DNA of 64,000 bases, from contig OZ024740.1 in assembly GCA_964016885.1 (NCBI GenBank), forward strand, positions 295,368,001 to 295,432,000. The letters run 5' to 3'. Made by a program: the position numbers and the translations under genes. The notes below the pieces were generated by a model that saw only the letters and a program-made list of their open reading frames with translations, was not told the origin of the DNA and did no database searches. The stretch's first letter is position 1. Every line of letters begins with the position of its first letter. Shown here in pieces: positions 1-64,000 of this stretch. The DNA is from Eledone cirrhosa. Its lineage: Eukaryota.

Positions 1-655
1 CGAAATTTTCCGCAAAAATTGACTAAAATTTCGGGAAAAATTGACGAAATTTTCGGGAAAAAATGCCGAAACTTTAGGGAAAAAAATGATGAGATTTTCG
101 GCAAAAATTGACTACATTTTCGGGAAAAAATGACGAAAGTTTCGGCAAAAAGTGACGAAATTTTCTTGAAAAAATGCCGAAATTTTCGGCAAAAACTGAC
201 GAAATTTTCGTGAAAAAATGCCGAAATTTTCCGCAAAAATTGACGAAATTTTCTGTAAAAATTGACGAAATTTTCGGTAAAAAATGAGGAATTTTTAGGC
301 AAAAATTGACGAAATTTTAGGGGAAAAATGAAAAAATTTTCGGCAAAAATTGACGACATTTTCGGGAAAAAATGACGACATTTTCGGGAAAAAATGACGA
401 AAGTTTCGGGAAAAAATGCCTAAATTTTCGGGAAAAAAGGACGAAATTTTCGGTAAAAGTGACGAAATTTTCGGCAAAAATTGACGAAATTTTCGGCAGA
501 ATTTGACGAAATTTTCGGGAAAAAACGCCGAAATTTTCGGGGAAAAATGAAAAAGTTTTCGGCCAAAATGACGAAATTTTCGGGAAAAAACGAGGAAATT
601 TTCATGAAAAAATGCCCAAATGTTCAGCAAAAAATGACGAAATTTTCGGCAAAAA
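1..655. repeat. Degenerate ~20-21-bp satellite (GACGAAATTTTCGGSAAAAAWT-like), part of a ~3.54-kb composite unit
   Basis: Tandem imperfect copies of GACGAAATTTTCGG + A-tract; the end of this block recurs almost identically just before 4199. Confidence 0.95.
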
Positions 656-736
656 TTAGGAGGTAGAATCTTAGGGGGTAGAACCTTAGGAGGTAAAACC
701 TTAGGAGGTAGAACCAAGGGGTAGAAGCTTAGGGGG
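656..736 (+). repeat. 15-bp minisatellite TTAGGRGGTAGAACC (~5.5 copies)
   Basis: ttaggaggtagaatc ttagggggtagaacc ttaggaggtaaaacc ttaggaggtagaacc ...; repeated at 4199-4279. Confidence 0.9.
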
Positions 737-737
737 A

Positions 738-1668
738 ATCCATTTTTTATTTCGGTGATCCATTTTCTATTTGGGGGATCCATTTTTTATTTCGGTGATC
801 CATTTTTTATTTGGGTGATCCATTTTTTATTTGATGGATCTCCCAAATAAAAAATGGATCACCCAAATAAAAAATGGATCCCCCAAATAAAAAATGGATC
901 ACCCAAATAAAAAATGGATCACCCAAATAAAAACTTGATCCTCCAAATAAAAAATGGATCACCCAAATAAAAAATGGATCCCCCAAATAAAAAATGGATC
1001 CCCCAAATAAAAAATGGATCCCCCAAATAAAAAATGGATCACCCAAATAAAAACTGGATCCCCCAAATAAAAAATGGATCCCCCAAATAAAAAATTGATC
1101 ACCCAAATAAAAAATGGATCGCCCAAATAAAAAATGGATCCAAAAAATTAAAAATGGATCCCCCAAATAAAAAATGGATCCCCCAAATAAAAAATGGATC
1201 CCCCAAATAAAAAATGGATCACCCAAATTAAAAATTGATCACCCAAATAAAAAATGGATCGCCCAAATAAAAAATGGATCGCCCAAATAAAAAATGGATC
1301 ACCCAAATAAAAAATGGATCACCCAAATAAAAAATGGATCCCCCAAATAAAAAATAGATCCCCCAAATAAAAAATGGATCGCCCAAATAAAAAATGGATC
1401 CAAAAAATTAAAAATGGATCCCCCAAATAAAAAATGGATCCCCCAAATAAAAAATGGATCCCCCAAATAAAAAATGGATCACCCAAATAAAAAATTGATC
1501 ACCCAAATAAATAATGGATCGCCCAAATAAAAAATGGATCGCCCAAATAAAAAATGGATCACCCAAATAAAAAATGGATCACCCAAATAAAAAATGGATC
1601 CCCCAAATAAAAAATAGATCCCCCAAATAAAAAATGGATCACCCAAATAAAAAATGGATCACCCAAAT
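738..1668. repeat. 20-bp satellite GGATCMCCCAAATAAAAAAT; ~5 inverted copies (738-835) then ~41 forward copies
   Basis: ATCCATTTTTTATTTSGGTG units switch to GGATCACCCAAATAAAAAAT units at ~835. Confidence 0.95.
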
Positions 1669-4198
1669 TAATGCTGAAATTTTCTGGAAAAAATGACGAA
1701 ATTTTCTGGAAAAAATGACCAAATTTTCAGCAAAAATGACGAAATTTTCTGGAAAAATTGACGAAATATTCTGGATAAATTGACGAAATATTCGTGAAAA
1801 ATGTCGAAATTTTTTGGAAACAATGACGAAATTTTCGGGAAATATTGACGAAATTTTCTGTGAAAAATGCCGAAATTTTCGGGAAAAAACGTCGAAATTT
1901 TGGTCAAAAATTGTTGAAATTTTCGGCAAAAATTGTTGAAATTTTCGGCTGAAACTGACGAAATTTTCGGGAAAAAATGATGAAATTTTCGGCAAAAATT
2001 GACTAAATTTTCCGGAAAAAATGACGAAATTTCCGGCAAAAATTTACGAAATTTTCATGAAAAAATGATGAAATTTTCTGTAAATTTGACGAAAATTTCG
2101 GGGAAAAAATGCTGAAATTTTCTGGAAAATATGACGAAATTTTTAGCAAAAATGACGAAATTTTCTGGAAAAATTGACGAAATATCCTGGATAAATTGAC
2201 GAAATATTCGGGAAAAAATGTCGAAATTTTTTTGAAAAAATGACGAAATTATCGGCAAAAAATGATGAAATTTTCGTGAAAAATTGACGAAATTTTCTTT
2301 GAAAAATGCCGAAATTTTCGGGAAAAAACGTCGAAATTTTCGGGAAAAAATGATGAAATTTTTGGCAACAACTGACTAAATTTTCCGGAAAAAATGACGA
2401 AATATTCGGCAAAAAATGACGAAATTTTCGTGAAAAAAATGCCGAAATTTTCCGCAAAAATTGACTAAATTTTCGGGAAAAATTGACGAAATTTTCGGTA
2501 AAAAATCAGGAGTTTTTAGGCAAAAATTGACGAAATTTTCGGGAAAAATTGACGAAATTTTCTTGAAAAAATGCCGAAACTTTAGGGAAAAAAATGATAA
2601 AATTTTCGGCAAAAATTGACGACATTTTCGGGAAAAAATGACGAAAGTTTCGGCAAAAAGTGACGAAATTTTCTTGGAAAAATGCCGTAATTTTCTGGAA
2701 AAAGACGTCGAAATTTTCGGCAAAAATTGTTGAAATTTTCGGCTGAAATTGACGAAATTTTCGGGAAAAAATGATGAAATTTTCGGCATAAATTGACTAA
2801 ATTTACGGAAAAAATGACGAAAATATCGGCAAAAATTGACGAAATTTTCGTGAAAATATGCCGAAATTTTCCGCAAAAATTGACTAAATTTTCTGTAAAA
2901 ATTGACGAAATTTTCGGTAAAAAATGAGGAATTTTTAGGCAAAAATTGACGAAATTTTCGGGTAAAAATGCCGAAATTTTAGGGGGGAAAATGATGAAAT
3001 TTTCGGCAAAAATTGACGACATTTTCGGGAAAAAATGACGAAAGTTTCGGGAAAAAAGGACGAAATTTTCGGGAAAAAAGGACGAAATTTTCTGTGAAAA
3101 ATGCCGAAATTTTCGGGAAAAAAGGTCGAAATTTTCGGCAAAAACTGTTGAAATTTTCGGCAAAAATTGTTGAAATTTTCGGCTGAAACTGACGAAATTT
3201 TCGGGAAAAAATGACGAACTTTCCGGCAAAAATTTACGAAATTTTCATGAAAAAATGATGAAATTTTCTGTAAAAATTGACGAAAGTTTCGGGAAAAAAT
3301 GCTGAAATTTTCTGGAAAAAATGACGAAATTTTCTGGAAAAATTGACGAAATATCCTGGATAAATTGACGAAATATTCGGTAAAAAATGTCGAAATTTTT
3401 TTGAAAAAATGACGAAATTATCGGCAAAAAATGATGAAATTTTCGGGAAAAATTGACGAAATTTTCTTTGATAAATGCCGAAATTTTCGGGAAAAAACGT
3501 CGAAATTTTCGGCTGAAACTGACGAAATTTTCGGGAAAAAATGATGAAATTTTGGGCAAAAATTGACTAAATTTTCCGGAAAAAATGACGAGATATTCGG
3601 CAAAAATTGACGAAATTTTCGGGAAAAAATGCCGAAACTTTAGGGAAAAAAATGATGAGATTTTCGGCAAAAATTGACTACATTTTCGGGAAAAAATGAC
3701 GAAAGTTTCGGCAAAAAGTGACGAAATTTTCTTGAAAAAATGCCGAAATTTTCGGCAAAAACTGACGAAATTTTCGCGAAAAAATGCCGAAATTTTCAGC
3801 AAAAATTGACGAAATTTTCTGTAAAAATTGACGAAATTTTCGGTAAAAAATTAGGAATTTTTAGGCAAAAATTGACGAAATTTTAGGGGAAAAATGAAAA
3901 AATTTTCGGCAAAAATTGACGACATTTTCGGGAAAAAATGACGAAAGTTTCGGGAAAAAATGCCTAAATTTTCGGGAAAAAAGGACGAAATTTTCGGTAA
4001 AAGTGACGAAATTTTCGGCAAAAATTGACGAAATTTTCGGCAGAATTTGACGAAATTTTCGGGAAAAAACGCCGAAATTTTCGGGGAAAAATGAAAAAGT
4101 TTTCGGCCAAAATGACGAAATTTTCGGGAAAAAACGAGGAAATTTTCATGAAAAAATGCCCAAATGTTCAGCAAAAATGACGAAATTTTCGGCAAAAA
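1669..4198. repeat. Degenerate ~20-21-bp satellite (same family as 1-655)
   Basis: Continuous GACGAAATTTTCGG/A-tract units with internal sub-duplications. Confidence 0.95.
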
Positions 4199-4521
4199 TT
4201 AGGAGGTAGAATCTTAGGGGGTAGAACCTTAGGAGGTAAAACCTTAGGAGGTAGAACCAAGGGGTAGAAGCTTAGGGGGAATCCATTTTTTATTTCGGTG
4301 ATCCATTTTCTATTTGGGGGATCCATTTTTTATTTCGGTGATCCATTTTTTTATTTGGGTGATCCATTTTTTATTTGATGGATCTCCCAAATAAAAAATG
4401 GATCACCCAAATAAAAAATGGATCCCCCAATAAAAAATGGATCACCCAAATAAAAAATGGATCACCCAAATAAAAACTTGATCCTCCAAATAAAAAATGG
4501 ATCCCCCAAATAAAAAATGGA
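4199..4521. repeat. Second copy of the 15-bp + fold-back 20-bp cassette (truncated by gap)
   Basis: Near-identical to 656-~980 at an offset of 3543 bp. Confidence 0.95.
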
Positions 4522-4721
4522 NNNNNNNNNNNNNNNNNNNNNNNNNNNNNNNNNNNNNNNNNNNNNNNNNNNNNNNNNNNNNNNNNNNNNNNNNNNNNNN
4601 NNNNNNNNNNNNNNNNNNNNNNNNNNNNNNNNNNNNNNNNNNNNNNNNNNNNNNNNNNNNNNNNNNNNNNNNNNNNNNNNNNNNNNNNNNNNNNNNNNNN
4701 NNNNNNNNNNNNNNNNNNNNN
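4522..4721. other. Assembly gap (200 N)
   Basis: Run of exactly 200 N, typical of a fixed-size scaffolding gap; true distance and orientation across it are unknown. Confidence 0.99.
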
Positions 4722-7700
4722 GACAGTAGTGATGGTGGTGGTGATGACAGTAGTGATGGTGGTGGTGATAGACTGTAGTGATGGTGGTGGTGATGACTGT
4801 AGTGATGGTGGTGGAGATGGTGGTGGTGATGGTGGTGGTGATGACTGTGGTGATGGTGGTGGTGATGACTGTAGTGATGGTGGTGGTGATGACAGTAGTG
4901 ATGGTGGTGGTGAGATGACTGTGGTGATGGTGGTGGTGATGACTGTAGTGATGGTGGTGTGGTGATGACAGCAGTGATGGTGGTGGTGATGACTGTAGTG
5001 ATGGTGGTGGTGATGACTGTAGTGATGGTGGTGGTGATGACTGTAGTGATGGTGGTGGTGATGACTGTAGTGATGGTGGTGGTGATGACAGTGATGATGG
5101 TTGGTGGGTGATGACAGTGGTGATGGTGGTGGTGATGACTGTAGTGATGGTGGTGGTGATGACAGTAGTGATGGTGGTGGTGATGAAGTGGTGATGGTGG
5201 GTGATGACAGTGGTGATGGTGGTGGTGATGACTGTAGTGATGGTGGTGGTGATGACTGTAGTGATGGTGGTGGTGATGACTGTAGTGATGTGGTGTGATG
5301 ACAGTAGGTGATGGTGGTGGTGATGACTGTGGTGATGGTGGTGGTGATGACTGTAGTGATGGTGGTGGTGATGACAGTGGTGATGGGTGGTGGTGATGAC
5401 AGTGGTGATGGTGGTGGTGATGACAGTAGTGATGGTGGTGGTGATGACAGTAGTGATGGTGGTGGTGATGACTGTAGTGATGGTGGTGGTGATGACTGTA
5501 GTGATGGTGGTGGTGATGACTGTAGTGATGGTGGTGGTGATGTGGTGGTGATGGTGGTGGTGATGACTATGGTGATGGTGGTGGTGATGACTGTAGTGAT
5601 GGTGGTGGTGATGACAGTAGTGATGGTGGTGGTGATGACTGTGGTGATGGTGGTGGTGGTGATGACTGTAGCGATGGTGGTGGTGATGACAGTAGTGATG
5701 GTGGTGGTGATGACTGTAGTGATGGTGGTTGGTGATGACTGTAGTGATGGTGGTGGTGATGACTGTAGTGATGGTGGTGGTGATGACTGTAGTGATGGTG
5801 GTGGTGATGACAGTGGTGATGGTGGTGGTGATGACAGTGGTGATGGTGGTGGTGATGACTGTAGTGATGGTGGTGGTGATGACAGTGGTGATGGTGGTGG
5901 TGATGACAGTGGTGATGGTGGTGGTGATGACTGTAGTGATGGTGGTGGTGATGACTGTAGTGATGGTGGTGGTGATGACTAGTAGTGATGGTGGTTGGTG
6001 ATGACTGTAGTGATGGTGGTGGTGATGGTGGTGGTGATGACTGTAGTGATGGTGGTGGTGATGACTGTAGTGATGGTGGTGGTGATGACAGTGGTGATGG
6101 TGGTGGTGATTACTGTAGTGATGGTGGTGGTGATGACTGTAGTGATGGTGGTGGTGATGACAGTGGTGATGGTGGTGGTGATGACAGTGGTGATGGTGGT
6201 GGTGATGACTGTAGTGATGGTGGTGGTGATGACAGTAGTGATGGTGGTGGTGATGACAGTGGTGATGGTGGTGGTGGTGATGACAGTGGTGATGGTGGTG
6301 GTGATGACTGTAGTGATGGTGGTGGTGATGACAGTGGTGATGGTGGTGGTGATGATTGTAGTGATGGTGGTGGTGATGACTGTAGTGATGGTGGTGGTGA
6401 TGACAGTAGTGATGGTGGTGGTGATGACAGTGGTGATGGTGGTGGTGATGACTGTGGTGATGGTGGTGGGATGACAGTGGTGATGGTGGTGGTGATGACT
6501 GTAGTGATGGTGGTGGTGATGACTGTAGTGATGGTGGTGGTGATGACAGTAGTGATGGTGGTGGGTGATGACTGTAGTGATGGTGGTGGTGATGGTGGTG
6601 GTGATGACTGTAGTGATGGTGGTGGTGATGACTGTAGTGATGGTGGTGGTGATGACAGTGGTGATGGTGGTGGTGATTACTGTAGTGATGGTGGTGGTGA
6701 TGACTGTAGTGATGGTGGTGGTGATGACAGTGGTGATGGTGGTGGTGATGACAGTGGTGATGGTGGTGGTGATGACTGTAGTGATGGTGGTGGTGATGAC
6801 AGTAGTGATGGTGGTGGTTGATGACAGTGGTGATGGTGGTGGGTGATGACAGTGGTGATGGTGGTGGTGATGACTGTAGTGATGGTGGTGGTGATGACAG
6901 TTGGTGATGGTGGTGGTGATGATTGTAGTGATGGTGGTGGTGATGACTGTAGTGATGGTGGTGGTGATGACTGTAGTGATGGTGGTGGTGATGACAGTGG
7001 TGATGGTGGTGGTGATGACTGTGGTGATGGTGGTGGTGATGACTGTAGTGATGGTGGTGGTGATGACTGTAGTGATGGTGTGGTGATGACAGTGGTGATG
7101 GTGGTGGTGATGACTGTAGTGATGGTGGTGGTGATGACAGTAGGTGATGGTGGTGGTGATGACTGTAGTGATGGTGGTGGTTGATGACTGTAGTGATGGT
7201 GGTGGTGATGACTGTAGTGATGGTGGTGGTGATGACAGTGGTGATGGTGGTGGTGATGACTGTAGTGATGGTGGTGGGTGATGACTGTAGTGATGGTGGT
7301 GGTGATGACTGTAGTGATGGTGGTGGTGATAACAGTGGTGATGGTGGTGGTGATGACAGTGGTGATGGTGGTGGTGATGACTGTAGTGATGGTGGGTGAT
7401 GACAGTGGTGATGGTGGTGTGGTGATGACTGTAGTGATGGTGGTGGTGATGACAGTGGTGATGGTGGTGGTGATGACTGTAGTGATGGTGGTGGTGATGA
7501 CTGTAGTGATGGTGGGTGGTGATGACAGTGGTGATGGTGGTGGTGATGACTGTAGTGATGGTGGTGGTGATGACTGTAGTGATGGTGGTGGTGATGAAGT
7601 AGTGATGGTGGTGGTGATGACTGTAGTGATGGTGGTGGTGATGACTGTAGTGATGGTGGTGGTGATGACAGTGGTGATGGTGGTGGTGATGACTGTAGTG

Positions 7701-10700
7701 ATGGTGGTGGTGATGACTGTAGTGATGGTGGTGTTGAGGACAGTGGTGATGGTGGTGGTGATGACTGTAGTGATGGTGGTGGTGATGACTGTAGTGATGG
7801 TGGTGGTGATGACTGTAGTGATGGTGGTGGTGATGACAGTGGTGATGGTGGTGGTGTGATGACAGTAGTGATGGTGGTGTGGTGATGACTGTAGTGATGG
7901 TGGTGGTGATGACTGTAGTGATGGTGGTGGTGATGACAGTAGTGATGGTGGTGGTGATGACAGTGGTGATGGTGGTGGTGATGACTGTAGTGATGGTGGT
8001 GGTGATGACAGTGGTGATGGTGGTGGTGATGACTGTAGTGATGGTGGTGGTGATGACTGTAGTGATGGTGGTGGTGATGACAGTGGTGATGGTGGTGGTG
8101 ATGACTGTAGTGATGGTGGTGGTGATGACTGTAGTGATGGTGGTGGTGATGACTGTAGTGATGGTGGTGGTGATGACAGTGGTGATGGTGGTGGTGATGA
8201 CAGTAGTGATGGTGGTGGTGATGACTGTAGTGATGGTGGTGGTGATGACTGTAGTGATGGTGGTGGTGATGACAGTGGTGATGGTGGTGGTGATGACTGT
8301 AGTGATGGTGGTGGTGATGACAGTGGTGATGGTGGTGGTGACTGTAGTGATGGTGGTGGTGATGACTGTAGTGATGGTGGTGGTGATGACAGTGGTGATG
8401 GTGGTGGTGATGACTGTAGTGATGGTGGTGGTGATGACTGTAGTGATGGTGGTGGTGATGACTGTAGTGATGGTGGTGGTGATGACTGTAGTGATGGTGG
8501 TGGTGATGACTGTGGTGATGGTGGTGGTGATGACTGTAGTGATGGGGTGGTGGTGATGACTGTAGTGATGGTGGTGGTGATGACAGTGGTGATGGTGGTG
8601 GTGTGACAGTGGTGATGGTGGTGGTGATGACTGTAGTGATGGTGGTGGTGATGACAGTGGTGATGGTGGTGGTGATGACAGTGGTGATGGTGGTGGTGAT
8701 GACTGTAGTGATGGTGGTGGTGATGACAGTAGTGATGGTGGTGGTGATGACTGTAGTGATGGTGGTGGTGATGACTGTAGTGATGGTGGTGGTGATGACA
8801 GTGGTGATGGTGGTGGTGATGACTGTAGTCGATGGCGGGTGGTGATGACTGTAGTGATGGTGGAGGTGATGACAGTAGTGATGGTGGTGGTGATGACTGT
8901 AGTGATGGTGGTGGTGATGACTGTAGTGATGGTGGTGGTGATGACAGTGGTGATGGTGGTGGTGATGACAGTAGTGATGGTGGTGGTGATGACAGTAGTG
9001 ATGGTGGTGGTGATGACAGTAGTGATGGTGGTGGTGATGACTGTAGTGATGGTGCGTGGTGATGACTGTAGTGATGGTGGTGGTGATGACTGTGGTGATG
9101 GTGGTGGTGATGACTGTGGTGATGGTGGTGGTGATGACTGTAGTGATGGTGGTGGTGATGACAGTAGTGATGGTGGTGGTGATGACTGTAGTGATGGTGG
9201 TGGTGATGACTGTAGTGATGGTGGTAGGTGATGACAGTAGTGATGGTGGTGGTGATGACTGTAGGTGATGGTGGTGGTGATGACTGTAGTGATGGTGGTG
9301 GTGATGACTGTAGGTGATGGTGGTGGTGATGACTGTAGTGATGGTGGTGGTGATGACAGTAGTGATGGTGGTGGTGATGACAGTAGGTGATGGTGGTGGT
9401 GATGACTGTAGTGATGGTGGTGGTGATGACTGTAGTGATGGTGGTGGTGATGACTGTAGTGATGGTGGTGGTGATGACGTGATGGTGGTGGTGATGACTG
9501 TGGTGATGGTGGTGGTGATGACTGTAGTGATGGTGGTGGTGATGACTGTAGTGATGGTGGTGGTGATGACAGTAGTGATGGTGGTGGTGATGACAGTGGT
9601 GATGGTGGTGGTGATGACTGTAGTGATGTGGTGGTGATGACTGTGGTGATGGTGGTGGTGATGACAGTGGTGATGGTGGTGGTGATGACTGTAGTGATGG
9701 TGGTGGTGATGACTGTAGTGATGGTGGTGGTGATGACAGTAGGTGATGGTGGTGGTGATGACAGTGAGTGATGGTGGTGGTGATGACTGTAGTGATGGTG
9801 GTGGTGATGACAGTAGTGATGGTGGTGGTGATGACAGTAGTGATGGTGGTGGTGATGACTGTGGTGATGGTGGTTGGTGATGACTGTAGTGATGGTGGTG
9901 GTGATGACAGTTGGTGATGGTGGTGGTGATGACTGTAGTGATGGTGGTGGTGATGACTGTAGTGATGGTGGTGGTGATGACTGTAGTGATGGTGGTGGTG
10001 ATGACAGTGTGATGGTGGTGGTGATGACTGTAGTGATGGTGGTGGTGATGACAGTGGTGATGGTGGTGGTGATGACTGTAGTGATGGTGGTGGTGATGAC
10101 AGTGGTGATGGTGGTGGTGATGACTGTAGTGATGGTGGTGGTGATGACTGTTGTGATGGTGGTGGTGATGACTGTAGTGATGGTGGTGGTGATGACTGTA
10201 GTGATGGTGGTGGTGATGACTGTAGTGATGGTGGTGGTGATGACTGTAGTGATGGTGGTGGTGATGACAGTGGTGATGGTGGTGGTGATGACAGTAGTGA
10301 TGGTGGTGGTGATGACAGTGGTGATGGTGGTGGTGTGACTGTAGTGATGGTGGTGGTGATGACTGTAGTGATGGTGGTGGTGATGACTGTAGTGATGGTG
10401 GTGGTGATGACTGTAGTGATGGTGGTGGTGATGACTGTAGTGATGGTGGTGGCTGATGACTGTAGTGATGGTGGTGGTGATGACTGTAGTGATGGTGGTG
10501 GTGATGACTGTAGTGATGGTGGTGGTGATGACTGTAGTGATGGTGGTGGTGATGACTGTAGTGATGGTGGTGGTGATGACAGTGGTGATGGTGGTGGTGA
10601 TGACAGTAGTGATGGTGGTGGTGATGACAGTGGTGATGGTGGTGGTGGTGACTGTAGTGATGGTGGTGGTGATGACTGTAGTGATGGTGGTGGTGATGAC

Positions 10701-13700
10701 AGTGGTGATGGTGGTGGTGATGACTGTGGTGATGGTGGTGGTGATGACTGTAGTGATGGTGGTGGTGATGACTGTAGTGATGGTGGTGGTGATGACAGTG
10801 GTGATGGTGGTGGTGATGACAGTAGTGATGGCGGTGGTGATGACTGTAGTGATGGTGGTGGTGATGACTGTAGTGATGGTGGTGGTGATGACTGTAGTGA
10901 TGGTGGTGGTGATGACAGTGGTGATGGTGGTGGTGATGACAGTAGTGATGGTGGTGGTGATGACAGTGGTGATGGTGGTGGTGGTGACTGTAGTGATGAT
11001 GGTGGTGATGACTGTAGTGATGGTGGTGGTGATGACAGTGGTGATGGTGGTGGTGATGACTGTAGTGATGGTGGTGGTGATGACAGTAGTGATGGTGGTG
11101 GTGATGACTGTAGTGATGGTGGTGGTGATGACTGTGGTGTTGGTGGTGGTGATAACAGTGGTGATGGTGGTGCTGATGACAGTGGTGATGGTGGTGGTGA
11201 TGACTGTAGTGATGGTGGTGGTGATGACAGTGGTGATGGTGGTGGTGATGACAGTGGTGATGGTGGTGGTGATGACTGTGGTGATGGTGGTGGTGATGAC
11301 AGTAGTGATGGTGGTGGTGATGACTGTAGTGATGGTGGTGGTGATGACTGTAGTGATGGTGGTGGTGATGACTGTAGTGATGGTGGTGGTGATGACTGTA
11401 GTGATTGTGGTGGTGATGACTGTAGTGATGGTGGTGGTGATGACTGTAGTGATGGTGGTGGTGATGACTGTAGTGATGGTGGTGGTGATGACAGTGGTGA
11501 TGGTGGTGGTGGTGACTGTAGTGATGGTGGTGGTGATGACTGTTGTGATGGTGGTGGTGATGACTGTAGTGATGGTGGTGGTGATGACTGTAGTGATGGT
11601 GGTGGTGATGACTGTAGTGATGGTGGTGGTGATGACTGTAGTGATGGTGGTGGTGATGACAGTGGTGATGGTGGTGGTGATGACAGTAGTGATGGTGGTG
11701 GTGATGACAGTGGTGATGGTGGTGGTGGTGACTGTAGTGATGGTGGTGGTGATGACTGTAGTGATGGTGGTGGTGATGACTGTAGTGATGGTGGTGGTGA
11801 TGACTGTAGTGATGGTGGTGGTGATGACTGTAGTGATGGTGGTGGCGATGACTGTAGTGATGGTGGTGGTGATGACTGTAGTGATGGTGGTGGTGATGAC
11901 TGTAGTGATGGTGGTGGTGATGACTGTAGTGATGGTGGTGGTGATGACTGTAGTGATGGTGGTGGTGATGACAGTGGTGATGGTGGTGGTGATGACAGTA
12001 GTGATGGTGGTGGTGATGACAGTGGTGATGGTGGTGGTGATGACAGTGGTGATGATGGTGGTGATGACTGTAGTGATGGTGGTGGTGATGACAGTGGTGA
12101 TGGTGGTGGTGATGACTGTGGTGATGGTGGTGGTGATGACTGTAGTGATGGTGGTGGTGATGACAGTGGTGATGGTGGTGGTGATGACAGTAGTGATGGC
12201 GGTGGTGATGACTGTAGTGATGGTGGTGGTGATGACTGTAGTGATGGTGGTGGTGATGACTGTAGTGATGGTGGTGGTGATGACAGTAGTGATGGTGGTG
12301 GTGATGACTGTAGTGATGGTGGTGGTGATGACAGTAGTGATGGTGGTGGTGATGACAGTAGTGATGGTGGTGGTGATGACTGTAGTGATGGTGGTGGTGA
12401 TGACAGTGGTGATGGTGGTGGTGATGACAGTGGTGATGGTGGTGGTGATGACAGTAGTGTTTGTGGTGGTGATGACTGTAGTGATGGTGGTGGTGATGAC
12501 AGTGGTGATGGTGGTGGTGATGACTGTAGTGATGGTGGTGGTGATGACAGTGGTGATGGTGGTGGTGATGACAGTAGTGATGGTGGTGGTGGTGACAGTG
12601 GTGATGGTGGTGGTGATGACTGTAGTGATGGTGGTGGTGATGACTGTAGTGATGGTGGTGGTGATGACTGTAGTGATGGTGGTGGTGGTGACAGTGGTGA
12701 TGGTGGTGGTGATGACAGTGGTGATGGTGGTGGTGATGACTGTAGTGATGGTGGTGGTCATGACTGTAGTGATGGTGGTGGTGATGACTGTGGTGATGGT
12801 GGTGGTGATGACAGTGGTGATGGTGGTGGTGATGACTGTAGTGATGGTGGTGGTGATGACTGTAGTGATGGTGGTGGTGATGACTGTAGTGATGGTGGTG
12901 GTGATGACTGTAGTGATGGTGGTGGTGATGACAGTAGTGATGGTGGTGGTGATGACAGTGGTGATGGTGGTGGTGATGACTGTAGTGATGGTGGTGGTGA
13001 TGACTGTAGTGATGGTGGTGGTGATGACAGTAGTGATGGTGGTGGTGATGACAGTAGTGATGGTGGTGGTGATGACTGTAGTGATGGTGGTGGTGATGAC
13101 AGTAGTGATGGTGGTGGTGATGACAGTAGTGATGGTGGTGGTGATGACAGTGGTGATGGTGGTGGTGATGACTGTAGTGATGGTGGTGGTGATGACTGTA
13201 GTGATGGTGGTGGTGATGACAGTAGTGATGGTGGTGGTGATGACAGTAGTGATGGTGGTGGTGATGACCGTAGTGATGGTGGTGGTGATGACAGTAGTGA
13301 TGGTGGTGGTGATGACAGTAGTGATGGTGGTGGTGATGACAGTGGTGATGGTGGTGGTGATGACTGTAGTGATGGTGGTGGTGATGACTGTAGTGATGGT
13401 GGTGGTGATGACTGTAGTGATGGTGGTGGTGAAGACAGTGGTGATGGTGGTGGTGATGACTGTAGTGATGGTGGTGGTGATGACTGTAGTGATGGTGGTG
13501 GTGATGACAGTGGTGATGGTGGTGGTGATGACTGTAGTGATGGTGGTGGTGATGACTGTAGTGATGGTGGTGGTGATGACTGTAGTGATGGTGGTGGTGA
13601 AGACAGTGGTGATGGTGGTGGTGATGACTGTAGTGATGGTGGTGGTGATGACAGTAGTGATGGTGGTGGTGATGACTGTAGTGATGGTGGTGGTGATGAC

Positions 13701-13908
13701 TGTAGTGATGTTGGTGGTGATGACTGTAGTGATGGTGGTGGTGATGACAGTGGTGATGGTGGTGGTGATGACAGTGGTGATGGTGGTGGTGATGACAGTA
13801 GCGATGGTGGTGGTGATGACTGTAGTGATGGTGGTGGTGATGACTGTAGTGATGGTGGTGGTGATGACTGTAGTGATGGTGGTGGTGATGACTGTAGTGA
13901 TGGTGATG
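4722..13908 (+). repeat. 24-bp satellite GATGACWGTRGTGATGGTGGTGGT, G-rich on + strand (~380 units)
   Basis: Continuous tandem 24-mers with four common alleles (TGTAGT, AGTAGT, AGTGGT, TGTGGT); many 1-bp indels before ~10455, clean phase after. Confidence 0.98.
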
Positions 13909-14112
13909 TAATGTCTTTCCCCATACGTTGCTAAGGTAATCAGTGCTGACACGCTTTGATAATCAACAGAGGCAAGACATCTGCTCATCTGCTTCCACAA
14001 ATATCGTCAGACGTCTGTGTCACCCAGTTCAGGCAAACTTAGTTAGCATTTAAGCAAGAAATAAAATATATAACTAACGTATGCCCAGTTGTCTACAAAC
14101 ACTTATATTTGT

Positions 14113-15105
<993 letters not shown>

Positions 15106-15334
15106 TTTTTTTTGTTTATTTGCGTGCGTGTTTGTGCGTGTGGTTTATTCTTCATGACGTAATACCACTGCACCAAGTGACCCAAGAGAACCCGTGTTGA
15201 TTGACGGGTTTATGTCATGTGCCACGGTTTCTAATACTAAAAGCTCCCGGCCCCCACCACGCCACCCACACCAACAATAATGACGACGAAAAGGACATCA
15301 CTTCCTTAACTTCACCAATCCCACTAGTTTTAAT

Positions 15335-15482
15335 TATAGTAGTAGCAGCAGTAGTAGCAGTAGTAATAGTAGTAGTAGTAGTAGTAGTAGTAGTAATAAT
15401 AGTAGTAGCAGTAGTCGTAATAATAGTAGTAGTAGTAGTTGTTGTTGTTTTTGTTGTTCTTGTTGTGGTGATGGTGGTGGTG
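15335..15482. repeat. (TAG)n/(TTG)n/(GTG)n trinucleotide microsatellite
   Basis: Direct inspection. Confidence 0.9.
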
Positions 15483-15581
15483 TATATCGAAATAGGTTTT
15501 ACATGGTCGATGCATGTAAAAATTTCGTTGAGGTGATACAAAACTGTATCCTTCATAGAAATACTTTGTATCTTAAATATA

Positions 15582-15742
15582 TTGGTTTCTTAAATAGGCA
15601 CAAGGCCAGCAATTTGGGAGGAGGGGAAGTCGATTAAATCGACCCCAGTACGTGACTGGTACTTTATTTTATCGAACCCATAAGGATGAAAGGCAAAGTT
15701 AACCTCGGCAGGATTTGAACTTAGATCATAAAGGGCCGTAAT
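15582..15742 (-). mobile_element. tRNA-derived SINE, 5'-truncated copy
   Basis: Reverse complement carries B-box-like GTTCAAATCC and the core GTTAACTTTGCCTTTCATCCTTA..GTTCGATAAAATAAAGTACCAGT shared with copies at 46255, 51097 and 55032-55590. Confidence 0.85.
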
Positions 15743-15869
15743 TGCTGGCTGAATAGTTGGACCCAACCACAGGGCTGCACAGAAGTAATTAACTTCTTTA
15801 AAATAACATAATAGATATTTTTGAATATTGGACTTTAATTTAAAAAGATTTGTTTAAATATTCGATATT

Positions 15870-18800
15870 CATCATCACCACCACCATCACTACAGTCATC
15901 ACCACCACCATCACTACAGTCATCACCACCACCATCACTACAGTCATCACCACCACCATCACCACCACCATCACCACTGTCATCACCACCACCATCACTA
16001 CAGTCATCACCACCACCATCACTACTGTCATCACCACCACCATCACTACAGTCATCACCACCACCATCACCACCACCATCACCACTGTCATCACCACCAC
16101 CATCACTACAGTCATCACCACCACCATCACTACAGTCATCCCCACCACCATCACTACAGTCATCACCACCACCATCACTACAGTCATCACCACCACCATC
16201 ACCACCACCATCACCACCACCATCACCACTGTCATCACCACCACCATCACTACAGTCATCACCACCACCATCACTACAGTCATCCCCACCACCATCACTA
16301 CAGTCATCACCACCACCATCACCACCACCATCACCACTGTCATCACCACCACCATCACTACAGTCATCACCACCACCATCACTACTGTCATCACCACCAC
16401 CATCACTACAGTCATCCCCACCACCATCACTACAGTCATCACCACCACCATCACTACAGTCATCACCACCATCACTACTGTCATCATCACCACCATCACT
16501 ACTGTCATCATCACCACCATCACTACTGTCATCACCACCACCATCACTACTGTCATCACCACCACCATCACCACCACCATCACCACTGTCATCACCACCA
16601 CCATCACTACAGTCATCACCACCACCATCACTACAGTCATCACCACCACCATCACTACAGTCATCACCACCACCATCACTACAGTCATCCCCACCACCAT
16701 CACTACAGTCATCACCACCACCATCACTACAGTCATCACCACCACCATCACTACTGTCATCACCACCACCATCACTACAGTCATCCCCACCACCATCACT
16801 ACAGTCATCATCACCACCATCACTACAGTCATCATCACCACCATCACTACAGTCATCCCCACCACCATCACTACAGTCATCACCACCACCATCACTACAG
16901 TCATCACCACCACCATCACTACAGTCATCACCACCACCATCACCACTGTCATCACCACCACCATCACTACAGTCATCACCACCACCATCACTACTGTCAT
17001 CACCACCACCATCACTACTGTCATCACCACCACCATCACTACAGTCATCCCCACCACCATCACTACAGTCATCACCACCACCATCACTACAGTCATCACC
17101 ACCACCATCACTACAGTCATCACCACCACCATCACCACAGTCATCCCCACCACCATCACTACAGTCATCACCACCACCATCACTACTGTCATCACCACCA
17201 CCATCACTACAGTCATCCCCACCACCATCACTACAGTCATCACCACCACCATCACTACAGTCATCACCACCACCATCACTACTGTCATCACCACCACCAT
17301 CACTACAGTCATCCCCACCACCATCACTACAGTCATCATCACCACCATCACTACAGTCATCATCACCACCATCACTACAGTCATCCCCACCACCATCACT
17401 ACAGTCATCACCACCACCATCACTACAGTCATCACCACCACCATCACTACAGTCATCACCACCACCATCACTACTGTCATCACCACCACCATCACTACAG
17501 TCATCCCCACCACCATCACTACAGTCATCACCACCACCATCACCACAGTCATCACCACCACCATCACTACTGTCATCACCACCACCATCACTACAGTCAT
17601 CATCACCACCATCACTACAGTCATCCCCACCACCATCACTACAGTCATCACCACCACCATCACTACAGTCACCACCACCACCATCACCACTGTCACCACC
17701 ACCACCATCACTACAGTCATCACCACCACCATCACCACTGTCACCACCACCACCATCACTACAGTCATCACCACCACCATCACCACTGTCATCACCACCA
17801 CCATCACTACAGTCATCACCACCACCATCACTACAGTCATCACCACCACCATCACTACAGTCATCACCACCACCATCACTACAGTCATCCCCACCACCAT
17901 CACCACTGTCATCACCACCACCATCACTACTGTCATCACCACCACCATCACTACAGTCATCATCACCACCATCACTACAGTCATCCCCACCACCATCACC
18001 ACAGTCATCACCACCACCATCACCACTGTCATCACCACCACCATCACTACAGTCATCACCACCACCATCACCACTGTCACCACCACCACCATCACTACAG
18101 TCATCACCACCACCATCACCACTGTCATCACCACCACCATCACTACAGTCATCACCACCACCATCACTACAGTCATCACCACCACCATCACTACAGTCAT
18201 CCCCACCACCATCACTACAGTCATCCCCACCACCATCACCACAGTCATCACCACCACCATCACTACTGTCATCACCACCACCATCACTACAGTCATCATC
18301 ACCACCATCACTACAGTCATCCCCACCACCATCACTACAGTCATCACCACCACCATCACTACAGTCACCACCACCACCATCACCACTGTCACCACCACCA
18401 CCATCACTACAGTCATCACCACCACCATCACCACTGTCACCACCACCACCATCACTACAGTCATCACCACCACCATCACCACTGTCATCACCACCACCAT
18501 CACTACAGTCATCACCACCACCATCACTACAGTCATCACCACCACCATCACTACAGTCATCACCACCACCATCACTACAGTCATCCCCACCACCATCACC
18601 ACTGTCATCACCACCACCATCACTACAGTCATCACCACCACCATCACTACAGTCATCACCACCACCATCACTACAGTCATCACCACCACCATCACCACAG
18701 TCATCACCACCACCATCACTACAGTCATCACCACCACCATCACTACTGTCATCATCACCACCATCACTACTGTCATCATCACCACCATCACTACAGTCAT

Positions 18801-21800
18801 CACCACCACCATCACTACAGTCATCACCACCACCATCACTACTGTCATCACCACCACCATCACTACAGTCATCACCACCACCATCACTACAGTCATCACC
18901 ACCACCATCACTACAGTCATCATCACCACCATCACTACTGTCATCATCACCACCATCACTACAGTCATCCCCACCACCATCACCACAGTCATCACCACCA
19001 CCATCACCACTGTCATCACCACCACCATCACTACAGTCATCACCACCACCATCACTACTGTCATCACCACCACCATCACTACAGTCATCACCACCACCAT
19101 CACTACAGTCATCACCACCACCATCACTACAGTCATCCCCACCACCATCACTACAGTCATCACCACCACCATCACTACAGTCATCACCACCACCATCACT
19201 ACAGTCATCACCACCACCATCACTACAGTCATCACCACCACCATCACTACAGTCATCACCACCACCATCACTACAGTCATCACCACCACCATCACTACAG
19301 TCATCACCACCACCATCACTACAGTCATCCCCACCACCATCACTACAGTCATCACCACCACCATCACTACAGTCACCACCACCATCACTACAGTCATCAC
19401 CACCACCATCACTACTGTCATCATCACCACCATCACTACTGTCATCATCACCACCATCACTACTGTCATCACCACCACCATCACTACAGTCATCACCACC
19501 ACCATCACTACAGTCATCACCACCACCATCACCACTGTCATCACCACCACCATCACTACAGTCATCACCACCACCATCACTACAGTCATCACCACCACCA
19601 TCACCACTGTCATCACCACCACCATCACTACAGTCATCACCACCACCATCACTACAGTCATCACCACCACCATCACCACTGTCATCACCACCACCATCAC
19701 TACTGTCATCACCACCACCATCACTACAGTCATCACCACCACCATCACTACAGTCATCACCACCACCATCACTACTGTCATCACCACCACCATCACTACA
19801 GTCATCACCACCACCATCACTACAGTCATCCCCACCACCATCACTACAGTCATCACCACCACCATCACTACAGTCATCACCACCACCATCACCACTGTCA
19901 TCACCACCACCATCACTACAGTCATCACCACCACCATCACCACTGTCATCACCACCACCATCACCACTGTCATCACCACCACCATCACTACAGTCATCAC
20001 CACCACCATCACTACAGTCATCACCACCACCATCACTACAGTCATCACCACCACCATCACTACAGTCATCACCACCACCATCACCACTGTCATCACCACC
20101 ACCATCACTACTGTCATCACCACCACCATCACTACAGTCATCACCACCACCATCACTACAGTCATCACCACCACCATCACTACTGTCATCACCACCACCA
20201 TCACTACAGTCATCACCACCACCATCACTACAGTCATCACCAACACCATCACTACAGTCATCACCACCACCATCACTACAGTCATCACCACCACCATCAC
20301 CACTGTCATCAACACCACCATCACCACAGTCATCACCACCACCATCACTACAGTCATCACCACCACCATCACCACTGTCATCACCACCACCATCACTACT
20401 GTCATCACCACCACCATCACTACAGTCATCACCACCACCATCACTACAGTCATCACCACCACCATCACTACAGTCATCACCACCACCATCACTACTGTCA
20501 TCACCACCACCATCACCACTGTCATCACCACCACCATCACTACAGTCATCACCACCACCATCACTACTGTCATCACCACCACCATCACTACAGTCATCAC
20601 CACCACCATCACCACTGTCATCACCACCACCATCACTACTGTCATCACCACCACCATCACTACAGTCATCACCACCACCATCACTACTGTCATCACCACC
20701 ACCATCACTACTGTCATCACCACCACCATCACCACTGTCATCACAACCACCATCATTACTGTCACCACCACCACCACCACCACCACCACCATCACTACAG
20801 TCATCACCACCACCATCACTACAGTCATCACCACCACCATCACTACAGTCATCACGACCACCATCAGCACTGTCATCACCACCACCATCACCACTGTCAT
20901 CACCACCACCATCACTACAGTCATCACCACCACCATCACTACAGTCATCACCACCACCATCACCACTGTCATCACCACCACCATCACTACTGTCATCACC
21001 ACCACCATCACTACAGTCATCACCACCACCATCACTACAGTCATCACCACCACCATCACCACAGTCATCACCACCACCATCACCACTGTCATCACCACCA
21101 CCATCACTACAGTCATCACCACCACCATCACCACTGTCATCACCACCACCGTCACCACAGTCATCACCACCACCATCACCACAGTCATCACCACCACCAT
21201 CACTACAGTCATCACCACCACCATCACCACTGTCATCACCACCACCATCACTACAGTCATCACCACCACCATCACTACAGTCATCACCACCACCATCACC
21301 ACTGTCATCACCACCACCATCACTACTGTCATCACCACCACCATCACCACTGTCATCACCACCACCATCACTACAGTCATCACCACCACCATCACCATTG
21401 TCATCACCACCACCGTCACCACAGTCATCACCACCACCATCACCACAGTCATCACCACCACCATCACTACTGTCATCACCACCACCATCACCACTGTCAT
21501 CACCACCACCATCACTACAGTCATCACCACCACCATCACCACTGTCATCACCACCACCATCACCACTGTCATCACCACCACCATCACTACAGTCATCACC
21601 ACCACATCACTACTGTCATCACCACCACCATCACTACAGTCATCACCACCACCATCACTACAGTCATCACCACCACCATCACTACAGTCACCACCACCAT
21701 CACTACAGTCATCACCACCACCATCACCACCACCATCACCACTGTCATCACCACCACCATCACTACAGTCATCCCCACCACCATCACTACAGTCATCCCC

Positions 21801-24800
21801 ACCACCATCACTACAGTCATCACCACCACCATCACTACAGTCATCACCACCACCATCACTACAGTCATCACCACCACCATCACTACAGTCATCACCACCA
21901 CCATCACCACTGTCATCAACACCACCATCACCACTGTCATCACCACCACCATCACTACTGTCATCACCACCACCATCACCACTGTCATCACCACCACCAT
22001 CACCACTGTCATCACCACCACCATCACCACAGTCATCACCACCACCATCACTACTGTCATCACCACCACCATCACTACAGTCATCACCACCACCATCACT
22101 ACAGTCATCACCACCACCATCACTACAGTCACCACCACCATCACTACAGTCATCACCACCACCATCACCACCACCATCACCACTGTCATCACCACCACCA
22201 TCACTACAGTCATCACCACCACCATCACTACAGTCATCCCCACCACCATCACTACAGTCATCACCACCACCATCACTACAGTCATCACCACCACCATCAC
22301 TACAGTCATCACCACCACCATCACTACAGTCATCACCACCACCATCACTACTGTCATCACCACCACCATCACTACAGTCATCACCACCACCATCACTACA
22401 GTCATCACCACCACCATCACCACTGTCATCACCACCACCATCACTACAGTCATCACCACCACCATCACTACAGTCATCACCACCACCATCACCACTGTCA
22501 TCACCACCACCATCACTACAGTCATCACCACCACCATCACTACAGTCATCACCAACACCATCACTACAGTCATCACCACCACCATCACTACAGTCATCAC
22601 CACCACCATCACTACTGTCATCACCACCACCATCACTACTGTCATCACCACCACCATCACTACAGTCATCACCACCACCATCACTACAGTCATCACCACC
22701 ACCATCACTACAGTCATCACCACCACCATCACTACTGTCATCACCACCACCATCACCACTGTCATCACCACCACCATCACTACAGTCATCACCACCACCA
22801 TCACTACTGTCATCACCACCACCATCACTACAGTCATCACCACCACCATCACCACTGTCATCACCACCACCATCACTACTGTCATCACCACCACCATCAC
22901 TACTCTCATCACCACCACCATCACTACTGTCATCACCACCACCATCACTACTGTCATCACCACCACCATCACTACTGTCATCACCACCACCATCACTACT
23001 GTCATCACCACCACCATCACCACTGTCATCACAACCACCATCATTACTGTCACCACCACCACCACCACCACCACCATCACTACAGTCATCACCACCACCA
23101 TCACTACAGTCATCACCACCACCATCAGCACTGTCATCACCACCACCATCACTACAGTCATCACCACCACCATCACCACTGTCATCACCACCACCATCAC
23201 TACAGTCATCACCACCACCATCACTACAGTCATCACCACCACCATCACCACTGTCATCACCACCACCATCACTACTGTCATCACCACCACCATCACTACA
23301 GTCATCACCACCACCATCACTACAGTCATCACCACCACCATCACCACAGTCATCACCACCACCATCACCACTGTCATCACCACCACCATCACTACAGTCA
23401 TCACCACCACCGTCACCACAGTCATCACCACCACCATCACCACAGTCATCACCACCACCATCACTACAGTCATCACCACCACCATCACCACTGTCATCAC
23501 CACCACCATCACTACAGTCATCACCACCACCATCACTACAGTCATCACCACCACCATCACCACTGTCATCACCACCACCATCACTACTGTCATCACCACC
23601 ACCATCACCACTGTCATCACCACCACCATCACTACAGTCATCACCACCACCATCACCACTGTCATCACCACCACCGTCACCACAGACATCACCACCACCA
23701 TCACCACAGTCATCACCACCACCATCACTACAGTCATCACCACCACCATCACCACTGTCATCACCACCACCATCACTACAGTCATCACCACCACCATCAC
23801 CACTGTCATCACCACCACCATCACTACAGTCATCACCACCACCATCACCACTGTCATCACCACCACCATCACTACAGTCATCACCACCACCATCACTACA
23901 GTCATCACCACCACCATCACCACTGTCATCACCACCACCGTCACCACAGTCATCACCACCACCATCACTACAGTCATCACCACCACCATCACCACTGTCA
24001 TAACCACCACCATCACTACAGTCATCACCACCACCATCATTACAGTCATCACCACCACCATCACTACTGTCATCACCACCACCATCACTACAGTCATCAC
24101 CACCACCATCACTACTGTCATCACCACCACCATCACTACAGTCATCACCACCACCATCACTACAGCCACCACCATCACCACAGTCATCACCACCACCATC
24201 ACTACAGTCATCACCACCACCATCAGCACAGTCATCACCACCACCATCACTACTGTCATCACCACCACCATCACCACAGTCATCACCACCACCATCACCA
24301 CAGTCATCACCACCACCATCACTACAGTCATCACCACCACCATCACCACTGTCATCACCACCACCATCACTACAGTCATCACCACCACCATCACTACAGT
24401 CATCACCACCACCATCACTACTGTCATCACCACCACCATCACCACAGTCATCACCACCACCATCACTACTGTCATCACTACCACCATCACTACAGTCATC
24501 ACCACCACCATCACTACAGTCATCACCACCACCATCACCACTGTCATCACCATCACTACAGTCATCACCACCACCATCACTACAGTCATCACCACCACCA
24601 TCACTACAGTCATCACCACCACCATCACTACAGTCATCACCACCACCATCACCACTGTCATCACCACCACCATCACTACAGTCATCACCACCACCATCAC
24701 TACTGTCATCACCACCACCATCACTACAGTCATCACCACCACCATCACTACAGTCACCACCACCACCATCACTACAGTCATCACCACCACCATCACCACC

Positions 24801-25780
24801 ACCATCACTACTGTCATCACCACCACCATCACTACAGTCACCACCACCACCATCACCACTGTCATCACCACCACCATCACTACAGTCATCACCACCACCA
24901 TCACTACTGTCATCACCACCACCATCACTACAGTCATCACCACCACCATCACTACAGTCATCACCACCACCATCACCACTGTCATCACCACCACCATCAC
25001 TACAGTCATCACCACCACCATCACCACTGTTATCACCACCACCATCACTACAGTCATCACCACCACCATCACTACTGTCATCACCACCACCATCACTACT
25101 GTCATCACCACCACCATCACTACAGTCATCACTACAGTCATCACCACCACCATCACTACAGTCATCACCACCACCATCACTACAGTCATCACCACCACCA
25201 TCACTACAGTCATCACCACCACCATCACTACAGTCATCACCACCACCATCACTACATTCATCACCACCACCATCACTACAGTCATCACCACCACCATCAC
25301 TACAGTCATCACCACCACCATCACCACTGTCATCACCACCACCATCACTACTGTCATCACCACCACCATCACTACTGTCATCACCACCACCATCACTACA
25401 GTCATCACCACCACCATCACTACTGTCATCACCACCACCATCACCACAGTCATCACCACCACCATCACCACAGTCATCACCACCACCATCACCACTGTCA
25501 TCACCACCACCATCACCACAGTCATCACCACCACCATCACTACTGTCATCACCACCACCATCACTACAGTCATCACCACCACCATCACTACAGTCATCAC
25601 CACCACCATCACTACAGTCATCACCACCACCATAACTACAGTCATCACCACCACCATCACTACAGTCATCACCACCACCATCACTACAGTCATCACCACC
25701 ACCATCACCACTGTCATCACCAACCACCACCATCACTACTGTCATCACCACCACCATCACTACTGTCATCACCACCACCA
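15870..25780 (-). repeat. 24-bp satellite, reverse-complement orientation (CATCACCACCACCATCACTACAGT on +; ~410 units)
   Basis: Reverse complement of the unit at 4722-13908, with its own variants (CATCCCC, CATCATC, 12-bp half-unit deletions). Confidence 0.98.
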
Positions 25781-28700
25781 GATCTTAACCAACACCTTAC
25801 AAACACAGATCTTAACCAACACCTTACAAACACAGATCTTAACCAACACCTTACAAACACAGGTCTTAAGCAACACCTTACATACACAGATCTTAACCAA
25901 CACCTTACAAACACAGATCTTAAGCAACACCTTACATACACAGATCTTAACCAACACCTTACAAACACAGATCTTAACCAACACCTTAAAAATACAGATC
26001 TTAACCAACACCTTACAAACACAGATCTTAAGCAACACCTTACATACACAGATCTTAACCAACACCTTACAAACAGATGTTAACCAACACCTTACAAACA
26101 GAGATCTTAACCAACACCTTACAAACACAGATCTTAACCAACACCTTACAAACACAGATCTTAACCAACACCTTACAAACACAGATCTTAACCAACACAT
26201 TACAAACACAGATCTTAACCAACACCTTACAAACACAGTTCTTAACCAACACCTTACAAACACAGATCTTAACCAACACCTTACAAACACAGATCTTAAC
26301 CAACACATTACAAACACAGATCTTAACCAACACCTTACAAACACAGATCTTAACCAACACCTTACAACCACAGATCTTAACCAACACCTTAAAAACACAG
26401 ATCTTAACCAACACTTTACAAACACAGATCTTAACCAACACCTTACAAACACAGATCTTAACCAACACCTTACAAACAGATCTTAACCAACACCTTACAA
26501 ACACAGATCTTAACCAACACCTTACAAACACAGATCTTAACCAACACCTTACAAACACAGATCTTAACCGACACCTGACATACACAGATATTAACCAACA
26601 CCTTACAAACACAGATCTTAACCAACACCTTACATACACAGATCTTAACCAACACCTTACATACACAGATCTTAACCAACACCTTACAAACACAGATCTT
26701 AACCAACACCTTACAAACACAGATCTTATCCAACACCTTACAAACAGATCTTAACCAACACCTTACAAACACAGATCTTAACCAACACATTACAAACACA
26801 GATCTTTACCAACACCTTACAAACACAGATCTTAACCAACACCTTACAAACACAGATCTTAACCAACACCTTACAAACACAGATCTTAACCAACACCTTA
26901 CAAACACAGATCTTAACCAACACATTACAAACACAGATCTTAACCAACACCTTACAAACACAGATCTTAACCAACACATTACAAACACAGATCTTAACCA
27001 ACACCTTACAAACACAGATCTTAACCAACACCTTACAAACATAGATCTTAACCAACACTTTACAAACACAGATCTTAACCATCAGCTTACAAACAGATCT
27101 TAACCAACACCTTACAAACACAGATCTTAACCAACACCTTACAAACACAGATCTTTACCAACACCTTACAAACACAGATCTTAACCAACACCATACAAAC
27201 ACAGATCTTAACCAACACCTTACAAACACAGATCTTAAGCAACACCTTACATACACAGATCTTAACCAACACCTTACAAACACAGATCTTAACCAACACC
27301 TTACAAACACAGATCTTAACCAACACCTTACAAACAGATCTTAACCAACACCTTACAAACACAGATCTTAACCAACACATTACACACACAGATCTTTACC
27401 AACACCTTACAAACACAGATCTTAACCAACACCATACAAACACAGATCTTAACCAACACCTTACAAATACAGATCTTAATCAACACCTTACATACACAGA
27501 TCTTAACCAACACCTTACAAACACAGATCTTAACCAACACATTACAAACACAGATCTTAACCAACACCTTACAAACACAGATCTTAACCAACACCTTACA
27601 AACACAGATCTTAACCAACACCTTACAAACACAGATCTTAACCAACACCTTACAAACACAGATCTTAACCAACACCTTACAAACACAGATCTTAACCAAC
27701 ACATTACAAACACAGATCTTAACCAACACCTTACAAACACAGATCTTAACCAACACATTACAAACACAGATCTTAACCAACACATTACAAACACAGATCT
27801 TTACCAACACCTTACAAACACAGATCTTAACCAACACCTTACAAACACAGATCTTAACCAACACCTTACAAACACAGATCTTAACCAACACCTTACAAAC
27901 ACAGATCTTAACCAACACATTACAAACACAGATCTTAACCAACACCTTACAAACACAGATCTTAACCAACACATTACAAACACAGATCTTAACCAACACC
28001 TTACAAACACAGATCTTAACCAACACCTTACAAACATAGATCTTAACCAACACTTTACAAACACAGATCTTAACCAACACCTTACAAACACAGATCTTAA
28101 CCAACACCTTACAAACACAGATCTTTACCATAACCTTACAAACACAGATCTTAACCAACACCATACAAACACAGATCTTAACCAACACCTTACAAACACA
28201 GATCTTAAGCAACACCTTACATACACAGATCTTAACCAACACCTTACAAACACAGATCTTAACCAACACCTTACAAACACAGATCTTAACCAACACCTTA
28301 CAAACAGATCTTAACCAACACCTTACAAACACAGATCTTAACCAACACATTACACACACAGATCTTTACCAACACCTTACAAACACAGATCTTAACCAAC
28401 ACCATACAAACACAGATCTTAACCAACACCTTACAAACACAGATCTTAATCAACACCTTACATACACAGATCTTAACCAACACCTTACAAACACAGATCT
28501 TAACCAACACATTACAAACACAGATCTTAACCAACACCTTACAAACACAGATCTTAACCAACACCTTACAAACACAGATCTTAACCAACACCTTACAAAC
28601 ACAGATCTTAACCAACACCTTACAAACACAGATCTTAACCAACACATTACAAACACAGATCTTAACCAACACATTACAAACACAGATCTTAACCAACACC

Positions 28701-31700
28701 TTACAAACACAGATCTTAACCAACACATTACAAACACAGATCTTAACCAACACCTTACAAACACAGATCTTAACCAACACCTTACAAACACAGATCTTAA
28801 CCAACACTTTACAAACACAGATCTTAACCAACAGCTTACAAACAGATCTTAACCAACACCTTACAAACACAGATCTTAACCAACACCTTACAAACACAGA
28901 TCTTTACCAACACCTTACAAACACAGATCTTAACCAACACCTTACAAACACAGATCTTAACCAACACCTTACAAACACAGATCTTAACCAACACCTTACA
29001 AACACAGATCTTAACCAACACATTACAAACACAGATCTTAACCAACACCTTACAAACACAGATCTTAACCAACACATTACAAACACAGATCTTAACCAAC
29101 ACCTTACAAACACAGATCTTAACCAACACCTTACAAACACAGATCTTAACCAACACCTTACAAACACAGATCTTAACTAACACCTTACAAACACAGATCT
29201 TAACCAACACCTTATAAACACAGATCTTAACCAACACCTTACAAACACAGATCTTAACCAACACCTTACAAACACAGATCTTAACCAACACCTTACAAAC
29301 ACAGATCTTAACCAACACCTTACAAACACAGATCTTAACCAACACCTTACAAAAACAGATCTTAACCAACACGTTACAAACACAGATCTTAACCAACACC
29401 TTACAAACAGATCTTAACCAACACCTTACAAACACAGATCTTAACCAACACCTTACAAACACAGATCTTAACCAACACCTTACATACACAGATCTTAACC
29501 AAAACCTTACATACACAGATCTTAACCAACACCTTACAAACACAGATCTTAACCAACACCTTACATACACAGATCGTAACCAACACCTTAGAAACACAGC
29601 TCTTAACCAACACCTTACAAACACAGTTCTTTACCAACACCTTACAAACACAGATCTTAACCAACACCTTACAAACAGATCTTAACCAACACCTTACAAA
29701 CACAGATCTTAACCAACACCTTACAAACACAGATCTTAACCAACACCTTACAAACACAGATCTTAACCAACACATTACAAACACAGATCTTAACCAACAC
29801 CTTACAAACACAGATCTTAACCAACACCTTACAAACACAGATCTTAACCAACACCTTACATACACAGATCTTAACCAACACCTTACAAACACAGATCTTA
29901 ACCAACACCTTACAAACACAGATCTTAACCAACACCTTACAAACACAGATCTTAACCAGCAGCTTACAAACAGATCTTAACCAACACCTTACAAACACAG
30001 ATCTTAACCAACACCTTACAAACACAGATCTTAACCAACACCTTACAAACACAGATCTTAACCAACACCTTACAAACAGATCTTAACCAACACCTTACAA
30101 ACACAGATCTTAACCAACACATTACAAACACAGATCTTTACCAACACCTTACAAACACAGATCTTAACCAACACCTTACAAACACAGATCTTAACCAACA
30201 CCTTACATACACAGATCTTAACCAACACCTTACAAACACAGATCTTAACCAACACATTACAAACACAGATCTTTACCAACACCTTACAAACACAGATCTT
30301 AACCAACACCTTACAAACACAGATCTTAACCAACACCTTACAAAAACAGATCTTAACCAACACCTTACAAACACAGATCTTAACCAACACCTTACAAACA
30401 CAGATCTTAACCAACACCTTACATACACAGATCTTAACCAACACCTTACATACACAGATCTTAACCAACACCTTACAAACACAGATCTTAACCAACACCT
30501 TACAAACACAGATCTTATCCAACACCTTACAAACAGATATTAACCAACACCTTACAAACACAGATCTTAACCAACACATTACAAACACAGATCTTTTCCA
30601 ACACCTTACAAACACAGATCTTAACCAACACCTTACAAACACAGATCTTAACCAACACCTTACAAACACAGATCTTAACCAACACCTTACAAACACAGAT
30701 CTTAACCAACACATTACAAACACAGATCTTAACCAACACCTTACAAACACAGATCTTAACCAACACATTACAAACACAGATCTTAACCAACACCTTACAA
30801 ACACAGATCTTAACCAACACCTTACAAACATAGATCTTAACCAACACTTTACAAACACAGATCTTAACCATCAGGTTACAAACAGATCTTAACCAACACC
30901 TTACAAACACAGATCTTAACCAACACCTTACAAACACAGATCTTTACCAACACCTTACAAACACAGATCTTAACCAACACCATACAAACACAGATCTTAA
31001 CCAACACCTTACAAACACAGATCTTAAGCAACACCTTACATACACAGATCTTAACCAACACCTTACAAACACAGATCTTAACCAACACCTTACAAACACA
31101 GATCTTAACCAACACCTTACAAACAGATCTTAACCAACACCTTACAAACACAGATCTTAACCAACACCTTACAAACACAGATCTTAACCAACACCTTACA
31201 AACACAGATCTTAACCAACACCTTACAAACACAGATCTTAACCAACACATTACAAACACAGATCTTAACCAACACATTACAAACACAGATCTTAACCAAC
31301 ACCTTACAAACACAGATCTTAACCAACACATTACAAACACAGATCTTAACCAACACCTTACAAACACAGATCTTAACCAACACCTTACAAACACAGATCT
31401 TAACCAACACTTTACAAACACAGATCTTAACCAACAGCTTACAAACAGATCTTAACCAACACCTTACAAACACAGATCTTAACCAACACCTTACAAACAC
31501 AGATCTTTACCAACACCTTACAAACACAGATCTTAACCAACACCTTACAAGCACAGATCTTAACCAACACCTTACAAACACAGATCTTAACCAACACCTT
31601 ACAAACACAGATCTTAACCAACACATTACAAACACAGATCTTAACCAACACCTTACAAACACAGATCTTAACCAACACATTACAAACACAGATCTTAACC

Positions 31701-34700
31701 AACACCTTACAAACACAGATCTTAACCAACACCTTACAAACACAGATCTTAACCAACACCTTACAAACACAGATCTTAACTAACACCTTACAAACACAGA
31801 TCTTAACCAACACCTTATAAACACAGATCTTAACCAACACCTTACAAACACAGATCTTAACCAACACCTTACAAACACAGATCTTAACCAACACCTTACA
31901 AACACAGATCTTAACCAACACCTTACAAACACAGATCTTAACCAACACCTTACAAAAACAGATCTTAACCAACACGTTACAAACACAGATCTTAACCAAC
32001 ACCTTACAAACAGATCTTAACCAACACCTTACAAACACAGATCTTAACCAACACCTTACAAACACAGATCTTAACCAACATCTTACATACACAGATCTTA
32101 ACCAAAACCTTACATACACAGATCTTAACCAACACCTTACAAACACAGATCTTAACCAACACCTTACAAACACAGATCTTAACCAACACCTTACATACAC
32201 AGATCTTAACCAACACCTTAGAAACACAGCTCTTAAACAACACCTTACAAACACAGTTCTTTACCAACACCTTACAAACACAGATCTTAACCAACACCTT
32301 ACAAACAGATCTTAACCAACACCTTACAAACACAGATCTTAACCAACACCTTACAAACACAGATCTTAACCAACACCTTACAAACACAGATCTTAACCAA
32401 CACATTACAAACACAGATCTTAACCAACACCTTACAAACACAGATCTTAACCAACACCTTACAAACACAGATCTTAACCAACACCTTACATACACAGATC
32501 TTAACCAACACCTTACAAACACAGATCTTAACCAACACCTTACAAACACAGATCTTAACCAACACCTTACAAACACAGATCTTAACCAGCAGCTTACAAA
32601 CAGATCTTAACCAACACCTTACAAACACAGATCCTAACCAACACCTTACAAACACAGATCTTAACCAACACCTTACAAACACAGATCTTAACCAACACCT
32701 TACAAACAGATCTTAACCAACACCTTACAAACACAGATCTTAACCAACACATTACAAACACAGATCTTTACCAACACCTTACAAACACAGATCTTAACCA
32801 ACACCTTACAAACACAGATCTTAACCAACACCTTACAAAAACAGATCTTAACCAACACCTTACAAACACAGATCTTAACCAACACATTACAAACACAGAT
32901 CTTAACCAACACCTTACAAACACAGATCTTAACCAACACATTACAAACACAGATCTTAACCAACAACTTACAAACACAGATCTTAACCAACACCTTACAA
33001 ACACAGATCTTAACCAACACCTTACAAACACAGATCTTAACCAACACCATACAAACACAGATCTTAACCAACACCTTACAAACACAGATCTTAACCAACA
33101 CCATACAAACACAGATCTTAACCAACACCTTACAAACACAGATCTTAACCAACACCTTACAAACACAGATCTTAACCAACACCTTACATACACAGATCTT
33201 AACCAACACCTTACAAACACAGATCTTAACCAACACCTTAAAAACACAGATCTTAACCAACACCTTACAAACACAGATCTTTACCAACACCTTACAAACA
33301 CAGATCTTAACCAACACCATACAAACACAGATCTTAACCAACACCTTACAAACACAGATCTTAAGCAACACCTTACATACACAGATCTTAACCAACACCT
33401 TACAAACATAGATCTTAACCAACACCTTACAAACACAGATCTTAACCAACACCTTACAAACAGATCTTAACCAACACCTTACAAACACAGATCTTAACCA
33501 ACACATTACACACACAGATCTTTACCAACACCTTACAAACACAGATCTTAACCAACATCATACAAACACAGATCTTAACCAACACCTTACAAACACAGAT
33601 CTTAAGCAACACCTTACATACACAGATCTTAACCAACACCTTACAAACACAGATCTTAACCAACACATTACAAACACAGATCTTAACCAACACCTTACAA
33701 ACACAGATCTTAACCAACACATTACAAACACAGATCTTAACCAACACCTTACAAACACAGATATTAACCAACACCTTACAAACACAGATCTTAACCAACA
33801 CTTTACAAACACAGATCTTAACCAACAGCTTACAAACAGATCTTAACCAACACCTTACAAACACAGATCTTAACCAACACCTTACAAACACAGATCTTTA
33901 CCAACACCTTACAAACACAGATCTTAACCAACACCTTACAAACACAGATCTTAACCAACACCTTACAAACACAGATCTTAACCAACACCTTACAAACACA
34001 GATCTTAACCAACACCTTACAAACACAGCTCTTAACCAACACCTTACAAACACAGTTCTTTACCAACACCTTACAAACACAGATCTTAACCAACACCTTA
34101 CAAACAGATCTTAACCAACACCTTACAAACACAGATCTTAACCAACACCTTACAAACACAGATCTTAACCAACACCTTACAAACACAGATCTTAACCAAC
34201 ACATTACAAACAGATCTTAACCAACACCTTACAAACACAGATCTTAACCAACACCTTACAAACACAGATCTTAACCAACACCTTACATACACAGATCTTA
34301 ACCAACACCTTACAAACACAGATCTTAACCAACACCTTACAAACAAAGATCTTAACCAACACCTTACAAACACAGATCTTAACCAGCAGCTTACAAACAG
34401 ATCTTAACCAACACCTTACAAACACAGATCTTAACCAACACCTTACAAACACAGATCTTTACCAACACCTTACAAACACAGATCTTAACCAACACCATAC
34501 AAACACAGATCTTAACCAACACCTTACAAACACAGATCTTAAGCAACACCTTACATACACAGATCTTAACCAACACCTTACAAACACAGATCTTAACCAA
34601 CACCTTACAAACACAGATCTTAACCAACACCTTACAAACAGATCTTAACCAACACCTTACAAACACAGATCTTAACCAACACATTACAAACACAGATCTT

Positions 34701-37700
34701 AACCAACACATTACAAACACAGATCTTAACCAACACCTTACAAACACAGATCTTAACCAACACATTACAAACACAGATCTTAACCAACACCTTACAAACA
34801 CAGATCTTAACCAACACCTTACAAACACAGATCTTAACCAACACCTTACAAACACAGATCTTAACCAACACCTTACAAACACAGATCTTAACCAACACAT
34901 TACAAACACAGATCTTAATGAACACATTACAAACACAGATCTTAACCAACACCTTACAAACACAGATCTTAACCAACACATTACAAACACAGATCTTAAC
35001 CAACACCTTACAAACACAGATCTTAACCAACACCTTACAAACACAGATCTTAACCAACACCTTACAAACACAGATCTTAACCAACACCTTACAAACACAG
35101 ATCTTAACCAACACATTACAAACACAGATCTTAACCAACACATTACAAACACAGATCTTAACCAACACCTTACAAACACAGATCTTAACCAACACATTAC
35201 AAACACAGATCTTAACCAACACCTTACAAACACAGATCTTAACCAACACCTTACAAACACAGATCTTAACCAACACCTTACAAACACAGATCTTAACCAA
35301 CACCTTACAAACACAGATCTCAACCAACACCTTACAAACACAGATCTTGACCAACACATTACAAACACAGATCTTAACCAACACCTTACAAACACAGATC
35401 TTAACCAACACATTACAAACACAGATCTTAACCAACACCTTACAAACACAGATCTTAACCAACACCTTACAAACACAGATCTTAACCAACACCTTACAAA
35501 CACAGATCTTAACTAACACCTTACAAACACAGATCTTAACCAACACCTTATAAACACAGATTTTAACCAACACCTTACAAACACAGATCTTAACCAACAC
35601 CTTACAGACACAGATCTTAACCAACACCTTACAAACATAGATCTTAACCAACACTTTACAAACACAGATCTTAACCATCAGCTTACAAACAGATCTTAAC
35701 CAACACCTTACAAACACAGATCTTAACCAACACCTTACAAACACAGATCTTTACCAACACCTTACAAACACAGATCTTAACCAACACCATACAAACACAG
35801 ATCTTAACCAACACCTTACAAACACAGATCTTAAGCAACACCTTACATACACAGATCTTAACCAACACCTTACAAACACAGATCTTAACCAACACCTTAC
35901 AAACACAGATCTTAACCAACACCTTACAAACAGATCTTAACCAACACCTTACAAACACAGATCTTAACCAACACATTACACACACAGATCTTTACCAACA
36001 CCTTACAAACACAGATCTTAACCAACACCATACAAACACAGATCTTAACCAACACCTTACAAACACAGATCTTAATCAACACCTTACATACACAGATCTT
36101 AACCAACACCTTACAAACACAGATCTTAACCAACACATTACAAACACAGATCTTAACCAACACCTTACAAACACAGATCTTAACCAACACCTTACAAACA
36201 CAGATCTTAACCAACACCTTACAAACACAGATCTTAACCAACACCTTACAAACACAGATCTTAACCAACACATTACAAACACAGATCTTAACCAACACAT
36301 TACAAACACAGATCTTAACCAACACCTTACAAACACAGATCTTAACCAACACCTTACAAACACAGATCTTAACCAACACTTTACAAACACAGATCTTAAC
36401 CAACAGCTTACAAACAGATCTTAACCAACACCTTACAAACACAGATCTTAACCAACACCTTACAAACACAGATCTTTACCAACACCTTACAAACACAGAT
36501 CTTAACCAACACCTTACAAACACAGATCTTAACCAACACCTTACAAACACAGATCTTAACCAACACCTTACAAACACAGATCTTAACCAACACATTACAA
36601 ACACAGATCTTAACCAACACCTTACAAACACAGATCTTAACCAACACATTACAAACACAGATCTTAACCAACACCTTACAAACACAGATCTTAACCAACA
36701 CCTTACAAACACAGATCTTAACCAACACCTTACAAACACAGATCTTAACTAACACCTTACAAACACAGATCTTAACCAACACCTTATAAACACAGATCTT
36801 AACCAACACCTTACAAACACAGATCTTAACCAACACCTTACAAACACAGATCTTAACCAACACCTTACAAACACAGATCTTAACCAACACCTTACAAACA
36901 CAGATCTTAACCAACACCTTACAAAAACAGATCTTAACCAACACGTTACAAACACAGATCTTAACCAACACCTTACAAACAGATCTTAACCAACACCTTA
37001 CAAACACAGATCTTAACCAACACCTTACAAACACAGATCTTAACCAACACCTTACATACACAGATCTTAACCAAAACCTTACATACACAGATCTTAACCA
37101 ACACCTTACAAACACAGATCTTAACCAACACCTTACAAACACAGATCTTAACCAACACCTTACATACACAGATCTTAACCAACACCTTAGAAACACAGCT
37201 CTTAACCAACACCTTACAAACACAGTTCTTTACCAACACCTTACAAACACAGATCTTAACCAACACCTTACAAACAGATCTTAACCAACACCTTACAAAC
37301 ACAGATCTTAACCAACACCTTACAAACACAGATCTTAACCAACACCTTACAAACACAGATCTTAACCAACACATTACAAACACAGATCTTAACCAACACC
37401 TTACAAACACAGATCTTAACCAACACCTTACAAACACAGATCTTAACCAACACCTTACATACACAGATCTTAACCAACACCTTACAAACACAGATCTTAA
37501 CCAACACCTTACAAACACAGATCTTAACCAACACCTTACAAACACAGATCTTAACCAGCAGCTTACAAACAGATCTTAACCAACACCTTACAAACACAGA
37601 TCTTAACCAACACCTTACAAACACAGATCTTAACCAACACCTTTCAAACACAGATCTTAACCAACACCTTACAAACAGATCTTAACCAACACCTTACAAA

Positions 37701-40700
37701 CACAGATCTTAACCAACACATTACAAACACAGATCTTTACCAACACCTTACAAACACAGATCTTAACCAACACCTTACAAACACAGATCTTAACCAACAC
37801 CTTACAAAAACAGATCTTAACCAACACCTTACAAACACAGATCTTAACCAACACATTACAAACACAGATCTTAACCAACACCTTACAAACACAGATCTTA
37901 ACCAACACATTACAAACACAGATCTTAACCAACAACTTACAAACACAGATCTTAACCAACACCTTACAAACACAGATCTTAACCAACACTTTACAAACAC
38001 AGATCTTAACCAACACCTTACAAACAGATCTTAACCAATACCTTACAAACACAGATCTTAACCAACACCTTACAAACACAGATCTTAACCAACAGCTTAC
38101 ATACACAGATCTTAACCAACACCTTACAAACACAGATCTTAACCAACACATTACAAACACAGATCTTTACCAACACCTTACAAACACAGATCTTAACCAA
38201 CACCTTACAAACACAGATCTTAACCAACACCTTACAAAAACAGATCTTAACCAACACCTTACAAACACAGATCTTAACCAACACCTTACAAACACAGATC
38301 TTAACCAACACCTTACATACACAGATCTTAACCAACACCTTACATACACAGATCTTAACCAACACCTTACAAACACAGATCTTAACCAACACCTTACAAA
38401 CACAGATCTTATCCAACACCTTACAAACAGATCTTAACCAACACCTTACAAACACAGATCTTAACCAACACATTACAAACACAGATCTTTTCCAACACCT
38501 TACAAACACAGATCTTAACCAACACCTTACAAACACAGATCTTAACCAACACCTTACAAACACAGATCTTAACCAACACCTTACAAACACAGATCTTAAC
38601 CAACACATTACAAACACAGATCTTAACCAACACCTTACAAACACAGATCTTAACCAACACATTACAAACACAGATCTTAACCAACACCTTACAAACACAG
38701 ATCTTAACCAACACCTTACAAACATAGATCTTAACCAACACTTTACAAACACAGATCTTAACCATCAGCTTACAAACAGATCTTAACCAACACCTTACAA
38801 ACACAGATCTTAACCAACACCTTACAAACACAGATCTTTACCAACACCTTACAAACACAGATCTTAACCAACACCATACAAACACAGATCTTAACCAACA
38901 CCTTACAAACACAGATCTTAAGCAACATCTTACATACACAGATCTTAACCAACACCTTACAAACACAGATCTTAACCAACACCTTACAAACACAGATCTT
39001 AACCAACACCTTACAAACAGATCTTAACCAACACCTTACAAACACAGATCTTAACCAACACCTTACAAACACAGATCTTAACCAACACCTTACAAACACA
39101 GATCTTAACCAACACCTTACAAACACAGATCTTAACCAACACATTACAAACACAGATCTTAACCAACACATTACAAACACAGATCTTAACCAACACCTTA
39201 CAAACACAGATCTTAACCAACACATTACAAACACAGATCTTAACCAACACCTTACAAACACAGATCTTAACCAACACCTTACAAACACAGATCTTAACCA
39301 ACACCTTACAAACACAGATCTTAACCAACACCTTACAAACACAGATCTTAACCAACACCTTACAAAAACAGATCTTAACCAACACGTTACAAACACAGAT
39401 CTTAACCAACACCTTACAAACAGATCTTAACCAACACCTTACAAACACAGATCTTAACCAACACCTTACAAACACAGATCTTAACCAACACCTTACATAC
39501 ACAGATCTTAACCAAAACCTTACATACACAGATCTTAACCAACACCTTACAAACACAGATCTTAACCAACACCTTACAAACACAGATCTTAACCAACACC
39601 TTACATACACAGATCTTAACCAACACCTTAGAAACACAGCTTTTAACCAACACCTTACAAACACAGTTCTTTACCAACACCTTACAAACACAGATCTTAA
39701 CCAACACCTTACAAACAGATCTTAACCAACACCTTACAAACACAGATCTTAACCAACACCTTACAAACACAGATCTTAACCAACACCTTACAAACACAGA
39801 TCTTAACCAACACATTACAAACACAGATCTTAACCAACACCTTACAAACACAGATCTTAACCAACACCTTACAAACACAGATCTTAACCAACACCTTACA
39901 TACACAGATCTTAACCAACACCTTACAAACACAGATCTTAACCAACACCTTACAAACACAGATCTTAACCAACACCTTACAAACACAGATCTTAACCAGC
40001 AGCTTACAAACAGATCTTAACCAACACCTTACAAACACAGATCTTAACCAACACCTTACAAACACAGATCTTAACCAACACCTTACAAACACAGATCTTA
40101 ACCAACACCTTACAAACAGATCTTAACCAACACCTTACAAACACAGATCTTAACCAACACATTACAAACACAGATCTTTACCAACACCTTACAAACACAG
40201 ATCTTAACCAACACCTTACAAACACAGATCTTAACCAACACCTTACAAAAACAGATCTTAACCAACACCTTACAAACACAGATCTTAACCAACACATTAC
40301 AAACACAGATCTTAACCAACACCTTACAAACACAGATCTTAACCAACACATTACAAACACAGATCTTAACCAACACCTTACAAACACAGATCTTAACCAA
40401 CACCTTACAAACACAGATCTTAACCAACACTTTACAAACACAGATCTTAACCAACACCTTACAAACAGATCTTAACCAACACCTTACAAACACAGATCTT
40501 AACCAACACCTTACAAACACAGATCTTAACCAACACCTTACATACACAGATCTTAACCAACACCTTACAAACACAGATCTTAACCAACACATTACAAACA
40601 CAGATCTTTACCAACACCTTACAAACACAGATCTTAACCAACACCTTACAAACACAGATCTTAACCAACACCTTACAAAAACAGATCTTAACCAACACCT

Positions 40701-43700
40701 TACAAACACAGATCTTAACCAACACCTTACAAACACAGATCTTAACCAACACCTTACATACACAGATCTTAACCAACACCTTACATACACAGATCTTAAC
40801 CAACACCTTACGAACACAGATCTTAACCAACACCTTACAAACACAGATCTTATCCAACACCTTACAAACAGATCTTAACCAACACATTACAAACACAGAT
40901 CTTTTCCAACACCTTACAAACACAGATCTTAACCAACACCTTACAAACACAGATCTTAACCAACACCTTACAAACACAGATCTTAACCAACACCTTACAA
41001 ACACAGATCTTAACCAACACATTACAAACACAGATCTTAACCAACACCTTACAAACACAGATCTTAACCAACACATTACAAACACAGATCTTAACCAACA
41101 CCTTACAAACACAGATCTTAACCAACACCTTACAAACATAGATCTTAACCAACACTTTACAAACACAGATCTTAACCATCAGCTTACAAACAGATCTTAA
41201 CCAACACCTTACAAACACAGATCTTAACCAACACCTTACAAACACAGATCTTTACCAACACCTTACAAACACAGATCTTAACCAACACCATACAAACACA
41301 GATCTTAACCAACACCTTACAAACACAGATCTTAAGCAACACCTTACATACACAGATCTTAACCAACACCTTACAAACACAGATCTTAACCAACACCTTA
41401 CAAACACAGATCTTAACCAACACCTTACAAACAGATCTTAACCAACACCTTACAAACACAGATCTTAACCAACACCTTACAAACACAGATCTTAACCAAC
41501 ACCTTACAAACACAGATCTTAACCAACACCTTACAAACACAGATCTTAACCAACACATTACAAACACAGATCTTAACCAACACATTACAAACACAGATCT
41601 TAACCAACACCTTACAAACACAGATCTTAACCAACACCTTACAAACACAGATCTTAACCAACACCTTACAAACACAGATCTTAACCAACACCTTACAAAC
41701 ACAGATCTTAACCAACACTTTACAAACACAGATCTTAACCAACAGCTTACAAACAGATCTTAACCAACACCTTACAAACACAGATCTTAACCAACACCTT
41801 ACAAACACAGATCTTTACCAACACCTTACAAACACAGATCTTAACCAACACCTTACAAACACAGATCTTAACCAACACCTTACAAACACAGATCTTAACC
41901 AACACCTTACAAACACAGATCTTAACCAACACATTACAAACACAGATCTTAACCAACACCTTACAAACACAGATCTTAACCAACACATTACAAACACAGA
42001 TCTTAACCAACACCTTACAAACACAGATCTTAACCAACACCTTACAAACACAGATCTTAACTAACACCTTACAAACACAGATCTTAACCAACACCTTATA
42101 AACACAGATCTTAACCAACACCTTACAAACACAGATCTTAACCAACACCTTACAAACACAGATCTTAACCAACACCTTACAAACACAGATCTTAACCAAC
42201 ACCTTACAAACACAGATCTTAACCAACACCTTACAAAAACAGATCTTAACCAACACGTTACAAACACAGATCTTAACCAACACCTTACAAACAGATCTTA
42301 ACCAACACCTTACAAACACAGATCTTAACCAACACCTTACAAACACAGATCTTAACCAACACCTTACATACACAGATCTTAACCAAAACCTTACATACAC
42401 AGATCTTAACCAACACCTTACAAACACAGATCTTAACCAACACCTTACAAAGACAGATCTTAACCAACACCTTACATACACAGATCTTAACCAACACCTT
42501 AGAAACACAGCTCTTAACCAACACCTTACAAACACAGTTCTTTACCAACACCTTACAAACACAGATCTTAACCAACACCTTACAAACAGATCTTAACCAA
42601 CACCTTACAAACACAGATCTTAACCAACACCTTACAAACACAGATCTTAACCAACACCTTACAAACACAGATCTTAACCAACACATTACAAACACAGATC
42701 TTAACCAACACCTTACAAACACAGATCTTAACCAACACCTTACAAACACAGATCTTAACCAACACCTTACATACACAGATCTTAACCAACACCTTACAAA
42801 CACAGATCTTAACCAACACCTTACAAACACAGATCTTAACCAACACCTTACAAACACAGATCTTAACCAGCAGCTTACAAACAGATCTTAACCAACACCT
42901 TACAAACACAGATCTTAACCAACACCTTACAAACACAGATCTTAACCAACACCTTACAAACACAGATCTTAACCAACACCTTACAAACAGATCTTAACCA
43001 ACACCTTACAAACACAGATCTTAACCAACACATTACAAACACAGATCTTTACCAACACCTTACAAACACAGATCTTAACCAACACCTTACAAACACAGAT
43101 CTTAACCAACACCTTACAAAAACAGATTTTAACCAACACCTTACAAACACAGATCTTAACCAACACATTACAAACACAGATCTTAACCAACACCTTACAA
43201 ACACAGATCTTAACCAACACCTTACAAACACAGATCTTAACCAACACCATACAAACACAGATCTTAACCAACACCTTACAAACACAGATCTTAACCAACA
43301 CCTTACAAACACAGATCTTAACCAACACCTTACATACACAGATCTTAACCAACACCTTACAAACACAGATCTTAACCAACACCTTAAAAACACAGATCTT
43401 AACCAACACCTTACAAACACAGATCTTTACCAACACCTTACAAACACAGATCTTAACCAACACCATACAAACACAGATCTTAACCAACACCTTACAAACA
43501 CAGATCTTAAGCAACACCTTACATACACAGATCTTAACCAACACCTTACAAACATAGATCTTAACCAACACCTTACAAACACAGATCTTAACCAACACCT
43601 TACAAACAGATCTTAACCAACACCTTACAAACACAGATCTTAACCAACACATTACACACACAGATCTTTACCAACACCTTACAAACACAGATCTTAACCA

Positions 43701-46243
43701 ACACCATACAAACACAGATCTTAACCAACACCTTACAAACACAGATCTTAAGCAACACCTTACATACACAGATCTTAACCAACACCTTACAAACACAGAT
43801 CTTAACCAACACATTACAAACACAGATCTTAACCAACACCTTACAAACACAGATCTTAACCAACACATTACAAACACAGATCTTAACCAACACCTTACAA
43901 ACACAGATCTTAACCAACACCTTACAAACACAGATCTTAACCAACACTTTACAAACACAGATCTTAACCAACAGCTTACAAACAGATCTTAACCAACACC
44001 TTACAAACACAGATCTTAACCAACACCTTACAAACACAGATCTTTACCAACACCTTACAAACACAGATCTTAACCAACACCTTACAAACACAGATCTTAA
44101 CCAACACCTTACAAACACAGATCTTAACCAACACCTTACAAACACAGATCTTAACCAACACATTACAAACACAGATCTTAACCAACACCTTACAAACACA
44201 GATCTTAACCAACACATTACAAACACAGATCTTAACCAACACCTTACAAACACAGATCTTAACCAACACCTTACAAACACAGATCTTAACCAACACCTTA
44301 CAAACACAGATCTTAACCAACACCTTACAAACACAGCTCTTAACCAACACCTTACAAACACAGTTCTTTACCAACACCTTACAAACACAGATCTTAACCA
44401 ACACCTTACAAACACAGATCTTAACCAACACCTTACAAACACAGATCTTAACCAACACCTTACAAACACAGATCTTAACCAACACCTTACAAACACAGAT
44501 CTTAACCAACACATTACAAACAGATCTTAACCAACACCTTACAAACACAGATCTTAACCAACACCTTACAAACACAGATCTTAACCAACACCTTACATAC
44601 ACAGATCTTAACCAACACCTTACAAACACAGATCTTAACCAACACCTTACAAACACAGATCTTAACCAACACCTTACAAACACAGATCTTAACCAGCAGC
44701 TTACAAACAGATCTTAACCAACACCTTACAAACACAGATCTTAACCAACACCTTACAAACACAGATCTTTACCAACACCTTACAAACACAGATCTTAACC
44801 AACACCATACAAACACAGATCTTAACCAACACCTTACAAACACAGATCTTAAGCAACACCTTACATACACAGATCTTAACCAACACCTTACAAACACAGA
44901 TCTTAACCAACACCTTACAAACACAGATCTTAACCAACACCTTACAAACAGATCTTAACCAACACCTTACAAACACAGATCTTAACCAACACATTACAAA
45001 CACAGATCTTAACCAACACATTACAAACACAGATCTTAACCAACACCTTACAAACACAGATCTTAACCAACACATTACAAACACAGATCTTAACCAACAC
45101 CTTACAAACACAGATCTTAACCAACACCTTACAAACACAGATCTTAACCAACACCTTACAAACACAGATCTTAACCAACACCTTACAAACACAGATCTTA
45201 ACCAACACATTACAAACACAGATCTTAATGAACACATTACAAACACAGATCTTAACCAACACCTTACAAACACATATCTTAACCAACACATTACAAACAC
45301 AGATCTTAACCAACACCTTACAAACACAGATCTTAACCAACACCTTACAAACACAGATCTTAACCAACACCTTACAAACACAGATCTTAACCAACACCTT
45401 ACAAACACAGATCTTAACCAACACATTACAAACACAGATCTTAACCAACACATTACAAACACAGATCTTAACCAACACCTTACAAACACAGATCTTAACC
45501 AACACCTTACAAACACAGATCTTAACCAACACCTTACAAACACAGATCTTAACCAACACCTTACAAACACAGATCTCAACCAACACCTTACAAACACAGA
45601 TCTTGACCAACACATTACAAACACAGATCTTAACCAACACCTTACAAACACAGATCTTAACCAACACCTTACAAACACAGCTCTTCACCAACACATTACA
45701 AACACAGTTCTTTACCAACACCTTACAAACACAGATCTTAACCAACATCTTACAAACAGATCTTAACCAACACCTTACAAACACAGATCTTAACCAACAC
45801 CTTACAAACACAGATCTTAACCAACACCTTACAAACACAGATCTTAACCAACACCTTACATACACAGATCTTAACCAACACCTTACAAACGCAGCTCTTA
45901 ACCAACACCTTACAAACACAGTTCTTTACCAACACCTTACAAACACAGATCTTAACCAACACCTTACAAACACAGGTCTTAACCAACACCTTACAAACAC
46001 AGATCTTAACCAACACCTTACAAACACAGATCTTAATCAACACCTTACATACACAGATCTTAACCAACACCTTACAAACGCAGCTCTTAACCAACACCTT
46101 ACAAACACAGATCTTAACCAACACCTTACAAACAGATCTTAACCAACACCTTACAAACACAGATCTTAACCAACACCTTACAAACACAGATCTTAACCAA
46201 CACTTTACAGACAGATCTTAACCAACACCTTACAAACACAGCT
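25781..46243. repeat. 27-bp satellite GATCTTAACCAACACCTTACAAACACA (~760 units; BglII AGATCT in most units; 25-bp CA-deletion variants)
   Basis: Continuous tandem array; recurrent variant haplotypes define higher-order repeats. Confidence 0.98.
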
Positions 46244-46254
46244 CATATGAACCT

Positions 46255-46352
46255 AGAGGTTAACTTTGCCTTTCATCCTTACGGGGTCGATAAAATAAAG
46301 TACCAGTAATGTACTGGGTAATTGCTGGCCTTGTGCCTAATGTAGAAACAAT
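46255..46352 (+). mobile_element. SINE 3' fragment
   Basis: GAGGTTAACTTTGCCTTTCATCCTTACGGGGTCGATAAAATAAAGTACCAGT...GCTGGCCTTGTGCC matches other copies in the window. Confidence 0.85.
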
Positions 46353-46490
46353 TATTTTCATATAAAGTAGCTTGATTAAAGAAAATAAAAGAATATGTAA
46401 AAAAAATAAATGGTGGTATTTCTTTTCGATTGTAAGGGTTTAAAATATACGAAGTTGTTGAAATATTAGGGTTTGTATAGAAATATTTAA

Positions 46491-46614
46491 GCCGTCAAAT
46501 TGGCAGATGGTTAGAACATCTGATAGAATGCTATGCGGTATTGTTTGCGACACTTTACTCTCTGAATTCAAATTCCGCCTTTCATCCATTTAAGGTCGAT
46601 AAAAGAGTACTAGT
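46491..46614 (+). mobile_element. Diverged tRNA-derived SINE
   Basis: A-box-like TTGGCAGATGGTTAGAAC, B-box-like GAATTCAAATTCC, then CCTTTCATCC..GGTCGATAAAA core. Confidence 0.7.
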
Positions 46615-46671
46615 CTATATCTCTTTCTCACTTCTTTCCTCACACTCTTCTCTCATTCTATCCTTCTCTGT

Positions 46672-46780
46672 AAGAAATCCACTGGAGAGGAGATGGGCTC
46701 CGCCAGTATTTAAAATGCCCTAGAAACGCCGTATGTCGATATGGTGACCCTTCGACTCCCGTGGGAGTTACGGGTCCATA
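46672..46780 (+). mobile_element. Short dispersed element, probable Penelope pLTR remnant; related copy inverted at 50765-50880
   Basis: GAGATGGGCTCCGCCAG..TTTAAAAT..GATATGG..terminal hairpin aligns by eye to the reverse complement of 50765-50880; degenerate CTGGAGA...GAAAC hammerhead-like core. Confidence 0.4.
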
Positions 46781-47843
46781 TATACATACATACAAATGCT
46801 CGCATTTTAATTATATTGAAGTTTATCTTGCTCATTTATATATTGCACATTTCTGCTGCTTGTATATTTAAATATGGAATAATAGGAAATTATGAACTAA
46901 ATATTCATATAAACATATTGGGGATATTTCATATGATGACGACAGCTCATACTGGGAGTATTTCATATAATGACCACAGCTCATATGGGTATTTTAGATT
47001 ATATACACAGCTCATTTTTGGGGTATTTCAAAGAGATCAATGTATTTACTATCTTACTATCTTAGTTCTAATAGCGAAATCAACACCTGAAGCCTGTATT
47101 GTATCTTCTTTTTTCCCTGACCAGAAGAATGTATAACCCCACCTTTCTCCTCAAGCAGTCCATAAGCAGGAACTCGAGTTTTACTTAGTGCTGTTATGTC
47201 TATGTTATACTCATTTAATATCTTTGACACAAGATCTGTTTATCTCACTAATGAGTCTGTGCTATTCTGAAGGTTTCGGACATTCCAAGAACCAAACTTT
47301 TATGTGATTTTTTTGTCTTTGTCTTTATTTGTGTTTCGACCGCATAGTGGATAACCAGTTAACCGCAGTAAGATGACAGGTCTTTACGGGCATGCAATTT
47401 TTAGGGCTTCCTTTCTCGTTCCCTCCCAATTAAGGGAAAACAGTGCATTGAATAAACAGACATGCTTTGTCACCCAGCAGAGTACACAAGCAGCTGAATT
47501 GCTACCATCTGCTGAGTCGTCAAACTCTGCAGCGCACCAGCTAAGGACTACTAGTAGTAGTATCTACTTGTCACTCCATCACTAGAGGACGTTTCGTTAA
47601 AAAAAAACCAACACACACACGCCCCCCCCCCCCACACACACATATGTATATATACATACACATATACGCAACAATTACAGATCCACTTTCGATACCCGAC
47701 CCTAAATCTTGGATCACAGTATACCTTGTTCTCAATACTGATGTCCATCCTTGACTATTATATATAAATGTATACACAGCAAAAAAAAAAAAATGCATTA
47801 AAATAAATTCTTTTTATATGCACTATTTAAATTATGTAAACAG

Positions 47844-47861
47844 TTTTTGGGACACCCTGTA
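47844..47861 (-). mobile_element. Orphan Tc1/mariner-type terminal inverted repeat + TA
   Basis: Reverse complement TA-CAGGGTGTCCCAAAAA, a typical Tc1/mariner terminus; no partner TIR found. Confidence 0.5.
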
Positions 47862-47931
47862 TATATATATATAAAATAAAATAAATAAGTCAAATAAATA
47901 AGTCAAATGTTTAAAATTTGGCTTCGTTTAT

Positions 47932-47978
47932 TACTGCTCGGTGACAGTCATCTTTGGCTGTGACCTCTTCAGGCAGTA
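47932..47978 (-). ncRNA. Decayed hammerhead ribozyme (stem III and cleavage site deleted)
   Basis: Minus strand TACTGC-CTGAAGA-GGTCACAGCC..GACTGTCACC-GA-GCAGTA, overlapping a downstream AATAAA; 6-bp stem I and imperfect stem II. Confidence 0.5.
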
Positions 47979-48499
47979 CGAATTGGTGTGGTAGAGATTA
48001 TAATCCTTCTTAGGTCATCAAGACAGCTATGATGAAGCGAGGAAAGTAACCTAAAAATAGAAACCCAAATGCTTGGAGAAGAGTGGACTCCACTAAAGTC
48101 ACAAAAGTGCTTTGAGGTGGTTTTAAACTGGGATTTCAATTAAGTTTACAAGCCAAATAAACAGAAATGAGCTTTGAACACATATAACTGGAACAAATAC
48201 CTCAAAGAATCTCAGCCAACTTTCTGAGAATTTCAACAATCCATTACCATGGATTGATACTTTATTGAAATAATGAATAACCAATTTGAGCTCAGTGAAG
48301 AAATATAGAAACAATAGTGCAAAGTATTTGCCCCCTAGTATAATGACTGGTAACTCACTGCTTTAATCTTGTTAAGTTTATATTCTAGATTCTAGCTGTA
48401 CAGTTATGATTAGTCTTTAAGCTGATGTCATGGGAATCAGAAGTTATCTCTCAATACTTATCAGAATCTGTCTAATCTTATTTTGATGGTAAAGGCTAT

Positions 48500-49130
48500 T
48501 TACATGAAGTGACAAATATCCATGTAATTAACTCGATTTTAGCTCTTGTATATAAGGAGTTGTTAGTTGTATGCAAAGCTCTTTAATATGGAATGGGCAC
48601 TCTGACACATAGGAAATTATCTCAATGCTCTTAATGGTATTATATCTAATAATGAGATAGTTTATGTGTACGCACTTATGTGATCTTGAGTATGTGTATG
48701 TAAGGAAGGATGAAGGAGGTAAATGCATTATAGGCTTATTACATAATCCTCAAAACGATAGCTCAGCTAGATAAAAACAATTCATTGATACAAAAAAAAA
48801 CTTCTAAAGTATTGCTTAAGTATTGTTGTTTCTTTAGATAGTTATCTGAATAATGACAAGCAGGTTTTGTGACACCTTCCTGCATTAGAGACAGCCATTG
48901 TTGTTGTTGAGGTGTTTAACTCCGTCAATATTCCGATATGCCCAGTTCCTGGTTGGGTTGTTATTTCTCTAAGGAACTGGAATCATATGAATTCGAACAA
49001 ACGAATTTCAGCGTCAAAGGACACCCTCTCCTCCCATTGGTCAGTTGTAAGAACATTCCTCAGTCAAAAGTCTATAGAAATTCTTTCTGAGAGTGAGGCA
49101 ATCTGTAGTGATTGTTTTTGTTATTGTTAA
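48500..49130 (-). pseudogene. Possible highly decayed LINE AP-endonuclease remnant
   Basis: Weak minus-strand motif resemblance only (PMGGEGV; TYTY...HINYLII...VSECP vs APE GGGV; TY..IDY..SDHxP); multiple stops. Confidence 0.25.
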
Positions 49131-49706
49131 GTACAGCTGACCTCCTCCCTTATGTTGGTAGTGGTGTTGGTCAGCTTAAGTCCGACTGCTGCTATTTTTA
49201 GAAGAATTTGTGTGTGTGTGTAGGCATCTATCCTGCCAACATTTCTCGTGGTGGTGGGGGTTTGTGCCAAGCAGATGAAGAAGTAAGATAAAGTAAAATG
49301 GGGAAATAAAAGGCAATAAAATGAAGAAAATAAAAAATTAAAAAATGAAGAGAAAAATAAAATGAAATGAAAAGGTAAAAAACTAAAAAATAAAAGAATA
49401 AAATAAAAAAGTAAAATAAAATAAAATAAGAAAAATAAATAAACAAAAAAATGATAAAATAGTAAAAGGAATAAGATAATAAAAGAATAAAATAAGATAA
49501 TCAAGTAAAATTCGTGTGTGTTATAACCAATCTCAAAGTTTGAAAGATTTGGAAGATATTGACCGAAGTAGATAGGCTGTGTCAGAATCAATCTTTACAC
49601 TTTCATGGTGTATTTTACATTACTCCGGAGTAACCAAACCAACCTGCGCACTTCGTCGAGTGCTCCATTCTGCATACTAGGTGTCGGTAAACAACAAACA
49701 TATACT

Positions 49707-49780
<74 letters not shown>

Positions 49781-50428
49781 TGTACACAAGCATACACACA
49801 CACACACACATATTTATATGTGCGTGGTTTTGTATACCTATGGTAAGGTTTTGCGTATGCTTGTGTATGTACGTATCTGTTTGTGTGTATGTATTTATTT
49901 GTTTCTATTACTTCTGTATTGTATTTATTTACTTTGTTCTTAACTCTGTAGCGGAGATTCATTTGGTCTCCTAGTTAGAATTTTAGTCTTCGTTTTTTCG
50001 TTCATTGCCAGAGAACGTCTCTATGCACCACCTTAAAGAACATTAGTCTACGACCTCTTTTATACCATAAACGTGGTTCTGTCTTTGCGCGTAATTGTTT
50101 TTCACCGCTCCTATTAATGACGTATTATTCGTTTTTTCCCGTTCTTTGCCAGCGAACGTTTCCACGAACCAAAGTATCGTCTTCCTGTCTTCCTCCGGTT
50201 GCAACGTTTTTTTTAAATATCCAGTTCTGCGTTTACAGATTGACTTTATTAGTTTCAGAAGATCCCGTTAAGGGTGAAAGCAGCGATTCTTTGCTTAAAC
50301 TTTAATCTGTTATTTTAATAAATATTTGCTCTACGGTTCTTATATATTTGATATATATTTTCCTTATCGAGCCCTCTTTGGATTTTAGTCTTCAATTTTA
50401 TTATTATTACTATACATATATGTATATA

Positions 50429-50501
<73 letters not shown>

Positions 50502-50925
50502 TATATATATTCAGGGTGTGTGTATGCGTGCGTGTGTGTATGTGTGTGTCTGTGTGTGTGTGCATTCACAGTTCTACAAGAGAAGACATTTTCATAATGG
50601 TGATGATAATGATGATGATGATAATAAAAAAAAACATCATTATCATGAAGTATAATGATCATCATTGTCATCGTTATTGACAACGACAACGTCATCATCG
50701 TCGTCCACATTGTGGGCCCCGTTATTATATTCGTCATCGTCATTACCATTTACATCGTCATCATCATGTATGGTCCTGTCACTCATGAGGGAATCGTAGG
50801 ACCGCCATATTGATATACAGTATTTTAAAACCTGGCGAAGCCCATCTCTCCAGTTTCTAAATACAGCAGATTTCTTCCAGGGAAACACAGAGAGAGTGAA
50901 AGAATGGAAGTGAGAAAGACTCGGC

Positions 50926-51080
50926 GCTAGTATTTGATTGACACTTTTTTTTTATCAACCTCGAATGGATAAAAGGCAAAGTTGACCTCGGTGCAATTTG
51001 AACTCAGAGAGCAGAGAGTCGAAACAAATACCACGAAGCAATCTATCCGACGTTCTAACGACTCTTCCAATTCGTCGCCT
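50926..51080 (-). mobile_element. Diverged tRNA-derived SINE
   Basis: AAAGGCAAAGTTGACCTCGG..ATTTGAACTCAGA core plus A-box-like end on the minus strand. Confidence 0.75.
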
Positions 51081-51096
51081 ATTATCTCTCTATATA

Positions 51097-51284
51097 TTTG
51101 TTTCTACTTTAGGCACAAGGCCAGCAATTACCCAGTACATTACTGGTACTTTATTTTATCGACCCCGTAAGGATGAAAGGCAAAGTTAACCTCGGCGGGA
51201 TTTGAACTCAGACTGTAAAGGGGCGTAACTATGCTAGAAAGCATGGCGTCCAACCCTCTACCGATACTGCCAATTCACCGCCCC
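51097..51284 (-). mobile_element. tRNA-derived SINE, near full length
   Basis: Minus strand starts GGGCGGTGAATTGGCAGTATCGGTAGAG (A box), then GAGTTCAAATCCC (B box), conserved core and tail. Confidence 0.85.
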
Positions 51285-51649
51285 TATATATATATTAGCA
51301 AGAAAGATATCTAATAAAGAAAGATATATATTAGCAGATGTCTGTGTATTTGTATGTCTGTGCACATAGCCAATGAGGGAATGAGAGAGAGAACAGGCTA
51401 AAAGAGAGGAGGTGTTACAAAGGGTGAGAGAGAATATGTGTGAGCGAGAGAGAATATGTGTGAGCGAGAGAAACACAGAATGAGAAAAAGACAGAGAGAA
51501 AAGAGAAAGAAACACAGAGTTTCTATAGAAGTTGAAAGAGAGGGGGATAGAGGGAGAGAGAAAGAGAGAGAGACGCTGTATGTTTGATACTGTATGTATG
51601 TTCTATAGCAGAAGTTGAAAGAAAGCCGGCACAAAAGGAGGGGGATAGC

Positions 51650-51683
<34 letters not shown>

Positions 51684-52168
51684 GAGAGAGGCTGTGTTTG
51701 ATACTGTATGTGTCAGTGTAGATACATGTATGTGTGTGTGATGTGTCTGTAAATAAGATGGGAAGGAAAGCCATAACTATTAACATGTGTGCGTGTGTAT
51801 GTGTACGTACACGCGTGTGTGCGCGTGTGTGGCGTTCCACAGAAGTAAAATCTGTCAACATGAGTGAGTGTGTGCGTGTGTGTGAAAGCGTGCGAGTGTG
51901 CGTTTGTGTGCGTGTGTCTGTGTGTGTGTATGTGTGTGCGCGTGTGTGCGTGCGTGCGGCGTTCCACAATCTCCATTTATTTCAATCACTCTGGTGAAGA
52001 TATTCGCGTAACTTTCACTCAGTTTTTCGTTTAATCCCCATTTTAATTTTCAAAATAGTTTCCGATAAAAATGTTCTCACTCTCTACAAGAGGAGACGTG
52101 TAAATGTAGATGATCAGTATTCTACAGTGAAGCAAAGACGGGTACAGGTAGCCAGAGCAAGGTCACTA

Positions 52169-53113
52169 GAGACTCCTGTACAACGACAGCAAAGATATGA
52201 AAATGACCGGAGGAGAGCTGCTGCACGCAGTGCCAATGAGTAACAAGAGGCAAAGGAAAAACGGTTAGAACAATTACGTTAACAAAATGCAATCCGCCGG
52301 AACCAAGAGTAAAAAAGGAAAGATAAAAACGTTTAAAGGATGCAAGACAAAGACAAGCTGCCAGAGTTGCCAATGAGACAATAGGTCAGCGAGAGATTAG
52401 ACAAAGAAAAAAACAGGAGCAAACAGTTGCTGCATGACTTCGCCAATCAGAGGAAAGACGTAAGCGTCTTGATCAAGATAGGGTGAATACGTTTGACAAA
52501 AGAATTGTACCTTTCAAGGGTGGTGGTGGTGGGGGGGGGGGGGTGGAGAAGATCAGCATTCAGCTATGATCCAAAACATGATTATTCTATAGAGAAATTG
52601 ATTGATATTGGAGCAATATCAAAAGAGTGCAGTTTTTGTAAAGGAAGAAATGGGAAAGAGAAACCACTATTGTGTTGTGGAGGAGAAACGGTTGTTCTAC
52701 CGACGTTTGGTACACCCTCAAATACTTTGAAGCCATTGTTTTGGGGAAACACATCAAGGAGCATGCACTTCTTGAAAAACATTTTGAATTATAATTCTGC
52801 TTTCCAAATGACCTCCTTTGGTAGCAATATTATAAGAGAAGGGAACATGAAGCCAGTTCAAGGTCAAGTATACCATCATATTGGAACTTTGTTGCCAACT
52901 GGAGGCAAAAATCCTCTGTTCTTGCGGCTATATTTTATGGCAAATTACAAGGAGCAGGCTTTGCAACGGTCATTTAACCTTCCAAATTTGAAAGAAGAGT
53001 TAATCTTTGATCTGCAAAATACATGCAAACAATAGCTATATCAGAAGCTTCAAGTATGCATTAGAATCTGCACCACCCACTGAATACAAGATAGTTATTG
53101 ATGCAGACAAAAA
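52169..53113 (+). pseudogene. Helitron RepHel N-terminal region (23-aa STPR-like repeats, CxxC..CC zinc region, YNSAFQMTSFG / QGQVYHxIG)
   Basis: ORF 52493-53035 has CSFC...CCGG, FLKNILNYNSAFQMTSFG and VQGQVYHHIGTLLP, characteristic of Helitron RepHel; stops and frameshifts present. Confidence 0.85.
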
Positions 53114-54245
53114 GCATCGTCTGGCATTGCTGCAGCCTTCACTCAGGATGACGAACAGCTCATTCTACTTTTAAATTACCGCTAAACCTGGTCACAAATG
53201 ACATTCCAATTTGTAACATCAACAAAGGTTCAGGTTCAGCAGAAGTGTTGCGCCAATGCCATTTGATCATTTGGATGAATGTACCATGTCACATAGAAGT
53301 GCAATGGAAGCTCTTATGACATAAGAGGCATAAGAGGCAACAATAAATCTATGGGATGAGTTACATTAGTTTTATCAGGAGACTTCAGACAGACATAACC
53401 AGTCATTCCGAGAGGAACAAGAGCTGATGAAATAAAAGCATGCATTAAATCTTCGCACCTATGGAATAAAGTACAGAAATTCTCTTTCAATACTAACATG
53501 CGAGTTTTATTACATGGCGACCAATGTGCAGAACAGTTTTCAACCCGGCTCCTTCAATTGATGGGAATGATGATATCAATTTGGCTCATATTGCTATCAT
53601 GGTGAACCCCCCAGCTGAATTGAAGAACAGGGTATTTCCAGACTTACGTAATAATTATGATTCACAAATGGTTGTGTGAAAGGGCAATTCTTGCTCCCCC
53701 CAAAAATGCGACAGTAGCAAGGACAGTCATTAAGGAGTACAAATCTGTTGATTCAGTCCTTGATGAAAATTAAGCTGTCCACTACCCAACATAGTTCATT
53801 AATTCTCTTGAACCACCTGGAACTCCTCCACGTAAACTTTTCTGAAGGTAGCAGTCCCAATAATGCTTCTAAGAAATTTAGATCCTCCTAAATTATGCAA
53901 TGGGACAAGGTTAATTGTGAAGACATATCACCTAATGTGATAGAAGCTACCATCGTCACTGGATGTGATTCTGGGGAAGAGGTTTTCAATCCAAAAATTC
54001 CCATCAAACAAACAGACATGCGATTCGAGTTCAAACGAACACAATTCCCAGTGCGACTTTGCTTCGCAATGCCTATTAATAAAGCTCAAGGTCAGACTTT
54101 GAAATTTACTGGCTTGCACTTAATTGAACTTTGCTTTTCTCATGGTCAACTTTATGTTGGTTGCTCGAGGTGGGTAGTTTACAAGACTTATTTGTCTATG
54201 CTCCAAACCAGAAAACAAAAAATGTTGTTTACCCAGAAGCTCTTA
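53114..54245 (+). pseudogene. Helitron Pif1-family helicase, decayed
   Basis: Motifs across frames: ASSGIAA, RTAHSTFKLPL, DECTMSH, LSGDFRQ, LLRNLDPPKLCNGTRL, QFPVRLCFAMPINKAQGQTL, FSHGQLYVGCSR. Confidence 0.9.
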
Positions 54246-55031
54246 CGCAATTTCCTTCAACATATGTGATAGAATTTATCGCCCTTCATAAAAGTGGTTA
54301 ATTTTGTATTTTCGTTTTTTTTTATTGTTATTATTATTTTTTTTTTTGTATTATAAATTCAGAATTGATTTCATCATGTATCCCAATTGAAGAATAAATT
54401 GAATTTAGACAAACAACTTTCTATATAACATATTTTGCTTTTTTCTTCTAATATATAAGGAACAATTTCATTCCCGGGAAACGCCGGGTGCCTCTGCTAG
54501 TCAATAATATAATAACAGCAATTGTAGTTTCAAGCACCTAATACTTATTTACCCTTGGTACTTTCCAGTGTAAATTAAGCTTAGGTCAGACCCACTATAT
54601 TTTTAGTACTATATTTCAGATTATCCCATTTTCTTAATAGGGCCCCTCGTGTAGGCTTCTTTCTTTGTTTTACTACTTTCAGTTAGGTTTCCTTTCTTTC
54701 TTTCATTCTTTCTGTCTTTCTTTTTTTCTTTCTTTCTTTCGTTCTTTCTTTCTTTCTATTTCTTTCTCCCTTTTGTTCTTACATTAAAAAAAGAATAATT
54801 AATCTGTGGGATGATTCAAATTTCTGTCAGTACACAATGCTTCCTCTGTGATGGCTGTTATGTTGGTGAGTATATAGAAAGATAGGGTGAAAGAGAAAGA
54901 CATACAGCCAAACAGAAAGAAAGGAGTGGATGGGGAAGACGAAAATAAAAGAGGGAAAGGGTGGTGGAGTTGTTCCATCATGTTTAGTGTGTAGATGAGG
55001 GAAGACGAAAGTTATTATTATTATGGCGGTA

Positions 55032-55590
55032 GGGCGGTGGATTGGCAGTATCGGTAGAAGGTCGGACGCCATGCTTTGACACATTGAGTTATGGCCCTTT
55101 ATGTTCTGAGTTCAAATACCACCGAGGTTAGCTTTGCCTTTCATCCTTACGAGGTCGATAAAATAAAGTACCAGTAATGCACTGGGGTAATTGATGGTCT
55201 TGTGCTGAAAGTAGAAACAATTATTATATGGTGGATTGGCAGTATCGGTAGAGCGTCGGACACCCTGCTTCGCGACATAGAGTTACGGCTCTTTACGTTC
55301 TGATTCCAAATACCGCCGAGGTTAGCTTTGCCTTATCATTCTTTACGAGGTCGATAAAATAAAGTACCAGTAATGCACTGAGGTCGATTTAATCGACTTT
55401 CCCCTCTCCCAAATTTGCTGGCCTTGTGCCTATAGGAGAAATCATCTTGCAGCAAAGAGTTACGGCCATTTATGGTCTGAGTTTAAATCCCGCCGAGGTT
55501 AACTTTGCCTTTCATCCTTACGGGGACGATAAAATAAAGTACCAGTAATACACTAGAATAATTGCTGGCCTTGTGCCAAAAGTCGAAAAA
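55032..55590 (+). mobile_element. Three head-to-tail SINE copies (~55032-55222, 55229-55445, 55456-55590)
   Basis: A box GGTGGATTGGCAGTATCGGTAGA in copies 1-2, B-box-like GTTCAAATACC variants and the CTTTGCCTTTCATCC..CGATAAAATAAAGTACCAGT core in all three. Confidence 0.9.
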
Positions 55591-55639
55591 ATTATTATTA
55601 TATATATAGGGAGAGTGGGAGTGAGAGGGAGACGGAGAA

Positions 55640-55670
<31 letters not shown>

Positions 55671-57067
55671 AGGAGAGCATAATTGTGATAAAGAAAATTA
55701 AGTCAGTAAAATAGGTTAAGTACAAAATACTAAGTGACTTTTTAGAGATTCGAAATCCAGATCTTAGACAAATAATATGCAGTTGCAAATATTGTTGCTG
55801 TCACTATTTAGTTCCAGCTCTAGCCTGATTGGTGAAACCGATGATCAAAGGCGTTTCAGCTGTGACCATCCTATATATCCTTTTTTAATACTGTAGGTGT
55901 GACTTAGGCGGAGGTTTGGCTGATGTTTCTATCATGCAAAGCGCTCACATTGAGACTTTTGATGGTTTAAATGTCGTTGTGTTCTCGTTGCTGTTGTTTA
56001 ATCCCAGGTCAAAGGCATTTCGGATGTGACAATCCCATCTTTTAAAAAAATCTATAGCCTTAGTTTATGTGTTCTTCTCTTTGCATTGTATAATTTGAGA
56101 GCATTGTATAATTTGAGAGAGATTTGTCTGCTATTGCCAGCAGGTTTAGCAAATGTGTTAGGTCCACAAATAAAAGTTAGAGAAGGGTCATGGGTAAATA
56201 ATCGAATAGAATGCTTCGTTGATTAGATCTCAGCTAGAGGGGGATAACAATACGAACATCGTCCCAACAGCAACAGTAACGACAGTATAGGGTCAATAAT
56301 TGTTGTTTGGTTCCATTTTAAGTTTAAAACTTTTTAGTATTTACATTACTTTGTATATTCTACTATATTTTCACGGTAAAGACTTTACCTAACATAATTA
56401 TCTCAATATAATATCGGATCTATGAGATTTTGATATTGTTTATTTTGAGAAAAATACCTTAACATCAGTATGAGCGGCAGGCTACAGCTGGTTTGAACAG
56501 AAGAAGTGAGAACATTCTGGCTGGATATGGCCGGTTTAAATGCTAAAGGGTTAACAAAATTGACCTTTATCCCTTTCCTCTGTAAACTGTGTATAATGTT
56601 TATCTTTCTTCTTATTAAGCCTTCTGTATTTCCATTACATGTTGTAGTGAGTAATTCGAAATTGATCAAATGACCCGTGACTCTGAAGAGTTTTACAGAT
56701 TTCTCTACGTCTCTTCCCTTCACAAACGCATCTCATAACAACATTACGGCGGCACAATTATTTCACCTCAACTAGTCCCGCTGTCTTTAACATTGCACAA
56801 AAAAAAAAACAGAAACAGATCCCATAAAATTCAAAATGCCTTTGGAAAAATTCCCCCAAGAAATCCCGGATAAACCTCCTACACCCGCATTTGTCTCCGT
56901 TAAACAATAACTCTCTACTTGAGTAGGCCATGGTATCCAAATTCTGATTTGAAAGATCTTCACCAAGTGGTGCTATTAAGTTAGACATGGCCTGGGCTAA
57001 TATTGGCCAAAACCTATCAAAGTTATATATATATGTATGTATATATATATATATATATATATTAATA

Positions 57068-57355
57068 TAGTCTGACAGTCTTAAACCCTAAAACTCCCTC
57101 CACCTTACTCACTTCCCTCTTCCCCTTCTCTTCCTACCTCCTTCTTTATCTTTTATCTAGTGTATAAAATATTTTCATATCATTCTAATACAAAGGTCTG
57201 ATGACATGGTGTGTTGGCTTACAGTGTACTTTCGGTTTTTGATAATATTTGTGTATTATTCAAGTAGCGAGGTATAGGTAACTCATAGACTATAGAAACA
57301 ATTGTTACCTAATAAATTCTATATACCCGCATTTCCATTTCGTAAATTTTTTCTC
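57068..57355 (+). repeat. 5' pseudo-LTR (288 bp)
   Basis: Direct repeat of 60085-60372 (offset 3017); two substitutions seen by eye. Confidence 0.95.
57194..57310 (+). ncRNA. Type I hammerhead ribozyme with long stem II and minimal palindromic stem III
   Basis: AGGT-CTGATGA-[~90-nt rod]-GAAA-CAATTG-TT-ACCT then AATAAA; predicted cleavage after GUU (57306). Confidence 0.8.
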
Positions 57356-57517
57356 CATATTTTCTCCGGATTTTAAAACACACTTTATTATACGTTGAGC
57401 AATCTCTGACGTCAGTTGACTACATCCAATGCAACTACTTAGTAACATTGGAATACAAATTAACTAATTCTTCACACTCCTTTACAGTCGAGCAACCTAT
57501 CAACCCGCGTCTTTGAA

Positions 57518-59800
57518 ATGGAAAAACATCATTGTGGTATGTCCTTAAAAAACATACCAATTCAGGGTAAAAAGGATTACATTCTTGGTATGATACAAAG
57601 GACCAACGAATTTATTCGGCGGATTAGATGGAAGGCCTTCCACTTCGATAGGAAAAGGATTACACAAACTTCGGACACCAACAACGAGAAGTTTGGTTTC
57701 AAATCCTACAAAAACCCACCCTCTAACCCTCTTTTGGATTCTTTCGAACAGGACTTAATGAAAATGATAACCGGAATCAAATTTACAAACGGAAGGAAAA
57801 ACGAACTGCAACGAGATATTAAAACTCTACTCAACAACCTAAGGAATACCAAAGGAATTATCATAAAGGCAGACAAAACTTCGAATCTATACACCCTGGA
57901 TGTAGAAACATATAACAATTTTATACGTAAGGAATTACATAGGAAGTACAAAAAAACAAACGCAACTACACTAACCAACATTAATAACGCAGCATGTGAT
58001 ATTGTTAGGAAACTGAAAATTGACGACAGAACGGTACCCCTATCCCCAGCTACACCGACTTTTAATCTGAAGGACCATAAGGATAACTTCGATACTAACC
58101 CTAAAATTAGATTAATATGTCCTTCAAAGTCCGATATAGGTAGGATTAGTAAGTACATATTAGATCGTATTATCCCCCAAGTTAAGGCTAAGGTAGATAT
58201 TAAATTATGGGGTAATACTCATCAGGCAATAAGATGGTTCAATAACATTAGGGACAAAAACAAATCTTCTTTTATTCAATTCGATATAGATGAATACTAT
58301 TCCTCTATTTCACCTGAAACCCTGCATAAGGCCCTCTCTTTCGCTAAGACTAACTCGGACCTCACAAACGAAGAAATTAATATTATACTTGAAGCTAGAC
58401 GCACAGTAGTGCACTTTGAAAATAGTTATTGGGTCCGCAGGGATAGACCCTCAGAATTCGACATTACGATGGGTTCTAATGATTCGGCGGAGGTCACGGA
58501 TTTGGTTGGGATCTATATAGCCCATAGACTCCAGAGCGAATTTACGGACCTCCACGGCGGAATATACCGCGACGATACACTTCTATTAGTCAAGAATATG
58601 AACAAACAAAACCTAGAAAGGCGACGTAAAAACATTAGGAAACTTTTCTTAGAACTAGGGCTTAATATTACCTTTGAACACAATCTAAAGGTGGTCAACT
58701 TCTTGGATGTCACCTTCAACCTTAATAACGGTAATATAGAGCCATTTCACAAACTTAATGAAAATCTTAAGTACGTTAATGTAAAATCGAACCATCCTCA
58801 TTCCATTATTAAATCTATCCCTAAAAATATATCCATAAGGATCTCCCGACTGTCGTCTAATTTGCAGACCTTCAACGAGCATGCAGAATATTATAATGAC
58901 GCACTTAGAAAAGCTGGTTACTGCGAGAAAATTGAATATCTAGACGATAACCACATAAGTACTATGAATAAAACACATCTAAGTCGAACTAGTATTGCAC
59001 CACACACACACATCAATAGGCATACTAACAGGTGCAAACCAGCAAATAGAGTCAGACGTAGAGAGTACATATGGTATAACCCCGTGTACAATTCTTCTAT
59101 TAGCACTAAGATTATCTCACAATTCTATACACTAATCAATAAACACTTTACAACTTCACATAAATACTATAAAATCTTTAACTCGTGCACCATTAGACTC
59201 TCATACTCCACTGCACCTAACATAGAACAACTAATTAGAAAACTCAACTCAGCAATACTGAATAAGTACATCCCTAATGACTCAGCGCACCAGCATAGCA
59301 ACATACAACGCACTAACACGCAACCACAACCCCACCAAACTATCCAGGATTCTACTGCAAAACATAAAAATAGTTGTAACTGCACCAAACCAGGTACGTG
59401 CCCACTGAATAACCAGTGCCTAGCACGCAATATTGTCTACCGGTGTACAATAAATTCCGGGACCAACAAATGGTATTACGTCGGATGTACCGCAACTTCT
59501 TTCAAGGCTCGCCTATACCAACATCGATTTTCGATCAGGCACGAGAAAATGCGCTCCGTAACAACCCTCGCTGATAAAGCCTGGCAGCTTCGGAGGAACA
59601 ATCAAGCGTTCTCCCTTGATTGGCAAATTATTGCAGCTGCGCCTGCATATCAGCAAAATCATCGATTCTGCAAGTTATGCAATTTAGAGATATACTGCAT
59701 TTTAACGTCGGTAAACAAACTTTTGAACAGCAAAATTGAACGTTCTCTATATTGTAACCATCGTTTGAAAACGACTTTTTCTTTTTTTAAATGCATATAA
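57518..59800 (+). CDS. Penelope-like reverse transcriptase with C-terminal GIY-YIG endonuclease (760 aa)
   Basis: IKADKT, QFDIDEYYSSI, TMGSNDSAEV, IYRDD, NFLDVTF, SNHP; Cys linker CNCx5CPLx3C; IVYRC..YYVGCT..FKARLYQH; C-terminal CKLC and CNH. Confidence 0.95.
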   Translation: MEKHHCGMSLKNIPIQGKKDYILGMIQRTNEFIRRIRWKAFHFDRKRITQTSDTNNEKFGFKSYKNPPSNPLLDSFEQDLMKMITGIKFTNGRKNELQRDIKTLLNNLRNTKGIIIKADKTSNLYTLDVETYNNFIRKELHRKYKKTNATTLTNINNAACDIVRKLKIDDRTVPLSPATPTFNLKDHKDNFDTNPKIRLICPSKSDIGRISKYILDRIIPQVKAKVDIKLWGNTHQAIRWFNNIRDKNKSSFIQFDIDEYYSSISPETLHKALSFAKTNSDLTNEEINIILEARRTVVHFENSYWVRRDRPSEFDITMGSNDSAEVTDLVGIYIAHRLQSEFTDLHGGIYRDDTLLLVKNMNKQNLERRRKNIRKLFLELGLNITFEHNLKVVNFLDVTFNLNNGNIEPFHKLNENLKYVNVKSNHPHSIIKSIPKNISIRISRLSSNLQTFNEHAEYYNDALRKAGYCEKIEYLDDNHISTMNKTHLSRTSIAPHTHINRHTNRCKPANRVRRREYIWYNPVYNSSISTKIISQFYTLINKHFTTSHKYYKIFNSCTIRLSYSTAPNIEQLIRKLNSAILNKYIPNDSAHQHSNIQRTNTQPQPHQTIQDSTAKHKNSCNCTKPGTCPLNNQCLARNIVYRCTINSGTNKWYYVGCTATSFKARLYQHRFSIRHEKMRSVTTLADKAWQLRRNNQAFSLDWQIIAAAPAYQQNHRFCKLCNLEIYCILTSVNKLLNSKIERSLYCNHRLKTTFSFFKCI

Positions 59801-60084
59801 TGTTACCTTTTTACACCAGCGTTTGCAAATTTCTGTCTTATATGTTTATACACTAGATATGGCTTTCTATAATAATAGTACTAAACACTGTTTTTCTGGA
59901 CCCCTTTAGAAATAACCTGCTACTATAATAGCCCTAATAACTTGTCTGTGACACTGTACTACTTTGACCCCTCTAACTAAATTTTGTCCGAACAACACCA
60001 CTAGAAGAATCTACTTCCCAGCCAACCTTAGCACGCCTCATTAAGCTAACTGCTGCCAAAACATTCTCTCTTCACAATCTCTAC

Positions 60085-60368
60085 TAGTCTGACAGTCTTA
60101 AACCCTAAGACTCCCTCCACCTTACTCACTTCCCTCTTCCCCTTCTCTTCCTACCTCCTTCTTTATCTTTTATCTAGTGTATAAAATATTTTCATATCAT
60201 TCTAATACAAAGGTCTGATGACATGGTGTGTTGGCTTACAGTGTACTTTCGGTTTTTGATAATATTTGTGTATTATTCAAGTAGCGAGGTATAGGTAACT
60301 CATACACTATAGAAACAATTGTTACCTAATAAATTCTATATACCCGCATTTCCATTTCGTAAATTTTT

Positions 60369-60372
<4 letters not shown>
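60085..60372 (+). repeat. 3' pseudo-LTR (288 bp)
   Basis: Direct repeat of 57068-57355. Confidence 0.95.
60211..60327 (+). ncRNA. Hammerhead ribozyme, 3' pLTR copy
   Basis: Same as 57194-57310; the CATACACTATA allele gives an uninterrupted 9-bp basal stem II. Confidence 0.8.
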
Positions 60373-60401
<29 letters not shown>

Positions 60402-60444
60402 TTATATATATATATATATGTATGTATCTGTGTGTGTGTGTGTG

Positions 60445-60572
60445 TATATCTAAAATTAATTAAATTAAATTAAATTAAGGGAGTCATGTCCGAGACATGC
60501 GCCATATCCACCGTAGAATAAGATCAAAGATTCCATGACTCCCTTAATTTAATTTAATAAATTTTAGATATA
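60445..60572. repeat. Inverted repeat, ~40-bp arms with ~45-bp spacer
   Basis: TATATCTAAAATT..AATTAAATTAAGGGAGTCATG / CATGACTCCCTTAATTTAATT..AATTTTAGATATA. Confidence 0.9.
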
Positions 60573-60753
60573 TAAACGGCTCCTTAATTGTAGAGCTAAA
60601 TCAGTTGAAAGGACTCGGCTCCTATTTATAGCTGTCAATCACTCTATTCATGCCAATGGGATGACGCTAGCATGTTGTTAGTAGTTTTAGAATTGCAACA
60701 CGTGCGACGGGTCACTCGCAGATTTGCATTTGATGTGTAAACACAGATAGTTA

Positions 60754-60851
60754 AATCTTCTCCCTTGCTGAAGATCCATGATTTGACTACTGTGACTTTA
60801 CGGATTAATGGTGAAATATATTTCTTTAATGAAATATATACAAGGAGGATT
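60754..60851 (+). ncRNA. Type I hammerhead ribozyme with full 9-bp stem III
   Basis: CTTG-CTGAAGA-T CCAT..ATGG T-GAA-ATATATTTC[TTTAAT]GAAATATAT-A-CAAG; stem I extends via AATCTTC/GAGGATT; cleavage after AUA (60840). Confidence 0.75.
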
Positions 60852-61142
60852 AATCATTTTTTAAAAAGGTAATATTTGAAGCTCTAGTTAAACTTTAATT
60901 AGTTACCTACCTAGCTATGTGTGATTACACACTTTACAAATTATCCCCTGTGATTGTTTCCTGTGTTTATTTCTAGTTGATTATGTTTTGCGATGACCTC
61001 CCCTTCCCGCTTGGTGACGGTGTGAGATTTCTCTTTGTGAGACTGCTGGAATTTCAAATTTGGCGGTCACTCTAACACTGACGGGTACCATCGCTGAATG
61101 TTAATATCGATAGGTTTTTTTTTATATCGATATTGTTGGGCA

Positions 61143-61262
61143 TCCACTGATGATTTATAAGTGCCCACCTGCATATATTCCTATAGACTATGTGTAGGCT
61201 TCTACATAACATGGACATTATTTTCTCAACTTGTAGAAAACTTATAATGAAAATCGTTTGGA
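61143..61262 (+). ncRNA. Type I hammerhead ribozyme with multibranched stem II
   Basis: TCCA-CTGATGA-T TTATAAGT..ACTTATAA T-GAAA-ATCG-TT-TGGA; the insert has two hairpins (CCTGCATAT/ATGTGTAGG, TTCTACA/TGTAGAA). Confidence 0.7.
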
Positions 61263-61435
61263 AAGAGGGATGTATTTAATTATGTCTCATATAAAATAAT
61301 ACAACTGGCTATCCGCAAAATACGTATAGTTAGCACCCCAAACGTATAATTGGTATTATACTAAGGTATATCCTAATGTTTGTTGAGTGAGACGGAAGTC
61401 GGTCGGAGTATTGCTTAAAGCTTTCTCTGTTAATG

Positions 61436-61485
<50 letters not shown>

Positions 61486-61689
61486 CGACGATGAATTAGT
61501 TTTGCGAGGTTTTTTATATGAAATCGTGTGTCGAAACAAATATTGAGGACCGAGTAAGTTAGATTACCGATATAAAAGACACAGAAGCGAGAAACGAAAA
61601 CCAACCAAACAGTGAGTGTGTTCTGTTATTAATTCTGGCAATATTACACAAATATATATATATATATATATTAAATATATTAAGAAAGT

Positions 61690-61788
61690 TAAAAACCCTA
61701 CCGCGAAGCCTAGCGGATTTTGGGTTGTATTCACCAAACATTTGGCGATTACAAGCCGAAGCCGCTAGGCGTCGCGGTCGGGATTTTA
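61690..61788. other. GC-rich ~49-bp-arm imperfect hairpin
   Basis: TAAAAACCCTACCGCGAAGCCTAGCGG..TTGTATTCACCAAA-CA-TTTGGCGATTACAA..CCGCTAGGCGTCGCGGTCGGGATTTTA. Confidence 0.85.
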
Positions 61789-62302
61789 CGTTCCATTATA
61801 CCCAATCAGCTTCTTCCCTTACAGAGAGTAATATCCGGATTTGTGGCCTCCCCGGTCTCAACGCCACCGATTAGATGAAATATATATAAACTTCAGAGTT
61901 ACAAAACTCACTATTCAGCCTAAATAAAATGAATATTAAAAATCTACTTCGGTATTCATACTTTCTCAAAGCCGTCAATATATATACACACGCACGTACA
62001 CATACCCACGTACGGTCTTTATTATAAATATGTCGAGATGACCTATAATTAAATTATTCTATAGTGACTTAATCTTACGTTATTCGTGTACTGTTTGGTG
62101 CTGATAATGTTTCCGGGGTACATCTAACTAACGGATATTTTGTAATTAATTAGGTTAAAAATGTTTTAAGTTATAGTTGAGTGTTAAAACATTCTGTCTG
62201 TTTGCTAAAATATAAGAATACTGGGTTATACATTTATGAGTGTTCTACAAACATATATATATAAACTTGCGTGTGTATATGTATGTACGTATATCTATAT
62301 AT

Positions 62303-62778
62303 GTCAGGTCGCTCTCGAGTGCTACTGGTAACATGTAAGCCAGTGCAACCTGTCTTGTGGTCGTGTCATCGGCGACTAAACTGGCAACCCCACCAAACTT
62401 TCTTGGTGAGGAGGGTGATATTTGGTCACCCTGCTGGATGAAATACAAGACCCAGTAAAGGGCGAAGGAACTCAGCAGAGTCAACGGCCATCCAAATAGT
62501 ACTTTTTTTTTACCTGGGAGTGAAAGGCCCCCAGTTGTCGTCACAACACCTTTCTAAGAGAGGGAAACTCTGAAAAAAAAAAAACCTGCGGCTTTGGAAG
62601 CATCCGATGATGTTGACAAGTTCTCCTTTTCGGGTAGTGTTTTCGATGTTCAGAGAGTAGGATTGGTCGAGTGTGCAAGGCCTTTCCCCACTTAAAAAAC
62701 CTTCAAAGCACAGGCATTGCTTGTTCAGGCTCTGTTACAAGCGATTGCAATACTCTTAGCAGAGTATGCAGCCATCAT
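62303..62778 (+). mobile_element. Probable RTE-clade LINE 5'-UTR-derived fragment with degenerate HDV-like ribozyme
   Basis: GC-richer island between AT microsatellites; GCCAGT/ACTGGC (P2), GG-TCGT..GCGA-CTAA (P1.1/P4/J4-2); family assignment from recalled resemblance only. Confidence 0.4.
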
Positions 62779-63198
62779 ATCTATATAGATATATGAGAAC
62801 ATATGTGAGTATATAAAAGTAACAATACAGGATTAGTTTTAATCCCACATATACGGGTAACATTTATTCAATTATGTTTTATGCATCTAAGTTATGTTCG
62901 TGATAGAATGGTGAAGTAAAAATTAATATTCTGGTGAATATTTTGCAAATTACAAACTTGTGGCTTTCGGACAAATAATAGCTCCCGATAATCTCTTTTG
63001 AGTGAAACTAAGGAGTCTTCCGTATATATATATAATAAATGCTCGGATTTATTCCTTAGAATATATATATATATATATATAAACGTTAGAATATGTGTAA
63101 TAAGGCCAAGACAATGCAGATATGGACATAGAAAAAAGAATGCAATAGTGAAAGATATTGATGAGAATTCGTCTTTCACCTTGAATTTATTTAAATGT

Positions 63199-63233
63199 CC
63201 TTAATTTTCGAGATAATATCTCTTCTTCGGAGG
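63199..63233 (-). ncRNA. Minimal hammerhead-like motif (U4C core, extra A)
   Basis: Minus strand CCT-CCGAAGA-A-GAGAT ATT ATCTC-GAAA-AT-TA-AGG, then AATAAA; stem I only 3 bp. Confidence 0.5.
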
Positions 63234-63615
63234 GAAGTAAAAGTCTCAGACCAGCGTCTAAATTTCCAATGAAGCCATGCTGACCGGAAATAGTATAGAG
63301 TTCTAACTTTAATATCAAAGAATTAAAATTAGGTGGGTAAAGAGTAGTCTCCCTTTAAGAGGGGTTTGTTTATGTTTTTGTTGTGTTTTTTTAAATTTTA
63401 TATGCGTGCCTGTATATGTGTGTGGGAGAAAGCATGAAGGTGTAGGTATGTGGGTGTGTGTGTGTGAGTGTGGGAAGATAGGTCTAATCGTAAAAGTGGG
63501 GGGTAGGTGTTATCTGGTGTTAGAACTGGTTTTGTGTGTGTATGTGTGAGAGAGAATAAGTGGAGGTGTGCGCGTGCGTGTGTGTGGGGTGTGTAAAGTG
63601 GGGCTAGAGGCCCTA

Positions 63616-64000
63616 TCAGGTTATAAATTGGGTGTTGAGCTCTAGTCTATTATTGATTGGTGGATGTGTTCTATCTATAATGAGTGCTTCCTTGATTCTA
63701 AGATTGCCGAGGTTTCTTTCCTTAGTTTCTATCCTAACTGTTATGTTTTTATCAGTGTTTTTGCATTTAACTAGGTGTTTCTTAAATGAGGAAGCGTTAG
63801 TATTGAGGTGTTCTTTTATTCTTATGTGGAGTGGTCTGGTGGTGCTACCTACGTAGAAGTTGTTGCATTTGTCACACTCTAGTCTGTAAACTACGTAAGC
63901 CTGGTGGCATAGGTCTGTGTCGTTGATGGGGCAGTTGGCTAGTCTGCAGCAGTTGTCATGTCTGGTGGAGTGTCTCTTAGCTAGCCGTCCACGCAAAGAA
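63616..64000 (-). CDS. GIY-YIG endonuclease domain of a Penelope-like element (5'-partial)
   Basis: VVYRLECDKCNNFYVGSTTRPLHIRIKEH..KKH (CCHH), RIKEALII..PPIN; preceded by a Cys-rich linker. Confidence 0.9.
   Translation of the reverse strand, partial: SLRGRLAKRHSTRHDNCCRLANCPINDTDLCHQAYVVYRLECDKCNNFYVGSTTRPLHIRIKEHLNTNASSFKKHLVKCKNTDKNITVRIETKERNLGNLRIKEALIIDRTHPPINNRLELNTQFIT

Follow-up and report, generated by a model that had tools for sequence, protein, structure and literature searches.

Is the non-coding kilobase at positions 60443–61435 one mobile element that carries two ribozymes, or two elements that came to lie side by side? The segment (993 nt; positions throughout follow the numbering of the window, the whole 64,000-nt stretch analyzed) contains two different hammerhead motifs, HHR1 and HHR2, on the same strand. 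The original prediction read it as a single ~1-kb non-autonomous retroelement from which double cleavage would release a circularizing 418-nt RNA. A two-ribozyme element would be new, whereas stacked Penelope-type insertions are a known outcome of microsatellite targeting. From sequence comparison, the kilobase most likely consists of two different Penelope-derived repeats, families A and B, that were stacked by chance in a (TA)n hotspot (Table 1). We give a probability of roughly 60% to the full account, in which this stack is combined with A as a protein-free unit copied in trans, B as a truncated end of a Penelope-like element (PLE), and HHR1 as a ribozyme that cuts as a monomer; the length of the A unit, the order of insertion and the mobilizer are points that we infer.

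Table 1. Features in and around the kilobase segment (window positions)
Feature	Positions	Strand	Basis
Full-length Hydra-type Penelope-like element, outside the module	57068..60372	+	99% direct repeat; unit 3017 nt
Uninterrupted 778-codon frame, RT and C-terminal GIY-YIG	57464..59800	+	ORF, motifs, alignment
Third type I hammerhead, in neighbor pLTR, unrelated to HHR1/HHR2	60211..60327, also at 57198	+	Descriptor
Microsatellite (TC)n(TA)n(TG)n, likely shared insertion target	60373..60448	.	Sequence; (TA)n preference of Hydra elements
Probable family A 3' end, inverted (hairpin left arm and loop)	60449..60535	-	Opposite-strand joints in other copies
Putative last ~35 nt of upstream A unit (right arm) and TA junction into next unit	60534..60576	+	Contig joints
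Family A body, ORF-less	60577..60972	+	Overlapping contigs of other copies spanning 60534 to 60972
HHR1, type I hammerhead fold	60756..60849	+	Descriptor and folding
Family B	60973..61435	+	No likeness to A or neighbor; differing upstream sequence in other copies
HHR2, type I hammerhead fold	61143..61262	+	Descriptor and folding
(TA)n tract closing family B at its 3' side	61436..61484	.	Read from sequence

Layout of the segment and the neighboring element

Several parts of the initial description hold. The segment is bounded by the two TA-containing tracts of Table 1, and it lacks an ORF: the longest stop-free frame in 60443–61435 has 69 codons and the longest Met-started frame 48. The inverted repeat with arms of about 40 bp is also present (60445–60488 and 60534–60572; 39 matched bases and 5 gap positions), and its hairpin is strong (z = −8.2; 0 of 200 shuffles as strong). 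Its reading as a terminal repeat fared less well, as this is more likely an inverted 3' end of A.

The PLE that lies next to the segment appears intact and young. Its 288-nt pLTRs (57068–57355 and 60085–60372) are 99% identical, and its protein contains the motifs RWK, DKT, a CxCX5C linker, CxxC and CxH that define the (TA)n-targeting Hydra clade in Craig et al. (2021, PMC8557442). We assign the element to this clade on these motifs, the pLTR hammerhead and the (TA)n flank rather than on an RT tree; its unit length is at the upper edge of the 'generally <3 kb' given there for Hydra PLEs. The pLTR hammerhead has C·A at 10.1/11.1, a long helix II with a 90-nt insert, a palindromic CAATTG loop 3 and a GUU site with a predicted cut after 60323. 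For the protein, 199 relatives were found at E ≤ 1e-20 (best 38% identity) and none in the viral contig collection; the sole Pfam match to the ORF was below the cut-off. The ORF was aligned with 29 of the 120 homologues listed, and 77 metagenome and 18 genome-collection loci were fetched as related loci. Loci L078–L095, from bacterial genome records of marine samples, hold animal-type Penelope elements, probably through host contamination of the assemblies.

The original prediction had proposed mobilization by a Penelope RT like the adjacent one. The clade is right, but the neighbor shares no local sequence similarity with either family and so is not established as the mobilizer.

Two hammerhead motifs

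Both of the non-homologous hammerhead cores proposed at 60768 and 61147, with their stems I and II and their cut sites, were recovered by descriptor on the same strand. Each has the features of a type I hammerhead, with CUGANGA and GAAA boxes and helices I–III around an NUH site. In HHR1, the boxes are CUGAAGA (60768–60774) and GAAA (60813–60816), and the predicted cut follows an AUA site after 60840; helix I has 5 bp with a distal extension, helix II 4 bp (60776–60779/60808–60811) and helix III 8 bp (60817–60824/60831–60838). HHR2 combines CUGAUGA (61147–61153) and GAAA (61249–61252) with a GUU site, a predicted cut after 61258, a 4-bp helix I, an 8-bp helix II with a two-hairpin insert, and nothing in helix III past A15.1–U16.1. 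The canonical G10.1–C11.1 pair is missing from both motifs, with U·U in its place (60775/60812 and 61154/61248).

When the 993 nt were dinucleotide-shuffled 5000 times, 1 shuffle gave one such fold and 0 gave two on the same strand, a figure that is somewhat generous because the descriptor tolerates a 10.1/11.1 mismatch, a choice made after the sequence had been seen. The Rfam hammerhead models, which had been suggested as a check, matched neither motif: a search of the window at the gathering score found no hammerhead, nor did one of 56500–62500 at E ≤ 10, and the 20 weak Rfam matches are to hairpins or TA sequence, none to a hammerhead. The catalytic folds lie 4–6 kcal/mol above the local minimum, and that of HHR1 14.5 kcal/mol above the minimum in a 200-nt context. 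Searches with the exact HHR1 pattern returned 0 matches in the metagenome contig collection and 0 in the viral contig collection.

A relaxed descriptor found 83 motifs in 58 of the 95 related loci, 27 of them with U·U at 10.1/11.1, and by our own count U·U occurs in 14 of the 26 Hydra rows of File S2 (PMC8557442). It is therefore ordinary for Hydra-clade hammerheads to have U·U, a GUU site and a short helix III. The axolotl hammerhead HHR_Amex2, which cleaves weakly, likewise carries U·U where helix II begins. What sets HHR2 and the neighbor's motif apart is a core-box spacing of 90–95 nt, compared with ≤31 nt in 82 of the 83 related motifs. The hammerhead of the octopus family Hydra-1_oBim, as given in PMC8557442, is unlike HHR1, HHR2 and the neighbor's.

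Variation among other copies was read with the variants unphased. None of the 40 substitutions listed falls inside a core box, and no two-sided change is among them. Two wobble pairs of the HHR2 inner hairpin (61171, 61192) are Watson–Crick in other copies. Loop 3 of HHR2, the non-palindromic ATCG in the window copy, is palindromic elsewhere: 33 of 332 reads and 3 + 1 contigs have an additional CG behind 61252, and one contig from organism B has CAATTG. HHR2 is likely a usual hammerhead with a short helix III, which would need a partner copy.

Joints in other copies

Of nine sequencing datasets listed, six contain part of the segment, and no RNA dataset is recorded among them. Other copies were examined in a single mapping analysis, in which sequences from four datasets were placed on 60443–61435 at 80% likeness: X1 (organism A, 3267 contigs), X5 (organism B, 42 contigs), X6 (organism C, 2 contigs) and X7 (organism A, 6198 RAD reads). 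These numbers identify the segment as high-copy, and all of its parts are repeated in organisms A and B. The joints, substitutions, indels, loose ends and pieces that we describe are those among the matches listed rather than complete sets.

The most informative joints are at 60972. This position is joined on the opposite strand to 60535, 60532 or 60517 in one X1 contig and 43 X7 reads (7 + 18 + 18, from 2, 4 and 3 start places), with no between-letters listed. In these copies, 60972 is followed by the reverse complement of the hairpin loop and left arm (60535–60449). The left arm and loop are joined elsewhere to positions 60720, 60763, 60827, 60872 and 60901 within A, and another six opposite-strand joints lead to second ends within A, between 60727 and 60925. 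Opposite-strand joints to many internal positions match the inverted, 5'-truncated copies described for PLEs (PMC8557442, PMC3846280).

A second group of joints concerns the start of A. The joint 60497/60568 fits a junction of the 3' end with the start, and 42 contigs share both an A>T change at 60575 and a junction from TA to 60577. One contig fits 60534–60718 with 25 differing letters and has 8 unfitted letters ahead of 60534, the exact point at which a tandem copy is expected to stop matching. Five overlapping contigs, which represent other loci because each differs in 20–36 letters, run from the 3'-end junction toward HHR1 and are ORF-less.

At the right side of A, three contigs from organism B have loose ends behind 60972, and one listed record stops fitting at 60972. 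Organism C has unlike, non-A sequence ahead of 60998, and in organism A loose ends occur ahead of 61137 (4 contigs, 322 reads). A and B share no local similarity, and none of the 18 pieces listed bridges 60972/60973. These observations bear directly on the idea of a single ~1-kb element with two hammerheads that spreads as a unit. Its strengths are that both motifs are real and on the same strand, that the A/B junction lacks a TA run or visible target duplication, and that every part also recurs in organisms A and B; the depth of X7 reads drops from 255 (60961) to 37 (61030), so that up to 37 of 255 reads could bridge A and B, and an A+B junction may recur in some copies. Against this, other copies enter A's own end or TA-rich sequence from 60972, and the palindrome of HHR2 loop 3 is lost in the window copy. 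We therefore see only a slim chance for this reading. The proposal of one module is not supported at 60972, which continues in other copies into A's own 3' end and not into B, and two independent insertions, named in advance as an outcome that would overturn it, form the better-supported reading. What survives of the original reading is a Penelope-related, ribozyme-bearing, non-coding, non-autonomous element, which would be family A and not the whole kilobase.

The hairpin could also be considered in isolation, as an independent 128-bp MITE that entered the TA tract and was followed by two unrelated pLTR fragments. The hairpin is strong, its ends are TA-like, and its arms contain TTAA, GGG..CCC and TTAA. 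For a separate MITE, however, it is unexpected to find the left arm with its loop attached to many different non-TA positions within A and, reversed, to 60972, and we consider this alternative very unlikely.

Two measures were set aside. Contig depth was rejected as a guide to copy number or boundaries, since X1 depth swings 20-fold within A. RAD read ends were rejected as element boundaries, as five of the seven listed ends lie on AATT and one on CATG, likely restriction sites.

Family A as a proposed unit

Three groups of joints agree in pointing to a closed A unit, with the hairpin sequence as its 3' end in both orientations. Family A would accordingly be an ORF-less unit of ~486 nt, closed end to start, a length pieced together from short joints, as no single contig or read covers the whole unit or an A–A tandem. 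The end-to-start junction is seen in the window and in other copies, with no record spanning two units, and the tandem-read unit has no frame longer than 69 codons. Since 60972 continues elsewhere into the reverse complement of 60535–60449, the 'terminal inverted repeat' is likely a Penelope-type inversion that placed an inverted copy of the A 3' end beside a direct partial tandem. The 3' region is heterogeneous, as 510 X7 reads already diverge behind 60934. This counts against our preferred account, as does X1 depth, which on the supposed 3' end of A is ~22,000, compared with 155,000–222,000 at 60885–60952.

We propose that A opens with a start signal like that of Hydra elements, carries one hammerhead, and ends in a 3' stretch followed by TA and the next unit. 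Its transcription would yield an RNA longer than one unit, which a Hydra-clade RT/GIY-YIG protein would copy in trans. At this locus, insertion would have left the 3' 87 nt on the minus strand, with the other ~440 nt inverted, giving rise to the apparent terminal inverted repeat, and a truncated 3' UTR/pLTR of another Hydra-type element, B, would have been stacked in the same (TA)n hotspot. The direct/inverted geometry of the window copy resembles L1 twin priming; a literature search for twin priming with Penelope returned no paper on the subject among the titles found. The insertions with inverted pLTRs described for PLEs (Arkhipova et al., 2013, PMC3846280; PMC11167929) share with A an inverted 3' end beside a direct partial tandem and an AT-rich target. 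The window copy differs from them in that its direct part ends where the inverted part begins in the family A sequence, if no spacer is hidden.

The proposed start signal was compared with related elements. The motif GCTC[CT]-N4-22-TYGAGC[AT]CT was recovered ahead of related ORFs in 31 of 49 regions, and the second box alone in 33 sense regions, 1 antisense control and 2 in-ORF controls. This two-part motif, often present twice 55–83 nt apart, opens Hydra-type units just past the pLTR end (L001–L082; window positions 57392, 50364 and 63632) and is a candidate promoter or RT-recognition signal for the clade. In A, GCTCC boxes at 60579 and 60618 resemble it, although they are 39 nt apart rather than 55–83 and their second boxes are degenerate. 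With a matrix built from the second box, position 60632 ranks 10th of 35,372 positions in 46300–64000, where the top ranks go to a PLE-like remnant at 50364 and then to the neighbor's 5' region; it has the top score among positions with an upstream box. We regard the resemblance between the A start and the Hydra motif as moderate. A TATA plus TCAGTT initiator at the A start and in the neighbor was dropped as a candidate, since it was not evident by eye at eight related pLTR junctions.

The stack could be accepted and A still be something less than a unit, namely a piece of an autonomous Penelope-like element, either its 3' UTR/pLTR or a gutted derivative that arises rarely. X1 depth downstream of HHR1 is several-fold higher than at 60579–60612, as it would be with a 5'-truncated longer element; the neighbor's 3' non-coding region, at ~570 nt, could hold B and most of A; and minimal hammerheads in animal genomes are mostly dispersed motifs of truncated PLEs (PMC4209133). 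We nevertheless think it unlikely, given the five overlapping ORF-less contigs that lead from the 3'-end junction toward HHR1, the 42 contigs with the TA-to-60577 junction, and the start-type GCTCC boxes that open A.

HHR1 helix III and the internal duplication

Taking A as a trans-copied unit, its hammerhead deserves separate attention. Helix III of HHR1 is built from a repeated 10-mer with copies at 60812 and 60830. The region is retained in other copies: one contig from organism C spans 60773–60915 with 60783–60850 undeleted, and contigs from organism B cover 60817–60850 at flat depth. Such a helix is missing from the 83 related motifs, which have at most two pairs beyond 15.1–16.1, bar one doubtful antisense match inside an ORF; long helices III are known from fungal and protist elements (PMC4209133). 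Counting against our account, HHR1 has the pair U15.2–A16.2 at a position that is C–G in 81 of the 83.

Without the 10-mer repeat, HHR1 would be reduced to a minimal motif whose loop is the palindrome TATA. Minimal hammerheads with such a loop 3 are thought to act as dimers, and engineering a longer helix III gave some monomer cleavage (PMC4209133). Because the duplication provides in cis a helix III that otherwise forms in trans between the two halves of a dimer, we predict that HHR1 can cleave as a monomer, without a partner copy. Monomer activity is not in itself new, as many invertebrate retrozyme hammerheads cleave as monomers (PMC7761336); the point of interest is the visible route, a duplication, by which HHR1 would have reached it. 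One abundant A variant, with 741 loose ends behind 60753, seems to lack the HHR1 core.

The proposed 418-nt circle

The original prediction also held that cleavage at both ribozymes would release a 418-nt RNA able to circularize. This is poorly supported, as closure of 61258 onto 60841 sets the 5' strand of HHR2 against the 3' strand of HHR1, and helix I cannot form next to the core. The 418-nt RNA is also without the flanks 60443–60840 and 61259–61435. With no re-formed helix I and both flanks missing, such a circle would contain no ribozyme and could not regenerate the module, which further weakens the one-element model. The 418-nt circle folds at z = −2.8, a point for that model; the circle presumed for A folds equally well (z = −2.9), and 12 control stretches gave −2.2 to +2.0. 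We rejected circle folding as a discriminator because both circles are near −2.8.

Relation to known ribozyme-bearing elements

Hydra-clade PLEs, as presented in PMC8557442, resemble what is found here in several respects. They insert into (TA)n, carry a type I hammerhead close to their 3' end and leave inverted 5'-truncated copies; their hammerheads have GUU/GUA sites, often U·U where helix II begins, and a short helix III like that of HHR2. One octopus family, Hydra-1_Obim, is among those listed. Family A is unlike them in lacking an ORF and in the 8-bp helix III and U15.2–A16.2 of HHR1. The protein-free derivatives of Chlamys PLEs, such as MRC1 (PMC8557442), form pLTR-like partial tandems as A does; these are algal elements of an N-terminal-EN clade whose 3' end is like that of an autonomous partner, whereas for A no partner was found in the neighbor or the related loci. 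Comparison of A and B with the 95 distant related loci gave no likeness beyond one 24-nt match (E = 0.07).

Another parallel to A is found in the animal non-LTR retrozymes. As described by Cervera and de la Peña (2020, PMC7229834) and Li, Clavereau and Pollet (2026, 10.64898/2026.07.22.740005), these are, like A, non-coding, with one type I hammerhead, low GC, a head-to-tail junction (presumed in A) and a proposed PLE origin. The retrozyme unit sits between like ribozymes (PMC7229834), so that one ribozyme is repeated, unlike the two different ones of the module. A further differs in showing a partial tandem and not two full units. Its ~486 nt exceed the 150–450 bp of PMC7229834 and fall within the 51–972 bp of 10.64898/2026.07.22.740005. 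Tentatively, A could be a high-copy retrozyme of Hydra-clade origin: an element reduced by deletion to its 5' start motif and 3' end, whose hammerhead was freed from its partner by the 10-nt duplication and which forms ~486-nt circles; we view this as possible rather than probable. If true, A would be a natural record of the step from a dimer-dependent Penelope ribozyme to a monomer-active retrozyme ribozyme. According to 10.64898/2026.07.22.740005, the proposed descent of retrozymes from PLEs has not been examined outside vertebrates, and A offers an invertebrate, Hydra-type candidate for it. Two reports bear on cleavage: of nine frog retrozyme dimers predicted to be active, only one cleaved when assayed in vitro (10.64898/2026.07.22.740005), which counts against our account, and in the one PLE concerned hammerhead cleavage was protein-dependent and dispensable for insertion in vitro (Frangieh et al., 2024, PMC11167929). 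Our literature search found no description of family A, an octopus retrozyme or the start motif; the search for the motif sampled the literature in part and does not establish its absence from print.

Family B and probable stacked insertions

Family B likely represents what is left, after 5' truncation, of the 3' UTR/pLTR of another Hydra-type Penelope element, ending in (TA)n. We discounted the possibility that B had simply been inserted into an intact copy of A, because the 3' end of A was not found in 60973–64000.

Different same-strand hammerheads lie less than 1 kb apart in 4 of the 58 hammerhead-bearing related loci. A TA run separates the hammerheads in 9 of 9 close pairs from related loci; none is present at 60972/60973, which counts against our account. 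In two loci (L085, 5900–7450; L089, 1100–2650), three or four different hammerhead-bearing Penelope ends are stacked with TA runs between them, and the stacks include short palindromic insertions with a ribozyme on both strands.

Other features of the window

Immediately beyond a TA tract, a GC-rich imperfect hairpin of ~100 nt (61690–61788; −62.8 kcal/mol, z = −9.3) is possibly the end of another mobile element. Between TA tracts at 49950–50400 lies a likely remnant of another Penelope-like element, with a degenerate U·U hammerhead-like motif near 50265; the start motif finds its best match here, at 50364. A degenerate coding-like stretch at 52100–54250 may be a remnant of a Helitron Rep/helicase, which it resembles, and a SINE-like repeat with several copies (46256, 51094–51230 and 55030–55600) we take to be of an octopus type, suggesting an octopus as host. 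Positions 1–46250 consist mostly of three long satellite arrays with units of ~21–22, 21 and 27 nt, with assembly gaps.
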